Assembly (NCBI GenBank): GCA_964195945.1
Contig: CAXMRC010000090.1
Span: forward strand, 20,195 to 84,194
Origin: an uncultured Gemmatimonadales bacterium
GTDB lineage: Bacteria > Actinomycetota > Acidimicrobiia > Spongiisociales > UBA5794
DNA length: 64,000 bases
Direction: 5' to 3'
Part shown: positions 1-64,000 of the stretch, piece by piece
How the letters are laid out: the number at the start of each line of letters is the position of its first letter
How positions within the stretch are numbered: position 1 is the stretch's first letter
Translations under genes and position numbers: made by a program
The notes under the pieces: generated by a model
The model's input: only the letters and a program-made list of their open reading frames with translations
The model's database searches: none
What the model was told of the DNA's origin: nothing

Positions 1-82
1 TGAGATCGAGAGCACGATCGTTCGCCGTGCCTCGCTGGAAGATGTATTTCTGCGTCTCACCGGCCGGACTCTGGTCGACTGA
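1..82 (+). CDS. C-terminal end of ABC transporter ATP-binding subunit (NodI/DrrA-like), partial
   Basis: Frame 2 reads EIESTIVRRASLEDVFLRLTGRTLVD*; the SLEDVFLxLTG tail is typical. Its stop overlaps the next ATG (TGATG). Confidence 0.85.
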   Translation, partial: EIESTIVRRASLEDVFLRLTGRTLVD

Positions 83-858
83 TGGCCGTTCCCGGTTCTC
101 TGCTGGTCGTCGAGCGCCACGCCCGTGTCTATCGACGCACGTGGCGCGGTTCGGTGATCAGTACGTTCATGAACCCGATCTTGTATCTGTTGGCAATGGG
201 TCTCGGGTTGGGGAGCCTGGTGGATGAGGGTGGCGGGACCACCCAATTGGACTTCGACTACCTCACGTACCTGGCCCCTGGTCTATTGGCCGCGGCGACG
301 ATGATGACCGCCGCCGGCGAGTCGTTGTATCCAGTCATGGCGGGCATGAAGTGGAACAAGTACTACAGCGACGCTCTATCCACACCAGTCTCGACACGGG
401 ACTTGGTCATCGGCCACTTTGGCTGGCTTACGTTACGAATCCTGTTCACTGCCGTCGTGTTCACAGGCGTGATGGTCGTGTTCGGCACGATCAGCATTTC
501 CTCGGCATTGCTCGTAATTCCCCCTGCCGTTCTCGCAGGGCTGGCCTTTGCGGGGCCTGTGACGGCCTATGCAGCACAGCTGGAGAAAGAGACCGGCCTT
601 TCTGCGGTATTTCGTTTCGTGATCACTCCCCTTTTCTTGTTCTCGGGAACATTCTTTCCGATCGATCAACTGCCGGATTGGATGGAGCCCGTTGCCTATG
701 TCACCCCGCTCTGGCACGGCGTCGAGGTCACGAGGGCTGCTGCCTTGGGCATCGATTCGGTACTACATCCGGCCATCCATATTGCGGTGATGGTGGCGTT
801 CTTGTTGGTCGGGGCCGTAATCGCCGATCGCCTCTTTCACAAGAGGCTGATCGTATGA
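82..858 (+). CDS. ABC-2 type transporter permease (NodJ-like)
   Basis: Multiple TM segments; PLFLFSGTFFP and TPLWHGV motifs. Confidence 0.9.
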   Translation: MAVPGSLLVVERHARVYRRTWRGSVISTFMNPILYLLAMGLGLGSLVDEGGGTTQLDFDYLTYLAPGLLAAATMMTAAGESLYPVMAGMKWNKYYSDALSTPVSTRDLVIGHFGWLTLRILFTAVVFTGVMVVFGTISISSALLVIPPAVLAGLAFAGPVTAYAAQLEKETGLSAVFRFVITPLFLFSGTFFPIDQLPDWMEPVAYVTPLWHGVEVTRAAALGIDSVLHPAIHIAVMVAFLLVGAVIADRLFHKRLIV

Positions 859-1664
859 CAAGGACCACCCTCACCAGGCGGATCTTGCCTCCCTCCGTTG
901 GTCGAATTCGCGCTCGATACGTTCTCGAGCGCAATGTGCTGGTCTACCGTCGGCTGTGGTTGATCGTGTTCTCTGGATTCTTCGAGCCGGTCTTTTACCT
1001 GTTTTCGATAGGCGTTGGCATCAGCAAGCTTGTCGGCAACGTAACTGGACCCAATGGAGAGTTGGTCGAATACACGGCGTTCGTCGCGCCTGCACTACTC
1101 GCTGCGTCTGCAATGAACGGTGCCGTGTTCGAATCAACAATGAACATCTTCTACAAGCTGAAGTGGGCCAAAACGTACGACGGGATGTTGGCCGCGCCGC
1201 TCAGCGTTTGGGACATCGCCATCGGCGAGATCACGTGGTCTCAGATCCGGGGTGGTCTCTATGCCGCCGCCTTCTTGCTGGTCGCACTTGTCATGGGTCT
1301 GCTTCAGTCGTGGTGGGCAATCTTGGCGCTGCCGGCGGCTCTACTGATTGGTGTGGCGTTTGGTGCTGCCGGTTTTGCAACAACAACGTTCCTGAAGAGC
1401 TGGCAAGACTTTGATCTGATCACTCTGGTAACAATGCCGTTGTTCCTGTTCTCGGCAACGTTCTACCCGCTCGATGTCTATCCGCCGGTGCTGCAAGCGA
1501 TCGCACAGATCTCACCGCTCTATCACGGTGTGGAGATTATTAGAGCGCTAACTCTTGGCGCTGTAGATGGCTCGATCTTCATCCACATCGCATTCCTGGT
1601 GGTGATGACCGTTGTCGGCCTCACGATCACTGCTCGCCGCTTGGAGCGGCTGCTCAAGGCCTAA
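855..1664 (+). CDS. ABC-2 type transporter permease
   Basis: Start at MTRTT (ATGA overlap with the previous stop); PLFLFSATFYP motif; paralogous to the preceding permease. Confidence 0.9.
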   Translation: MTRTTLTRRILPPSVGRIRARYVLERNVLVYRRLWLIVFSGFFEPVFYLFSIGVGISKLVGNVTGPNGELVEYTAFVAPALLAASAMNGAVFESTMNIFYKLKWAKTYDGMLAAPLSVWDIAIGEITWSQIRGGLYAAAFLLVALVMGLLQSWWAILALPAALLIGVAFGAAGFATTTFLKSWQDFDLITLVTMPLFLFSATFYPLDVYPPVLQAIAQISPLYHGVEIIRALTLGAVDGSIFIHIAFLVVMTVVGLTITARRLERLLKA

Positions 1665-1666
1665 TG

Positions 1667-1715
1667 CGCGTCTGGCGTCCGTGAGCGCCTTATACCGTGG
1701 TGGTGGACGCCAGAC
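1667..1715. repeat. Solo copy of ~50-bp palindromic (REP-like) element
   Basis: cgcgtctggcgtccgtgagcgccttataccgtg is identical for 33 nt to 17830-17862; right arm is a variant (gtggtggacgccaga). Confidence 0.9.
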
Positions 1716-1754
1716 TGCGTTCCTTCCGCACGATACCGGTAACCTCTGTCTTCG

Positions 1755-3449
1755 ATGTCAGAACCCAACCGCTCATTCGCTTCAGCACTAGCCTCCAATC
1801 TTGCCGACCTAGGTGTCGAGCATGTGTGTATTTCTCCGGGTTCACGTAACACCCCGCTCATCGCTGGTTTCGCAGCTGAGCCCCGGATCAGAAAGTGGCC
1901 GTTGCTCGACGAGCGGTCTGCCGGCTTCTTTGCAATCGGACTAGCGCGGTCCACCGGCAAACCGGTTGCGCTCGCCTGCACCTCCGGTACAGCAGCAGCC
2001 GAATATCACCCCGCCGTTGTCGAAGCCAGCCAAAGCGAAGTGCCATTGCTCGTGATGACCGCAGACCGACCCGAGGAACTCCGCAACGTTGGAGCCCCCC
2101 AGACGATCGACCAACTCTCCCTATACGGATCTTCGCCACGACTGTTCATCGACGCCCCGACCCCGGACGCAGCAACGACAGCGCAGAGCGCTGCCGATCT
2201 AGCCAGCAAGGCCTGGACCGCGGCGACCAGCGGTACTCCTGGCCCGGTCCACCTCAACCTGCCGTTTCGAGAACCTCTGCTCACCGCCGGCAACATCCAG
2301 CAGTCCGGGCATATGCAGCCAATATTTGCACAGAATTCCGAACCGCTCCAGCTGACAACGATTGCAAAACAACTCAACGGTCGCAGGGGGATAATCGTTG
2401 CCGGTCGGACCAACGACCGTGACTTTGCACAGGCATGCAGCGAACTGGCCGCGGCATTGATGTGGCCCATCTTCGCCGACCCGCTCTCCGGTCTTCGCCA
2501 CGGAGACCACCATCTCGACAGGGTGCTGGCGTATGGCGACTCGCTCGCCGCCGCAGGAGCACTCGACCGGCTGCAACCAGAGATTGCTCTTCGCTTCGGG
2601 CCGGTTCCCACATCGAAACCGACATGGAAGTGGCTGGAAGATCACGCCGAGATCGATCAGATCCTTGTCGATCTCGAGACACGAGACGCTACCCACAGCG
2701 CAACAACCACCCTCGCGTTGCCGCCTACCGCCGCTGCAGTTGCCTTGACCGATGGCGTTAGCGAACCAGCCCCACTGGACTGGGCAAAGGAGTGGGCGGC
2801 GCTCGACGACCTGGCGGGGCAAACAATCGTCGCTGCCTTGCAACCGGCACCGTTCCCGAACGAGCCATCCATCGCACAGACGGTGCTGGCGAGTGCACCC
2901 CCAGGTGCAATCGTGACTGTCGGCTCATCGATGCCAATACGTGACGTCGATGCGTTCGGCGGCAAGTCTCCCTCGCAGATTCGGATCCTTGGCAATCGAG
3001 GAAGCAACGGAATTGACGGCATCGTTTCAGCCGCAATTGGTGCCGCGGCCAGCGGCGCCCCGTCCATCGCCATCATCGGCGATGTTTCGCTATTTCACGA
3101 CATCAACTCACTGGGGACGGCGGCGCAGCTCGACCTGCCTGTAACGATCGTGGTCGTCAACAACGACGGCGGCGGGATCTTCCACTTCCTCCCACAACAT
3201 GACCCAAGCGTCCTGCCCACCGCGGCATTCGAGAGCTTCCTGGCAACTCCACACGGGACCGACTTCGTCCCTATCGCCACCGCCTTTGGGCTCGATACAC
3301 ACAACATCAATGATCAAGCCGAACTGGCTCAGTTGCTGGCAACACCTGGCGACAAGGCGAGACTCATTCAGCTGCGGACAGACCGCGACCAGAACCTAGA
3401 ACTCCATCGCACAGTGTCGGCAGCTGTCAAGAGGGCCATCGTCGGCTAA
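1755..3449 (+). CDS. menD: SEPHCHC synthase (menaquinone biosynthesis)
   Basis: SPGSRNTPL, DERSAGFFA, GPVHLNLPFREPL, NRGSNGIDG, GDxS...NNDGGGIF ThDP motifs. Confidence 0.97.
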   Translation: MSEPNRSFASALASNLADLGVEHVCISPGSRNTPLIAGFAAEPRIRKWPLLDERSAGFFAIGLARSTGKPVALACTSGTAAAEYHPAVVEASQSEVPLLVMTADRPEELRNVGAPQTIDQLSLYGSSPRLFIDAPTPDAATTAQSAADLASKAWTAATSGTPGPVHLNLPFREPLLTAGNIQQSGHMQPIFAQNSEPLQLTTIAKQLNGRRGIIVAGRTNDRDFAQACSELAAALMWPIFADPLSGLRHGDHHLDRVLAYGDSLAAAGALDRLQPEIALRFGPVPTSKPTWKWLEDHAEIDQILVDLETRDATHSATTTLALPPTAAAVALTDGVSEPAPLDWAKEWAALDDLAGQTIVAALQPAPFPNEPSIAQTVLASAPPGAIVTVGSSMPIRDVDAFGGKSPSQIRILGNRGSNGIDGIVSAAIGAAASGAPSIAIIGDVSLFHDINSLGTAAQLDLPVTIVVVNNDGGGIFHFLPQHDPSVLPTAAFESFLATPHGTDFVPIATAFGLDTHNINDQAELAQLLATPGDKARLIQLRTDRDQNLELHRTVSAAVKRAIVG

Positions 3450-4765
3450 GTCGCAGCAAGAAGAGTTAGCAGCGGCTGGAATTTCAAACGGGTCTCGAGA
3501 AGCTCGGCGGCTGGGTCGGACTGCGAGACGATCCCGTTCCCGGCGTACAGCCGCGAGGTCACGCCGCTCACGAGGGCACACCGCAAAGCCAGCGCAACCT
3601 GCGCCCCACCGGCCGGATTCACCCAGCCGATGCCGCCGGAGTACCAACCGCGATCTATACCTTCGACCTTGTCGATGAAGGCCAGCGCTTCGGCTCGTGG
3701 CGTTCCACCAACAGCAGGTGTCGGATGAATCGACGCAAGGACATCAAACGTCGAGACCCCCTCCCGCAGGGTTCCCTCGATATCTGTCGATAGGTGCTGA
3801 ACGGTCGCCATCCGGCGCAACGTCGGGCCGACGGGGTATTCAAGGCGATCGGTGAGGTGGGTCAACCGGGCTACCAGATCATCGACGACAATCGAGTGCT
3901 CGCCTCTGTCCTTGGCACTGGCCAGGAGCGCCTCGCCGACTGCGACATCGTCGTCGCCTTTGCCTCGTCGCGCCGAGCCTGCGAGAGGATTGACCCAGAT
4001 CTCTCTGTCCCGCTGCGCCAGCAGCAACTCTGGGCTGGCCCCAACAAACGCTGACTCGTCGACAACGGCGGCATAGATGTAACACGACGGATTCGCGATG
4101 CCGAGGTGGTGCACCAGTCCGAATGGATCGGTCGGCCTTTCCGAGAGAACCTGCACAGAGCGGGCCAACACGACTTTCTCAAAAGAACTTTCCGCGATTG
4201 CGCCAACGGCTTCCGCGACTTCCGATTGCCACTCCACGGTCGACGGGACTGACTCAACAGTATGCACCCCCGGGTCTGGTGGCGGCGGGTCTTCCAGAGC
4301 CACCAGATTGGAGAGCACGTCGATCAACGGTGCCGCTTTGGCACCAGGAGGAAGGGCGACTACCAGCCTCGTTTCTGCGCCCTCTTTGACCACAGTCACA
4401 CTTGGAAGGACAGCATCCGCCGCTCCGAACCCATCCCACTCCGGTCCTGCGGGACCTTGCGGGTTAAACGAGAACCCCAGGGTGATCCGCGAGCCCGGTG
4501 CCAGCGGCGGCAGTTGAGCGAGCTGTGTTTCGAGGCTGGCGAACCGGTCGATACCCGCTGCCCCAAAACTGAGGGCAACGCCAAGGCTGGACACTTCATC
4601 ACCGGCCGGGGTACTGAAGTAAGAACTCCTCCCAAACAGCGGGGAACCTGCCCGTACCAGTGCCGACGGCTCGCATTCGACAGCAACAGATGCGGTCCGC
4701 AACTGCGAAGAATCCGCACCGAGCTGTTCCATCAGCTCCGACAATTGAGTATCAGTAAAAAGCAC
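3446..4765 (-). CDS. menF: Isochorismate synthase
   Basis: KVVLAR, GASPELL, LAGS, HPTPAVGG, YAGNGIV motifs. Start uncertain; GTG 4765 chosen because of a TACCAT -10 upstream. Confidence 0.9.
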   Translation of the reverse strand: MLFTDTQLSELMEQLGADSSQLRTASVAVECEPSALVRAGSPLFGRSSYFSTPAGDEVSSLGVALSFGAAGIDRFASLETQLAQLPPLAPGSRITLGFSFNPQGPAGPEWDGFGAADAVLPSVTVVKEGAETRLVVALPPGAKAAPLIDVLSNLVALEDPPPPDPGVHTVESVPSTVEWQSEVAEAVGAIAESSFEKVVLARSVQVLSERPTDPFGLVHHLGIANPSCYIYAAVVDESAFVGASPELLLAQRDREIWVNPLAGSARRGKGDDDVAVGEALLASAKDRGEHSIVVDDLVARLTHLTDRLEYPVGPTLRRMATVQHLSTDIEGTLREGVSTFDVLASIHPTPAVGGTPRAEALAFIDKVEGIDRGWYSGGIGWVNPAGGAQVALALRCALVSGVTSRLYAGNGIVSQSDPAAELLETRLKFQPLLTLLAAT

Positions 4766-4788
4766 GAGGCACGATGGTAGCGCCACGC

Positions 4789-5643
4789 TCAACGAAGCCG
4801 ACCAATGAGCTCGCTGACCCGTTCCGCCACGAGTTGCGGGCGTTCCATCCATAGGAAGTGTGACGTACCCGGTACGACCTCGGAGATGGCCTGCGGCATC
4901 CTCCCCACGAGTTCGCTGAGGAACGGTTCTTGGTGCGTGGTCGAGTATTCGCCGGCGAGAACCAACGCAGGAACGTCGATCTCCCCTAGTCGGTCCCAGG
5001 CACGATGATCGGTAGCCGCGGTGAAGAACTCGGCCTCAGAATCGCGTGCACACTTGAGTACCACTTCCACACCGTCATCGCGGAGTCCGCCTTTGACGTA
5101 GGCGCTCATTGCCCGATGCTCCCACCCGGCGAACGCTGGCTTGGAGATCCAATTCTCGAACGCAGCTTCTCTGCTGGCGAAACGGTCACGGCGCCGCCGC
5201 GCCGAGGTAGCCATCGGGTTGTCGGGGAACCGCCCATACGGCGGAGCGAACACAATCGGCTCGATGAGTACTAGGCCGGCAAATGTGCCGGGGCTGTCCA
5301 ATTCCGCAAGCATAAGAGCCGTGGCGCCAGCAGAATGACCGACGCCGATGACCGGATCGGCGTCTGTAGTTAGCTCAACGATGTCACGGCCGACGTCCCA
5401 CCAATCGAAGGGTGGCTCGGGAATGCCGGAGTCGCCATGTGCGCGTAGGTCGATCGCAATCGCCCTGAAATCGGTGCCAGTACCGCGAAGGTCCTCGACG
5501 ACTGGTTCGCATAGCTCTTTGCAGAAGCCGGTCGCGTGGACCAAGACGACAAGCGGCGAGGCATCGCCGCCACCCCACATGGAATAGGCGATCTCGACCC
5601 CATCCCTGGCAACAAGTGAGTTGATTGCATCAGACTGGCGCAC
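4789..5643 (-). CDS. Alpha/beta fold hydrolase
   Basis: HATGF oxyanion region, DLRAHG, GHSAG nucleophile elbow, C-terminal SHF. Confidence 0.88.
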   Translation of the reverse strand: MRQSDAINSLVARDGVEIAYSMWGGGDASPLVVLVHATGFCKELCEPVVEDLRGTGTDFRAIAIDLRAHGDSGIPEPPFDWWDVGRDIVELTTDADPVIGVGHSAGATALMLAELDSPGTFAGLVLIEPIVFAPPYGRFPDNPMATSARRRRDRFASREAAFENWISKPAFAGWEHRAMSAYVKGGLRDDGVEVVLKCARDSEAEFFTAATDHRAWDRLGEIDVPALVLAGEYSTTHQEPFLSELVGRMPQAISEVVPGTSHFLWMERPQLVAERVSELIGRLR

Positions 5644-5653
5644 GGTGGAGCTA

Positions 5654-6262
5654 CTACTCGCCGTCGTCGAGCCGCCAGGTCAAGTTGGTGTCAACCTTGA
5701 CTACTCCATCGAGACGTCGACCAAGCTCGGCCAACAATCGCGCCTCGTTACGGGTACCGATCTCACCGCTGAATGTGACAACGCCGTTGGAGACATCGAC
5801 CGATATATCGTCAGGATCCACGAACAACACCCGTCGCAGCAGGTCCTCCCTGATCTCATCCTCGATGATCTCGTCGGGGCGAGTGAATGCCGCCACTACG
5901 TCAAGGCGAGAGATGATCCCCAGACTCTTCCCGTCGGCATCAGTCACCGGAAGTCGGTTGACATCGTTGATGACCATGGTGCGAGCAGCCTCCGCAACAG
6001 TTGCATCTGGTGCGATCGTCAAGACCGATCGGTGCATCACCTGTTCGACCCGTTCCACCGGTTGTGGGTCTTCCGCCTCTTCACGAGCCACCTCGAGTCG
6101 GAGAAAGTCAGCTTCGGTGATGATGCCGACGACACGCGAATCCTCATCACAGACAGGCAGGCCACTTACCTTATTGCGGACCATGAGACGAGCTGCAGCC
6201 TTGATAGGTGTCTCCGGCGACGCAGTGATGACATCTGCGGTCATCAGATCAACTACACGCAT
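5654..6262 (-). CDS. CBS-pair + BON domain protein
   Basis: MRVVDLMT start, two CBS repeats, C-terminal BON (VxVxNGVVTxxG...GVVKV). Confidence 0.88.
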   Translation of the reverse strand: MRVVDLMTADVITASPETPIKAAARLMVRNKVSGLPVCDEDSRVVGIITEADFLRLEVAREEAEDPQPVERVEQVMHRSVLTIAPDATVAEAARTMVINDVNRLPVTDADGKSLGIISRLDVVAAFTRPDEIIEDEIREDLLRRVLFVDPDDISVDVSNGVVTFSGEIGTRNEARLLAELGRRLDGVVKVDTNLTWRLDDGE

Positions 6263-6363
6263 ACGCTGCGCTCCTCCAATTGTGTGTATGACCCATTGTG
6301 GCAGCCCGTTGTCGACAAGGCAGCCCAACACGGGCATATTTCGAGTTGATTCTCCTAGGCCGC

Positions 6364-9096
6364 CTAGACCTCGGAAAGCACGTCGCGTCGCGACGGAAGC
6401 CAGGTGCCAACAACGGGGCGGACCTTGATCCGCGCATCAACTACGCTCAATCCACGTCCCGGCTCGGCAACCTTGACAGGATTCAGATCCATCTCGACGA
6501 TCTCCGGCAAATCCGCTACAAGCGCCGACACCCGCAACAGCGCATCTTCAACGGCAGGCACATCGCCTGCTGCACCGCCGCGATACCCCGCGAGAAGCTG
6601 CGATGACTTGACCTCAGAAATCATCTCTGCCGCGTCGATATCCGTGAGCGGATGGATACGGAATGCAACGTCACCGATCAGCTCGACAAATACGCCACCC
6701 AATCCGAACACAATCAGCGGCCCGAAGTTGGGGTCTTCAGTCATCCCGATCAGAACCTCGTGGCCGCCTTCGACGTACTGCTGGATGAGTGCACCTTCTG
6801 GATCGGCCACGGCCGAGGTCACCGCATCATACGCATCTCGCACAGCCGCTTCGCCCTCGACATTGAGGACAACTCCACCAACGTCCGACTTGTGCAACGC
6901 CGCTTCAGAGATGACTTTCAGAACGACGGGACCCGACATAGCAGCGGCCTTGGCCACGGCATCGTCGGCCGATTCGGCGACTGCCGACTGGGGCATGGCA
7001 AGACCGTAGGCACCCAGCACCGTCGCGACCTCGTCAGGATCCAACCACCCGGTGCTATCCCGATCGAGTGCCGCCTCGACGGCGGCACGGGCAACTGCCG
7101 CGTCGACACCGTCGAGCTCCACAATCGCTCCCTCGTCTTTCTGCCGCCATTTCTGGTACTCAACCGCCCGAGACAGAGCAAACGCCGCCTGCTCAGGAAA
7201 GGGGAAGGTCGGGATCCGCTTGTCGCCGCTGCTAAACAGACGCGGGGCTCCCCCAGAGCTCATGTAGACCGTCAGGAACGTCTTCTCTCCGTGATGCTCA
7301 AATGCAGCATCCCGGATGGTCATAGCCATCTCCTCCGCTCCCTCAGGAGCCGCAGGTATATAGATCGTCATCAGAGCATCTATCTCGTCGGAGGTGAGCA
7401 AGGTATCGATACACGCGGCGTACTCGGCAGGGCCTGCGGATGCGATCATGTCGACCGGGTTTGTAACGGAGGCGTCGGCGGCGAGAAACTCCTGCAGCTT
7501 GCCTTTCAGCTCGTCGCTGAATTCGACCACCTCGAGCCCGTTCGCCTCGAGAGCATCCACGGCAAGGATGCCGGGACCGCCTGCGTTGCTGAGGATCCCG
7601 ACTCGACTCCCCTGCGGCAGCGGCTGATTGGCAACAAGCGACGTCACGTCGAAGAGTTGGGTGAGCGTGTCGGTTCGGATCACGCCTGCCTGCTTGAACA
7701 ACGTGTCAACGGCAGAGTCGACGCTCGCCAGCGAACCGGTATGGCTCGATGCGGCACGGGCCCCGGCTGCAGTGCGGCCTGATTTGACCGCAACGATTGG
7801 CTTTTTCTTGGTGATTCGCCTGGCGGCTCGGGCAAACCGGCGAGGATTACCGAACGACTCCATATAGAGCAAGATCACGTCGGTTCCTGGATCGGACTCC
7901 CAGTACAGAAGAAGATCGTCACCGGAAATGTCAGCCTGATTGCCAATCGAGATGAATGTGGAAATGCCAATGTTGAGCTGTGTGGCGTAGTCCAAGATCG
8001 CTATGCCAAGGGCTCCACTCTGGCTCGACATGGCCACGTTACCCGCCGGCGGCGACAAGGGGCCGAATTGGCCGTTCATGCTGATAGCAGAGTCCATGTT
8101 TATGAGACCCATGCAATTGGGCCCGACCATGCGCATGCCCGCATCACGGACGGTCTGCATCAGCTCGTCTTCGAGTTGCCCGCCGGCCGCGCCGGTTTCG
8201 GAGAACCCGGCGCTGATCACAACGAGGCCGCGGACCCCCTTGGCGACGCACTCTTGAACAACCGCGTTGACGAATCGGGATGGGACAACGATGAACGCGA
8301 GGTCCACACGGCCCGGAACATCCAGGATCGATTTGTAGGCCTTGACGGAGCGGACCACGTCGGCCTTCGGGTTCACGGGAAATACAGGTCCTGTGAAGTC
8401 GCCGTTTATGAGATTGGTGAACAGCCGACCGCCAATGGAGTGAGCGTCACGGCTGGCGCCGATGACTGCAACGGCACTCGGATAGAACACTGGCATCAGA
8501 GACGCGGCGATGGCACGTTGCTCATCGATCTCGTCGGAGGTTCCCAGGACTGCGGTCTCCGTTGTCGGAAACTCCACCTGGTAAAGACCATCATTCGACT
8601 CGCGCCGCATCGGGTAACCCGCGTTGCGGAACACCCTGATCATGACGTGGTTGTCGGCGAGCACAGACGCACGAAACGCACGAATCCCGACCTGATCGGC
8701 ATAGGCGGTGAGATATCGGACGAGACGGGTGGCAATTCCCTTGCCCTGCTCAGCATCGACCACCGCAAATGCGACGTCGGCGATCTCCGAATTGTCGGCA
8801 TCTCGCCAGTATCGGCCCACCCCAATGATCTTGTCGGCGCGGACTGCGACGAGAGCCATGCGGTCGACATAGTCGAGATGGGTGAATGTATCGAGTTCCG
8901 CAGGCTCAAGACGATCCTTCGCTTGAAAGAATCGGTGGTACACAGATTGCCGCGACATGCGAGAAATCATGTCTTGGAGTCCGTCGGCGTCATCTGGCAA
9001 GATCGGACGGATGCGGACGGTAGTCCCGTCGCGGAGGGCAACGTTTAGTTCCCAGTCACTCGGGTAACCGGCAGGCAGGGACGGATCGACGGTCAT
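6364..9096 (-). CDS. GNAT acetyltransferase fused to NDP-forming acyl-CoA synthetase domains (Pat/Pka-type protein lysine acetyltransferase)
   Basis: N-terminal GNAT (QGKGIA), CoA-binding domain (AVIGAS, GPNCMG, SQSG), ATP-grasp (HKSDVGGV, DLNP); RBS AAGGAG before MTVDP. Confidence 0.9.
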   Translation of the reverse strand: MTVDPSLPAGYPSDWELNVALRDGTTVRIRPILPDDADGLQDMISRMSRQSVYHRFFQAKDRLEPAELDTFTHLDYVDRMALVAVRADKIIGVGRYWRDADNSEIADVAFAVVDAEQGKGIATRLVRYLTAYADQVGIRAFRASVLADNHVMIRVFRNAGYPMRRESNDGLYQVEFPTTETAVLGTSDEIDEQRAIAASLMPVFYPSAVAVIGASRDAHSIGGRLFTNLINGDFTGPVFPVNPKADVVRSVKAYKSILDVPGRVDLAFIVVPSRFVNAVVQECVAKGVRGLVVISAGFSETGAAGGQLEDELMQTVRDAGMRMVGPNCMGLINMDSAISMNGQFGPLSPPAGNVAMSSQSGALGIAILDYATQLNIGISTFISIGNQADISGDDLLLYWESDPGTDVILLYMESFGNPRRFARAARRITKKKPIVAVKSGRTAAGARAASSHTGSLASVDSAVDTLFKQAGVIRTDTLTQLFDVTSLVANQPLPQGSRVGILSNAGGPGILAVDALEANGLEVVEFSDELKGKLQEFLAADASVTNPVDMIASAGPAEYAACIDTLLTSDEIDALMTIYIPAAPEGAEEMAMTIRDAAFEHHGEKTFLTVYMSSGGAPRLFSSGDKRIPTFPFPEQAAFALSRAVEYQKWRQKDEGAIVELDGVDAAVARAAVEAALDRDSTGWLDPDEVATVLGAYGLAMPQSAVAESADDAVAKAAAMSGPVVLKVISEAALHKSDVGGVVLNVEGEAAVRDAYDAVTSAVADPEGALIQQYVEGGHEVLIGMTEDPNFGPLIVFGLGGVFVELIGDVAFRIHPLTDIDAAEMISEVKSSQLLAGYRGGAAGDVPAVEDALLRVSALVADLPEIVEMDLNPVKVAEPGRGLSVVDARIKVRPVVGTWLPSRRDVLSEV

Positions 9097-9197
9097 TATT
9101 GCTCCTTGAAGGCGCAGAGTTTGTAAGTTCGTTTTCGGGCGATCTGGAATGATTGTTCCACAGGGGCACAACCACAACGGCGGTGTACGCTGCGGCC

Positions 9198-9881
9198 ATG
9201 AGACGAGCAGCTCTGATCGCCCTTCTAATACTCGCGTCATGTGCAGCCGATAGCCAGACGACGAGCACCGAACCCCCGGCCCCCACCCTGACGACACTGG
9301 GCGATGCCGTTCCGGTGGATACCTCGACGAGTACAACAACGACACCCTCCGCGACAACGACCAGCACAACGACCACTACGACCACTCTGCCCCCGAACGC
9401 CGCTGCGGCCTTCGGGCTCACCCAGATCGTCTTCGGCGATAGCTCGTTTGTTGTGATCACCAATTGGGGCAACGATACGGGCAGCCTCAATGGCCACTGG
9501 CTTTGCCAGTCAGCGTCCTATATGGCGCTCCCCGACATTGCCCTCGGTCCCGGTGAGCAGATTCTTGTTGGGCTCGCGACATCACCACCCCCGGAGCTGG
9601 CGGGGATGACGGCAATCATCGATCTCGGACCTGCCATTGGAGTTCTGTCCCCAGATTCCGGGGAAGTTGCGTTGTACGATGCCGCGGCGTTCGAAGACTC
9701 AACGCACCTGGTTACATACGTAGCGTGGGGCGAAGCTGACCACTCCCGATTGAGTCTGGCGATCGAGGCTGGAGTCTGGGAAGCGGGGTCGGTGGAGGTC
9801 TTCGACGATGCCCCTTCGATTTCATCTGGCGTATACCCGGCGACCAGCAACCTCAGCTGGTTTGCGGACATCGGCGGCTAA
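9198..9881 (+). CDS. Putative lipoprotein with Thr-rich linker
   Basis: MRRAALIALLILAS-C lipobox, TTTT linker; TACGCT -10 six nt before ATG. Confidence 0.75.
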   Translation: MRRAALIALLILASCAADSQTTSTEPPAPTLTTLGDAVPVDTSTSTTTTPSATTTSTTTTTTTLPPNAAAAFGLTQIVFGDSSFVVITNWGNDTGSLNGHWLCQSASYMALPDIALGPGEQILVGLATSPPPELAGMTAIIDLGPAIGVLSPDSGEVALYDAAAFEDSTHLVTYVAWGEADHSRLSLAIEAGVWEAGSVEVFDDAPSISSGVYPATSNLSWFADIGG

Positions 9882-9949
9882 TCCAGGTCCCCTATCAATC
9901 TTTAGGGTTTATTAGCACCACCCCGACTCCACCCTAAGCCGAGGGCTGC

Positions 9950-10074
9950 CACAGTGGCTCTTGCTACGCCACGCAGCAAAGCAAAAGAGAATCGCAAGGG
10001 TGGACGCCCCTCATCTGCCCATCGATCTTGCGAAGGTAAAAAGGACCTGCCATTAGCCCGGCAGGTCCTTTTTT
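9950..10074 (+). ncRNA. Candidate small structured RNA
   Basis: Two hairpins (9957-9982, 9992-10033) followed by a strong terminator, within a 200-bp intergenic gap. Confidence 0.35.
10038..10074. terminator. Bidirectional intrinsic terminator
   Basis: aaaaaggacctgcc-N8-ggcaggtcctttttt between convergent genes. Confidence 0.85.
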
Positions 10075-10087
10075 CATGCTGGTCGAG

Positions 10088-11407
10088 TTATGCCCCGGAG
10101 CCGAACGTCACTTCGATACGGGCCCCGCCCAAAGCAGATTCACCGAGCTTGAGCCCACCGCCGGTTCTCTGGGCAGCGCGGAGCACAATGTCCAAGCCGA
10201 GACCCGTCGAGCCTCCACCGCTTTCGCCTCGCTCTACAGCACCGTCATGTTCAAAGCCAGTGCCGCTGTCCTCGACGACAAGGATCACCTGATTGTCTCC
10301 ATCTCCCGGGCGCGCCTCGATGCGATAACCGATCCCAGGGGCCGTATGTGAGAACACATTCCCGAGGAGCGTATCGACAAGCGCCCCTAGGTCTTGGCTG
10401 CTGATCGCCACCGGAAGACGACCACCCGACGTATGGACGTCTACAGGACGTTCCTGCTCGTCGGCAAGCACCTTCCAGAAGGTGGCTCGGTGCCGCACGA
10501 CGGCACCGAGATCCGCTTGCTCCGGACCGCGTTCGACCGAAGGACGCCGCGCCTCTTCGATCATTCGATCCACCGCTGTCTCCATCCGGTCAATGTCTTC
10601 TACAAGCAGCTTTGCGGCTTCCTTGTCCGTGAGAGTCTCCGCCTGAAGCCGAAGCGCAGTCAGCGGGGTACGCAATCTATGGGAGAGGTCGGCTATCGAT
10701 TCGCGCTCCTTTGCAAGCAACAGTCGGAGCCGCTCTGCAAGGAAGTTGAACGCCACGCCGACATCGGCAATCTCGTCAGGCCCCGATGGGACAACTCTTC
10801 GATCGAGGTCCCCCGCGCCGAGAGCCAAGGCTGCCTCCGACAATTCGGCCACAGGTCGAACCACCGATCGCCCCAGCCGATCGGCAGCCACAACGGCAAC
10901 GATCACCAGAAAGACGCCGAGACCCGCAATCATCCCCCATGCAATCCACACCCCTTCGGTCAGGTCAGCTTCTGGCACAAACGCCCGCACCACTACATCA
11001 ACAGACTGATCGGGCACATCTGCAGACCGCAGCGGGACAAGAACCTCAGCACCGCCTTCGGTGAAGGCTGTAAACGCCCGTGCTTCCGAGAAGGCAACAT
11101 CGATGTTGTCCCTGTTAAAGACCGGCGCCCCGGCAATCTCGCCATCCGCAAACAGAATGGTCACGGCATCAGCGCCTGACCCGAAAACTTCGATGACTGT
11201 CTGCGCGGCCAGCAGAGATACCTCGCCGCCGTCAGACGGATCGGTATTGACGACGAGAGCCGTTGCCATTGCTTGCGCCAGGGTCTCGGATCGGGACAAT
11301 GCACGATTCTGCGCCTGGTTTCTCAGCAAGAGTGCAAGCGGGATCATGAAGGCAATTACCACCAGCGTGCTGATGGCCAGAGAGAGGACGGCGACGCGCT
11401 GTCTCAT
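10088..11407 (-). CDS. HAMP-domain sensor histidine kinase
   Basis: 2 TM, HAMP, H-box DLSHRLRTPL, GxGLGL G2 box. Confidence 0.93.
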   Translation of the reverse strand: MRQRVAVLSLAISTLVVIAFMIPLALLLRNQAQNRALSRSETLAQAMATALVVNTDPSDGGEVSLLAAQTVIEVFGSGADAVTILFADGEIAGAPVFNRDNIDVAFSEARAFTAFTEGGAEVLVPLRSADVPDQSVDVVVRAFVPEADLTEGVWIAWGMIAGLGVFLVIVAVVAADRLGRSVVRPVAELSEAALALGAGDLDRRVVPSGPDEIADVGVAFNFLAERLRLLLAKERESIADLSHRLRTPLTALRLQAETLTDKEAAKLLVEDIDRMETAVDRMIEEARRPSVERGPEQADLGAVVRHRATFWKVLADEQERPVDVHTSGGRLPVAISSQDLGALVDTLLGNVFSHTAPGIGYRIEARPGDGDNQVILVVEDSGTGFEHDGAVERGESGGGSTGLGLDIVLRAAQRTGGGLKLGESALGGARIEVTFGSGA

Positions 11408-12087
11408 TCTTCTGGATTCACCAGCTTGACGCCCACACCGAAGACGGTTTGCAAGTACCGGCTCTCCGCCGCCGACTCACCCAGCTTCTTGCGTAGCCAG
11501 GATATGTGCACATCGACAGTCTTCTCACTGCCGCCATACGGTTGCCGCCACACCTCTGCCAACAGCTCTCGTTTTGAGACAACCTCCCCGGTTCGTTCTG
11601 CCAGGAACCGCAAAACATCAAACTCTTTGGGGCTGAGATCTATCGGTGTTCCCTCGAGGCGGGCTTCGCGTGCCGCAACGTCGATCGCAAGATCTCCCAC
11701 CATGAGCGGGCCGTCCCTGCCCTCCGTTCCCGATCTGCGGAGAACGGCTCGCACTCTGGCCTCCAACTGATCCACCGAGAACGGTTTGATCAGATAGTCA
11801 TCGGCACCGGCATCGAGCGTGCGGATGACGTCGCGGTCCTCACTGCGGGCGGTAGCCACAATGATTGGTACCGCGCTGACCGCTCTGATCATCTTGAGGA
11901 GTTCGGTCCCGTCGAGATCGGGCAGGCCCATATCGAGAATCACAAGCTCCGGTGATACGCGGACGACTGCCTGGAGTCCCTCCATCGCGGTAGCTGTCGA
12001 CTCGACGTCGTGGCCGCGATCTGCGAGAACTCTTGCCACAAGTTCACGAATTCGTTGTTCATCTTCGATAATCACTACAGATGCCAT
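11404..12087 (-). CDS. OmpR-family response regulator
   Basis: IEDE, LDMGLPD, GADDYLIKPF, winged helix VDVHISWLRKKL; leaderless TACAGT -10. Confidence 0.95.
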   Translation of the reverse strand: MASVVIIEDEQRIRELVARVLADRGHDVESTATAMEGLQAVVRVSPELVILDMGLPDLDGTELLKMIRAVSAVPIIVATARSEDRDVIRTLDAGADDYLIKPFSVDQLEARVRAVLRRSGTEGRDGPLMVGDLAIDVAAREARLEGTPIDLSPKEFDVLRFLAERTGEVVSKRELLAEVWRQPYGGSEKTVDVHISWLRKKLGESAAESRYLQTVFGVGVKLVNPEE

Positions 12088-12116
12088 GGGGCAACTGTAG
12101 ATCGATCGTGACAAAT

Positions 12117-12154
12117 CTCAAGACCGCCTTAGCAACTCCTTAATCTATTCTTGG
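12117..12154. promoter_or_regulatory. Four 11-bp-phased direct repeats (putative OmpR-type operator)
   Basis: CTCAA 12117, CTTAG 12128, CTTAA 12139, CTTGG 12150 in the divergent intergenic region. Confidence 0.55.
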
Positions 12155-12172
12155 CAGGTACCAAAGGAGGAA

Positions 12173-12829
12173 GTGACCAAAATGGGTTCAATGCGGCAGA
12201 GACTCCTTCTCGTCGCCGGATGGGCTGTAGCTGCCGTCTTGGCCAGTTTGGTCTCGACGGGCGCTGTGGTAGTGGCAGGAGGGCAGGTCACCGACCGGCC
12301 CCTCCGCCCTCTATCGGCGTCAGAAGTTGCTGCTCTGACCGAGGAATGCGGGTTAACTGAACGAGCGCCTTGCCTCCGGCAGCTCGACAACTCGGTGAGC
12401 CCGACGACCACGGTCCTGGCGGCGCCGGATTTGAACTCAAGCCTGAACGGCGGCGAGGACGGAGTCTCTCCTACCACCGAAGTCGAGCCGCCGTCCGATG
12501 ACCCTCTCGACCCTGCCGTTGCGGTCGATGAAAGCCTTCTTCCCCCCGAAGAAGAGAAAGTCATCCCAGATCCGCGCGCCGAGGTCGTAGACCTTATCGG
12601 CGGCCGGGTGAGCGTCTCGGGCGCTGAGGGCACTGTCAAAATCATCTGGGCGATCCCGAATCCCGGTTTTGCGTTACTTCCCCCAGCCGGTAGTGACACC
12701 TCCGCCGGCACTGTCACCGTATTGCTGTCCGACGGATCCCATCAATCGATCCTCAATGCATCGTGGTCCGACGATGAGGGACTCGTCGTCGAAACGACAG
12801 AGGGTGGTCTCGGCCTGGCCGAGAGCTAG
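12173..12829 (+). CDS. Hypothetical secreted/membrane-anchored protein divergent from the TCS
   Basis: N-terminal hydrophobic segment, low-complexity middle, GGRVSV...WAIPNPGF C-terminal motif; GGAGG RBS (start may be ATG 12182). Confidence 0.7.
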   Translation: MTKMGSMRQRLLLVAGWAVAAVLASLVSTGAVVVAGGQVTDRPLRPLSASEVAALTEECGLTERAPCLRQLDNSVSPTTTVLAAPDLNSSLNGGEDGVSPTTEVEPPSDDPLDPAVAVDESLLPPEEEKVIPDPRAEVVDLIGGRVSVSGAEGTVKIIWAIPNPGFALLPPAGSDTSAGTVTVLLSDGSHQSILNASWSDDEGLVVETTEGGLGLAES

Positions 12830-12877
12830 TGGTGTGTCGCAACCGGTTCCTGTTTTGCCCCAATTCGCGGATCCGGG

Positions 12878-14476
12878 CTACGCGAGCGCAATGAGGTCGA
12901 GCATCGACTCGTCAAAGAAACCAGTCTCGCCATCGGGCATGAGAATCATCCGGTCCGGCTCCAGCGACTCAACGAAGTCTGTGTCGTGGCTGACGAGCAG
13001 GAGCGTGCCCGTGAACTGGCGCAGCGCACCGAGGAGAGCTTCTTTGGCCTGCGGATCCAGGTTATTCGTCGGTTCATCCAGCAGAAGGACGTTGTTCCGC
13101 TGCACCACAAGTTGGGCAAGCGCTAGTTTGGTCTTCTCGCCACCGGACAACGTACCTGCATCCTGATCGATCTTGTCAGCGAGCAGAAAATGCCCCAGGA
13201 TCGTTCGCAGATCCTTGTCTGGGATCTGGGAGACTTCTCTCATGTGATCGAGCACGGTCACACCATGCTTGATCTGCTCGTGCTCCTGTGCGTAATAGCC
13301 AAGGGTCGCTTTGTGCCCGATCTCGACCTCGCCCATATCGACCGTCTCGACACCGGCCAGGATGCGGAGCAACGTGGTCTTGCCAGCCCCGTTCAAGCCC
13401 ATGATGATCATTCTCTCGCCACGATCGATGTCTACATCGACATCGACGAAGACCACATTGTGATCGAAGGCTTTGGCTAGACCCGCCGCTTTCAGGGGAG
13501 TTCGCCCGGATGGTTCCGGTTGCGGAAAGCGAACAGCAATCTTCTTCGCCCTGCCACCGACTTCCACCCGTTGCACCTTCAGTTTGTCGACGCGCGTCTC
13601 CCAGGAGCGAGCCCGCTTCGCCATCTTCTCGGTAGATCCCTTGAAGCGACGGATGCCCTCCTCAAGCTTGGCGATCTTCTCGTCCTGATGCTTACGTTCC
13701 CGACGCCGCTGATCACGGCGACGGTCACGTTCCTCGATGTAGAAGCTGTAGTTGCCCCGATACGGTTCAAGATGGTGATCATCGAGGGCCAGTACTGAAG
13801 TGATGGACTTGTCAAGCAATGGCAGGTCGTGGCTCACGACGAGAAGACCGCCTGAATACTCGTCGAGGAACTCCATCAGCCATGCCTTGGCATCGAGATC
13901 AAGGTGGTTCGTCGGCTCGTCCAGTATCAGAACATCGGTTTCGGCGAAGAGAACACGGGCCAATTCGACCCTACGTCGTTGCCCACCGGACATCGTGGCC
14001 ACGAGTTGAAACAGGTCATCGCCCTGAATGCCAACAGAAGCGGCGAACCTCTTCGCCTCCGCCTTCGCCACGTAACCACCACGAGCCGTGAATTCATCAT
14101 CGAGACGGCTGAATCGGGCAATCAGCCGATCCCGCTCTTCGCCATCGGCCACCTCCATCTGGGTTCTGACCTTCTCCATGCGTCGTTCCAGATTGCCGAT
14201 GTCTCGAGCAGTGAGGACGCGCTCCAAGGCATTGACCTTGTCGTCTACGAGCTCTCTGAGCGCGGCCTCCTGCGAGAGGTATCCGACCACGCCACTTCTC
14301 CGAATGGCGCCGTCTGCCTGTTCCAATTCCCCGGCGAGGGTCCGCAGTAGAGTCGTCTTGCCCGCACCGTTGGGACCGACCAATCCGATCTTGTCACCGG
14401 CATGGATCGAGAACGACGCTTCACTGATGAGCGGGCGCGCTCCAGCCTCAATTGCCAGATCTCTTACGATGATCAC
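12878..14476 (-). CDS. ABC-F family ribosome-associated ATPase
   Basis: Two ABC domains (GPNGAGKTT/GLNGAGKTT, SGG, LDEPTN), no TM segments, charged interdomain linker. Confidence 0.93.
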   Translation of the reverse strand: MIIVRDLAIEAGARPLISEASFSIHAGDKIGLVGPNGAGKTTLLRTLAGELEQADGAIRRSGVVGYLSQEAALRELVDDKVNALERVLTARDIGNLERRMEKVRTQMEVADGEERDRLIARFSRLDDEFTARGGYVAKAEAKRFAASVGIQGDDLFQLVATMSGGQRRRVELARVLFAETDVLILDEPTNHLDLDAKAWLMEFLDEYSGGLLVVSHDLPLLDKSITSVLALDDHHLEPYRGNYSFYIEERDRRRDQRRRERKHQDEKIAKLEEGIRRFKGSTEKMAKRARSWETRVDKLKVQRVEVGGRAKKIAVRFPQPEPSGRTPLKAAGLAKAFDHNVVFVDVDVDIDRGERMIIMGLNGAGKTTLLRILAGVETVDMGEVEIGHKATLGYYAQEHEQIKHGVTVLDHMREVSQIPDKDLRTILGHFLLADKIDQDAGTLSGGEKTKLALAQLVVQRNNVLLLDEPTNNLDPQAKEALLGALRQFTGTLLLVSHDTDFVESLEPDRMILMPDGETGFFDESMLDLIALA

Positions 14477-15627
14477 GTGACACCGAGCCTCGCATTGGCG
14501 GACCGACGCACCTGACGCAGGACACTAAAGACCGCCCTTATTGAGTACAGAGCGCTACGACGCGAGATCGCGGCAGACGCCGGCCCAAGCACGATATGAC
14601 GAAGACCTGCATCGACATACTGCTCCAGTTTCTCTCGGATCATCTCGGGGGTTCCCCACAACACATTGTCGGCAACAACGTCAACAGGCACGTGGTTAAG
14701 AACGTCGTCGATCATTGCGGCTGGGTAGTCCGATGGGATGAAGTCGACAAGACCGCGGAAACTGGCTCCGAGCGGATGCTCGATCCCATTGCGTTGCCAG
14801 AGGTGGGCCGGAGCCAGGAGAGCCATGAACCGCATGATGCGGGTGTCGAGATACTTGCGGGCCTCGCGTTCTGTGCGACCGACGACGGCCACCATCTGTG
14901 CTCCAGGAACGATGAGCCTGCCGTCCCTGCCTGCCGTCTTTGCGGCATCACGAATCTTCGCCAACGAGGCGCCGTATTCCTCGGGCTTCACGGGCACCGT
15001 TGGATACCAACCGTCACCATACCGACCGGTCAAGCGCAGCATCCGAGGGCCATGCGCAGCTATCCAGATCTGTGGCGTTTTCCCTGGGGCGGGGGCCAGG
15101 TCCATCATCGCCTTGTCGAGCTGGTAGAACTCTCCGTTGTAGTCAAACGGGCCCCGCGACTCGAAGCAACGGCGCACAATCGGTAGCGCATCTTCGAGCT
15201 GTGCGACCGGTCTCTCAAAACCGATGCCATACGGAACCGTGTTCTCACGCTCCCCTGCCCCGATGCCGAGAATGGGGGCATCCTTGGTCATGTGCGACCA
15301 GGTCATCGCGGTTTGAGCAAGCAACACCGGGTGTCTCCGAAGCACCTCGGTGACGCCAATGCCGATCTGCATCGCACCAACCTTGCGGCTGAGGTACCCA
15401 ACCAGCGCTTGATAGTCGTAATAGGCATGCGGAGTCGTGTCGGGAGATGCCATCCATGACATCTCGCGGTTCCATAGCTCTTGCGGGAACCAACCTTGGA
15501 AGTGATCGACGGTCCAGACCGCGTCAAAACGGGCCGTACGGGCGAAACGGGCCGCCAGCGCGATACGACGAAGCGGCGGCTGGGTGCCGATGCCGATGCC
15601 AATCGATACTTGTTGGGGGGAAATCAC
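14473..15627 (-). CDS. LLM-class (probably F420-dependent) oxidoreductase, phthiodiolone ketoreductase-like
   Basis: VWTVDH, GVTE..RRHP, GIGAGERENTVPYG, AAHGPRML...GRYGDGW, HPLG motifs. Confidence 0.85.
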   Translation of the reverse strand: MISPQQVSIGIGIGTQPPLRRIALAARFARTARFDAVWTVDHFQGWFPQELWNREMSWMASPDTTPHAYYDYQALVGYLSRKVGAMQIGIGVTEVLRRHPVLLAQTAMTWSHMTKDAPILGIGAGERENTVPYGIGFERPVAQLEDALPIVRRCFESRGPFDYNGEFYQLDKAMMDLAPAPGKTPQIWIAAHGPRMLRLTGRYGDGWYPTVPVKPEEYGASLAKIRDAAKTAGRDGRLIVPGAQMVAVVGRTEREARKYLDTRIMRFMALLAPAHLWQRNGIEHPLGASFRGLVDFIPSDYPAAMIDDVLNHVPVDVVADNVLWGTPEMIREKLEQYVDAGLRHIVLGPASAAISRRSALYSIRAVFSVLRQVRRSANARLGVT

Positions 15628-15652
15628 CGGACAAGGCTAATCGACCACTGAA

Positions 15653-17710
15653 CTACTTGGCGGACCGCGCCTTGGGCGCTCCTCCCGCGGCCGGAGCACT
15701 AAACCCGAACCCCTTCTCGATGGCCCGTGGCATGCGATCAACGGCCAATGGGCGAGAGATGTAAAAGCCCTGCACCAGACTGCAGCCAAATCCGCGAACC
15801 ATGTCGAGCTGTTCTCGTGTCTCGACCCCTTCCGCAATCACCTCGAGGCGAAGGCTCTTGGCAAGAGACACCATCGACTCTGAAACCGTTGCGGTATCCG
15901 CGTCGGTGACAGCGTCACGCACAAACTCCCGATCGATCTTGATGGTGTCGATCGGGAAGCTCTTCAGGTAACTGAGTGAGGAGTAGCCGGTGCCAAAGTC
16001 GTCGATCGCGATAGAAACGCCGATAGCGCGCAACCGCTCCAACGTGCGCCGCGCCGTCTCCGTGTCTTCGACCAGAGTGCGCTCGGTCAACTCCAACTTG
16101 AGCCACGAAGCATCGAGTTTGGTGCGCTCCAGAGTTTGCTCGACGATCTCGGCAAGGTTGCCGCGTCGCAGCTGCCGCGGCGAGACGTTGATGGAGACTG
16201 AGAACTTTTCCAGCCCTGAGTCGTGCCACGTCTTTAGCTGCCTGCATGCGGTATTCATGGCCCACAAGCCCAGAGGAACGATGAGATCTGTCTGTTCAGC
16301 GAGCGTGACAAAGCGCTCGGTTGGAACCATGCCGAGCTCTGGATGCTCCCAGCGCAGCAAAGCCTCGACTCCGCCGACGACGCCGTTGTCGGTATCAATC
16401 CACGGCTGATATACGAGCCGAAGGCCATCCCCTGTAGCAACTGCCTTACGCAAGCCGTCTATGAGCCGGAGCCGCTCGGAAGCACTCTGCCGCAACTTCG
16501 GAGTGAAGTACTGATAGTTGTTCGATCCCGCGGCTTTGGCGGAGTACATGGCGATATCGGCGTCGCGCAGCAGAGCCTGTGACGTGTCGCCGTCTAGCGG
16601 ATACATGGCAATCCCGATCGATGTCGTGACGCGCAGTTCACGGGTGCCGACGAGATAGGGCTCGGCAACCGAATCGAGGATCTTGGTGGCAACCTGCCCG
16701 GCATCTTCGAGCCTGGTTCCACTTTCGAGAATCACCGTAAACTCGTCACCGCCAATGCGAGCCACGCTGTCGGTCTCCCTGACGGAAGCGACGATCCTCT
16801 TTGCTACTTGTTTGAGCAGGGCGTCGCCAGTGGCATGGCCGTAGTGATCATTGACCGCTTTGAAGTCGTCAAGGTCGAGAAACATAAGAGCAACCAGACC
16901 CTCATCTCGGCGGGCCCGCGCGATGGCGCTCTGCAGCCGGTCACTGAACAAGAAACGATTGATAAGACCGGTGAGCGGGTCGTAGCGCGCCAAGTAACTG
17001 AGCTTCTGTTGATCCTCGGCTCGGGCCGTTTCATGTTCGGCGGCTCGCTGCTCCCACTCTTTGCGTACGCCGCGGACCGCGGGACGGAACAGGAACACGG
17101 CCTCGAGGACAATCAGCAGCAGCATCACGGATAGAAGGATCAGCTGCGTTATCCGAAGACCGTTGACCCGCTCTTGTGCCTCGTCTTTGATAAGCGTCGC
17201 AACGCCATTCATCCCCTCGCGGAACTCCTCAGACGCCCGCGCCATCTCGCCGGCGGCGCCAACACGCAACTTGGCGCCAGACGATCCGTTCTCGATGAGC
17301 TCCTCTGCAAGGCGGGCCATCGCAATGAAATGCGGCTCGACTTCGGCTTCGATCCGGTCGTTGAAGGCTCGGCTGTGATCCGTTGGGAGATCGAGATCTA
17401 CGCTGCCGTAGCGGAGACCGTTGTGGTTGTTACGAATACGAATGAGCTCCACACTGAGACGATCGACCGCTTTGAGTTGCTCGTCCAGCGTGTCGGCGGC
17501 CTCGACCTCGAACCCGGCGTTCTCAATCGCTTCGCTGAGCAGGATCTGCTGCGTAACGACCTCGAGCACCCCTGCGTCCTTTTCCTGCCTGGTGAGTGCG
17601 GTCGAGGTGAGAATGGTCGAGACCACGGCGGCGATAGCGATGATCGCCAGACCGACGATGTACCGACCTACGGGCCGCTTTGGAACCTCGGCGGACGCGT
17701 TGTACCCCAC
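15653..17710 (-). CDS. Membrane sensor diguanylate cyclase/phosphodiesterase (GGDEF-EAL)
   Basis: 2 TM flanking a periplasmic-type helical sensor; DPLTGL, GGDEF, EALLRW, DDFGTGYSS. Confidence 0.95.
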   Translation of the reverse strand: MGYNASAEVPKRPVGRYIVGLAIIAIAAVVSTILTSTALTRQEKDAGVLEVVTQQILLSEAIENAGFEVEAADTLDEQLKAVDRLSVELIRIRNNHNGLRYGSVDLDLPTDHSRAFNDRIEAEVEPHFIAMARLAEELIENGSSGAKLRVGAAGEMARASEEFREGMNGVATLIKDEAQERVNGLRITQLILLSVMLLLIVLEAVFLFRPAVRGVRKEWEQRAAEHETARAEDQQKLSYLARYDPLTGLINRFLFSDRLQSAIARARRDEGLVALMFLDLDDFKAVNDHYGHATGDALLKQVAKRIVASVRETDSVARIGGDEFTVILESGTRLEDAGQVATKILDSVAEPYLVGTRELRVTTSIGIAMYPLDGDTSQALLRDADIAMYSAKAAGSNNYQYFTPKLRQSASERLRLIDGLRKAVATGDGLRLVYQPWIDTDNGVVGGVEALLRWEHPELGMVPTERFVTLAEQTDLIVPLGLWAMNTACRQLKTWHDSGLEKFSVSINVSPRQLRRGNLAEIVEQTLERTKLDASWLKLELTERTLVEDTETARRTLERLRAIGVSIAIDDFGTGYSSLSYLKSFPIDTIKIDREFVRDAVTDADTATVSESMVSLAKSLRLEVIAEGVETREQLDMVRGFGCSLVQGFYISRPLAVDRMPRAIEKGFGFSAPAAGGAPKARSAK

Positions 17711-17793
17711 CGCCCCTATGGCCGCAGCGTGGATCTCGTCGGTATCCCCTTGATGAGGTGTTTTCGAGATTATTCCTCCTGAATCTCACGGTG

Positions 17794-17822
17794 ATATCGG
17801 TCGCATTGGCCAACCCATTGAG
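17794..17822 (-). promoter_or_regulatory. Possible sigma28/WhiG-type promoter
   Basis: CTCAA-N16-ACCGATAT on the minus strand upstream of the GGDEF-EAL gene. Confidence 0.35.
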
Positions 17823-17829
17823 GTTAAAC

Positions 17830-17881
17830 CGCGTCTGGCGTCCGTGAGCGCCTTATACCGTGCTCACGGACGCCAGAGCGC
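17830..17881. repeat. Palindromic element, left copy flanking DUF559 gene
   Basis: tctggcgtccgtgagc-gccttataccgt-gctcacggacgccaga: perfect 16-bp stem. Confidence 0.95.
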
Positions 17882-17905
17882 AGGAGTATTCGATTCGGGG
17901 CCGAT

Positions 17906-18871
17906 TTGTGGCACGTTTGCAGAATCGACACAGCTAACGATCAAGTTCTGGCAATCGCTCGTAGCCAGCATGGAGTCTTCACGAGATCGCAGGCGGTCAC
18001 CTCGGGGGTTAAAGAAAGCACAATCGATACTCGGATGGTGAATGGCACCTACGAGCGTCTTCACCCCCATGTGTTCGGCATCACCGGCACGCCGGCATCG
18101 TGGCGTCGCTCGGTGGTCGCTGCCGTCCTGTCGGCGGGGCCCCTGTCGGCTGCATCACATCGGACTGCGGCCTATCCGTGGGATCTGACCTCGTCGCGCC
18201 CAACCGCGACCGAGGTCGTCTGTCGGCGGCATCTGCGGGTTCGTACCGCTGACTTCGTCGTCCGCGAGTCAAAGGACCTGGTCGAGGCGGACATAGCGAT
18301 CATCGACGGTGTCCCAGTTACCACAGCGGTACGAACAGTCGTTGATCTCGGGGCGTCAGCCCCGCTGGGAACCGTGGCGCGGTGCCTAGATGCTGGCCTG
18401 AGAACCAGGCTCTTCACCCTCGCCGACGTAGAGCTCTTCGTCGAGCGCGTCGCTAAGCCTGGACGTACCGGAGTTGGCATAATCCGCCCCCTTGTCGAAG
18501 AGCGATTGATGTGGCAGAGCATCACTGAGAGCACACTCGAAGACCTGTTCCGATCAGTCGTCGTCCGTGCCGCGCTGCCAATGCCAGAACCACAAGTCGA
18601 GCTCTATGACAGCAACGGTAGGTTCATAGGGAGGTTCGACTTCGCATTTCGTAGCCACAGAGTCTTGATCGAACTCGACAGCGAGCGATGGCACATGGAC
18701 CCAGAATCGTTTCGTCGAGATCGGAACAAACAAAACCGAGCCCACGCCGAAGGTTGGACCGTCTACCGGTTCACCTGGCATCAACTCAAACAGGAATCCG
18801 ACCAAGTAATCGATACTCTGGCGTCCGTGAGCGCCCTATACCGTGCTCACGGACGCCAAACGCGTTCTTAG
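17906..18871 (+). CDS. AbiEi-type wHTH + DUF559 (Vsr-like) endonuclease domain protein
   Basis: ARSQHGVFTR N-terminus, SHRTAA, GVPVTTAVRTVVDL, ESTLE, PEPQV, RFDFAF..RVLIELDSERWH...RD..KQN...GWTVYRFTW; start uncertain. Confidence 0.88.
   Translation: MWHVCRIDTANDQVLAIARSQHGVFTRSQAVTSGVKESTIDTRMVNGTYERLHPHVFGITGTPASWRRSVVAAVLSAGPLSAASHRTAAYPWDLTSSRPTATEVVCRRHLRVRTADFVVRESKDLVEADIAIIDGVPVTTAVRTVVDLGASAPLGTVARCLDAGLRTRLFTLADVELFVERVAKPGRTGVGIIRPLVEERLMWQSITESTLEDLFRSVVVRAALPMPEPQVELYDSNGRFIGRFDFAFRSHRVLIELDSERWHMDPESFRRDRNKQNRAHAEGWTVYRFTWHQLKQESDQVIDTLASVSALYRAHGRQTRS
18817..18864. repeat. Palindromic element, right copy overlapping 3' end of DUF559 gene
   Basis: tctggcgtccgtgagcgccctataccgtgctcacggacgcca: direct repeat of 17834-17875 with 1 mismatch. 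Confidence 0.95.
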
Positions 18872-18879
18872 TCCATCGG

Positions 18880-18963
18880 TGCCCGGAGCAGGACTCGAAC
18901 CTGCACGCCCCAAAGGGCAGCGGATTTTAAGTCCGCCGCGTCTACCGGTTTCGCCATCCGGGC
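18880..18963 (-). tRNA. tRNA-Leu(TAA)
   Basis: GCCCGGA acceptor, anticodon loop CTTAAAA, long variable arm, GGTTCGAGTCC; CCA not encoded. Confidence 0.96.
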
Positions 18964-19095
18964 CTAACTACGGCAGGCTAGAACGCCTGTTTCCCGCGTC
19001 CAACTGCCCGAAGGGATCGCGACTCCGGGCTGGGCGACAGTTGGCTCGTTCGAGTATCCTCGTGGCTCACGTTCACCGTCTAAAGAGGAGCCCTC

Positions 19096-21162
19096 GTGAA
19101 GGTCTACCCATCTGAAAAGATCCGCAATGTCGCGCTAGTTGGACACAGCGGAGCAGGGAAGACAACACTTGCCGAGGCACTCCTATACCGCGCCGGAACC
19201 ATCACCAGATTGGGACGTGTTGAAGACGGAAACACAGTAACGGATTTCGATCCAGAAGAGCATGAGCGAGGCCACTCGCTGAGCCTCGCACTTGCCCCAT
19301 TTGACTGGCACGGCCACAAGATCAACATCATCGATACCCCGGGCCACACAGACTTTGTCGCCGACGTCTACGCCGGTCTTCATGTCGCCGACCTCGCCGT
19401 CTTCGTCGTTTCCGCGACCGATGGAGTTGAGGTCGGCACAGAACGTGCCTGGCGCGCCGCCGAAGAACTCGGCTTGCCCCGCATGATCTTCATCAACAAG
19501 CTCGACAAGGAAGAAGCATCCTTCGATCGCACGCTCGAATCGCTGCAGGAGCGGTTCGGGGCCGGCATCGCACCGATCGAACTGCCCATCGGTGAAGCAG
19601 CCGCATTCCACGGCATCGCTGATCTCTTTACCAACAAGGCCTACTTCTACGACAGCGGCTCAGCCAAGGAAGCGGAAATCCCAGACGAGCTCGAAGAGAG
19701 AGAACGCGAGGTTCACGATAACCTCGTTGAAGGCATCGTCGTCGCAGACGATGCCTTGTTGGAGAAGTACCTCGAGGGCGACGTCCCTTCTGCTAGCGAA
19801 CTCGAAAAGACCATGGCCATTGGTGTGGCCAACGCGTCAGTGTTCCCAGTTGTGTGCGGATCAGCGACCGGACCAATCGCCGTCGACCGACTCGCCGACT
19901 TCATCGTCGAGATCGGCCCGTCGCCGCTAAGGCGCGACACTCTGACAGTCACCGCGGCGGGATCAGACGTGGATATCAACCTGAAGACCGATGGCGATCC
20001 GCTGCTTCAGGTCTTCAAGACCATCGCCGACCCCTACGTTGGGCAGATCTCGCTATTCCGTGTCCTTTCCGGCAAGGTCACCCCTGAGTTGGTCCTTCAC
20101 AATCAGCGCAGCAACGACGACGAGAAGCTGTCCAAAATCGCTTTGATGATTGGTAAGGAGTCAGAGCTCGTCGACTCGCTGCCGATGGGCGACCTGGGTG
20201 CGGTTGCCAAACTGAACAACACTGCGACGGGCGACACCCTCTCAGTCAAGGGTCAGCCAATCACGGCCCCCAAGTTGAGAAGGCCGACACCAGTGCTGGC
20301 AACCGCCATCCATGCCAAGACCCAGGCAGATACAGACAAACTGGCGAATGCACTGCGTCGCATTCAGCAGGAAGATCCCGTTTTGGTGATCGACCGCAAC
20401 GCGGAGACCCACCAGACGCTACTGAGAGGCATGGGCGAAACGCACCTCGCTATCACCCAGCAGCGCCTTAGCCGCAAATTCGGTGTCGAGGTCGAGTCCG
20501 AGCCGGTGCGAGTTCCGTACCGTGAGACGATTAGCCGGCGTGCGCAAGCTGAAGGCAAGTACAAGAAGCAGAGCGGTGGCCACGGGCAGTTTGGTGTCGC
20601 CATGCTCAAAGTGGAGCCGACTCGTCGTGGCGAAGGCTTCGAGTTCGTCGACGAGATCAAGGGGGGCTCCATTCCCCGTCAGTTCATCTCCGCTGTGGAG
20701 CAGGGAGTCAGGGAGTCCATGGTTGACGGTGGTGTACTCGGCTTTCCCGTCGTCGACGTCCGGGTTCGCGTTTACGACGGCAAGTACCACTCGGTGGATT
20801 CGTCTGAGATGAGCTTCAAGATGGCAGGGCGTCTCGGGATTAAGGCCGCTATGACCGACGCCGGCCCTATCGTCCTCGAGCCTGTGTCGCAGATCGCCGT
20901 ATCGGTCCCATCGAACTATCAGGGCGAGGTGATGGGTGATCTGTCCTCCCGCCGGGGACAGGTGCAGGGAACCGAAGCATCTGCTGGTGGACGCCAGATG
21001 ATCACGGCTCTGGTTCCAACCTCAGAGATCATTAGCTATGCGATGGATCTACGTTCTATTACCCAGGGTTGGGGAACCTTCACTGCACAGCACGATCACT
21101 ATCAGGAGTTGCCGTCACACCTGACCGACAAAGTCGTGGCCGAAGCCACGGAAGACGACTGA
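19096..21162 (+). CDS. fusA: Elongation factor G-like protein (EF-G2 type)
   Basis: GHSGAGKTT, DTPGH, NKLD, GMGETHL, KKQSGGHGQF, HSVDSSE; divergent switch I (RGHSL); outside the str operon. Confidence 0.92.
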   Translation: MKVYPSEKIRNVALVGHSGAGKTTLAEALLYRAGTITRLGRVEDGNTVTDFDPEEHERGHSLSLALAPFDWHGHKINIIDTPGHTDFVADVYAGLHVADLAVFVVSATDGVEVGTERAWRAAEELGLPRMIFINKLDKEEASFDRTLESLQERFGAGIAPIELPIGEAAAFHGIADLFTNKAYFYDSGSAKEAEIPDELEEREREVHDNLVEGIVVADDALLEKYLEGDVPSASELEKTMAIGVANASVFPVVCGSATGPIAVDRLADFIVEIGPSPLRRDTLTVTAAGSDVDINLKTDGDPLLQVFKTIADPYVGQISLFRVLSGKVTPELVLHNQRSNDDEKLSKIALMIGKESELVDSLPMGDLGAVAKLNNTATGDTLSVKGQPITAPKLRRPTPVLATAIHAKTQADTDKLANALRRIQQEDPVLVIDRNAETHQTLLRGMGETHLAITQQRLSRKFGVEVESEPVRVPYRETISRRAQAEGKYKKQSGGHGQFGVAMLKVEPTRRGEGFEFVDEIKGGSIPRQFISAVEQGVRESMVDGGVLGFPVVDVRVRVYDGKYHSVDSSEMSFKMAGRLGIKAAMTDAGPIVLEPVSQIAVSVPSNYQGEVMGDLSSRRGQVQGTEASAGGRQMITALVPTSEIISYAMDLRSITQGWGTFTAQHDHYQELPSHLTDKVVAEATEDD

Positions 21163-21183
21163 CACTGCCGCCGGCGTCGGCCG

Positions 21184-22089
21184 CTAGGACTGAGCCAAGT
21201 CCAGTGCGATCCCGTCGAGGATGTCGCTGACAGAGACCCGGACTGTGGCGCCGCCAAGGTGCGCGACCGCTCGCTCTGCGCAGATGGCGCCCGCTTGCAG
21301 AACCCCGGCTCTGGCGGGTACCACTCCGGGCAGTTCCGCAATAGATGCTGGAGTCATCATCTGGAGTCGATCGACGGTGGACTGCAATTCGTCAAACGAC
21401 AGGACGCGGTGTCGCCGTGTATCTGATTCGTCGGCGCCGCTCCCGTAATGCACGGCCGCTAACGACGTAAAAGTACCGCCTGACCCCAGCACCAAGCTCG
21501 ATACGTAGGGCGGTACGACATGGTCGAACAAACTATCTACATAGGCTCGAACCGCGGTCGGATTTCGCAGGCCAAGGCTTACGATCCGCTCAGTGAGACG
21601 CACCGAACCCAGGTCGACACTGACCGCATAGTCGGGGTATCGCTGTCCAATGACAAACTCAGTGCTCCCCCCACCCACATCGATAACGCAGACGGTTCCT
21701 TGATGATCCATGGTGTTGGTCGCCCCGTTGAACGTCAGCCGAGCCTCTTCGACACCATCGACAATCCGAGGGCGAAATCCGAGCACTCCGCTGACTTGAT
21801 CGGTGAAGGCGGAGCCATTTTCGGCACTTCGCGTCGCGGCGGTCGCCACGGCGGCCGCCGCCTCAACATTGGCGTCGTCGATCAGCCTCGCGTAGTAACC
21901 GAGCCCGGCAAGTGCTCTCCCCATCGGTGCGTCGCCTAGTCTCCCCGAGGCGTCCAGACCCTCACCCAATCTCGTGATGGCCTCATGGCGTTCTGCGTCG
22001 ACCAGCCACGAACCTCGATCATCGGTGACCACGTCACCGAGCAGCAACCTGATGGAATTTGTTCCGATGTCGACCGCAGCAACCCTCAC
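21184..22089 (-). CDS. ppx: Ppx/GppA exopolyphosphatase
   Basis: AAVDIGTNSIRL, TRLGEG, EEARL, IDVGGGSTE, GSVRLTE. Confidence 0.93.
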   Translation of the reverse strand: MRVAAVDIGTNSIRLLLGDVVTDDRGSWLVDAERHEAITRLGEGLDASGRLGDAPMGRALAGLGYYARLIDDANVEAAAAVATAATRSAENGSAFTDQVSGVLGFRPRIVDGVEEARLTFNGATNTMDHQGTVCVIDVGGGSTEFVIGQRYPDYAVSVDLGSVRLTERIVSLGLRNPTAVRAYVDSLFDHVVPPYVSSLVLGSGGTFTSLAAVHYGSGADESDTRRHRVLSFDELQSTVDRLQMMTPASIAELPGVVPARAGVLQAGAICAERAVAHLGGATVRVSVSDILDGIALDLAQS

Positions 22090-22613
22090 GGTGTCGGCTC
22101 CACCCAGTTTGGATTTCTGACAACATTGTCGCCATCCCGCGCTACACACGGGACAACGCAATCGAGCGGTTCAATCTGTGCCGCCGTTTCCGCGCCAACC
22201 GGGTTGGCATTGCCAGCCGCGTGGTCCGCATAGTGTGCATGTAGACATTTGACCCCGAGGCGGGTACCGCCGACGCCGCCGGAAGGACGGTGCAGCGGCG
22301 AATCGGCGGCGATCAGGGCATCGCGATCTCTCTCATACCGGTCCATCGCTTGACGATGCTCACCGGCAAATCGGGGGTCGCTATCGATTCGGGCCTCTGC
22401 CTCCTTGACACCGCCACCGGCCTCGAGCCGCCCGATCCGACGTGAAGCAAGGGGGCACGTCAACCAGAAGGTGGTTGGGAAAGGCGTCCCGTCGTCCAGA
22501 TGCGGGGGCACTCTCGTCACAGTAGGCAGAGCGAGGGGGCAACGGGCCACGACGTCTACGACCGACCTCGGCGTGCGACAGATCTGTACAGCTACGACCT
22601 GTCGATCATCCAT
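22086..22613 (-). CDS. DUF501 family protein
   Basis: DGTPFPTTFWLTCP, GGVGG...VKCLHAH; conserved position between divIC and ppx. Confidence 0.9.
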   Translation of the reverse strand: MDDRQVVAVQICRTPRSVVDVVARCPLALPTVTRVPPHLDDGTPFPTTFWLTCPLASRRIGRLEAGGGVKEAEARIDSDPRFAGEHRQAMDRYERDRDALIAADSPLHRPSGGVGGTRLGVKCLHAHYADHAAGNANPVGAETAAQIEPLDCVVPCVARDGDNVVRNPNWVEPTP

Positions 22614-23025
22614 CGGGAACGAGATCGCGACCCGTCAAGAAGTCCCAGAACCGCTCGAGTGGCGACCGGGAGTCCAATTCTGGTTCGACGACAACAATGC
22701 CGTCGCCAACTGGACCGCCTTCGAGTTCAACGATGTAGGTTGTCTCCCCCGGCTCTGCCATCCCATATTGCTCACGAGCGATCCGCTCCAATTCAGCCGG
22801 GGTTTGCACGGCTTCGATCTCACCCTGGAGCAGCTCGTTTTCCACGACAAGCGCGTCAAGTTTCTCCCTGGTGTTGTCCACCAATCGTTCCTGAGCAATG
22901 AGCTGACGGAATGGGAACACACCGGCGAGCACAATCGCCAGACCGGCCAAAAGCAGGACGGCGACAAATGATCCCCGTCTGCCGCCTCTGGCGGTTGGAG
23001 CCGCCGGTGTGTTCGTTGCAGTCAT
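22606..23025 (-). CDS. Septum formation initiator (FtsB/DivIC)
   Basis: TM + coiled coil + ERIAREQYGMAEPGE. Confidence 0.9.
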   Translation of the reverse strand: MTATNTPAAPTARGGRRGSFVAVLLLAGLAIVLAGVFPFRQLIAQERLVDNTREKLDALVVENELLQGEIEAVQTPAELERIAREQYGMAEPGETTYIVELEGGPVGDGIVVVEPELDSRSPLERFWDFLTGRDLVPDG

Positions 23026-23039
23026 CTAACCCCAAGTAC

Positions 23040-24335
<1,296 letters not shown>

Positions 24336-24408
24336 TTATCATCACTTCGAGATTAGACCTAGGACTTCGGAGTGCAACAATCGCTGCGGACCAAAAACGA
24401 CCGCAGTA

Positions 24409-25878
24409 TCAGGGTCTGCTGTGCTCAGCGACTTTGGCCTTTTCCCACAGTCCGTCGAGCTCTTCCGGGGACATCTCGGTAAGCCCTCTGCCGGTGGCCA
24501 CGACTTCGTGCTCCATGAAACGGATCCGAGATGCGAAACGGTCGTTAGCCCCTGCCAGAGCAAGTTCAGGGTCGACCCGCAGATGCCGGGCGAGGTTGAT
24601 CACGGCGAACATGAGATCGCCGAGTTCCTCTGTTGCCCTCACTTGGTCGTCCGCCTCAGCTGCCAGCTCCTCGAGTTCCTCGCGGATCTTGGCGAACACC
24701 GGCGCCGGATCATCCCAATCGAAGCCAACCGACTTGGCTCGTCGTTGCACTTTGTCGGCGCGCACCATCGCAGGCATCGCTCCAGGAATGTCATCCATCA
24801 GCGATTTGCGGGCCTTCTCGTCGCTCTTGATCGCTTCCCAATTGGTGATGACCGTCTCTGCGTCCTCAGCTACAACGTGCCCGAATACATGGGGATGTCG
24901 GTTGATCAGTTTGCGGCGCGTGATCTCAGCAACCTCTTCGACGTCAAAGGCCCCGACTTCGCTGGCGAGCGTGGCATGGAAAACCACCTGAAGCAACAGA
25001 TCGCCAAGCTCTTCTTCGACCTCGGCATAGGCTCCGTAGTCGGGGTCGCCTGCCGGTGCCTCTGCCGGCAAGGCGCGAATCGCATCCACTGTCTCATAGG
25101 TCTCCTCTATGAGGTGGCTCACGAGGCTGTGATGCGTCTGTTTCCTGTCCCAGGGGCACTCTTGTCGGAGCAAACGATTGACAACAACCAAGCCGTACCA
25201 ACCGGCCGGTTCTGGGTCGAGGAACAGACTCGTGCGCGGTCCAGGTTGGTAGGTCACGAGACGGCTAAGTTCCAGCTCAACGACCACCTGATCGGGATCC
25301 CCCAGTCGATCCAGCACAACAATCGGAGTGTCTTCGGCGAGCACCCGGCCCAGTTCTGCTGCTGTGTCCGCAAGAAGCTCGGGACGATCCACCTGGGTGA
25401 TGATGAGAGCGGCGTCGAAAATCAAAGGATCGGGCAGGTCGCGACCGTCGACGATCTTGACCGGCCTGGCTATCGGATCGACCCGCGCCTCGGCATACAC
25501 GAGATCAAGGAATGACTCCCCCGGAACCAGTTCGAGGCTCAATCCGGCGGCGTCCGCACGGCGTCGAATCTCAGCGACAGCTCGCTCACCGACCACCGCG
25601 CTGCCCGGTACGGCGTAGACCGTGGGACCTGCCACCGCAGCTTCAAGCACTCGCTCGACAATCGCTTGATAGACATCATCGAATCCCACGCCTTCGTCGT
25701 ACAGATCGTCGCAGGTGACGATGGTACGACGGGTGGCAAGTTGCTGGCTGGCCGGATGATGAGCGGTGCGCACAACCACGGTTCTGTCTGGGGCCTCGAG
25801 AAGCGCGAGCGAACGCGCCGACAGCCGATCCAGACCCGCAGGACCCAGCCCAACGATCCCCAGTTGGGCGTCACTCAC
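24409..25878 (-). CDS. mazG: MazG nucleoside triphosphate pyrophosphohydrolase with N-terminal tetrapyrrole-methylase-like domain (YabN type)
   Basis: IVGLGPAG N-domain; CPWDRKQTH, EETYE, EELGDLL, RHPHVFG. Confidence 0.93.
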   Translation of the reverse strand: MSDAQLGIVGLGPAGLDRLSARSLALLEAPDRTVVVRTAHHPASQQLATRRTIVTCDDLYDEGVGFDDVYQAIVERVLEAAVAGPTVYAVPGSAVVGERAVAEIRRRADAAGLSLELVPGESFLDLVYAEARVDPIARPVKIVDGRDLPDPLIFDAALIITQVDRPELLADTAAELGRVLAEDTPIVVLDRLGDPDQVVVELELSRLVTYQPGPRTSLFLDPEPAGWYGLVVVNRLLRQECPWDRKQTHHSLVSHLIEETYETVDAIRALPAEAPAGDPDYGAYAEVEEELGDLLLQVVFHATLASEVGAFDVEEVAEITRRKLINRHPHVFGHVVAEDAETVITNWEAIKSDEKARKSLMDDIPGAMPAMVRADKVQRRAKSVGFDWDDPAPVFAKIREELEELAAEADDQVRATEELGDLMFAVINLARHLRVDPELALAGANDRFASRIRFMEHEVVATGRGLTEMSPEELDGLWEKAKVAEHSRP

Positions 25879-26794
25879 CTGGAGGAGCGATGCCAACACC
25901 CGCTTCGGACCAGCGGCCCACGGTTGGCGAAACATCGATTTGTGCGTTGCGTACTACGTCGTTCAACCATGGCGTGTAGAGCGCGCTGATGTAATCAGGG
26001 TCCAGCCACTCCATTGGGTCATTAGCCAATTCCGCTACCGAGGCCGGAGCCATGCGATCTTCAACGACGATTACGTTCCACTGTTGGTCGCTCACCACAG
26101 GGCCTACAGGCGTGTTGAGCGGTGCGGTTGCCGCAAGAGTTGCGAATTCAATCCCTACTCGAGTCAGCCATACCAGACACTCGCCATCAGCGGTGGCCAG
26201 CAGACCACCGGGGCTCGCTTGGTCAAGCGACACCTCAGCAACAAGCGTTTGAAAGTCTTCACCGGCCTCGAGCCGCGCCAGGACCGCCTGTGCCTCTTGC
26301 TCGGACGCTGTGCTGATGTGCCGAACGCATGCCCTGGTAATGTCCTCGGGCCGCTGATCGATCAAGATCTCGAAACCGCCCGACTCGACGCGAGACAACT
26401 CTGGGACGACCGCATCCCTGACCAAGCTTTGAGCGGCGCTTGCTCTAATGGCGTCCTCGGTCACGTCGGCAAACTGGTCTGGAGGCGCGATCACTGTGGC
26501 ATACCTTGTCGGGGGATTGCTGACGCGCTCACCAATGTCGGCTTCGGTCATCACATAGCCGAACTCGAAGTTGGCCGCGTCCTTGATCGCCTCGATAATT
26601 ATTAGCAGAGTTAGATCCTGACGGACCTGCTCAGAAGTCAACGATCCTGTCGACTCATAACTGGGACGCAATGCGAACAGGTCGTCCTTGGTGATCTCGT
26701 TGCTGTTGACGGTCGCAAGCGTGTCCGCGGACGAGCAAGACGCGGCAAGAAGCGCCACGGCGAGGACTACGAGTAGGCGTCGGAAGACGAACAT
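25871..26794 (-). CDS. PrsA/SurA-like peptidyl-prolyl isomerase lipoprotein
   Basis: Lipobox LAASC, ATVN..I, CVRHI, GEDF..L..EVS.D, parvulin signature. Confidence 0.85.
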   Translation of the reverse strand: MFVFRRLLVVLAVALLAASCSSADTLATVNSNEITKDDLFALRPSYESTGSLTSEQVRQDLTLLIIIEAIKDAANFEFGYVMTEADIGERVSNPPTRYATVIAPPDQFADVTEDAIRASAAQSLVRDAVVPELSRVESGGFEILIDQRPEDITRACVRHISTASEQEAQAVLARLEAGEDFQTLVAEVSLDQASPGGLLATADGECLVWLTRVGIEFATLAATAPLNTPVGPVVSDQQWNVIVVEDRMAPASVAELANDPMEWLDPDYISALYTPWLNDVVRNAQIDVSPTVGRWSEAGVGIAPPGE

Positions 26795-29700
26795 TAGGTG
26801 GGGTTCTCCTGATCTGGTGGCCACATCTTACGAACGAATTCGATCAACGAATGCACTAACTCTTTCCGGGGGACAGACATGAAGATCGTCGACCCTCGAA
26901 CAATCGAACGTGGCGCCAGCCGATCAAGCCGAACCTCCTGCGATGTTTTCAGCGCAACTGGCCCGAGGCGCACCTCTTTGCGGACCTTGACAATCTCGGT
27001 CAGACCGACCCGCAGCGCTTCAACGCGAAGCAGGGCAACATCGACAAGAGCTTCTGCCTCGGCCGGTAGCTCACCAAATCGGTCACGCCACTCGGCGCTC
27101 ACCTCGATCACCTGTGGCTCAGTTTGCGCCGCCGCCATGCGACGGTATGCCTCGAGTCGCTCGTTGGCACTGTCGACGTAGTGGTCTGGCAGATGGGCAT
27201 CAACCGGGATATCTATGCGAATCTCCGGCGGACGCTCGGGCAACGTCTCCCCCTTCAGCTTGGTCACGGCGTCGGAGACCAGCTCAACATAGAGATCGAA
27301 TCCGACCGCCGAGATGTGGCCGGCTTGGGTCTCGCCGAGTATCGATCCGGCGCCTCTGATCTCGAGGTCACGCATTGCAAGCTCGAAACCGGAGCCAAGG
27401 TCGGAATACTCGCCGATGGCTTCCAGCCGTCGGTAGGCGGCTTCAGATAGAGTTTGTTCCTTGGGATGGAACAGATACGCATAGGCGCGCTGGTTGGACC
27501 GCCCGACCCTGCCCCGCAGTTGATAGAGCTGCGCCAAACCCAGTCGATCGGACCTCTCAACAAGAAGGGTGTTGACCTGGGGAAGGTCGAGACCAGACTC
27601 GATGATCGTGGTTGCCACAAGGACGTCGTAGTCACCGTTCCAGAAATCGAACATGACCTGTTCGAGCCGTCCTTCACTCATTTGGCCGTGAGCCACTGCA
27701 TATCTGGCATCGGGAACCAATTCTCTGAGACGTGCCACCGCGTGATCGATCGATTGGACCCGATTGTGGACGTAGAAGACCTGCCCTTCACGCAACATTT
27801 CACGGCGGATCGCAGCGGAGATCGCTCTCTCATCCAGGGGCCCCACATAGGTGAGGATCGGGTGCCGGTCCTCAGGAGGCGTCCGAATGTGGCTGACTTC
27901 CCGAATCCCGGTAAGCGCCATCTCCAACGTGCGCGGAATCGGCGTAGCGGTCAACGTCAGGACATCGATCGAGGACCGCAGCCGTTTTAGCTTGTCCTTC
28001 GCAGCGACACCAAAGCGTTGCTCCTCGTCGACGATGAGAAGCCCCAGATCCTTGAAGTCAACATCGTCAGACAACAGCCGATGGGTGCCAACCACAATAT
28101 CGATCGAACCGGCGGCAAGCTCTCGGATGACCTCGCGCTGTTGTGCAGCCGTTAGAAATCGGCTGAGAGAGGCCACCTTGATTGGGTACGGCGCAAACCT
28201 GTCTCCCATTGTTGAGTAGTGCTGCTGTGCTAGCAGTGTCGTTGGCACCAGCAGCGCCACCTGCTTGCCGCTCTGCACCGCCTTAAACGCACCGCGCAGC
28301 GCCACCTCGGTCTTGCCGAAACCGACGTCACCGAAGATAAGCCGATCCATGGGGGCGCCGGCCTCCATGTCAGCTTTGATGTCGGCGATCGCCGTTACCT
28401 GATCGCGGGTCTCCTCAAACGGGAACGCCGACTCGAACTCGGCCTGCCACGGCGTGTCCGGCTCAAACGCATAGCCGGTAGCAGCGGCCCGCTGTCGATG
28501 AAGCTCCACCACCGTTTCTGCTACTACCGCGACGGCTTTGCGAACTTTGGTCCTGGTCTTTGCCCAGTCAGCGCCTCCCATACGAGACAGCCGGGGAGTC
28601 TCCCCTCCGGTATAGCGGACGACCGCAGCCAGTTGGTCGGTCGGGACGTAGATCCGATCCTCGCCGTAGAACTTGATCAGCAAGTAGTCACGCTCGACGC
28701 CAGCCATCTCACGGTGCACCAGACCTTCAAACCGTCCGATGCCGTGGTGGTGGTGTACAACAAAGTCACCGGGACTCAGGTCGCGGTAAGCCTCGCCCGG
28801 GTCTTCGACTCGTGGCTGCCTGCTCCGTCGATGGGCACGACGCCGGCCGGCTATCTCACGTTCTCCGACCACACCGAGACCGAGCCGCGGCGAAACAAAA
28901 CCGTGGTGAATGCCATCTCCAACCACCGCAGACTCCACTGTGGAGAGTTGGGTGCGAACCGGTAAGGCATGACCGGCCTCGCCGAGCAGGCGAGAGATTC
29001 TCTCGGCAGCGCTGCCGCCATCCATCGCGACAACAATCTCGACTCCACGACTCTGCCAATGCTGCAACGCCCCCGCAATCGACTCGGCATCGCCGGCAAC
29101 TGCGTCGATACCCCTCAGCTCAACGATATCGTCGCCGGGACCGGCCGCTACCGGTGGCGCTTCCACATACACCCCGTCACTGAACTCGAGATATAGAGCG
29201 GGGTGGTCTTCCGGCTCGGGAGCGCCACTCCCCCATGTTGGTGCCAGAGTTGCAGCCAGATCGAACTCCTCGCCGCGCAATTCCTCGCTGCGGGCTCTGG
29301 CCTGAACCGGATCGAAGACGATGGTGTAGCGGGGGGTCGTAGTGTCAAGGGTGCTTTGTTCTTCTGCGAGCCACGGCAGCCATGACTCCAGGCCTTGAAA
29401 GGAGAGTCCCGCTGCGATTCGATCCCATGTCTCAGCCGCCCACGGTTGTTCGGCAAGAAGAACCGCAGCCTTGGCTCGGACGCCGGGATCTGGTCTTAGC
29501 TCGTGGGCTGGGAAAGCCTCGACCCGATCGACAAGATCAACTGATCGTTGGGATCCGATACCGAAGCTGCGAATCTCGTCGACGTCATCACCCCAGAACT
29601 CGACGCGGAATGCCTCGGTTCCCTGGGCCGGGAATACGTCGATTATGCCGCCCCGCACCGCAAATTCGCCGCGGCTCTCCACCCGGTCGGTACGGTGGTA

Positions 29701-30150
29701 GCCGTGAACTGTCAGTTCGGCGAGCAGCCGGTCAAAGCCGTGGTCTTCACCAGACTGAATGATTACAGGCGCGATGGCTGACGGGCTCAATCTCTGGGTG
29801 GCGGCCCGCACCGAGGCGACAATGATGGTGCCAGCACCGCCGGTCTCTAGCTCATAGAGCGCCTGGGCTCGATGAGCCATCGTCACCACATTTGGAGATA
29901 CGTGCTCAAAGGGAAGGGTGCCCCATGCCGGGAGGTGCCATGCCTGATCGCTGAATAGGCAAACGTCGTCGAAAAGTTCCTCAGCAGCACGCTCGCCGGG
30001 CACCACTGCCAATACCGGCCGGTCTAGATGCCGCGCCATTCCGGCAAGGCTGAGAGCGCGTACGCCGGGTGGCACCACAAGCCGACCCGATTCTTCAGGG
30101 ACAAGCGACTTGGGCCATACAGAAACAAGAGGTTCAAGAGGAGCGCTCAC
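26794..30150 (-). CDS. mfd: Transcription-repair coupling factor
   Basis: GEFAVRGGIIDVF, VVHHHHGIG, GDVGFGKTE, DEEQRFG, TATPIPRT, QLRGRVGR; probable start GTG 30150 (the ORF stays open further upstream). Confidence 0.97.
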   Translation of the reverse strand: MSAPLEPLVSVWPKSLVPEESGRLVVPPGVRALSLAGMARHLDRPVLAVVPGERAAEELFDDVCLFSDQAWHLPAWGTLPFEHVSPNVVTMAHRAQALYELETGGAGTIIVASVRAATQRLSPSAIAPVIIQSGEDHGFDRLLAELTVHGYHRTDRVESRGEFAVRGGIIDVFPAQGTEAFRVEFWGDDVDEIRSFGIGSQRSVDLVDRVEAFPAHELRPDPGVRAKAAVLLAEQPWAAETWDRIAAGLSFQGLESWLPWLAEEQSTLDTTTPRYTIVFDPVQARARSEELRGEEFDLAATLAPTWGSGAPEPEDHPALYLEFSDGVYVEAPPVAAGPGDDIVELRGIDAVAGDAESIAGALQHWQSRGVEIVVAMDGGSAAERISRLLGEAGHALPVRTQLSTVESAVVGDGIHHGFVSPRLGLGVVGEREIAGRRRAHRRSRQPRVEDPGEAYRDLSPGDFVVHHHHGIGRFEGLVHREMAGVERDYLLIKFYGEDRIYVPTDQLAAVVRYTGGETPRLSRMGGADWAKTRTKVRKAVAVVAETVVELHRQRAAATGYAFEPDTPWQAEFESAFPFEETRDQVTAIADIKADMEAGAPMDRLIFGDVGFGKTEVALRGAFKAVQSGKQVALLVPTTLLAQQHYSTMGDRFAPYPIKVASLSRFLTAAQQREVIRELAAGSIDIVVGTHRLLSDDVDFKDLGLLIVDEEQRFGVAAKDKLKRLRSSIDVLTLTATPIPRTLEMALTGIREVSHIRTPPEDRHPILTYVGPLDERAISAAIRREMLREGQVFYVHNRVQSIDHAVARLRELVPDARYAVAHGQMSEGRLEQVMFDFWNGDYDVLVATTIIESGLDLPQVNTLLVERSDRLGLAQLYQLRGRVGRSNQRAYAYLFHPKEQTLSEAAYRRLEAIGEYSDLGSGFELAMRDLEIRGAGSILGETQAGHISAVGFDLYVELVSDAVTKLKGETLPERPPEIRIDIPVDAHLPDHYVDSANERLEAYRRMAAAQTEPQVIEVSAEWRDRFGELPAEAEALVDVALLRVEALRVGLTEIVKVRKEVRLGPVALKTSQEVRLDRLAPRSIVRGSTIFMSVPRKELVHSLIEFVRKMWPPDQENPT

Positions 30151-30170
30151 AGACGCCGCAGGGTAGCCGT

Positions 30171-30311
30171 CTGCCCTTCGGGCAGATTCGACTTCGCCTG
30201 CCCGTAGGGCAGGTTTGCAGAAGATCGGGCCTGCCACCCCCGCAGGTTTGACTTCGCCTGCCCTTCGGGCAGATTCGACTTCGGCGGCCCGTAGGGCAGG
30301 TTCGACTTCTG
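30171..30311. repeat. Tandem array of five ~27-bp hairpin units
   Basis: Consensus CTGCCC(TTC/GTA)GGGCAG RTTYGACTTCGC at 30171, 30198 (33 nt), 30231, 30258, 30285. Confidence 0.9.
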
Positions 30312-30416
30312 CTCTGCAGAAGTCGTCGCTCACAGGGGATCGGGCGTGTACCCCCCAAGCAGAATCTGTTCCGCGGAAGATCAGGCCTTCCGTCTCGGCA
30401 GATTCTGTGAGCGCGG

Positions 30417-31001
30417 CTATTCGTCGCCGGTGCGGACCTCGATCTGTTCGCTGAGAGTGAAAGCACCAGAGTAGCGACGGAAGTAGTCCCAACCCGACAG
30501 AACAGTCGCAATGACGGCGACTAGCATCAGCCATTCATCAAGAAAGAACGGTCCAACCTCAGACCCGGACCGGATTAACGCAAACCCGATCGCAACGAAC
30601 TGGAACGTTGTTTTGCTCTTGCCCCAGAAACTCGGCGGGACTGTAGCCTTATCCAGAGCAGCAACTGCGCGCAGCCCCATCACCGCAATTTCTCGTCCAA
30701 TAATGATGAAAGCAGCCCACGACCAGGCTCGGCCGACCTCGATCAGGACCAGCAAGCTCCCGACAACAAGAACCTTGTCCGCAACCGAGTCGAGAAAAGC
30801 TCCGAGTACCGTCGTCAGCTTCCAGCGGCGTGCCAAATAGCCGTCTGCAAAATCGGTCAACGCTGCGGGAACAAACACAGCAAGTGCTATCCCAAATGCA
30901 TGATCGATTTGGTCGGACAGCAAGACAAACGTCATGACCACGGGAGTCAACACTATCCGGGCGAGCGCTAACAGGTTTGGAACATTGAGCGGTTGGGCCA
31001 T
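30417..31001 (-). CDS. pgsA: CDP-diacylglycerol--glycerol-3-phosphate 3-phosphatidyltransferase
   Basis: NVPNLL..AR, TDFADGYLARR, GAFLDSVADK CDP-alcohol phosphotransferase motif. Confidence 0.93.
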   Translation of the reverse strand: MAQPLNVPNLLALARIVLTPVVMTFVLLSDQIDHAFGIALAVFVPAALTDFADGYLARRWKLTTVLGAFLDSVADKVLVVGSLLVLIEVGRAWSWAAFIIIGREIAVMGLRAVAALDKATVPPSFWGKSKTTFQFVAIGFALIRSGSEVGPFFLDEWLMLVAVIATVLSGWDYFRRYSGAFTLSEQIEVRTGDE

Positions 31002-31029
31002 GGCGTGATATTAATCGCGCTGATCGATC

Positions 31030-31362
31030 AATTCCTCTGCGGCCCCGAGAGACCCATCTCCGCTTCGACATCGAGGCATCTCGGTGCCTCCACCGCCATC
31101 ACATCGCCCGGGTCGATGAGAATCTTGCCCAGCCAGTTCAGCACCCCCCGGCGATCCGCTGGTCACGAGCACCCGATCCGTACTCATCGAACCCGTTGGC
31201 AACCAGCGCACCCATCGACTCCATCGGAAAACTCTCCGGTGGGGGAATCCCCCCAGCGAGCGAAATGGCCTGTGGACGGGCCACGACCTTGAGGATCTCG
31301 CGGATCGCGCTGACGTTCATCCGTGCCGTTCGTGCGGCTAGTTCGAACTCGATCGGGGCCAC
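31030..31362 (-). pseudogene. Internally deleted PLP-dependent aminotransferase (LysN/MocR class I) remnant
   Basis: SAIREILK..ISLAGGIP..ESFP in one frame, then VLVTSGS and LGKILIDPGDVMAVEAP in two other frames; the remainder is missing. Confidence 0.85.
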
Positions 31363-32841
31363 CTATTCCACCCAGTCGAGGCTCCTATCGACTGCCTTCT
31401 TCCAAGAGCCATACAGTGCGTCTCGTCGGCTGGGCTCCATGTCCGAGGTGAATCTGCGATCTTCGGCCCAGTGGGTGCGGAGCTCGTCGATACCCGACCA
31501 GAATCCTGTCGCAAGTCCGGCGGCGTATGCGGCACCGAGGACCGTGGTCTCAATGATCATCGGACGAACCACGTCTACATCGAGAATGTCGGCCTGGAAT
31601 TGCATCAGGAGCTCGTTGACGACCATGCCGCCATCCACTTTTAACTCGTTCATCTCAACGCCGGAATCTGCTTCCATGGCCTCGAGTACGTCGCGGCTTT
31701 GATATGCGACCGCTTCGAGCACGGATCGGGCTACGTGGCCGGCCTCGCTGAATCGAGTTAGGCCGGCGATGATGCCCCGTGCATCGGAACGCCAGTAAGG
31801 AGCAAACAAACCGGAGAAGGCCGGCACGAAGTACACGTCTCCGTTGTCCTCGACCGACGCAGCCAATGGCTCAACATCAGGGGCCGCTTCGATCATCCGC
31901 ATCTGATCGCGCAGCCACTGCACGCCGGAACCCGCTATTGCCACTGACCCCTCGAGGGCGTAGCGGGCCTTGCCGTTTGCCACCTGGTACGCAACGGTGG
32001 TCAGCAGACCCTTGGTCGAAGGGACTATCTGCATCCCGGTATTCAAGAGCATGAAACAGCCTGTCCCATATGTGTTCTTGGCGTCGCCGGGGTTGAAACA
32101 CGCCTGCCCGAACATGGCCGCTTGCTGATCGCCCAAGATGCCGGCAACCGGAACACCGTCTAAGACTCCCGTGCCTCGTCCAATAAGCCCTATTGATGGC
32201 ACGATCTTGGGGAGCACCGACTTGGGGATGTTGAAGATAGAGACGATTTCTTGGTCCCAGTCCAGCGTCTCGAGATCCATGAGCATCGTTCTGCTGGCGT
32301 TGGTTACGTCGGTGACGTGCTGGCCCGCCAACTTCCACATGATCCACGAGTCCATGGTTCCAAAACGAACCTCGCCGGCGATGGCACGGCCCCTGAGGCC
32401 GGGAACGTTGTCTAGCAACCAGCGCAGCTTGGGACCGGCAAAGTAGGTGGCAAGAGGAAGACCCGTTTTGGACCGGAAGCGATCGGCGCCGACGTCGCCG
32501 CCGAGTTGGCGACAGAGTTCGTCAGTTCTGGTGTCCTGCCACACGATGGCTGGTGCCAGTGGCTCCCCGGTGGTGGCGTCCCACACGAGCGTTGTCTCGC
32601 GTTGGTTGGAGAGACCAACTGCCGCGAGTTCGGAACGGTCAATCCCGGCGTCGGCGAGAGCCGCAGCAATGACCTCTTCGGTATTTTCCCAGATCTCCGT
32701 GGCGTCGTGTTCAACCCACCCCGGCTGGGGCATCAATTGGGCATGTTCCTTCTGGGCCATGCCGACGAATGCTCCGCCGTGATCCACGATCGCAAATCGA
32801 GTGCTTGTCGTTCCTTGATCGATTGCCCCAACGTATGCCAC
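31363..32841 (-). CDS. glpK: Glycerol kinase
   Basis: [44 protein letters not shown]. Confidence 0.98.
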
Positions 32842-32867
32842 CTGATCCCCTTATGGTTGAGTGGTGC

Positions 32868-33443
32868 TCAGCTACCGCCGCTGGATGATCCTGTCAGGTG
32901 CTGTGCTGCTTGACCTCCGTCAACGACGAACCGTTCCACGACATCGGCTGCTAGCTCGATGAGAAGATCGATCTCCGGCTGCTCCTTCGACGCAAAGCGG
33001 CGCAACACAAAGTCGGCGGGGTCCATTCTGCCTGGCGGACGGCCAACTCCACACTTGAGCCGCCAGAACTCCTGTGATCCGAGCGAACCAATAACCGAGC
33101 GCGCGCCATTGTTGCCGCCCGAGCCCCGGTCATATTGCAGACGCATGCGGGCAAACGGCAAGTCGATGTCATCATGCAGAATTAGGAGGCCATCAGGTTC
33201 TGAGCTGAAGTAGCGGAGCAACGGAGCAACCGCTTGACCCGACTCATTCATGAACGTGGTTGGCATTGCCAGCACCGTGCGGACACCTTCGATGCGGACC
33301 TCGCTCACCTCGGCGCGGACCGTGCGCCTGGCACGTCTGAACGACCCCCCGTGACGACGGGCGAGAGCAGCAACAACGTCGGCTCCGAGATTGTGCCGCG
33401 TGTGCTGATAGCGTTCGCCAGGGTTGCGAAGCCCGACGATCAC
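32868..33443 (-). CDS. pth: Peptidyl-tRNA hydrolase
   Basis: VGLRNPG..Y..TRHNLG, TFMNESG, HDDIDL, GVGRP. Confidence 0.96.
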   Translation of the reverse strand: MIVGLRNPGERYQHTRHNLGADVVAALARRHGGSFRRARRTVRAEVSEVRIEGVRTVLAMPTTFMNESGQAVAPLLRYFSSEPDGLLILHDDIDLPFARMRLQYDRGSGGNNGARSVIGSLGSQEFWRLKCGVGRPPGRMDPADFVLRRFASKEQPEIDLLIELAADVVERFVVDGGQAAQHLTGSSSGGS

Positions 33444-33475
33444 GGGAACTGAAGAAGAAGAGGTCGAGGAGACGG

Positions 33476-34144
33476 TTACCCCTCTTCCTCCACAACAGCT
33501 TCTTCGCCTTCTTCGCCTTCGGCAAGTGGTTCGATTGGCTCGCCGTCTTCGTCGACCTCGGTGAGCACCGCAACCTCTTCCTCCACGCGAGGGAGAAGGA
33601 CGGTGACGAGCGGTCGGTCAAGCTCGTCGGTGTATTCAACGCCTTCGATGACGGGAAGGTCGGAGACCTTCAGCGTGTCGCCGGTAGCCATCTCTTCGAT
33701 GGCGACCGTGATTGAATCCGGAATCGCAGCGGGAAGAGCCAAGATGTTGACTGTCATGGCGATGGATTCGACGAAACCACCGTCTTCGATGACACCGAGC
33801 GGCGTTCCGACGTAGTCCACACGGATCTCGGCGGCAATGGCCTCGTCCATGGAAATCTGGATGAGATCAAGATGAATGACCTCGCCACGCACCGGATGAC
33901 GCTGTACCTCACGAGCGACAGCGAGGACTTTGTCGCCACCCTCGATATCAACGTTGATAAGGGCGTTACGACCAGCTGCAGTGTGCAGGACGCCGTAGAG
34001 CTCACGACCGTTGACGGTGATTGACTTGGCATCAACATTCTTGCCGTAGACCATTGCCGGAACCAAGCCTTCGCGTCGTAGACGCTTGGCCGGGCGCGTC
34101 CCGAATACAGCGCGGGGCTGGGCGCGTAGCGTCACCTGGTCCAT
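33476..34144 (-). CDS. rplY: 50S ribosomal protein L25/Ctc
   Basis: LRREGLVPAMVYG, VQRHPV..HLDL, acidic tail; GAGGAG RBS. Confidence 0.96.
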   Translation of the reverse strand: MDQVTLRAQPRAVFGTRPAKRLRREGLVPAMVYGKNVDAKSITVNGRELYGVLHTAAGRNALINVDIEGGDKVLAVAREVQRHPVRGEVIHLDLIQISMDEAIAAEIRVDYVGTPLGVIEDGGFVESIAMTVNILALPAAIPDSITVAIEEMATGDTLKVSDLPVIEGVEYTDELDRPLVTVLLPRVEEEVAVLTEVDEDGEPIEPLAEGEEGEEAVVEEEG

Positions 34145-34449
34145 TGTTCACGTCTCCTCGTAAATGGTAAATCGGGTTTGGGGCGCCGCACAGATGCTGC
34201 GAACGCGATAGAACGGCCCATATTATGCGCTATTGAGCGTCGCTAGGCAAAGAGAAGACCCGGGGCCACCTTCTACTACCGAGGAAATCCCGCGACAGTG
34301 AGAGGTCTTGCGACAGATTCAACGGCTCTTCAGGTGCTGACGGCGGGCGTAGTTCAGGAAGTTTCTGTTCACAGAGTGTCCTCAATGGACGATCCCATTC
34401 GTAGGTAGGGTGAGTGCGGGAACCGCCCGCAACAACGCAAGGAGCACCA

Positions 34450-34812
34450 ATGAGCCAGTACCTGTTGTCTATGCACACCGTAGAGGGCGAGACCCGCACC
34501 CAGCCGACTCCCGAGGAGATGCAGACGTTCATGGAGCGCATCAATGCCCTCGAAGCGGATATGAGGGCAACCGGTGCGTTTGTCTTCACGGGGGGACTCC
34601 ATGGTCCCGACACGGCGACGGTAGTCCGCAGGAGCGACGGCGAACTTGTCATGACTGACGGGCCGTTCGCTGAGTCAAAGGAACACATCGGTGGGTTCTA
34701 CGTCATCAACGCCGACGATCTCGATGCCGCGTTGGCCTGGGCCGGCAAGGTCGTAGACGCGGTCAACCATCCGATCGAAGTCCGCCCGTTCCACGATTCG
34801 CGCGGTGGCTGA
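34450..34812 (+). CDS. YciI/DGPF family protein
   Basis: [21 protein letters not shown]; AAGGAG RBS. Confidence 0.92.
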
Positions 34813-36118
34813 GGGCGTGACTCATGTCGCCGCCGATCGGGAAGCGACCACCGTTGGGCGCGTCTTCCGTGACGTGTACGGCCAAGCAGTGGCGACGCTG
34901 GTCCGCGTCTTCGGCGACATCACGCTTGCCGAAGACGCGGTCCAGGATGCATTCGTCGTGGCCAGTGACCGATGGCGCCACGATGGTATTCCGCCCAACC
35001 CGGCGGGGTGGATTATTACCACGGCACGAAACCGCGCTATTGACGATTTCCGCCGCTCGGCGCGGGGCCGGGAACTCCACGAACAGCTTCGGGCAGTCGC
35101 CAGCCCATCGCAGGACTCGGGGGCTGACGCCGGGAACGCTTCAGGCCCGTGGGGAGAGGACGGACCTGTGAGCGATGACCAACTCCGACTTATCTTCACC
35201 TGCTGTCACCCGGCGCTACGAACCGAGCACCAGGTTGCCTTGACCCTCCGCCTGCTGGGCGGGATGAGTGTCGATGAGGTGGCCCGCTCGTTCCTGGTCA
35301 GCGAGTCGGCGATGGCGAAACGACTCGTCAGGGCCAAATACAAAATCAAGGCCGCCAAAATCCCTTATCGCGTCCCAGCGGAAGCCGATCTACCCGAGCG
35401 GCTCCGCGCGGTCCTATCGGTGGTGTACCTCATCTACAACACCGGGGCCGACGGTCGGGAACGCGCCTCGTTGCGGATCGACGCGATTCGACTCGCCCGC
35501 GCACTGGTCAAGTTGATGCCCGACGAACCCGAGGCAGCCGGGCTGCTCGCACTGATGCTGCTCAGCGAGTCGCGGGTACTGGCACGCACAGCCGAGGGAG
35601 CTCTCGTGCTCCTGCGCGATCAGGACCGGGCCGAGTGGGATCACGCCATGATTGAGGAGGGACACAGCATCGTGCACGCTTGCATTCGTCGTGATCAACC
35701 AGGACCCTTCCAACTCCAGGCCGCGATCCAAGCCGTTCACTGCGATGCCGATTCGTTCGAAGTAACCGACTGGCACCAGATCGTCGCTCTCTACGACCAC
35801 CTCTTCACGATCATGCCTACGCCCGTGGTTGCGCTTAATCGAGCCATCGCCATTGGAGAGATCGAGGGCCCCGGAGCGGCGCTCACCGCGCTCGACGCAA
35901 TCGCGCCCGACCTCGACAACTATCACTTGATGCACGCGGCCCGCGGCTCAACATTGCGTCGACTCGGAAAACGAGACGCAGCGAAAGCCGCCTACGAACG
36001 CGCCGTCCACCTCGCCGCGACGGACACAGACCGGCGGTTTCTCGAGCAACAAGTCAAAGCGTTGACCGACTCATCTAGTAGCGGGGACGGCGACGCTGTA
36101 GCCGCTAGCCGGCGATGA
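34805..36118 (+). CDS. ECF sigma factor with C-terminal TPR extension (ECF42-type)
   Basis: [46 protein letters not shown]; paired with the DGPF gene. Confidence 0.92.
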
Positions 36119-36509
36119 AGCTGAACCTGACTGCTCGGTCCGGATTGTCGGTGTTGGGGTCGATGAGCACGATCGACTGCCATTTCCCCAAGCCGAGCTC
36201 GCCCGCGATCACAGGTACCGAGGTCGACGGCGAGACAATGCCGGGAAGCACGTGGTCCGCACCGTGCCCCGGGCTGCCGTGCCTGTGTCGGTAGCGGTCA
36301 ACCCGAGGGATCAGGTCATCGATGATGCTCATGAGATCATCGTCGCTCCCCGCTCCGGTCTCGATGATTGCGATGCCGGCGGTGGCGTGCGGCACAAAGA
36401 TGTTTAGCAGCCCATCACCCGCTCCGCTCACAAAGCGGGCAGCCTCTCTTGTGATGTCAAATACACCCCTTCTACTCCCGGTGTGGATGCTGATGACCTC
36501 GGTCTTCAT
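36105..36509 (-). CDS. yjbQ: YjbQ family protein (secondary thiamine-phosphate synthase)
   Basis: [27 protein letters not shown]. Confidence 0.9.
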
Positions 36510-36947
36510 GTGGATCGCCCCCTTCTTCTCACGCCCGCTCCGAGACGACGACTTCTTTCGTACGGGAAGATCTCGATCACCTCTCCGGCTCGAACCCGGT
36601 CTTGGACCCGTTGCCAGAATCGAACCCCGAACAGGTCTGCGTGGTGCTGCTCGAGCACTTCACGCAGCTCACCTCGCACCCCAAGGAAATTGCGAAACTC
36701 CTCGGGGAAGACATCGCTGTCCCCAACCCCGAACCACGGTTCTGCCGACATCTCGCGGTCTGGATCCAACGTCTGCGGCATCTCCCGAAAGTTGCACTCG
36801 GTGAGTTTGGTCAGCTCGTCATAGGCCATGCCAATCCCTGGCTTCGAACCGTTCCCCCGCCCGTTCAGTTATCGCGGCGAACTCGTCGCAGTAGTCCTGA
36901 AATTCGCTAATCGCGATCTGTGCGATGTGGTCCGCGGACCCGGTCAC
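36506..36947 (-). pseudogene. aceK: Isocitrate dehydrogenase kinase/phosphatase with large internal deletion
   Basis: N-terminal 42 aa (IAQIAISEFQDY..F..ITERAGERFEARDWHG*) joined out of frame to the C-terminal YDEL..LTECNFR..EPWF.V..DVFPEEF...FPY. Confidence 0.88.
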
Positions 36948-37915
36948 ATGTTTTCGCCCTTGAAGATGGCACTGACCGAGGCATCTGTGAAAATGGCGTT
37001 GATGGCTCCGGCTAGCACCGCACCGATAGACAGGACCGTAAGCGATTGCAGATCTGTGGCGTCGTCGGGGACTGGCAACGTGTTGCTGATGACGACCTCA
37101 CTGATGCCCGAGTTCTTTAAGCGATCGACTGCAGGGTCGGACATGATCCCGTGGGTGGCGGCAAGTCGAACACTGAGCGCCCCCCTCTGCTGCAACAGGT
37201 CGGCAGCACCGACTGCGCTGCCCGCGGTGTCAATGATGTCGTCGACGATGATGCAGTGACGCCCGTTGATATCGCCGACTACCTCGAGAGACTCGGACTT
37301 GTTCCGGACGTCGGAACTGCGTCGCTTGTCGATAAACGCAACAGCAGCATCGAGATGTCTGGCGTAGCGTGCTGCCCTCTTCACTCCACCCGCGTCCGGC
37401 GACACGATGGTCGTGGGTCCGGCCAGCGTCTTCGCCAGGTAATCGACAAACACAGGAAGGGCGGTGAGGTGATCAAACGGGACATCGACAAAGCCCTGGA
37501 TCTGGCCTGTGTGTAGATCCACTGACGCAAGACGGTCGGCTCCGGCGGTCACAAACAGGTCGCCCATGAGTTTGGCAGTAATTGCTTCACGCGGTCGGCC
37601 CTTTTTGTCCTGCCTCGCATATCCGTAATAAGGGATTACCGCAGTGATCCTCTTGGCCGACGCCCTCTTCAAGGCGTCGATCATGATCAGCTGCTCAACG
37701 ATGTGAAAGTTGATCGGCGAAACGTGGCTCTGAACGACGAAGCAGTCCGCTCCACGCACACTCTCAGTGAAGTGTATGTAGATCTCGCTATCGGCGAAGA
37801 CCTCACGTTCGACACCCCCGAGATCGGTTCCAAGAATGTTGGCTACCTCACGGGCCAGGCCTTCGTTGGCAGAGCCTGCGAACACCATTAGACGTTTTCG
37901 GCTGGTGATCTCCAC
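36944..37915 (-). CDS. prs: Ribose-phosphate pyrophosphokinase
   Basis: PYYGYARQDKK, VDLH, VSPDAGG, VDDIIDTAGS; GGAGG RBS before GTG 37915. Confidence 0.97.
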   Translation of the reverse strand: MEITSRKRLMVFAGSANEGLAREVANILGTDLGGVEREVFADSEIYIHFTESVRGADCFVVQSHVSPINFHIVEQLIMIDALKRASAKRITAVIPYYGYARQDKKGRPREAITAKLMGDLFVTAGADRLASVDLHTGQIQGFVDVPFDHLTALPVFVDYLAKTLAGPTTIVSPDAGGVKRAARYARHLDAAVAFIDKRRSSDVRNKSESLEVVGDINGRHCIIVDDIIDTAGSAVGAADLLQQRGALSVRLAATHGIMSDPAVDRLKNSGISEVVISNTLPVPDDATDLQSLTVLSIGAVLAGAINAIFTDASVSAIFKGENM

Positions 37916-38000
37916 GGCGGGTGGATCCTCCGATGGGCTGTCGGTCGGAAGGCTAGCTGGCATGCGCGCGAACAACCAAAGTTTCGGGTTCGTGCCGGAT

Positions 38001-38741
38001 CTATTTGGTGCCAGACAAGCGCTGTTGCAGAATTGACGTGACGGCAGCGAGTTGATCGACCGAATTGACCCCAAGGCCTTCCTCCGGGTCGGCCCGGTGT
38101 GCCGCAATTCTGTGTCCGTCCCCGACGAGAATCCCAATAGCGTCTGTCAAGTAATACTCGCCTTGTGCATTCTCTTTGCTGGTGCGGGCAAGAGCTCCAG
38201 ATAGCCACTGTCCGGTGAACACGTATACCGACGTATTGACCTCATTAATGAGCAGTTGCTCCGGAGAGGCATCCTTGACCTCAACGATGGCAATCACCGA
38301 GCCATCGGAACGGATAACCCTGCCATACGCCCCCGGTTGTTCGAGTTCGACTGTCAGGAGGGTCGCGGCCGCTCCGCTCTGTCTATGTAGCTCGACGAGT
38401 TCGGCCAGGGTTCCGCCGCGCACCAGCGGCATGTCCCCTGGCATGACGATGACATCGTCATCCAGACCGATGTCGAGAACGGCAAGACCGATCTTCGTGG
38501 CATGACCGGTACCCAGCTGCTCTTCCTGCAATACCGATCCGACCTCGCCAGGCAAAACGTCACGAACAGCATCGGCTTGGTGACCGACGACAACGACCGT
38601 TTCCACGCTACCGGCTGTGGCGACCGCATCGAGGACCCACGAGAGCATGGGTCGACCAGCAACCGGGTGGAGCACCTTGGCCAGGTCGGATTGCATTCTT
38701 GTGCCTTTGCCGGCGCCGAGAACTATCGCCTTCAACGCCAT
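38001..38741 (-). CDS. glmU: GlcNAc-1-P uridylyltransferase (GlmU N-terminal domain only)
   Basis: LGAGKGTRM.S..KVLH, EQLGTGHA, GDMPL, YGR, EYYLTD, GVNS; ends at about 246 aa with no hexapeptide domain. Confidence 0.88.
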   Translation of the reverse strand: MALKAIVLGAGKGTRMQSDLAKVLHPVAGRPMLSWVLDAVATAGSVETVVVVGHQADAVRDVLPGEVGSVLQEEQLGTGHATKIGLAVLDIGLDDDVIVMPGDMPLVRGGTLAELVELHRQSGAAATLLTVELEQPGAYGRVIRSDGSVIAIVEVKDASPEQLLINEVNTSVYVFTGQWLSGALARTSKENAQGEYYLTDAIGILVGDGHRIAAHRADPEEGLGVNSVDQLAAVTSILQQRLSGTK

Positions 38742-38813
38742 GGCCACCACCGCTCGTTCCGTGCGACCGACCGCTGCTATCGACGCGATCAACCGCTGCG
38801 ACTGAAGATTTCG

Positions 38814-38885
38814 CTGGGGGACCAGGACTCGAACCCGGACTGCTTGGACCAAAACCAAGGGTGCTGCCGATTACACCATCCCCCA
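38814..38885 (-). tRNA. tRNA-Gln(TTG)
   Basis: TGGGGGATGGTGTAATCGGCAGCACCCTTGGTTTTGGTCCAAG...GGTTCGAGTCC; typical position upstream of glmU. Confidence 0.96.
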
Positions 38886-38944
38886 CTGGTGGGGTGCCCC
38901 TCGCTACTGGGGCGGAGCAAGATTGTAGCGAAGAAGACGGGCGA

Positions 38945-39799
38945 CTAGTCGCCGGTGATCGCCCATCCCCTGCCCGCAAGCTCGCAGGCTTCCGCATATC
39001 GGCTCCCACCGGGTATCGCACCAACGGCTTCATCTGCCTCGTTTCGGTCGAGAAAGAAGGCATACAGCGATGGACCGCTGCCGGACAACATAACCGCCCG
39101 ACCCCACCGGTCTTCGAGTTCGGAGCGCCAGTCAGCGATCTCGGGGGCCAGGGCTGTCGCGGCCGGATAGAGATCGTTCACCAGGTCGCCTTGTCCACGA
39201 AGCACCGGCGGCAGTTGGTTCTGCGCTATCTGCAGCCCGGTCGGCCCGCCCATCTCATCCCACTTACGAAATGCCGCCGGGGTTGAGATCTCTACAGACG
39301 GGACCACTACTGCCAGCGCAAAACCGTTCAGCGGATCGAGAGATTCGATCATGTCGCCCCGCCCGCTCACACGGGCTGTCCCGCCGGTGAGACAGAACGG
39401 AACATCAGAACCAAGTTGCGGAGCTAGCCGGTGCAGAGTCGCGATGTCGACACCGAAATAGCGGCCTGCCATCGCCAACGCCGCCGCGGCGTCGGCACTT
39501 CCACCGCCAAGGCCGGCTGCGGTAGGGATAGTCTTATCGAGGGTCATCGCCACCGGCTGCGAAGAGCCAGCTTCGTAGCGGACCACGGAGACGGCACGGA
39601 ACGCCAGATTGTCAAGGCCGTCGGGAATGGGCTTAGCACTGATTGCGGAGATTCCGTCGATCTCCGCAGCCGCCAGTTGCAGCGAGTCGGCGATATCGAC
39701 GGATTGAAAAATCCCGTCGATGGGATGGAACCCGTCTTCGCGACGGGCACCGACGCGTAACCCCAGGTTGACCTTGGCATAGGCCTGTCCCGCGATCAC
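38945..39799 (-). CDS. ispE: 4-diphosphocytidyl-2C-methyl-D-erythritol kinase
   Basis: AKVNLGL, IPTAAGLGGGSADAAA, GSDVPF, LSGSGP. Confidence 0.95.
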   Translation of the reverse strand: MIAGQAYAKVNLGLRVGARREDGFHPIDGIFQSVDIADSLQLAAAEIDGISAISAKPIPDGLDNLAFRAVSVVRYEAGSSQPVAMTLDKTIPTAAGLGGGSADAAAALAMAGRYFGVDIATLHRLAPQLGSDVPFCLTGGTARVSGRGDMIESLDPLNGFALAVVVPSVEISTPAAFRKWDEMGGPTGLQIAQNQLPPVLRGQGDLVNDLYPAATALAPEIADWRSELEDRWGRAVMLSGSGPSLYAFFLDRNEADEAVGAIPGGSRYAEACELAGRGWAITGD

Positions 39800-40602
39800 G
39801 GCATCACCGCAGCGAGACGCACAAACTCAGTCGCGGGCAGATCTTCGGGGCGGGCCGTCTCGTCGATACCGGCGGCAGCAAGTATCTCCGATGGATTCTC
39901 AACGAGAGATGCAAGGGATCGCCGCAACATCTTGCGTCTCTGCTGAAACACCGCGGCTGCAATCTCGATCGCCCGCTCCGCTCCCTCTGGGGCCGACTTA
40001 CGGATGAGTTCGACAACTGCGGATTCGACGTCCGGGACCGGAAAGAACACCTCGGGAGGGACCGTGAAAGCAAGGCGGGTATCTGCGTGCAAAGCCGCAA
40101 CGATGGACGGAACTCCGTATGCCTTGCTCCCGGGAAGGGCAACGAGACGATCAGCCACCTCTCGCTGCACCATCACTATGAGGCGCGTCACCGCGGGCGC
40201 TAGACGCAAGGTGTCGAGAAGGAGAGGGGTCCCGATGTTGTACGGAAGATTGGCAACCATCGTCCAGGGACCGGTGGCGAAGGTTGCACCTAAATCCACC
40301 TTCGTCACGTCTTCACTACGAAGCTCCACGTTGGTATCTGTGAGCACGTCCCTCAGCACTGGCAGCAGCCGCTCATCAACTTCGTAGGCGGTGACTGATG
40401 CACCGGTTGCAGCCAGCGCCCTGGTCAGGGTGCCGGTACCGGCACCCACTTCGACGACGAGGTCGGTTGGTCCCACTCCGGCCGTGCGGACGATCCGCTC
40501 GACGAGATTGGGGTCGGCAAGGAAGTTCTGACCGAGGGATCGCCTTGGTCGGATGCCGTGGGCGTCAAGCAACGCCTTGATTTCGCCGCGACCTTGCGCC
40601 AT
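39796..40602 (-). CDS. rsmA: 16S rRNA dimethyltransferase
   Basis: LGQNFL, EVGAGTG, ANLPYNI, MVQREVA. Confidence 0.96.
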   Translation of the reverse strand: MAQGRGEIKALLDAHGIRPRRSLGQNFLADPNLVERIVRTAGVGPTDLVVEVGAGTGTLTRALAATGASVTAYEVDERLLPVLRDVLTDTNVELRSEDVTKVDLGATFATGPWTMVANLPYNIGTPLLLDTLRLAPAVTRLIVMVQREVADRLVALPGSKAYGVPSIVAALHADTRLAFTVPPEVFFPVPDVESAVVELIRKSAPEGAERAIEIAAAVFQQRRKMLRRSLASLVENPSEILAAAGIDETARPEDLPATEFVRLAAVMP

Positions 40603-41378
40603 CAGCCGGCACCGTATCTGAAGACGCGTCGTGCAGTGCTCGAAGTCAGCCGAGCCACTTCCCCGACATCGATGCCCCACACCTCAGCGACTCGGGCCCC
40701 GGCGATGGGGACAAACGATGGCTCATTCGGCTGGTCGCGGTGGGACTGGGGAGAAAGATAGGGTGTGTCGGTTTCTACCATGGACCGCTCTGGAGGGGCC
40801 ACGGCGACAGCCCGACGAACGGTGTCCGCGGTCGGATAGGTGACCATTCCCGCAAACGAGAAGGTCACGCCAAGAGCGTCAAAACGTTTAGTCCACTTCG
40901 GTCCGCCGGTCCAACTGTGCAGAATCACTTGTTCCCCGAGGGCCGCCTGTGCAACATCCTCGTAGATGTCGGTGAACGAATCTCGACAATGCACGATGAT
41001 CGGCTTGTCGAGGTCGGCGGCAAGCTGGAGTTGACGGCGGAACACTTCCCGCTGCACCGAGCGAGGCGAGAGGTCCCGGTAGTAGTCGAGACCGCATTCG
41101 CCAATGGCGTCGGCCTCCGTAATGAGCGCAGTCAAGCGCGCCTCCTGATCGACCCAACTCGTGGCGTCATGGGGATGCAAGCCTGCAGCCCACATCACCC
41201 TGTCGGGACTGGCGAGCGAAATCCGACGCGCTTCTAATGAGGTTTCGAGATCGATCCCTGGGCACATCAGCCAGTCAACGCCGGCGTCGTTCGCCCTATC
41301 GAGCAGCACCTCCGGGTCGTCTTCAGACGCAAAGAGGTGACAGTGGCTATCCACCCACCGTGGTTGAGACCCTGCCAT
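40602..41378 (-). CDS. tatD: TatD family hydrolase
   Basis: DSHCHL, GLHPH, IGECGLDYY, VHCRD, ETDTPYL. Confidence 0.95.
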   Translation of the reverse strand: MAGSQPRWVDSHCHLFASEDDPEVLLDRANDAGVDWLMCPGIDLETSLEARRISLASPDRVMWAAGLHPHDATSWVDQEARLTALITEADAIGECGLDYYRDLSPRSVQREVFRRQLQLAADLDKPIIVHCRDSFTDIYEDVAQAALGEQVILHSWTGGPKWTKRFDALGVTFSFAGMVTYPTADTVRRAVAVAPPERSMVETDTPYLSPQSHRDQPNEPSFVPIAGARVAEVWGIDVGEVARLTSSTARRVFRYGAG

Positions 41379-41380
41379 CG

Positions 41381-43042
41381 TCAGTCGACATCGACAGGCT
41401 GCTCGACCTTTGCGAACAAGGGAACGGCCGGCTGCAGCATCGTCCCCACCGCAACCTCCTGCCGGCTCCACGCGGGCTGCCGAACAGAGGTGTTGAGGCC
41501 AAGCGTCGTCAGGACGGTGGTCGAAGTGGCGGGAAGGAACGGGGCAAAACCGGCGGCTAGCCCGGCAATTGCTTGCAGGGCAATATTGAGGGTCGTCCCG
41601 GTCCTTCCCATGTCCGTCTTCGCTGTCTTCCACGGCTCGAGTTCCGATAGGTACTGGTTGGTTGCCTGGGCGCCGGACAACAAAGTGGAGAGGGCCGCCC
41701 GCAGTCTGACTGACGACAGGTGGTCGCCGGCTTCCTGAAGAGCATCGTCTGCCGCCTGCAGAACCGCAGTATCAGCGGTGGCGAGATCACCAACTGGCGG
41801 AACAATGCCATCAAAGTACCGATGCGTCATCGAAACCACCCGGTTGACGAGATTGCCCCACGTTGCCACGAGTTCTTCGTTGATGCGCCGCACCAGCTCG
41901 GCTTCAGTGATATCGACATCGGACGTCTCCGGCAGGTTCGCTGCCATCGCGTATCGCAAAGCGTCTGGCTCGTATCGCTGCAACGCTTCGCCGATCGTCA
42001 GACCGATACCGCGACTTGCCGAGGCCTTACCGCCTTTGAATGTCACGAACTGGTTCGCCGGTACATCTGTTGGCAAGTGAAGCCCGCCGTACCCCATCAG
42101 TATCGAGGGCCAGATGATGGTGTGGAACGGGATGTTGTCTTTGCCGATGAAGTAATAGTGCTCGGCCTCTTCGTTGTGCCACCACTGTTGCCAGGCATCG
42201 GGTGTTCCCCGCATCGCAGACCACTCCTTGGATGCGGACAGGTAACCGATGACGGCATCGAACCAAACGTAGATCCGCTTGCCCTCTCCCAAGCCTTCGA
42301 TCGGGACCTCCACGCCCCAGTCAATGTCACGAGTGATGGCGCGATCGTGCAATCCCTCCTCGATCCAGCCGAGGGAGAAGTTGAGGACATGCTTGCGCCA
42401 CCCTTCGCGACCTTCCAGCCAGTGGCGAAGCCGCTCCGAGAACTCCGACAGCTTCAGATAGAAGTGATCCGTGGTGCGTTGCTCAGGGGTGGCCCCTGAC
42501 ATTTTCGACCGCGGATCGATTAGGTCGATTGGGTCGAGCGTGCGCCCGCAATTGTCGCACTGGTCGCCGCGGGCTTCTGCGTACCCACAGTGCGGGCACG
42601 TCCCTTCGACGTAGCGATCCGGAAGGAACCGCTCTGCCTCCGGGTCGTAGAACTGTTCCGAGGAGCGTTGCTCTATGTAGCCCTGTTCGTAGAGACGACG
42701 GAACATATCCTGGGTCACTGCGTGGTGGTTCTCCGTGCCCGTAGTGGTGAAGAGATCCCAGTCGAAGCCGAGAGTGCTCCAATTATCGACGAACTCATTG
42801 TGATACCGATCGACGATCTCCTGAGGTGTGACGCCCTCGGTTTCGGCGCGCACGGTAATCGGTGTCCCGTGGACGTCGGATCCGGACACCATGAGCACAT
42901 CGTTACCAAGGGCGCGGTGGTATCGGGCAAAGATGTCCGCCGGCAAATAGGCGCCGGCGAGATGGCCGAGATGCCGTGATCCGCTGGCGTAGGGCCAAGC
43001 GACAGCGACAAGAATCTTGCGAGGGTTCGTTGGTGTTTTCAC
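41381..43042 (-). CDS. metG: Methionine--tRNA ligase
   Basis: AWPYASG..HLGH, GSDVHG, Zn-knuckle CxxC/CxxC, YVWFDA, GKDNIPFH, KASAS. Confidence 0.97.
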   Translation of the reverse strand: MKTPTNPRKILVAVAWPYASGSRHLGHLAGAYLPADIFARYHRALGNDVLMVSGSDVHGTPITVRAETEGVTPQEIVDRYHNEFVDNWSTLGFDWDLFTTTGTENHHAVTQDMFRRLYEQGYIEQRSSEQFYDPEAERFLPDRYVEGTCPHCGYAEARGDQCDNCGRTLDPIDLIDPRSKMSGATPEQRTTDHFYLKLSEFSERLRHWLEGREGWRKHVLNFSLGWIEEGLHDRAITRDIDWGVEVPIEGLGEGKRIYVWFDAVIGYLSASKEWSAMRGTPDAWQQWWHNEEAEHYYFIGKDNIPFHTIIWPSILMGYGGLHLPTDVPANQFVTFKGGKASASRGIGLTIGEALQRYEPDALRYAMAANLPETSDVDITEAELVRRINEELVATWGNLVNRVVSMTHRYFDGIVPPVGDLATADTAVLQAADDALQEAGDHLSSVRLRAALSTLLSGAQATNQYLSELEPWKTAKTDMGRTGTTLNIALQAIAGLAAGFAPFLPATSTTVLTTLGLNTSVRQPAWSRQEVAVGTMLQPAVPLFAKVEQPVDVD

Positions 43043-43264
43043 GGGCGCGGGATGGTACCAGCGAAACAATCGGGACCGCCGAATCCGACAAAGACAGAGA
43101 CTCTGTGCGCGAAGACCCCCACTGGCGGTATGCGAGTACGTATTGAGTACGTTTCTTCCGACACCCGACTTCCTCCCAGATTTACTCATCTGCCTGTACA
43201 ATCGACTCGACAGACGACGGAGGTGTCGGAAAAAGTCCGCCACCGCGAATGGAGGTAAAAGCTC

Positions 43265-43501
43265 TTGAACACCGCAATGGTGCGCAAGATCGACGACCTG
43301 GGCAGGATTGTTGTTCCTGCCGAGACTCGACGACTCTTCAATATCCGCGAGGGGGACGAACTCGCCATTTCGGTGGACGGCGACTCGATAATCATCCGCA
43401 AATTGGACGCAACATGTGTCTTTTGTGGATCGACCGAGGAAGTCAGCGGCTTCAAGGGACGTGGGGTCTGCGCTTCGTGCCGCTCCTCCTTGAACGGCTG
43501 A
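43265..43501 (+). CDS. abrB: AbrB/MazE/SpoVT family regulator with C-terminal Zn ribbon
   Basis: VRKIDDLGRIVVP.E.R, CVFCG...CASC; GGAGG RBS and TTG start. Confidence 0.9.
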   Translation: MNTAMVRKIDDLGRIVVPAETRRLFNIREGDELAISVDGDSIIIRKLDATCVFCGSTEEVSGFKGRGVCASCRSSLNG

Positions 43502-43517
43502 CAGACGCCCAAGGGAC

Positions 43518-44345
43518 TTAGCTCTTGATGCGTAGCACCGCTTCGTAGAGTTCCCTACGGCTTACGCCAGATTCTGATGCAGTACGGCGGACTGCATCGG
43601 CCATGGATTCACCCGACTCGATCGCGCTCTGCGCCTCGGCGGCGACGCGATCGAGATCGGCGGGTTCTTCAGCAGCTCCGCTCACGACCAAAGTGAATTC
43701 GCCGCGTGCCTGTTGAGCTGCCCAGTGGCCGGATGCGGCGCCGAGAGTGCCTCGCCACACCTCCTCGAAGACCTTGGTTAGCTCACGCGTAACCACGACC
43801 TCTCGATCCGACCCGACTTCGTCGGCAAGGTCGGTGAGGTCGCTGGCGACACGAGACTTGGCGGAAAACAGCACAACGGTGCGTCTCTCAGCAGCGATTT
43901 CCCGAATCCGTTGGCTGCGCTCTTTGCCTTTGCGGGGAAGAAAGCCCTCGAACACAAATCTCTCTGCGGGAAGACCGGAAACAGCCAAAGCTGCGGTGAC
44001 CGCACTTGGACCGGGAACGACAGTTACCTCAGCCTCGGCCTGCAAAGCCGCCTGCACTGCACTGAGGCCAGGGTCGGCTATCGACGGCATCCCGGCGTCT
44101 GTGATCAGGGCAATCGTCTCCCCTGCGACAAGACGGGACACCAGTTCTTCTGACCGTCGCGCCTCATTGCCAACGAAATAGGACCGCGCCGCCGTCCGTA
44201 CCCCGAGCGCTCTCAACAGAGTCGCGGCACGACGCGTGTCTTCGGCGTATATGAGATCGGCTTCAGCCAGCGCAATCCGTAGACGCTCGGACGTATCACT
44301 GAGATTGCCAATCGGCGTGCCGCACAGAATGAGTTTCCCTGGCAT
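43518..44345 (-). CDS. rsmI: 16S rRNA (cytidine-1402-2'-O)-methyltransferase
   Basis: GTPIGNL, AEDTR, DAGMPSIADPG, PGPSA, FEGFLP, RELTK. Confidence 0.96.
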   Translation of the reverse strand: MPGKLILCGTPIGNLSDTSERLRIALAEADLIYAEDTRRAATLLRALGVRTAARSYFVGNEARRSEELVSRLVAGETIALITDAGMPSIADPGLSAVQAALQAEAEVTVVPGPSAVTAALAVSGLPAERFVFEGFLPRKGKERSQRIREIAAERRTVVLFSAKSRVASDLTDLADEVGSDREVVVTRELTKVFEEVWRGTLGAASGHWAAQQARGEFTLVVSGAAEEPADLDRVAAEAQSAIESGESMADAVRRTASESGVSRRELYEAVLRIKS

Positions 44346-44680
44346 CTGCATGAGGATAGATGGCCAAAGCCGTCCCGATTGCTGGCAGTGAATTGTCGGT
44401 CGGTTGCTCAAGGACCCACATTGCGCCTGGGATACGAACAAACGAACCTGGATCGAGCCGACGTAACGCAACCACGGTGCCTACCGCGTCGATGCCGACG
44501 AGACTCAACGGTGTCCGCAGGCCCCTGGCGTGAACTGTCGATGTGGGGAGCAGCACAAGATTGTGCCCGGTACGAACGCCCCGCCACCGTTGTGCCCACG
44601 ACACCGCGAGCAAGACCGGGGACGCACTCCAGACTCCATCATTCGAGGCCAGGGTGAGGAGGAGCTGGGATCCTGCTACG
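44296..44680 (-). CDS. DUF192-like hypothetical protein (start unclear)
   Basis: R.RG....STVHARGLRTPLSLVGID...V..L.P....A.WVLE pattern resembles DUF192; no clear canonical start. Confidence 0.45.
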
Positions 44681-44692
44681 CTCTCCTGCCTT

Positions 44693-44776
44693 ATGGCTAA
44701 GGCAAAACGACGCAAGCTACGCGCCCGCCGCAGTAAGGCGAACCACGGGCGACGCCCCAACGCCGGTCGCGGCTAA
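44693..44776 (+). CDS. 50S ribosomal protein bL37 (actinobacterial)
   Basis: MAKAKRRKLRARRSKANHGRRPNAGRG matches the bL37 signature SKANHGKRPN; TACGCT -10 upstream. Confidence 0.88.
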   Translation: MAKAKRRKLRARRSKANHGRRPNAGRG

Positions 44777-44880
44777 CCAGCCGCGCCTTTTCGCTTCATG
44801 TGATTCGGTGTCTTTTTGGCGCGCACGGAACACGTGACCAGAGTACGGGTCGGCGACACTGAAGGTAAGCCCTGTGCGAT

Positions 44881-46263
44881 CTACGGGACACGCATCTGAC
44901 TAGCGGCAGCAATCCCAGCTTCGGCGCTAGTCGAGACTACGAACACGAATCCGTCCCCGATCCGGTCGAGAAAGGCGTAGCGACCGTCCTCGGCAGTAAA
45001 TGAGATCCCACCGGTTTCCCCGACGCCCTCGCCCAGTTCAAGAGACTCGCCCACCAGCGTGATCAGCGCGTCGGCGAGCTCGAAGGCGTCAACCTCGGTA
45101 TCGCCCTTGTAGGCGAGCGCAAAGACGACGTCGTCGCTGTCATAGAGGACCTGATACGAATCGCCGCCCCAGCCATTGGCCGCCTGGGCGGCCACTCCTG
45201 GTGCGCTCGATCCGCTCAGAAGTATCCGGAAACCCCATTCTCCATATGTGGAAGTCTCGTGGGTGTCATATCCGGTCAGTTCGATGGCCAGCGGCTCGAC
45301 CGCCAGCATGCCTTCGCCGCTGGCGAAGCGGGCCGGGTGCATGACCGACTCAGTCGAGACGGGACGATCGACGTATGCCGCATCAACAGCGGCGATGCCC
45401 CCAGCAGACACCAACGACTCCACAAACAGCTGCCCGGTGTCGTAAGGAAATGCGAGGTCATCCTGGATCCATGCGGGAACCGTGTTGATGACCGATGTGG
45501 CGTTCATCTGCGCCAGAGCCTCGGTGGCGACGGCCATCTGTTGTGCCAGAGGTAGCTCTTGGATGTAGACAAGCTGGAAGTAGGTTGCGTCACCTTCGAT
45601 CAACGATTGGAACGCCGCTCCCTCGTCGTAGCGCTCCTCGTCCCACATGGCTTGGTAGTCGTCGTTGAAGATGAAGTGCTGATCGGTTAGAGCATGAACT
45701 AGCTCATGCACCACCACACTGGCGATGAGCGGGGTCAGGGCTGCCGCTTCGCCACCGATGACCATCTCCCCGGTATCACCATCGTAGAACCCGGCTACCT
45801 GCTCGCTGTAGAGATCGATCAACATCGCTTCCAGATCGTCTCCGGGAGCGAGCAAGCCAAGCAGCTGCAACAGACGGGTATCGATGGCCAACTCTTCGCC
45901 GTCGATCTCTTCTTCAAGGTCCCCGCGGACTCTATCGGCGAGCTCCTCCGGAGTGAGAATGGTGACGGTCGGGTTTGTCAGGAATGGCAGGCCGCGCACG
46001 TCTTCGGTGGCTGCGATCAGTTCCAGGATCTGCTCGGTGAGCCGGTCGACGATCTCCGGATCAAGGCTTGCGCTTGCGATCACCGTCGGAGGCGAAGTCG
46101 AGTTGGTGGTCGCCGCCGGCGCGGCAGTTGTCGGCGTGGTCTCCGTGGTGTTGCTGGCGAGGACCGAGGTCTCCGTCGTACTGCCCGAGTCGCAGGCAGC
46201 GGCAACCAACCCGAGGGCCAGCATGGCCGCGACGAAGCGGAGTTGGGTGGTTTTGCCTCTCAT
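44881..46263 (-). CDS. Lipoprotein with zincin-like HEXXH domain
   Basis: Lipobox AAAC, Thr-rich linker, VAGFYD, HELVHALTDQHF, LIEGDA, FPY, GWGGD. Confidence 0.8.
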   Translation of the reverse strand: MRGKTTQLRFVAAMLALGLVAAACDSGSTTETSVLASNTTETTPTTAAPAATTNSTSPPTVIASASLDPEIVDRLTEQILELIAATEDVRGLPFLTNPTVTILTPEELADRVRGDLEEEIDGEELAIDTRLLQLLGLLAPGDDLEAMLIDLYSEQVAGFYDGDTGEMVIGGEAAALTPLIASVVVHELVHALTDQHFIFNDDYQAMWDEERYDEGAAFQSLIEGDATYFQLVYIQELPLAQQMAVATEALAQMNATSVINTVPAWIQDDLAFPYDTGQLFVESLVSAGGIAAVDAAYVDRPVSTESVMHPARFASGEGMLAVEPLAIELTGYDTHETSTYGEWGFRILLSGSSAPGVAAQAANGWGGDSYQVLYDSDDVVFALAYKGDTEVDAFELADALITLVGESLELGEGVGETGGISFTAEDGRYAFLDRIGDGFVFVVSTSAEAGIAAASQMRVP

Positions 46264-46320
46264 CAAGCGATGAGCGTAACCCATTGCAGCGCTTGTGCCG
46301 GGTGATCGTAGACTAATTCC

Positions 46321-47547
46321 ATGGCCGACAACACGACCAACCCGACACCTTGGGGTCCCATCCTTTCGGTTTCGGTGACTGTGATGGTGGCGTTCGGAGT
46401 CATCCTCTACGGTTTCTCTGTCTTCGTTACCGAGGGTGCCGCCGGTGCCGACTTCTCCAAGACCGTCCTCTCGCTCGCATACGGAGGCTCCGTGGTGACA
46501 GGTGGTCTTCTGGCAATACCGATAGGCCAGCGTGCTGATCGCAGCGGAGTGCGTGGGACGCTGGCTCTCGGCGGGATCCTCGCCGCCATCGGGATGTCGA
46601 TCTTCGGAACCGCTACCCAACCATGGCACGTGCTCGTAGCGTGGTGGCTCTTCCTAGGTCCGGCGGGTGCGATGACCTACTACGAAGTTGCCTTCGTCGC
46701 CGTCGATCAATGGTTCACCCCACGGCAACGGCCGCGGGTTCTGGGCACGTTAACTCTGGTCGGAGGCCTGGCCGGAATCATCTTCATCCCTGCCACAGAG
46801 TGGCTTGTCGGTTTGTGGGGATGGCGCCCTACTGCACACATGATGGGGGTGCTGGTCATGGCGACAGCGCTCGGAACGGCAGGGGTAGCGATGCGCGGGC
46901 TGAAACCACCGGTTCATCCGCCGCACCGACCCGAATCGAATCGTGGCCTGGGATCCCGGCTGCTCCGGGACCGCCGATTCGTGATTCACACCGGAGCGAT
47001 GACTCTTACCTTCTTCGCCGCTCAAGGCCTCATCGCACACCGTGTTGCATTGTTCGATGAGTCCGGATTCGATATCGCCACAGTTGCACTGTGGGCCGCG
47101 GCGGCATCGGCGTTGAGCCTTCCGGGGCGATGGCTGGCCCCGGTGCTAGCCGCGCGATTCAACGCTGAAGGTGTTCAGGCCGGAGCCACCCTCGTCCTTG
47201 CCGCCGGCACCATCTTGATGTTTGACGGCACCCAAACCTGGCAGATGATCGGACACTTCACACTATTTGGTGTTGCGTTCGGCGCCGTGCTGCCGCTCCG
47301 GGCGATGACCATGGCCTCTTGGTTCTCCGGGCCACGCTACGGCGTCACCATGGGATCGCAGTGGACAATCACCACAATGGTCGGAGCCTCAGGACCTGTC
47401 ATCGTCGGTCTGCTGCGCGACACAAGCCTTGACTACCGAACAGCGGTATTGACACTCTTCATCGCCTTGTTGGCGAGCACAGTGCTGCTGGTGGCTACAA
47501 CCAGATTGCACTTGGCGCCGGGGACTCCTTTGCGCAAGAACCCATAG
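46321..47547 (+). CDS. MFS transporter
   Basis: About 12 TM segments, GQRADRSGVR motif A; TAGACT -10 (leaderless). Confidence 0.88.
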   Translation: MADNTTNPTPWGPILSVSVTVMVAFGVILYGFSVFVTEGAAGADFSKTVLSLAYGGSVVTGGLLAIPIGQRADRSGVRGTLALGGILAAIGMSIFGTATQPWHVLVAWWLFLGPAGAMTYYEVAFVAVDQWFTPRQRPRVLGTLTLVGGLAGIIFIPATEWLVGLWGWRPTAHMMGVLVMATALGTAGVAMRGLKPPVHPPHRPESNRGLGSRLLRDRRFVIHTGAMTLTFFAAQGLIAHRVALFDESGFDIATVALWAAAASALSLPGRWLAPVLAARFNAEGVQAGATLVLAAGTILMFDGTQTWQMIGHFTLFGVAFGAVLPLRAMTMASWFSGPRYGVTMGSQWTITTMVGASGPVIVGLLRDTSLDYRTAVLTLFIALLASTVLLVATTRLHLAPGTPLRKNP

Positions 47548-47583
47548 TTGTCCGCTGCCTGGTTGGTGCCGTCGTTCGCTGTC

Positions 47584-48918
47584 CTACGATCGCTCGGACC
47601 AGATAGCCCGGTTGACCAGGTTCTCCAGCGCTTCCTGCCTGCCGGAGACCGGCTTGGGATCGATGCCGTCGGCAAGGACTTTGTCACTCAGAGCCTCTAA
47701 CGAAGCATCGTCAGACATGATGTAATTGCCGAGATCGCCCTGCCAGCCGGCGTAACGCTCGGAACGTGCCTTGATGAGCGTTTCCTTCTCAATCATGTCG
47801 ATGGCAACTAGGAACGCCTTGGCGAGAGTGTCGATGCCCCCGATGTGGCCGTGGAACAGGTCGCTGCGGTCGAGACTTTGCCGACGCAGCTTTGTGTCGA
47901 AGTTGAAGCCGCCGCTTTTGAACCCCCCGGCTGCGAAGATCTCGTGCAGCGCAGGGGCAAGTTCCTCTACCGAGTTGGGAAACTGGTCGGTGTCCCAACC
48001 GTTCTGCGGGTCACCCCGGTTGGCGTCGATGCTGCCAAAGATCCCGTTCTCGACGGCATAGGACACCTCGTGGTGGAAGCTGTGGCCGGCAAGCGTGGCG
48101 TGATTGCCCTCGATGTTGACCTGATATTCGTCGACGAGGTCGTAGCGCTCAAGGAAACCGTGCACGGTGGCGCAGTCGTAGTCGTACTGGTGCTTGGTCG
48201 GCTCCTGGGGCTTTGGCTCGAGAAAGAGCTGCCCGGTGAAACCGATCTTGCGCTTGTGCTCGGCGACCAGCGTGAGGAAACGCGCCAGTTGCTCGCCTTC
48301 TTGTTTCATGCTGGTGTTGAGTAGGTTTTCGTAGCCTTCTCTTCCACCCCACAACACGTAGCTTGTGCCGCCCAGGCGGTGGGTCGCCTCAAGGGCGTGA
48401 CGCACCTGGGACGCCGCAAAGGCAAACGCCTCGGGGTTGGGGTTGGTCGCGGCGCCGGCGGCGAATCGGGGATGACTGAAGACGTTGGCCGTGCCCCACA
48501 ACAACTTGACGCCGGTCGTCTCTTGCTTCTCAGCGGCGTAGTCGACCATGGCGTGGAGATTGCTCAAGGTTTCGCCGTAGTCGGCTCCGTCGGGAGCGAT
48601 ATCCCTGTCGTGAAAGCAGTAGTACGGGGTGCCAAGCTTGGAGAAGAACTCAAACGCAGCATCCATCTTCTGGCGAGCGGCGCCCATCGGGTCGGTGACA
48701 TTGCCGATCCAGGGCCGGTCGAAGGTTCCGTCACCAAAGATATCGCTACCGGGCCAGGCAAAGGAGTGCCAGTAGCAAACGGCGATGCGGAGGTGGTCCT
48801 CCATCCTTTTGCCAGCGACGATGCGGTCCGGGTCATAGACACGAAACGCGAGTGGATTTGTTGTATCGGATCCTTCAAAGCGGATCTTCTCGGTCACATC
48901 TGTGAAGAACTCGGCCAT
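47584..48918 (-). CDS. xylA: Xylose isomerase (class II)
   Basis: [49 protein letters not shown]. Confidence 0.97.
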
Positions 48919-48980
48919 CGGCTGACACCTTCCCTCGTATCTGGTCTCCATGTCATCATGCCACAGTCGTCCGGACATCT

Positions 48981-48994
48981 TGAAAGCGCCTGCA
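48981..48994. promoter_or_regulatory. Possible LacI-family operator upstream of xylA
   Basis: TGAAAGCGCCTGCA, an imperfect TGNAAGCGCTTNCA palindrome. Confidence 0.3.
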
Positions 48995-49064
48995 GCCGAC
49001 CGGTTTCTTCTCCACGCAACGACTTGAGCTGCGCCACACCTGGCGATGCCTAGCATTGCTCCCG

Positions 49065-49844
49065 ATGGATATCTTCGACACCATTCACGGGCACCGATCG
49101 ATTCGCCAGTACAAATCTGATCCGGTCCCGGCCGAGTTGTTAACGGACATCCTCGAGGCGGGGACACGCGCCTCGTCGTCAGGGAATATGCAGACCTACT
49201 CGATCATCGTCTCGCAGGATCAGGAGATGCGCGAAAAGCTGTACTGGCCGCACATGGAGCAAAGCATGGTGCGTGACGCTCCTGCGGTGCTGACTTTCTG
49301 CGCCGACTTCCGACGTATGCGCAAGTGGCTGCGAATCAATGACGCTCCAGATAATTTCGGCGACTTCTTTGCCTTTTTGGTTGCGGCGATTGATGCAGTA
49401 TTGGTTTCACAGAATGTCGCTCTTGCCGCCGAGGCCAGAGGGCTTGGCATTTGCTACATGGGCTCAACGCTGGCCAACGCCGACCAGGTTGGCGAGATTC
49501 TCGAACTGCCCGAGGGCGTGATGCCGGTTGTGGGTTTCGCACTTGGTTGGCCAGCTGAGGACCCGGCGCCGCGCGATCGCCTCCCGCTGTCTGGCTTGGT
49601 ACATCACGAGACGTACCAGGACCACACCGATGACGAGATCAAAGAGATCTACGGTGATCGGGATCAGGCCGGCTGGGACCGCTACACGAGCATCCCCCGT
49701 CTTCGGGAACTGGTTGAAAAGTACGACGTTGAGAACCTGGCCCAGATCTACACCGTCGTCAAGTACACCCCCGAAGGACAATCTCGGTACAGCAAGACGG
49801 TGCTCGACTACCTACACAAGCAAGGGTTTCTCCCGAAGCGCTGA
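49065..49844 (+). CDS. NfsA/Frp-family nitroreductase
   Basis: [18 protein letters not shown]....[17 protein letters not shown]. Confidence 0.92.
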
Positions 49845-49850
49845 TTGTGC

Positions 49851-49870
49851 CGTCTGGCGTCAGACGTGAG
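49851..49870. repeat. Degenerate/collapsed copy of the REP-like element
   Basis: cgtctggcgtc-aga-cgtgag, 6 nt after a stop codon. Confidence 0.5.
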
Positions 49871-49879
49871 AAACTCCAC

Positions 49880-50989
49880 CTATTGCGGTGCGACCATCAA
49901 CGGAAGGCTGACCGTCACGGTCGTGCCGCGGCCGAGGGTGCTGTCGATGCTGATCGAGCCCCCGTGAGCCTCGACGAGATCCCGGCTGATGGTGAGACCC
50001 AGGCCAGAGCCGCTCGACGTCGAGCCTTTGCGAAATCGGTCAAAGACGTGACCCAGATCGGCCGGATCGATCCCCACACCGGTGTCGGTGACCGCGATGT
50101 GAATCGACTGCCCGTGCCGATCCGCCGAAACGATGAGGATGCCACCATCCGGCATGGCCCGAACGGCATTGATCACGAGGTTGGCGAGCACCTCGCGGAT
50201 ACGCACCGGATCGACGACGACCTCTCCGATCTCCGCACTGATTCGTGCCGTCACCGTCACACCCGCAGCCGCGGCCGAACGACGGTGAGCGTCCAACACA
50301 TCGCTGATCAGATCCGGCAAGTCCACCGGCTCCGGGTGCAGCGCGAGCGCACCCGATTCGGCGAGGCTCAAGGTGCGGAGGTCCTCGAGCAGCCGCTCCA
50401 TAACGGCGACCTCTTCAAGCAGAAGCTCTAGGTGCTCGGGGTCCGGTTCGTGGACGCCGTCGAGCATTGCCTCGATCTCGCCCTGAACCACGGTGAGCGG
50501 CGTGCGCAGCTCATGACCAAGATCCGCCAGCAACTGTCGCCGCGCCTCGTCGGCCGACTCCAGCCGTTGCGCCATGTCGTTGAACGATCGGGCGACCGGG
50601 CGAATCGCCGCGGACCCGTCGGGTTCGACGCGCACGGTGTAATCGCCGTCTGCCAAAGCACCGGCAGCGCCGATGAGGTCGCGGACCGGCCGCCAGGTGC
50701 GACGAACGTATCGAGCGATCAAGGCCACCGTTGCCAATACCGCAACCGGCGTGCCCACGATGATCACCCAACGGCTCACGGAGGTGGTGCCCACTATGGC
50801 GGTGGCAATGAACGCACCGAAGCCGACCACAAGTAGAAGGAAGAAGATGAAACCGCCAACGAATCGGCGCGCCATCCGGCGGCCGAACTGCTGCCAGGCC
50901 TGGGACCCGTCACGCCGTGCCCACCACTCCGAGCTAGGCGGACCCCACTCGCCACTTCTCCAATCGGGGCGGAATCCGTGTCTACGCAT
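49880..50989 (-). CDS. HAMP sensor histidine kinase (BaeS-like)
   Basis: DLGHELRTPL, NLVINA, DTGVGI, GSGLGL; two closely spaced TM segments. Confidence 0.93.
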   Translation of the reverse strand: MRRHGFRPDWRSGEWGPPSSEWWARRDGSQAWQQFGRRMARRFVGGFIFFLLLVVGFGAFIATAIVGTTSVSRWVIIVGTPVAVLATVALIARYVRRTWRPVRDLIGAAGALADGDYTVRVEPDGSAAIRPVARSFNDMAQRLESADEARRQLLADLGHELRTPLTVVQGEIEAMLDGVHEPDPEHLELLLEEVAVMERLLEDLRTLSLAESGALALHPEPVDLPDLISDVLDAHRRSAAAAGVTVTARISAEIGEVVVDPVRIREVLANLVINAVRAMPDGGILIVSADRHGQSIHIAVTDTGVGIDPADLGHVFDRFRKGSTSSGSGLGLTISRDLVEAHGGSISIDSTLGRGTTVTVSLPLMVAPQ

Positions 50990-51662
50990 CGGAGAACTTG
51001 TATCCGACGCCGTAGACAGTCACGACGAGCGAGGGGCGTTTAGGGTCAGATTCGATCTTGCGGCGCAGGTTCTTGATGTGAGCGTCGACCGAGCGTTCGT
51101 AGGACTCGAACGACACGCCGTGGACGGCGTCGAGCAGTTGAACCCTGGTATAGATACGGCCGGGCTGTCTGGCGAGCACGACAAGAAGGTCGAACTCGCT
51201 GGCGGTCAGTTCCATCTCATCGCCGTTCACCGTGACGCGACGTTTCGGAATGTCAATTTCGACGGGGCCGGCTCGCACGATTTCTCCGCCGCCGAGCATG
51301 GCATCCGCTCGACGCAGGACAGCCCTGATCCGAGCGACGAGCTCCTTGGGGCTGAACGGCTTAGTGACGTAGTCGTCTGCACCAAGTTCGAGGCCGACGA
51401 TCTTGTCGGTCTCTTCACTGCGGGCTGTCAACATGATGATCGGCACCGACGAGGTTGCCCGCAGCTGGCGAGTCACGTCTAGCCCGTCCATGCCCGGCAG
51501 CCCCAGATCGAGCACGATCATGTCGGGCCGTTCGGATCGTGCCAGCATCAACGCCGCCGGCCCGTCCGCGGCCTCGAGGACCTCAAAGCCCGCCTGGCGC
51601 AGATAGTCACGCACCAAGCGGGCAATCTTCATCTCGTCTTCAACGACGAGCACTCGTTTCAT
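50982..51662 (-). CDS. OmpR-family response regulator (BaeR-like)
   Basis: VEDE, LDLGLPG, GADDYVTKPF, VDAHIKNLRRKIE. Confidence 0.95.
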   Translation of the reverse strand: MKRVLVVEDEMKIARLVRDYLRQAGFEVLEAADGPAALMLARSERPDMIVLDLGLPGMDGLDVTRQLRATSSVPIIMLTARSEETDKIVGLELGADDYVTKPFSPKELVARIRAVLRRADAMLGGGEIVRAGPVEIDIPKRRVTVNGDEMELTASEFDLLVVLARQPGRIYTRVQLLDAVHGVSFESYERSVDAHIKNLRRKIESDPKRPSLVVTVYGVGYKFSDA

Positions 51663-51711
51663 CAGACTTCCTTTGGCCGGTCGCCGCTCGCCCTATGGTG
51701 GCAGAGTGCCC

Positions 51712-52065
51712 TCATTCGGGCTCGCTAGTCCAGCTATCGACCTCTTCCTTCGCATGCGCCATACGATGCCACTCCTCAAACCGGTCGGTTTCCGATGGAC
51801 TCTTGTCCTTGCCGTGCGACGGCGCACGGTGCCGTCGCACACTTTCGCGCGCCCATGGTGCAGAGAAATCCTGGCCCTTCCGTTGGTAGCCGAAACGGCG
51901 CCTCGCAAACACTCCGAACAGCATCGCAACAAACAGCAGCTTGAAGAAGATAAAGATCGGGATCAGAGCCAGAAGCCCGATCCCCGCGGCGGCGCTAGAC
52001 GAACCACCGAACAACAGCGCTCCCAGACCGATACCGGCCAGGACCACAAACGCAAACCGAAACAT
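51712..52065 (-). CDS. Hypothetical small membrane protein
   Basis: AAGGAG RBS, two hydrophobic segments, FEEWHRMAH tail; leads the TCS operon. Confidence 0.65.
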   Translation of the reverse strand: MFRFAFVVLAGIGLGALLFGGSSSAAAGIGLLALIPIFIFFKLLFVAMLFGVFARRRFGYQRKGQDFSAPWARESVRRHRAPSHGKDKSPSETDRFEEWHRMAHAKEEVDSWTSEPE

Positions 52066-52177
52066 GACTCGCTCCTTCTCTTGATTCGATGGAGCCAGCA
52101 TCTCGAACAATTGTGGAGAAGTCGTGAAGACCCGACGCAGGAGTCGTGGCAAGCGCAATCGGCCCCCAGCAGCTGTC

Positions 52178-52226
52178 TGGCGTCGGCGAGGGGATTTGAA
52201 CCCCTAACCCCTACGTTGCCAACATA
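52178..52226 (-). mobile_element. Degenerate tRNA-Ala 3'-half (old att scar)
   Basis: About 40/49 identical to 59931-59979; T-arm GGTTCAAATCCCC retained. Confidence 0.7.
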
Positions 52227-52409
52227 TCCGGGGGGGTGCCCAGAACCGTTGGCGTGAAAGGCTCTTTGAGGCAGAAGCTATTGCACCGCAGCGGGTTCCT
52301 CTTCAACGCATTCACACAGTATTGACAACTTCTTGCGTGAGAATACGGAGGCCGATAGCCGAACCGCGGCCAACACCAAGACGGTAGTTGAATGCAGGAG
52401 ACTGCTCTC

Positions 52410-52454
52410 GTGGCGGGACCGGCATTCGAACCGGCAACCTTTGGGTGTGAGCCC
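52410..52454 (-). mobile_element. Degenerate tRNA-fMet-like 3'-half (att scar)
   Basis: GGGCTCACACCCAAAGGTTGCCGGTTCGAATGCCGGTCCCGCCAC resembles the initiator tRNA 3' half. Confidence 0.55.
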
Positions 52455-52611
52455 GGTCGAATCGAGTTCTAGACCGGACATTTCTGGCGGGGAGTCCCAT
52501 TCTCGGGCTCCCCGGCACTCAGAGAATTACACTGCTCATCACCGTTTGTCATGATCTCGCGGACCGGCCGCGGCGGTCATCAAGGCTCGCTCCATGTCCT
52601 GCAGAGTTCCA

Positions 52612-53394
52612 TCACGTGCCCGAATCGGATGACAAGAACCGCACTCGAGCGTCATCCTGGTCCAGGATGGCCTCCTCGAGCTCTCGTAGTGACTGGCTCG
52701 GCTCCATTCCATATTCGCCCGTAAGGATCCCTCGTGCCTGCCGGTAGACGCGCAGGGCGCGACCCTGGTTGTCGGTGAAATAGAGAGCTGCCATCAAGCA
52801 GGCCCAGAGATTCTCGCGAAGGGGCGATTCGGTTGTCAGCGCTAGCAACTCAGGAATCAGCTCTCGATACATGCCAGCTGCAAGGTCGCACTCAATTCGA
52901 CTTTCGAGTGCAATCCAATGCAGCGCGCTCAGCCGATGCGCTTCGGGTTCCAATCGGTAGCTCCTCGTCGCCAGCCCCTCAAACGGCGCGCCACGCCACA
53001 ATGCCAGACCTTCAACAATCAAGTCCTTTGCCTCACGTCGCTCCCGATTCGAAGCCTGGCCGAGAAGCCACTCAAATCGGTGAGAGTCGACAAGGAGGCG
53101 GTCCACCGAGAGGGTATATCCCCCAGGGCCCTTGCCGATCAGGTCGGGATACCCACATTCGTCAAGAAAGCGACGAAGACGGTAGATGACGTTGTGCAAC
53201 GCCGTATCCGGCGACGCGGGTCGCTCCTCGTCCCAGATCACCTCCATCAAGTGGCCTACCCAGACCGGCCTGCCCGCCTTGAGAAGCAGGAGCGTGAGGA
53301 GACGCGCTTCCCTGCCGGTCGGGTAGACCAATGCGCCCTGCCCATCACGGACCACCACCGGTCCAAGAAGCCCAAACTGGGTCGGTTCCATCAT
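52612..53394 (-). CDS. SARP/AfsR-family regulator (wHTH + BTAD)
   Basis: FGLLGP, LLL.AGRPV, IYRLRR, GYTL, LALWRG, PLRENLW..LM.ALY. Confidence 0.9.
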   Translation of the reverse strand: MMEPTQFGLLGPVVVRDGQGALVYPTGREARLLTLLLLKAGRPVWVGHLMEVIWDEERPASPDTALHNVIYRLRRFLDECGYPDLIGKGPGGYTLSVDRLLVDSHRFEWLLGQASNRERREAKDLIVEGLALWRGAPFEGLATRSYRLEPEAHRLSALHWIALESRIECDLAAGMYRELIPELLALTTESPLRENLWACLMAALYFTDNQGRALRVYRQARGILTGEYGMEPSQSLRELEEAILDQDDARVRFLSSDSGT

Positions 53395-54932
53395 CGAGTC
53401 GGCCGGGTAGCGGAGGGCAGTTCGAGCGTGAACACCGTGGATCCATTGACCTGCTCGTAGCGAAGCTCTCCCCCCATCGCTCTTGCCAGCGCCCGGGAAA
53501 CAGCCAAGCCGAGCCCCAACGAATCGGTAAGCCCCGGATGTGGCTGCCTCCCTTCATAGGGCTCAAATGCTCGGTCCAGTATCTCGACGGGTATTCCGTC
53601 GCCGTCATCTGCAACGACCAGGCAAGCCACATCACGCGTCTCGACAACCGTCACAAGGACATCGTCGCCGCCATGTCGAATCGCATTGTTGACGAGGTTG
53701 CGGGCGATAAGACCAACCCGGCGACTATCGCCACGGGCGGCAACCGTTCCGTCAGCGATACTGACCCGCTTCCGTCTCTCCGGCGACAGAGAGGCAATAG
53801 CATCGCGTGCCAGGGTGCCCAGATCCACGTCTGCAGGTTCGAGTAGAGCTCTGTCCCGGAAGGAATCCGGTTCAGCAGTCAATTCATCGACTATCACCAG
53901 ATTCTCGAGTGTGTCCGCGGCAGTAGCGGCTTCTGCCCAAAGCAGGTCCAAGTATTCGCCGGCCTCTTGCTCGTCAATCTCCTGCCAGCGCTCCCGGAGC
54001 ACGCCGGCAAAACCGAACACTCCGGTTAGCGGCGTACGCAATTCGTGCGTCACCGACTCGATGAATCGATCCTTCATCTCGGCCATGGCCGCCAGTCGCC
54101 GAGAGGCCTCGTTGAGTTCAGTTATGTCCTCGATACTGACTATCACCGAACCCAAGTGCGGACCATTGTTCAACGTAGCCACCCATGTCAGGATGTATTC
54201 GAACTCCTCTCCACTCAGCTTCCTGCCACTGGCGACGGATCTGAGGCTCGGGCGCCCCTCCCACACGGCGATCACCTGTTCTCTGAACGAACCGAGCGCT
54301 ACATCATCGACGACCGCAGACAGCCCGCGATCGAGTACTGCCTCTTTGTTCGGGGCCCCGACAAGCGCAAGCGCCGCAGGGTTGACGTCGACAATGCGGA
54401 TGAGATCCAGGGCATACCGCAATTCGTGGGGGTTCTCGTCTAGGTGGGCACGAACATCGGTGAGGCCATCCGCCCGTAGCCGATCCAGCCAAGCGCCAAG
54501 GGCCGAAAAATCCTCGATCCAGTACGCCACAGGAGAACGATCAAAGAAGCTTCGCAGCCGTCGCTGAGTATCTTCGAGCTCGGCAATTGCCAGCTGCTGC
54601 GATGTGACATCAACAAGTGCCCCCTCAAAATGGACGACGGAGCTCCTGGGGTCGAGCACCGGCTGGGCGTATACCTGGATCCGAAGCCGGCGTCCACTGA
54701 GGTGTTGGAACTCCGCCTCAATACCGTTGAGCTGTCCGTCCTTCTCGAGGAGGTCTACCAGCCGCCGACGTGTGGCTTTGTCAGGGCAGAGCGCCTTCAA
54801 GGGTGAAGATGCGAGCTCAGCGCCGTCCGAAAAGCCAAAGAGTCGAACAGCCGCGTCATTGGCAAAGGTGACCCGACCCCTAGGTGTGATTCGGAAGAAG
54901 GGCAGGGGGAACCGCTGAGCCTTACTTATCAT
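53391..54932 (-). CDS. Cytoplasmic PAS-PAS histidine kinase
   Basis: Two PAS domains (ANDA, VNPA), SVTHELRTPL, NLVNNA, DDGDGI, GLGL. Confidence 0.9.
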   Translation of the reverse strand: MISKAQRFPLPFFRITPRGRVTFANDAAVRLFGFSDGAELASSPLKALCPDKATRRRLVDLLEKDGQLNGIEAEFQHLSGRRLRIQVYAQPVLDPRSSVVHFEGALVDVTSQQLAIAELEDTQRRLRSFFDRSPVAYWIEDFSALGAWLDRLRADGLTDVRAHLDENPHELRYALDLIRIVDVNPAALALVGAPNKEAVLDRGLSAVVDDVALGSFREQVIAVWEGRPSLRSVASGRKLSGEEFEYILTWVATLNNGPHLGSVIVSIEDITELNEASRRLAAMAEMKDRFIESVTHELRTPLTGVFGFAGVLRERWQEIDEQEAGEYLDLLWAEAATAADTLENLVIVDELTAEPDSFRDRALLEPADVDLGTLARDAIASLSPERRKRVSIADGTVAARGDSRRVGLIARNLVNNAIRHGGDDVLVTVVETRDVACLVVADDGDGIPVEILDRAFEPYEGRQPHPGLTDSLGLGLAVSRALARAMGGELRYEQVNGSTVFTLELPSATRPTR

Positions 54933-56212
54933 GCGAGTCGCCTAGCTTGCTGTGACACAAGCGACGTCTCCAGAGTGCCTGCCTCCATGGGTCGATCAAG
55001 CAAGAACCCTTGAGCTAGATCACAGCCACAGGCTGCGATCATATCCAGCTCTTCCTGCGTCTCTATGCCCTCGGCCGTCACCTGCATACCCAGTGCCCTG
55101 GCCATCACCACGACAGCTTCCACCATGGCGACCGCCGGCGACCCTCGATGGATCCCCGCCACTACGGTTCGATCCAGTTTTACCACGTCAATAGGCAACG
55201 TACGCAGCGCAGCAAGATTCGCGTAGCCGGTTCCAAAGTCGTCGAGGCAGATCTTCACTCCCGCATCCTTCAACTTGAAGATGGTGTCCACCGCTGCTTG
55301 TGGCATCGCAGCCGATTCGGTTACCTCAACCGCGATGTCATTCGGCTGGAGCCCAGCTTGTTCGATAGCCAGAATCACCTTTTCGGACACATCGGCCTGC
55401 ACCAATTGGAGAGGGGACATGTTCACGTGAGTCACTAGCCCGTAATCTGCCCAACGCTTGGCCTGGCGGCAAGCGGTCAGAATCACCCAGTCACCAAGCC
55501 GGCCGATCACTTCTGAGCGCTCGGCGAGCGAGACAATGTGGGCAGCGCCATCCATCCAGGACCCTCCCGGCCAGCGCAATAGCGCTTCCGCCGCAACCGT
55601 CGAGCCGTCAGCAATAGCGACGATCGGTTGATACCAAAGCTGCAGCTGCGACAGCTCGAAACCCCGACCCATTGCCTGGAGCATGCGAAACCGGTGGAGG
55701 ATGTCGATTCGAAGCTGCTCGTCGAAGACGACTGCCTGCCCCGCGCCGCGTTCGATCGCTAGGGCCAAGGCGGCCTTGGCATCGTCCAACAGGTCAGCCG
55801 GCGCCCGGTGAATCCCGGTTGCCACTGCTACCCCGGTGTTGAGGAGCGGACGACCTGACTCTCCGTCAAGATCGACAGGCCGGGAGACAACCTCGGTAAT
55901 GCGTTCAGCGACTGCAGCGCCCTCGGCAGCAGTACGCACGTTGGTCAGCAGAAGAGCCCACTCTCCACCATCGAGCACTGTGGCAGCGTCATCAGCGAGC
56001 AGCAGCGACTCAAGGCGTTCCTCGACTGCACGTCGAGACAACGCACGTGCCTTGGCGTCGAGCCAGTTGTTCGCGATCCACGAGGGGTGCAGCGCCACGA
56101 TGACGACTGCGCAAGATCTGGTGCGTGTGATTCCACCGCTCAAGGCGTCGCTAACCGAGGCGTCAAACACCGTTCGTGATGTGAGTCGGGAGCGTGCGGC
56201 TATGTGTTCCAT
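54929..56212 (-). CDS. Degenerate-GGDEF + EAL phosphodiesterase
   Basis: GGDEF replaced by DGGEW; YQP, EALLRW, DDFGTGY, KLD, AEGIET, QGF intact. Confidence 0.88.
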   Translation of the reverse strand: MEHIAARSRLTSRTVFDASVSDALSGGITRTRSCAVVIVALHPSWIANNWLDAKARALSRRAVEERLESLLLADDAATVLDGGEWALLLTNVRTAAEGAAVAERITEVVSRPVDLDGESGRPLLNTGVAVATGIHRAPADLLDDAKAALALAIERGAGQAVVFDEQLRIDILHRFRMLQAMGRGFELSQLQLWYQPIVAIADGSTVAAEALLRWPGGSWMDGAAHIVSLAERSEVIGRLGDWVILTACRQAKRWADYGLVTHVNMSPLQLVQADVSEKVILAIEQAGLQPNDIAVEVTESAAMPQAAVDTIFKLKDAGVKICLDDFGTGYANLAALRTLPIDVVKLDRTVVAGIHRGSPAVAMVEAVVVMARALGMQVTAEGIETQEELDMIAACGCDLAQGFLLDRPMEAGTLETSLVSQQARRLA

Positions 56213-56220
56213 CGCAGAAG

Positions 56221-56264
56221 CATCTCAAACCGCTCTCTCGAACCACTCACAAGCCACTCACAAG
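56221..56264. promoter_or_regulatory. 11-bp-phased direct repeats (putative SARP boxes)
   Basis: catctcaaacc/gctctctcgaa/ccactcacaag/ccactcacaag immediately upstream of the EAL gene. Confidence 0.55.
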
Positions 56265-56633
56265 ATCGCAGGGCTCGTGACGGGCGCAGTCGTTGACCCG
56301 CGCCCGGAACCGGACCTTGCCCAGGGGGGACAAGGCAAGAGCCCGGTTCCGGCAAAACGCTGGCCGGCGGGACGCCAGGGCGTCCGTTCCCACGCACTAT
56401 CGCCTCCGATGCTCTCATTTCCCTCCTATCCACCTCTCAACGACTCGATTCAGGCCACATCATGGACCAGCGCTAGTCGCCTACAGCGGCCCGGATCGCA
56501 GCTGGCGCCGCGTTGTGAACCGGTGAGTCGCTATTGCGGCCATACAGAGACGTGTTCGGCCCAGGCTCCAGAGATGTTCTCATGTCCTGCCGACTGATGT
56601 CTTGCGAGATACTCACTGGACTAAAGTTGGGCC

Positions 56634-59600
56634 ATGGAGTTTCTGATTCTCGGTCCGCTCAAGGTGGTGGGCCCCGGAGGCGAGGTCGAACTCGGTGGAC
56701 ATCGGGACAGGAGCCTCCTGACCCTTTTATTGATCAATGCCGGTTCGGTGGTGTCGACGGATCAGCTGATTGAGGACATCTGGGGTGATCCGGATGCGAC
56801 CGGAGCGCTGCAGACGGCTTTGTTTCGACTTCGGCGCGTCCTCGAACCTGACAGACCTCCCGGAGCTCCGCCACAACTGCTAGTCAAGCGTTCACCTGGC
56901 TATGTGCTGCTCGTTGAGGCAGAACAGATCGATGCGAGGCGATTCGAACAACTGGTCGTCCAGACACAAGACCCCTCGGACGTCGCTGACAGGGCAGACC
57001 TGTTGAGGCGAGCGTTGGAGTTGTGGCGGGGACCTGGTCCTGCACTGGCTGATTTTGCTTACGACGAGTTTGCCCAAGCGGAAATCCGAAGGTTGAACGA
57101 GTTGCGGGTCGCTGCACAGGAGGAACTGATCGACGTTCGCCTGAAGCGAGGGCTTCATCGCGAGGTGGTAGTTGAGCTCGAGGCGTTGGTTGTTGGCTAT
57201 CCCTTGAGGGAACGGCTGAGGGCGCAGCTGATGCTCGCCTTGTACCGCTCGGGCAGACAGACCGAGGCGCTCCGAGTCTTGCAGGAGGCAAGGCGTGCGA
57301 TTGGCGAGGAGTCGGGGTTGGAGCCGGGACAGGGCCTGCTTCGTCTCGAAGAAGCAATCCTGCGGGAGGATCCCTCATTGGAGGTAGAGCCGGCAACCGT
57401 TCGACCATCCAAACCGGAGCGATTCGCTTCTTCGAACATTCCGCCGTCGGCAACAAGGTTCATCGGTCGGGAGAAGGATCTGGAAGGTCTCAAGGCTCGT
57501 ATGGCGGAAGGCCGGATTGTGACGCTGGTCGGACCAGGCGGCATTGGCAAGACCCGCCTAGCAGTAGAGACCGCCTACCGACAGAGTCGATCCTTCCCCG
57601 AAGGCACTTTTTTGGCGAGGTTGGAGCGGGCCACCAATGAGCGTGGCGTGCTCGCAGCGGTTCGTGATGCGCTGGGCATATTGGGCCAGACAGGACCTGA
57701 TCCTTCGGATTTGTGTGCCTTCCTCGGGAATCGGAACTTGCTACTGATCCTCGACGGCTGTGAACACGTCTTGAAGGAGTGCGCGGCGCTAACGAACCGG
57801 TTGCGAGATCAAGTACCGGGTCTTCAAATCCTGGCCACCAGCCGCCGGCGCCTCGGCGTGAGCGGGGAGTTCATCTGGCAGTTGCCGCCCCTATCGTTGG
57901 AGGCGAGGTTGGGTTTCGGCCCGACTGTGGGTCCGCGCGGCGACGCAATCGAACTCTTCCTTGACCGGGCGCATGCCGCCAACCCAGCCATCTCGCTCGA
58001 AGACGCGGTCACCTATGCAGGAGCTGCGGACATCGTGGCGCAGTTGGATGGTATGCCACTGGCAATTGAATTGGCCGCGGCTCAGTGCCACTCGCTCCCG
58101 GTTCATGAAATCGCCAGTCGTCTGGGCGACGACCTTCGACTCCTGACTAGCTCTGACCCAACATTGGAGTCGAGGCAGCGGACCATGCAGGCCACGATCG
58201 ACTGGAGTTACTCCCGGCTCAGCCCCGCCGAGCAAGCCCTATTCGCAAGCCTCTCGGTGATTCCCGACTCATGGGACATCGAGGCCGCCGAGGCTCTGAG
58301 CGACGAGGGCACACCTGAAGGCCCAAGTGCCCTGGAATTGGTGCTGAGCCTTGCCGAGCAGTCGATGGTCATGCCGGTCGTGGACATCGACGGAACGTCC
58401 GCCCGGTTCCGAATTCTCCAACCCCTCCGGATTGGCGGCAGACGGTGGCTGCTCGAAGAAGACCAACTCGAGCAAGCTCAGCGGAACCACGCCCGATACA
58501 TCCGGGACCTATTCGAGTCGCCATGGAAGGACCTCATTGGTCCGGACTACATCGCGACGCTCCAGCGTCTCCGCGAAGAGATGTGGAACTTCAATAGCGC
58601 GTTTGAATGGGCAATCGACCACGAGCCCGACACCGCGCTCCGTATGGCCGCAGGCCCCGGAGTCATCTGGCGTTCAGTCGGCGTCGGCCCGCTCGTACTC
58701 AGCGCGCTTCGGAGGTCGCTGGCTGCCGTTGACCGGAGAGATGCATTTCGAGCTCGAGCGCTTGTCGCAGCGTCGCGCCTGAGCGTGCCTCCTTCGCGTG
58801 ACACCCCCAAAGACGCCTTCGATCTGACAGTCGCCCAGGCCCGCAACCCGTCGGCGATCACCGGGTCACCTTCGGCTCGGTTGTCACCGATCGACCCCGT
58901 CGCGGCGGCCCGTGAGGCCCTCGACATCTCCAAGGAGATCGGCAGCGAGGTGGGCATGGCGCAAGCATGCCTCGCACTGGGCATAGCGCACACCCGCGAG
59001 GGTGACTACAAGGAAGCAGAGGAAACAATCGGGCGTGGCCTAGCCGAGCTCGCCGAAACCAACCGATATCTGGATCGAGCCTGGCTACAGATCGCACTCG
59101 CAGAAGCCAAGCTCAGCCAAGGTGACTATGTCACCGCACACCACCTGGCCAGGACAGCCGCCGACGAGCTCGTTATAAGGCGTGCTCCCGGAATGGTCGC
59201 CGCCCTCGAGACTCTTGCACGAGTCGCCGAGGCAAGAGGACGATTCGGTGAAGCCGCCAAACACTATCGCCATACGCTCGAATTGTACGGTACGAGTGGC
59301 CTCCTGCCAGGAGTCGTCGCCGCCATTCGCCTTTCACTGGGCTATCTGGCCCTCAGGCAGCAAGATCATCCGGGTGCTGACCAGGAATTCAATCACGCAC
59401 TGGCAATCGCGCAGAACCACGGCTTTCGCCTGATCGAGGCAGTCGTTCGCAACGCACAGGCGCGAATGGCAATGAGCCAAGACGATTACCCGCGATCACG
59501 CCAATACATCAACGAGGCACTAGCAATACAAAAAGAGATCGGACACGACACTGGACTTGCCATTTCGCTGGCATCGGCCGGCTACGTCAGCAACCTCGAG

Positions 59601-59924
59601 GGTGACGGAGAGAGAGCCCTCGACGAGTTCCGCCAAAGCCTTGCCCTGGGTGAAGCCACCCGCGATCCGATCGCTGTGGCACGGGCGCTTGAGGGCATAG
59701 CCGTCCAATCCGCCTCCAACCACCAGGACCGACGTGCTGCCATCCTGATCGGCGCCGCCGACACCCATCGCCGGAAGGCGCGGGCGAATCGCCATGAATG
59801 GGACGATCTCCTCGGCGCTGACCAAGCGGTCCGCGAACGCTTGACTGACGCCCAATACCTAACTGCGGTCACGCAGGGACGAGAACTCACAACCGAGGAG
59901 GCGATCGAACTCGCCCTCAGCTGA
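56634..59924 (+). CDS. AfsR-like regulator: wHTH-BTAD-STAND NTPase-TPR
   Basis: MEFLILGPL, BTAD, FIGRE, GPGGIGKTRLA, LILDGCEH, ATSRR, LDGMPLAIELAAA, TPR helices. Confidence 0.93.
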   Translation: MEFLILGPLKVVGPGGEVELGGHRDRSLLTLLLINAGSVVSTDQLIEDIWGDPDATGALQTALFRLRRVLEPDRPPGAPPQLLVKRSPGYVLLVEAEQIDARRFEQLVVQTQDPSDVADRADLLRRALELWRGPGPALADFAYDEFAQAEIRRLNELRVAAQEELIDVRLKRGLHREVVVELEALVVGYPLRERLRAQLMLALYRSGRQTEALRVLQEARRAIGEESGLEPGQGLLRLEEAILREDPSLEVEPATVRPSKPERFASSNIPPSATRFIGREKDLEGLKARMAEGRIVTLVGPGGIGKTRLAVETAYRQSRSFPEGTFLARLERATNERGVLAAVRDALGILGQTGPDPSDLCAFLGNRNLLLILDGCEHVLKECAALTNRLRDQVPGLQILATSRRRLGVSGEFIWQLPPLSLEARLGFGPTVGPRGDAIELFLDRAHAANPAISLEDAVTYAGAADIVAQLDGMPLAIELAAAQCHSLPVHEIASRLGDDLRLLTSSDPTLESRQRTMQATIDWSYSRLSPAEQALFASLSVIPDSWDIEAAEALSDEGTPEGPSALELVLSLAEQSMVMPVVDIDGTSARFRILQPLRIGGRRWLLEEDQLEQAQRNHARYIRDLFESPWKDLIGPDYIATLQRLREEMWNFNSAFEWAIDHEPDTALRMAAGPGVIWRSVGVGPLVLSALRRSLAAVDRRDAFRARALVAASRLSVPPSRDTPKDAFDLTVAQARNPSAITGSPSARLSPIDPVAAAREALDISKEIGSEVGMAQACLALGIAHTREGDYKEAEETIGRGLAELAETNRYLDRAWLQIALAEAKLSQGDYVTAHHLARTAADELVIRRAPGMVAALETLARVAEARGRFGEAAKHYRHTLELYGTSGLLPGVVAAIRLSLGYLALRQQDHPGADQEFNHALAIAQNHGFRLIEAVVRNAQARMAMSQDDYPRSRQYINEALAIQKEIGHDTGLAISLASAGYVSNLEGDGERALDEFRQSLALGEATRDPIAVARALEGIAVQSASNHQDRRAAILIGAADTHRRKARANRHEWDDLLGADQAVRERLTDAQYLTAVTQGRELTTEEAIELALS

Positions 59925-59930
59925 AGGTTC

Positions 59931-59980
59931 CGGTGGAGGTGAGGGGATTTGAACCCTTGACCCCTACGTTGCGAACGTAG
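59931..59980 (-). mobile_element. tRNA-Ala(CGC) 3'-half, att-site duplication
   Basis: CTACG-TTCGCAA-CGTAG GGGTC AAGGGTTCAAATCCCCT CACCTCCACC; no pairing 5' half or D-arm. Confidence 0.8.
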
Positions 59981-60071
59981 CCTCGCTAACCCTGCTACCT
60001 GCGGAAATGTCCCCTGACCTGGGGAAACGTGTTCATTGCCTCTCGTAGATTTGCAGCATTTCGCACCAACT

Positions 60072-60142
60072 CGCGCACGTAGCGCGCACGACTTGTGCGA
60101 GCTGTGTGCGAATTCGGTTGATGGGTTGTGCGAGCTGTGCGA
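60072..60142. repeat. Short direct repeats beside att core (candidate integrase arm sites)
   Basis: CGCGCACG x2 (11-bp period); TGTGCGA x4 (60094, 60105, 60127, 60136). Confidence 0.55.
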
Positions 60143-60442
60143 GTGGGATGCCATCTGCCGGTCTGGTCGCGCGATTCTAAGTTGCCAAGAGATGGGCAAG
60201 GTCGGCGGAACACCAGGACACACCGGGGATGGTTGGAGTCGCCCGCTCCGGGCTCATGCCGTTCTTGGGGTGATCGACCTAGGCAGCGACCTCGACAGTG
60301 AACCTCAAACCTTCTCGCTTGGGAAGGTTATGAACGTGGCGCTGAAGCGTTTGACATACTCCCGGTGAGGCGTGTTACTGCGCCTGATCTGGTGATATGC
60401 GCGGCCCTGTCCATTGGTCAAGTCCAGCAGGCTCCCGGTCGC

Positions 60443-61528
60443 TCATCGGGTTGTCTCGATGGGTTCGGGGTAGAAGCGTTTGCGGGCCCAGAGGGCGACG
60501 TAGACGAGACCGACGAGAACGGGGACTTCGATGAGGGGTCCGACTACTCCGGCGAGCGCTTCGCCGGAGGTGACCCCGAACACGCCGATGGCGACGGCGA
60601 TGGCGAGTTCGAAGTTGTTGGAGGCGGCGGTGAAGGCGACGCTGGTGTTCTTCTCGTAGGTCAGCTTCAGCCTGAGCCCGAGCGCAAAGGAGACGACCCA
60701 CATCAGGCCGAAGTAGGCAAGCAGCGGGAGAGCGATCCGAGCAACATCGAATGGTCGGGCGGTGATGGTTTCGCCTTGGAGGGCGAAGAGGAGCACCACG
60801 GTGAACAGGAGCCCGTAGAGAGCCCATGGGGCAAGCTTGGGAAGGAATCGGTTTTCGTACCATTCGATGCCTCGGGTGTGTTCACCCCAGCGGCGGGTGA
60901 GGTACCCGCCGGCGAGGGGGATACCCAAGAAGACGAGGACGATCTTGGTGATTTCCCACATTGACACGTCCAATGTTGCGGTGTCGAGTCCTAGCCAGTT
61001 AGGCAGCAGTTCGAGGTAGAAGTATCCGAGGATCGAGTACGCGACGATCTGGAAGATCGAGTTGAGGGCGACCAGCACCGCGGCGGCTTCCCGGTCTCCG
61101 CAGGCGAGGTCGTTCCAGATCAGCACCATGGCGATACAGCGGGCCAACCCGATGATGATCAGCCCGGTGCGGTATTCGGGCAGGTCGGGAAGTAGCAGCC
61201 ATGCGAGCGCAAACATCAACGCTGGACCCACCACCCAGTTGAGCACTAGCGAGGTCACCACCAATTTCCGGTCGGTGGTGATGTCGCCGATTTGTGAGTA
61301 GCGGACCTTGGCTAGCACCGGGTACATCATGACCAGTAACCCGAGAGCAATCGGCAGTGAGACGGAGCCGATCTTGACCGTGTCCAACCAGTCGTTGAGG
61401 TCCGGGATTAGCCGGCCGAGTCCGAGCCCGAGGGCCACAGCGGCCAGGATCCACACCGGCAGAAACCGATCCACGGCCGATAGGCGGGCCAGGGCCGGTT
61501 CGGTGGTGGTGGTCGGGCCGACATTCAT
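60443..61528 (-). CDS. acr3: ACR3-family arsenite efflux transporter
   Basis: DRFLPVWI, MMYPVLAKV, GLARCIAMV, ASNNFELAIAV, GPLIEVP. Confidence 0.96.
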   Translation of the reverse strand: MNVGPTTTTEPALARLSAVDRFLPVWILAAVALGLGLGRLIPDLNDWLDTVKIGSVSLPIALGLLVMMYPVLAKVRYSQIGDITTDRKLVVTSLVLNWVVGPALMFALAWLLLPDLPEYRTGLIIIGLARCIAMVLIWNDLACGDREAAAVLVALNSIFQIVAYSILGYFYLELLPNWLGLDTATLDVSMWEITKIVLVFLGIPLAGGYLTRRWGEHTRGIEWYENRFLPKLAPWALYGLLFTVVLLFALQGETITARPFDVARIALPLLAYFGLMWVVSFALGLRLKLTYEKNTSVAFTAASNNFELAIAVAIGVFGVTSGEALAGVVGPLIEVPVLVGLVYVALWARKRFYPEPIETTR

Positions 61529-61767
61529 GCTTGGACGCCGGTAAGCATGGTCTGGAGTTCCGCCACCCTGCGGCTCCGCCCCGCCAGTACCACTTGGTCG
61601 TCGACGACCAAAGCCGGGGTGGACATGACCCCGTATGCGGCGATGGCGGCGAAATCGGTGACTTTCTCGATCTGGGCGTCTAGCCCCAGCAGCTTCACCT
61701 CTTCGGTGGCGCGTTTCTCGAGGGTTTGACAGTTGGCGCAGCCGGAGCCGAGCACCTTGATGATCAT
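61525..61767 (-). CDS. Small redox-active disulfide protein (thioredoxin-like)
   Basis: IKVLGSGCANC, YGVMSTPALVVD. Confidence 0.9.
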   Translation of the reverse strand: MIIKVLGSGCANCQTLEKRATEEVKLLGLDAQIEKVTDFAAIAAYGVMSTPALVVDDQVVLAGRSRRVAELQTMLTGVQA

Positions 61768-61777
61768 GAGAGCCTCC

Positions 61778-61921
61778 TTACAGGATCAGGCTGAAGAGAA
61801 AACCGACCAACAAGACCAGTTCGGGGACCGAGAGGGCGACCACCGACACAATGAACGCCAAGACGGTGCCGATGGCCAGACCCTTGGCATGCGGGGCTTC
61901 GACGAGTGGGAGTATCCCCAA
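61778..61921 (-). pseudogene. C-terminal remnant of ArsP/DUF318 permease
   Basis: GILPLVEA.HAKGLAIGTVLAF..SVVALSVPE..LVGFLFSLIL*; the rest of the gene is absent. Confidence 0.7.
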
Positions 61922-61969
61922 CCTCGATGTTGTTGCCGAGGGGCCGCGGTCTAGTGGTCTGTCGAACGA

Positions 61970-62419
61970 CTACCCGCAACAGCCTGCCAAGTCATCTTCG
62001 CCTAGATCGGGTCCGACTTCGTCGGCCAGAGTGGAGATGATGCCGTGGGTCCAACAGTCGTCGGCTCCCGCTGCTTCCCGCATGGTCAGCGCAAACACGT
62101 AGCCGATCTCTGCTTCGGTTGCTCCGGCCGCCAATGCTCCACTGAAGTGTTTGCGTACGCAAGGCTCTGAGCGCGCCTTGATCGACAGCGCGAATCGGAT
62201 GAGCTCATCGGTCTTTGAGTCCACCGTTCTGGCGGCATCGAGCGCCTCGTCCAGGCTGCGGAGCGCCGTCGTGAAGGGAGCCACGTGGGTCGCCAGGAAC
62301 CCCTGCCCGCAACCGGCGCCGGCGGCTCCCGCACCCTGATTAGCCGCTGCGGCTGATGTGTCGGTTCCGCATCCGGTGGTCGTAAGCGATCCCGATGCCG
62401 TTTGGTCCAGTGTCGTCAT
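61970..62419 (-). CDS. Carboxymuconolactone decarboxylase/AhpD-fold protein, Cys-rich
   Basis: DSKTDELIRFALSI...PCVRKHF..ALAAGATEAEI; C-terminal CCG; GGGAGA RBS. Confidence 0.8.
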   Translation of the reverse strand: MTTLDQTASGSLTTTGCGTDTSAAAANQGAGAAGAGCGQGFLATHVAPFTTALRSLDEALDAARTVDSKTDELIRFALSIKARSEPCVRKHFSGALAAGATEAEIGYVFALTMREAAGADDCWTHGIISTLADEVGPDLGEDDLAGCCG

Positions 62420-62482
62420 CGATTCTCCCAGTTGTCTTCGCAGGTCCGTCATTTCGATCGTCATCAATACGATAACTATCGA

Positions 62483-62498
62483 ATCGACAAACGTCAAT
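62483..62498. promoter_or_regulatory. ArsR-type operator palindrome
   Basis: ATCGAC-N4-GTCAAT between the divergent ars genes; TATGAT -10 at 62507. Confidence 0.65.
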
Positions 62499-62519
62499 AT
62501 GTTTCGTATGATCGCTCGC

Positions 62520-62828
62520 ATGGAAAACCCGCACTCCGAACAGCTGACGTCGTCGATGCTCAGCGAAGCCGCCGGCGAAGAACTGGCCGGCGTCCTCAAA
62601 GCGCTTGCCCATCCTGTCCGCTTGAAGCTGGTGAACATCATCGGCACTGCCGGCGAGGGATGCGCATGTGACTTCCCGGCGGCAGTCGGCAAAACCCAGG
62701 CGACCGTTAGCCACCATCTGAAGCAACTCGTGGAGGCCGGCATTCTGCAACGAGAACAGCGAGGCAAGTGGGCCTGGTTCCAGGTCGACCAAGACCGACT
62801 CGCTGAGATCTGCTCGATGATCTGCTGA
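62520..62828 (+). CDS. arsR: ArsR/SmtB repressor
   Basis: KALAHPVRL, GCACDF, QATVSHHLKQL, GKW; leaderless ATG 62520. Confidence 0.92.
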   Translation: MENPHSEQLTSSMLSEAAGEELAGVLKALAHPVRLKLVNIIGTAGEGCACDFPAAVGKTQATVSHHLKQLVEAGILQREQRGKWAWFQVDQDRLAEICSMIC

Positions 62829-64000
62829 TGGGCCACTCGGACCTCGCCGGTATTCGGCCCACCGCCAACGCCCAATCGATTGACGCTCCCAGCCTGGCCC
62901 GCCACTTCGGTGGAGGCGAGGGGTTGTTGCCGTTGTGGATTGCTGAGCCATACCTCACTCTTGCACCGGGAGTAAACGAAGCGCTCGAGGCCAGAGCCGG
63001 TACCGGCTGGCACGGATATGAGACGCGACCCGGCGCACTCAGCGACGCCTTCTGGGCCTGGATGGCGACACGCCACCAATGGGACCAGGGTGGCCTCCGA
63101 ACACTGATTAGTCCCAGTGTCGGTACCTCGATTGGTGTGCTGATCGAGCAGCTGACCGAGCCAGGCGAGGGCGTGATATTGCAGCCGCCGGTGTTCACGG
63201 ACTTCAAACCGTTGGTTGTTTCCGCCGGTCGAAGCGTGGTCCCGAATCCTCTGCTGATGACCGAGACCGGCTACCGGCTGGACCTCGATGACCTTGCCGG
63301 CAAGGCCGCGGACCCGGCCACCAGGGCGCTGATCCTGTGCAACCCGCACAACCCGGTCGGACGAGTATGGACGAGCGGCGAATTAGCAGACGTTGTGGCG
63401 ATCTGTGCCCAACACGGGGTCTTTGTGATCGCCGACGAGATCCATGCCGACTTGACCCTGGCATCGCACACCTTCACACCGCTGGCCACGGTGGCAGTCG
63501 GCACGAAGGTCAGATGGGCTGCGCTGCACGGCCCGATCAAAACCTTCGGCCTGGCGGGTGTCTGCGACACCCTCGTCATCACCGACAACGACCACGTGGT
63601 GGAGTTGTTCGAGTCCAAGAGCTCGCGGCTCCACCTCACCCGCAACAACGTTTTCGGTCTGGCGGCCTTCGAGGCCGCGTATGAGACCGGAGCAGCATGG
63701 GTCGACGAACTCCTCCAGCTCGTAGAATCCAACGCGTCATTGCTGGCAGACCAACTCCCGGACGAGGTCGACCTCATCGACCTTCAGGGCACGTATCTAG
63801 CCTGGCTCGATTTCCGACAACTCAACATGGATGTTCCTGAGCTGGCATTCTGGCTGGCAGAGTCCGCCCGCCTCGCGTTGAGCCCCGGCCACTGGTTCGG
63901 AAGGCAGGGCGCCGGCTTCGCCCGCATGACCATCGCCGCGCCCACCGAACAGATCGAACAGGCCATCACCCGCCTCCACGACGCCATTGCCAGAATCCCC
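62828..64000 (+). CDS. PatB/MalY-family PLP C-S lyase (runs off the window end)
   Basis: LPLWIAE, QPPVF, LCNPHNPVGRVW, ADEIHADL, IKTFGLAG, GTYLAWLD; ATG overlaps the arsR stop. Confidence 0.88.
   Translation, partial: MGHSDLAGIRPTANAQSIDAPSLARHFGGGEGLLPLWIAEPYLTLAPGVNEALEARAGTGWHGYETRPGALSDAFWAWMATRHQWDQGGLRTLISPSVGTSIGVLIEQLTEPGEGVILQPPVFTDFKPLVVSAGRSVVPNPLLMTETGYRLDLDDLAGKAADPATRALILCNPHNPVGRVWTSGELADVVAICAQHGVFVIADEIHADLTLASHTFTPLATVAVGTKVRWAALHGPIKTFGLAGVCDTLVITDNDHVVELFESKSSRLHLTRNNVFGLAAFEAAYETGAAWVDELLQLVESNASLLADQLPDEVDLIDLQGTYLAWLDFRQLNMDVPELAFWLAESARLALSPGHWFGRQGAGFARMTIAAPTEQIEQAITRLHDAIARIP

Follow-up and report, generated by a model that had tools for sequence, protein, structure and literature searches.

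The stretch of DNA that was analysed (64,000 nucleotides, termed the window below) is part of the 3.43 Mb, 95% complete genome of a marine-sediment actinobacterium (G000). It contains a direct repeat of 42 nt, at positions 17834–17875 and 18817–18858, the two copies of which are identical at 41 of 42 positions, the single mismatch being a central T/C. Each copy is itself an inverted repeat, with a perfect stem of 16 bp in the left copy and 14 bp in the right copy and with 12 nt between the arms, and two matches were obtained in 0 of 100 shuffles of the window. When the conserved GTC/GAC borders are counted, the full element is 46 nt long and occupies 17833–17878 on the left (core 17834–17877, with an AT-rich centre) and 18816–18861, in the same orientation, on the right. 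The sole long open reading frame between both copies (17906–18871, forward strand) has a TTG start and encodes a protein of 321 amino acids. Its start codon lies 28 nt from the end of the left copy, and its last 18 codons contain the right copy, which ends 17 nt from the 3′ end of a tRNA-Leu(taa) gene (18878–18963, reverse strand). The neighbour on the left is a GGDEF-EAL gene (15653–17710, reverse strand); an EF-G-like gene, Ppx/GppA and a luciferase-like oxidoreductase are further neighbours, and the annotation of the neighbours includes no transposase or integrase. A first inspection of the letters alone (the sequence-only reading) had described a single gene between near-identical, directly oriented palindromes, the right one overlapping its last codons, with no transposase or integrase nearby, and this description was upheld on each point.

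Around the gene, no sigma-70 promoter consensus was found, nor was a T-tract terminator consensus, either around the gene or after the stems. The elements displayed no target-site duplication and no palindromic 'P-nucleotide' flanks: conservation at the borders was confined to GTC/GAC, with positions farther out being near background.

Domains and predicted fold of the protein

The C-terminal part of the protein (codons about 205–306; 18518–18823, forward strand) matched Pfam DUF559 (PF04480; 30.5 bits, cut-off 20.6), and the MTES_1575 match stayed under its cut-off. Profile matches in the PDB were to 3hrl (2e-8), to I-Bth0305I (3r3p, 3.4e-7) and to Vsr. An AlphaFold model of the protein was obtained with a pLDDT of 91.7, and Foldseek aligned its nuclease domain with 3r3p at a TM-score of 0.71 on the target, DUF559 and Vsr structures also being matched. 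Five residues of the domain, E212, D245, E256, H263 and D272, are invariant across 33 intact homologs of 25–71% identity, and from the Vsr/DUF559 motifs we take them to be catalytic. With a profile score over the curated cut-off, the fold and the conserved acidic and histidine residues, the protein belongs to the DUF559/Vsr-like endonuclease superfamily.

The N-terminal part comprises an AbiEi-like DNA-binding module, consisting of a winged helix and the domain following it (codons 9–178; 17930–18439, forward strand). PADLOC AbiEi models matched residues 9–178 (E 9e-27) and Foldseek returned the AbiEi structure 6y8q_A (E 1.2e-6, TM-score 0.67 on the target); Pfam AbiEi_4 scored 24.3 bits against a cut-off of 25. 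The gene is the only member of the AbiEi-DUF559 family in the source genome. Searches of the whole 95% complete genome gave no AbiEii toxin (PF08843) over the cut-off, beside the gene or elsewhere, and no match to an HUH/RAYT enzyme (Y1_Tnp, PF01797). The earlier assignments, namely a winged helix-turn-helix joined to a Vsr-like nuclease of the kind annotated as an antitoxin, the lack of an AbiEii toxin and an enzyme not of the HUH type, therefore agree with Pfam, PADLOC, PDB and Foldseek and with the genome-wide searches.

Dispersed copies of the palindrome in the source genome

The sequence-only reading had guessed that solo copies of the palindrome would be dispersed elsewhere, and 22 copies were found genome-wide. 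Two of these flank the nuclease gene and one further copy lies in the window, at 1670–1715 (core 1673–1712, with a variant right inner arm), where it begins 9 nt past the stop of a 478-amino acid open reading frame. Solo copies in general occupy short intergenic gaps, mostly 8–22 nt past stop codons and often between convergent genes. De novo prediction gave 68 long palindromes in the genome, among which the flanking element was the sole multi-copy family. At two of the solo sites (window 1673–1712, and C4:67597) extra genes are present in the five closest genomes. A segment of the window at about 34256–36105, containing open reading frames, stands where the related genome G004 has a solo element.

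Flanking palindromes across the gene family

An 11-row alignment served to find related loci. At each locus examined, the zone upstream of the gene was aligned to the zone at its 3′ end, a score of at least 40 being counted as the bracketed layout, and the reversed 3′ zone served as control. Flanking direct palindromes were detected at 32 of 52 homolog loci in relatives, at 54 of 76 loci of named GTDB Acidimicrobiia MAGs and at 11 of 40 loci from 11 other Actinomycetota families, with none in the controls (0/52, 0/76 and 0/40, respectively). Detectable flanking repeats were absent at 20 of the 52 loci in relatives and at 29 of the 40 phylum-wide. The flank zones had a 6.1-fold higher density of strong hairpins (2.69 versus 0.44 per kb). 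The enrichment of palindromes beside DUF559 homologs, which had been put forward as a check on the initial reading, was thus observed, and the bracketed layout is a property of the gene family. Profile matches to the family were present in 95 of 201 sampled genomes (7 unpublished ones included), the copy number per genome going up to 11 or more. In-frame stops were found in 11 of the 52 homologs, which means that the gene is not under strong selection in all cases.

The sequence of the palindrome was then compared with that of the protein. Across 75 loci, protein identity and palindrome similarity were correlated (Spearman 0.465), a value reached by 0 of 500 permutations, although the permutation test is overstated because kin are not independent. 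Co-variation of palindrome and protein phylogeny, as had been proposed, is therefore present. Paralog pairs within the same genome (n = 13) have unlike palindromes, with a similarity of 0.10–0.28; for pairs drawn from different genomes whose proteins are at least 55% identical (n = 38), palindrome similarity reached a mean of 0.36 and a maximum of 0.89. The palindrome sequence tracks the protein lineage rather than the host genome.

Distribution and turnover of palindrome classes

Palindromes of the class TGGCGTCC..GGACGCCA were counted in 41 genomes. There were 22 copies each in G000, G004 and G014 and 10 in G005; elsewhere there were at most three in 8 genomes and none in 29 of the 41, and the reversed pattern gave no match anywhere. 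For the class GTTCTTGCGTAAC.., with both strands counted, matches numbered 43 in G011, 42 in G001, 19 in G012 and 8 in G008, which are the four genomes carrying the gene clade cognate to this class; G006 had 4, G002 had 1 and the other 35, including G000, had none. A class was numerous (at least four sites) only where the genome has the cognate gene or a dead copy of it, or is G014, in which 22 class copies are present and the cognate gene was not found in an assembly that is only 67% complete.

Among the element sites of G004 that could be placed in G000, 7 are shared, 7 are found in G004 only and 2 have a decayed element of another class. At positional orthologs (n = 9), 6–11 of 24 inner bases differ, and the median distance of a G000 copy from the paralogous copies in its genome is 3–5.5 inner bases, with one exception at 9.5. 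The copies evolve in concert within each genome, and the sites differ between species.

Residence of the gene

Up to 7 genomes of the genus have the orthologous gene at one and the same syntenic position, and four further loci are shared. The order GGDEF-EAL gene, palindrome, nuclease gene, palindrome, tRNA-Leu recurs in the independent MAG G004. Since the genes stay at fixed syntenic loci, the proposal that the cassette spreads itself is not supported; such fixed syntenic residence is also the pattern reported for RAYTs. Relatives carry several paralogs per genome, and no recent copying is seen, as paralogs within a genome are only 32–62% identical and have different palindromes. An empty site retaining one hairpin had been predicted. 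Two alignable empty sites were available (G007 at the tRNA-Leu locus, and G000 at C170), and neither holds an intact palindrome. Public contigs from four marine-sediment runs of one study end inside the palindromes, with no excision joint among them. Logan unitigs also break inside the palindromes, and the left junction is spanned by no single public contig.

A folded hairpin had been suggested as the working form of the element. Within genomes, covariation of the inner stem was not above that of shuffles (0.667 versus 0.724 in G000; 0.655 versus 0.645 in G004). Between left and right copies, 92 single changes break a pair and 18 give a wobble, and the double changes comprise 6 double breaks and 7 compensatory doubles. 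Of the 13 double changes 7 are thus compensatory, a small excess when set beside the 110 single changes, and with so few compensatory changes between copies a folded structure is not supported. A duplex palindrome bound by a dimer would fit equally well.

Comparison with known systems

In REP/RAYT systems an enzyme gene is bracketed by palindromes that also occur dispersed outside genes, in many cases just behind them. The enzyme co-evolves with its palindrome, and the gene is resident, with one per palindrome family; decay of the palindromes after loss or pseudogenisation of the gene has been reported for RAYT/REPIN. RAYTs cleave and join the REP as a folded single strand, a form for which the covariation signal is weak in the present elements. 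The locus described here is similar in that an enzyme gene is flanked by its own palindrome, which is dispersed extragenically (22 copies), and in that enzyme and palindrome co-diversify with the gene inherited vertically at syntenic loci. A REP/RAYT-like layout with a specific link between gene and palindrome had been claimed at the outset, and the flanks, the solo copies and the co-occurrence of class and gene bear this out. The differences are that a Vsr-like hydrolase of the PD-(D/E)xK type, joined to an AbiEi winged helix-turn-helix, stands in place of the HUH/Y1 enzyme RAYT; that copy number is about 5–25 rather than the hundreds of REP; that the flanking copies are in direct orientation; that no conserved GTAG-like 5′ motif was seen; and that the host phylum is Actinomycetota. 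REP/RAYT (TnpA-REP) systems have been termed 'REPtrons' (PMC8266576).

The EDxHD family comprises Vsr-like homing endonucleases (PMC3239194; PMC2677866). Its prototype, I-Bth0305I, is a homodimer of multidomain subunits whose footprint spans about 60 bp, with a pseudopalindrome at the centre (PMC3239194). The nuclease domains are homologous (3r3p E 3.4e-7; Foldseek TM-score 0.71 on the target) and the geometry of the 46-bp palindrome would be compatible with a homodimer of that footprint that cuts in the middle of a pseudopalindromic site. EDxHD genes lie in an intron, intein or split gene and are copied into the intact allele. The present gene, unlike these, is intergenic (between GGDEF-EAL and tRNA-Leu) and syntenic rather than invasive; the repeat presumed to be its target is dispersed and remains intact to the left and right of the gene; and its N-terminal module is AbiEi-like.

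The resemblance to AbiEi antitoxins of the type IV AbiE system (6y8q; Rv2827c, 1zel) extends over fold and sequence of the first ~180–200 residues. AbiEi proteins bind inverted repeats and autoregulate through them. In contrast to AbiE, there is no AbiEii partner here, the module is fused to a nuclease and the gene is tied to a dispersed palindrome family. A further comparison is with insertion sequences that target REPs, of which ISPpu9 is an example (PMC8450116): a gene-bearing unit likewise lies within or beside REP-like palindromes, the units being DDE transposons with several identical copies and their own ends. Here, by contrast, there is a single resident gene at syntenic loci, and both terminal inverted repeats and a target duplication are lacking. 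An association of this gene with palindromes was not found described in the openly accessible articles that the literature searches covered.

Discussion

One interpretation of these data, and in our judgement the probable one, is that the locus holds a resident nuclease paired with its own dispersed palindromes, an analogue of a REPtron built on a Vsr-like (DUF559)-AbiEi fusion and not on an HUH enzyme. We infer that the protein binds or cuts the palindrome. The protein, probably as a dimer, would recognise the conserved outer arms (GTCTGGCGTCC in inverted repeat), and the nuclease would cut or nick at or near the palindrome, which it may meet as duplex DNA, as a cruciform or as a single-strand hairpin. 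Repair of the break templated by other copies would give a uniform family, and now and then a copy could be placed at a new site; this seeding would need a further step, since a hydrolytic nuclease alone cannot paste DNA. Through its two flanking copies, the gene would stay genetically linked to its target family, and the left copy may double as the operator of the gene. Some 20 copies is a low number for a REP-like family and counts against this interpretation, as do the loci at which flanking repeats were not detected, the homologs with in-frame stops, the 22 class copies of G014 with no cognate gene found in its incomplete assembly, and the scarcity of compensatory changes.

It could instead be that palindrome, gene and palindrome move as a whole, either by homing into solo palindromes or by the integration of a one-palindrome circle, the solo copies being targets or scars. 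Whole-element direct repeats on both sides are what a circle integrating at a solo site would leave, the nuclease domain has a homolog in I-Bth0305I, a homing endonuclease, and the pseudogenes (11/52) and several paralogs per genome are selfish-gene-like. Such a mobile cassette is nevertheless unlikely, given orthologs at one syntenic locus in up to 7 genomes and at four more shared loci, paralogs that are 32–62% identical within a genome and differ in their palindromes, two empty sites lacking an intact palindrome, public contigs that stop inside palindromes and give no joint or circle, and a source genome with one gene and 20 solo sites left uninvaded. Alternatively, the palindromes could be bidirectional terminators or RNA-stabilising stem-loops together with an autoregulation operator, kept alike by gene conversion, with the nuclease acting elsewhere in repair or defence. 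The position of the solo copies 8–22 nt past stops, often between convergent genes, fits this reading, as do the left copy 28 nt upstream of the start codon, the right copy at the 3′ end of the gene and the autoregulation of AbiEi proteins via inverted repeats. It is also judged improbable: the stems have no T-tract and the catalytic residues are conserved, and it leaves unexplained why paralogs that share a genome are each flanked, left and right, by a palindrome of their own, why a class was abundant only with a cognate gene, a remnant of one or an incomplete assembly, and why this is the sole repeated palindrome family in the genome.

The usual annotation, that of an orphan antitoxin from an AbiE-type (type IV) toxin–antitoxin or abortive infection system, draws on the match of the N-terminal 170 residues to AbiEi models and an AbiEi structure. 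With no AbiEii toxin adjacent or over the cut-off genome-wide, a C-terminal half that is a nuclease with conserved active-site residues and no place for the palindrome association in a toxin–antitoxin model, this annotation is very hard to sustain. Least credible by far is a chance neighbourhood of a common repeat, or a mis-join of the MAG at repeats, to which the breaks of Logan unitigs inside palindromes and the left junction unbridged by a single contig might point; the gene order is repeated in the independent MAG G004, the layout occurs in dozens of MAGs and also in genomes of one or two contigs, and 22 copies in 3.43 Mb amount, by our estimate, to a chance of about 1 in 1000 per 150-nt zone.

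To our knowledge, REP-like repeats have been linked to a single type of enzyme, the RAYTs of the HUH class, mostly in Proteobacteria. On the interpretation of a resident nuclease with its own palindromes, a REP-like genomic logic would operate in a different phylum through a nuclease that is unrelated to RAYTs and purely hydrolytic, making convergence on an 'enzyme plus palindromes' arrangement testable. It is conceivable, though we hold it a little short of an even chance, that Actinomycetota have a second, independently evolved means of upkeep and spread of extragenic palindromes, in which a resident, sequence-specific Vsr-like nuclease breaks its own ~46-bp family, with host repair copying and homogenising the elements and, now and then, seeding them. 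If this is so, thousands of 'AbiEi antitoxin/DUF559' genes would be the enzymes of such systems, each a natural long-site nuclease whose target can be read from its own flanks. The resident-nuclease interpretation would account for a repeat class that breaks metagenome assemblies and sits at synteny breakpoints, and would assign a definite and checkable function to an actinobacterial family that is very common, unexplained and routinely annotated as an antitoxin. The predicted recognition site of ~46 bp for each nuclease lends itself to simple tests in vitro and could yield long-site nucleases.

The nuclease and its flanking palindromes

The window carries a 46-nt palindromic element twice in the same orientation, on the left at 17833-17878 (core 17834-17877; 16-bp perfect arms and a 12-nt AT-rich centre) and on the right at 18816-18861. 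The two 42-nt cores differ by a single base, and 0 of 100 shuffled windows gave two such matches. The sole ORF in the 17833-18861 stretch has a TTG start and encodes a nuclease of 321 aa (17906-18871, plus strand), the right element lying inside its last 18 codons. The neighbours are an EF-G-like gene, a GGDEF-EAL gene (15653-17710, minus strand), and a tRNA-Leu(taa) gene (18878-18963, minus strand) whose 3' end comes to within 17 nt of the right element; no transposase or integrase was present among the neighbouring genes. The public runs containing the 17833-18861 stretch are marine-sediment metagenomes from one study, and the closest named relatives are Acidimicrobiia MAGs. Public unitigs end inside the palindromes, and the left junction of the window rests on the original assembly together with the identical order in a relative, G004. 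In run X1, summed contig depth at the left palindrome (17836-17902) was 793 compared with ~ 25 on the flanks, or ~ 30 copies' worth in the sample with other organisms counted in. In six members of the genus (G004, G005, G006, G010, G013, and G014), one or two extra copies of the final 23-34 nt of tRNA-Leu(taa) sit 110-280 bp past the tRNA 3' end (L019, L020, L024, L026, L028, L032), and these look like scars of integrations at that tRNA.

The protein was analyzed with Pfam, which placed DUF559 at residues 244-306 (30.5 bits, cut-off 20.6) and AbiEi_4, below threshold, at residues 12-54, and with PADLOC, whose AbiEi models covered residues 9-178 (E 9e-27). An AlphaFold model prepared with 33 homologs as input had a mean pLDDT of 91.7. 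In Foldseek searches its first ~ 200 residues resembled the whole AbiEi antitoxin 6y8q_A (E 1.2e-6, TM 0.67 on target) and also Rv2827c, while the C-terminal domain resembled the catalytic domain of the homing endonuclease I-Bth0305I (3r3p, TM 0.71 on target), Vsr, and one DUF559 structure; a sequence profile retrieved these structures too, with 3hrl at 2e-8, 3r3p at 3.4e-7, and Vsr at 0.007. Among 33 intact homologs (25-71% identity), E212, D245, E256, H263, and D272 were invariant and R243, D258, and R273 were at least 90% conserved, residues that we take to be the Vsr/DUF559 active site. No AbiEii toxin matched over the cut-off in the genome holding the window (G000, 95% complete). The label of antitoxin does not fit because of these domain, fold, residue, and toxin-absence results, and the protein is a DNA-binding module linked to a nuclease, which is probably active. 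Separately, an MTES_1575 nuclease domain (41.9 bits, over cut-off) was found in G000 at C39:5759-6019, within a 989-aa open frame (L230).

Layout across the family

Of the 41 relatives, 33 carried homologs, from one to seven in each; the 41 include the unpublished G027, whose sequence was left out of the locus fetches. For each locus, 280 nt around the start codon was aligned to 350 nt around the stop codon, a score of at least 40 being positive, and the control was obtained by reversing the 3' zone before alignment. Positive loci numbered 32 of 52 in the relatives (control 0/52, top control score 28) and 54 of 76 with usable flanks among the best 80 named GTDB loci, a set that overlaps partly with the first (control 0/76, top score 30); with full flanks the latter figure was 50 of 66. 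Across 11 other Actinomycetota families, 11 of 40 loci were positive (control 0/40, top score 30). In a sample of 201 genomes from across the phylum, which included seven unpublished and not fetched, 95 were hit by the family profile. The flanking repeats are palindromic, 42-52 nt long, and highly varied in sequence, with about ten loci having two in tandem per side. An independent fold scan put strong hairpins at 2.69 per kb in flank zones versus 0.44 per kb elsewhere. The flanking-palindrome layout is a property of the nuclease family. Many otherwise unrelated palindrome classes begin and end alike, with (G)TTCT...AGAA(C) (L016, L037, L046, L048, L054, L057, L069, L075, L112, L133, and others), a hint that these letters may be a conserved point of contact or cutting.

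Dispersed copies and specificity

The G000 assembly (3.43 Mb, 205 contigs) was searched with the two 8-nt arm ends separated by 22-28 nt, giving 22 copies, compared with 0 for the reversed pattern. The conserved unit is GTC, core, and GAC, 46 nt in all; the flanks are unrelated between copies, and their comparison revealed no target duplication. When G000 was scanned de novo for palindromes 36-56 nt long whose terminal 10 bp pair perfectly, 68 turned up, and among them the window's class was the only family with more than two members. Solo copies occupy tight gaps, typically 8-22 nt past the stop codon of a long ORF, and several lie between convergent genes. The genome encodes one member of the nuclease family (tblastn, PF04480, and the family profile agree) and no Y1/RAYT transposase was found in it at 95% completeness.

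Across 75 loci, palindrome similarity rose with protein identity (Spearman 0.465), and 0 of 500 permutations reached this value, a test that overstates the case because kin are not independent. Comparing paralogs with clade-mates is sharper than the rank correlation: in 13 same-genome paralog pairs the palindromes were unlike (similarity 0.10-0.28, background 0.14), while 38 cross-genome pairs at 55% or more protein identity had a mean of 0.36 and a maximum of 0.89. Co-variation of palindrome and protein phylogeny, which the sequence-only reading suggested checking, is borne out.

Dispersed copies of a class accompany its cognate gene. The genomes being mostly MAGs, in which repeats assemble poorly, the following counts are lower bounds; 11-22 candidates were scored per genome. 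The window's class had at least 22 copies in each of G000 and G004, where the genes are intact, at least 10 in G005, where the gene is a pseudogene, and at least 22 in G014 (67% complete), where no cognate gene was found; matches numbered three or fewer in eight further genomes and 0 in 29. The flank class of clade B, another gene clade with its own palindromes, gave at least 43, 42, 19, and 8 matches (both strands counted) in four genomes that are exactly the carriers of the clade-B gene, four in G006, one in G002, and none in the other 35, G000 included. The G006 homolog L007 (G006:C56:24425-26911; 62% identity) has three in-frame stops; its palindrome recurs in two more identical copies upstream, at 0.8 and 1.3 kb, and its contig stops 26 nt past the right palindrome. 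G006 contains ~ 30 weaker palindrome matches genome-wide despite the dead gene.

Pairing at the inner 12 positions did not improve on that obtained by shuffling partners among the copies of a genome (real versus shuffled, 0.667 versus 0.724 in G000 and 0.655 versus 0.645 in G004). Between left and right copies at 39 loci there were 92 pair-breaking single changes, 18 wobble changes, six double breaks, and seven compensatory doubles. A folded form of the element is not supported by these pairing counts, though it may still occur. In G004 there is no variation in the outer arms or in the GC-rich middle block, whose centre is TATA-like, whereas the five positions flanking the outer arms are free to vary. 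Such an element, in which constant half-sites at the ends and a constant symmetric middle are separated by a loose spacer, has the look of a dimeric protein site. The architecture also recalls I-Bth0305I, according to PMC3239194 a homodimer of several domains whose footprint spans ~ 60 bp with a 14-bp pseudopalindrome at its centre.

Turnover of the palindromes and residence of the genes

Twenty loci around G004 elements were taken and their flanks placed in G000. Seven sites were occupied in both genomes and seven in G004 only, and all but two of the remaining sites lacked a placement for one or both flanks. At those two (C135 ~ 68,300 and C44 ~ 15,950, just past stop codons) the G004 element belongs to the TGGCGTCC class, and its G000 counterpart is a decayed palindrome of another class, GTTCTTGC...GCAAG.AC; no gene of the clade matching the decayed class was found in G000. 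Nine positional orthologs, the cassette copies on both sides among them, had 6-11 differences over the inner 24 bases, whereas G000 copies and their own paralogs were a median of 3-5.5 apart (one exception, 9.5); mean distances were 4.6 within G000, 7.5 within G004, and 8.6 between them. Because copies are closer to paralogs than to positional orthologs, replacement or conversion has taken place among the copies of a genome since the two species diverged. At C70:947-1721 of G000 (L229:241-999, minus strand), a 252-aa ORF stands where G004 has a solo palindrome; it matches no Pfam family and, by eye, has a putative D...E.Q-like stretch. The G000 solo site C135:143136-143175, between a DUF6183 gene and an FtsX-like gene, has two counterparts in G004, palindromes on separate contigs (L185, L170) that are joined to other genes (CtaA; GAPDH), and so these palindromes sit at a synteny breakpoint.

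Seven clade-B genes in seven genomes of the genus share one locus by their flanking genes, and four more groups have common loci (L046/L038/L014, L005/L006, L010/L055, and L012/L013/L047). The window locus is common to G004, with the order GGDEF-EAL, palindrome, gene (71% identity), palindrome, and tRNA-Leu. In-frame stops were present in 11 of 52 homologs. Recent copying was not seen, because same-genome paralogs are only 32-62% identical. Judged from these loci, the nuclease genes do not hop. RAYTs, too, are reported to be resident and sometimes lost, the repeats being the dynamic part.

These data speak against a mobile cassette that spreads itself, as the sequence-only reading had it. The empty sites with one hairpin that it suggested looking for did not appear either: in G007 the 345 nt separating the two flanking genes contain no nuclease gene and no palindrome, and at the clade-B locus of G000 the 35 nt from stop codon to conserved terminator stem contain no intact palindrome. 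Like the mobile cassette, the readings of the locus as regulatory furniture, as an orphan antitoxin, or as an artefact each fail on at least one tested point.

What was observed here, from layout and specificity through co-variation and dispersal to turnover and residence, is best explained by a resident Vsr-type nuclease that is paired with dispersed palindromes of its own in the manner of a REPtron, a concept introduced here from PMC8266576. The nuclease would recognize its palindrome and may cut there; repair of the break would homogenize copies and could seed new ones, the hydrolase itself being unable to paste DNA. DUF559/AbiEi genes bracketed by cognate palindromes were not found described in the literature outside subscription journals and supplementary files. 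The logic of an enzyme with its palindromes, and the resident gene, are as in REP/RAYT systems, but the enzyme is unrelated to RAYT.
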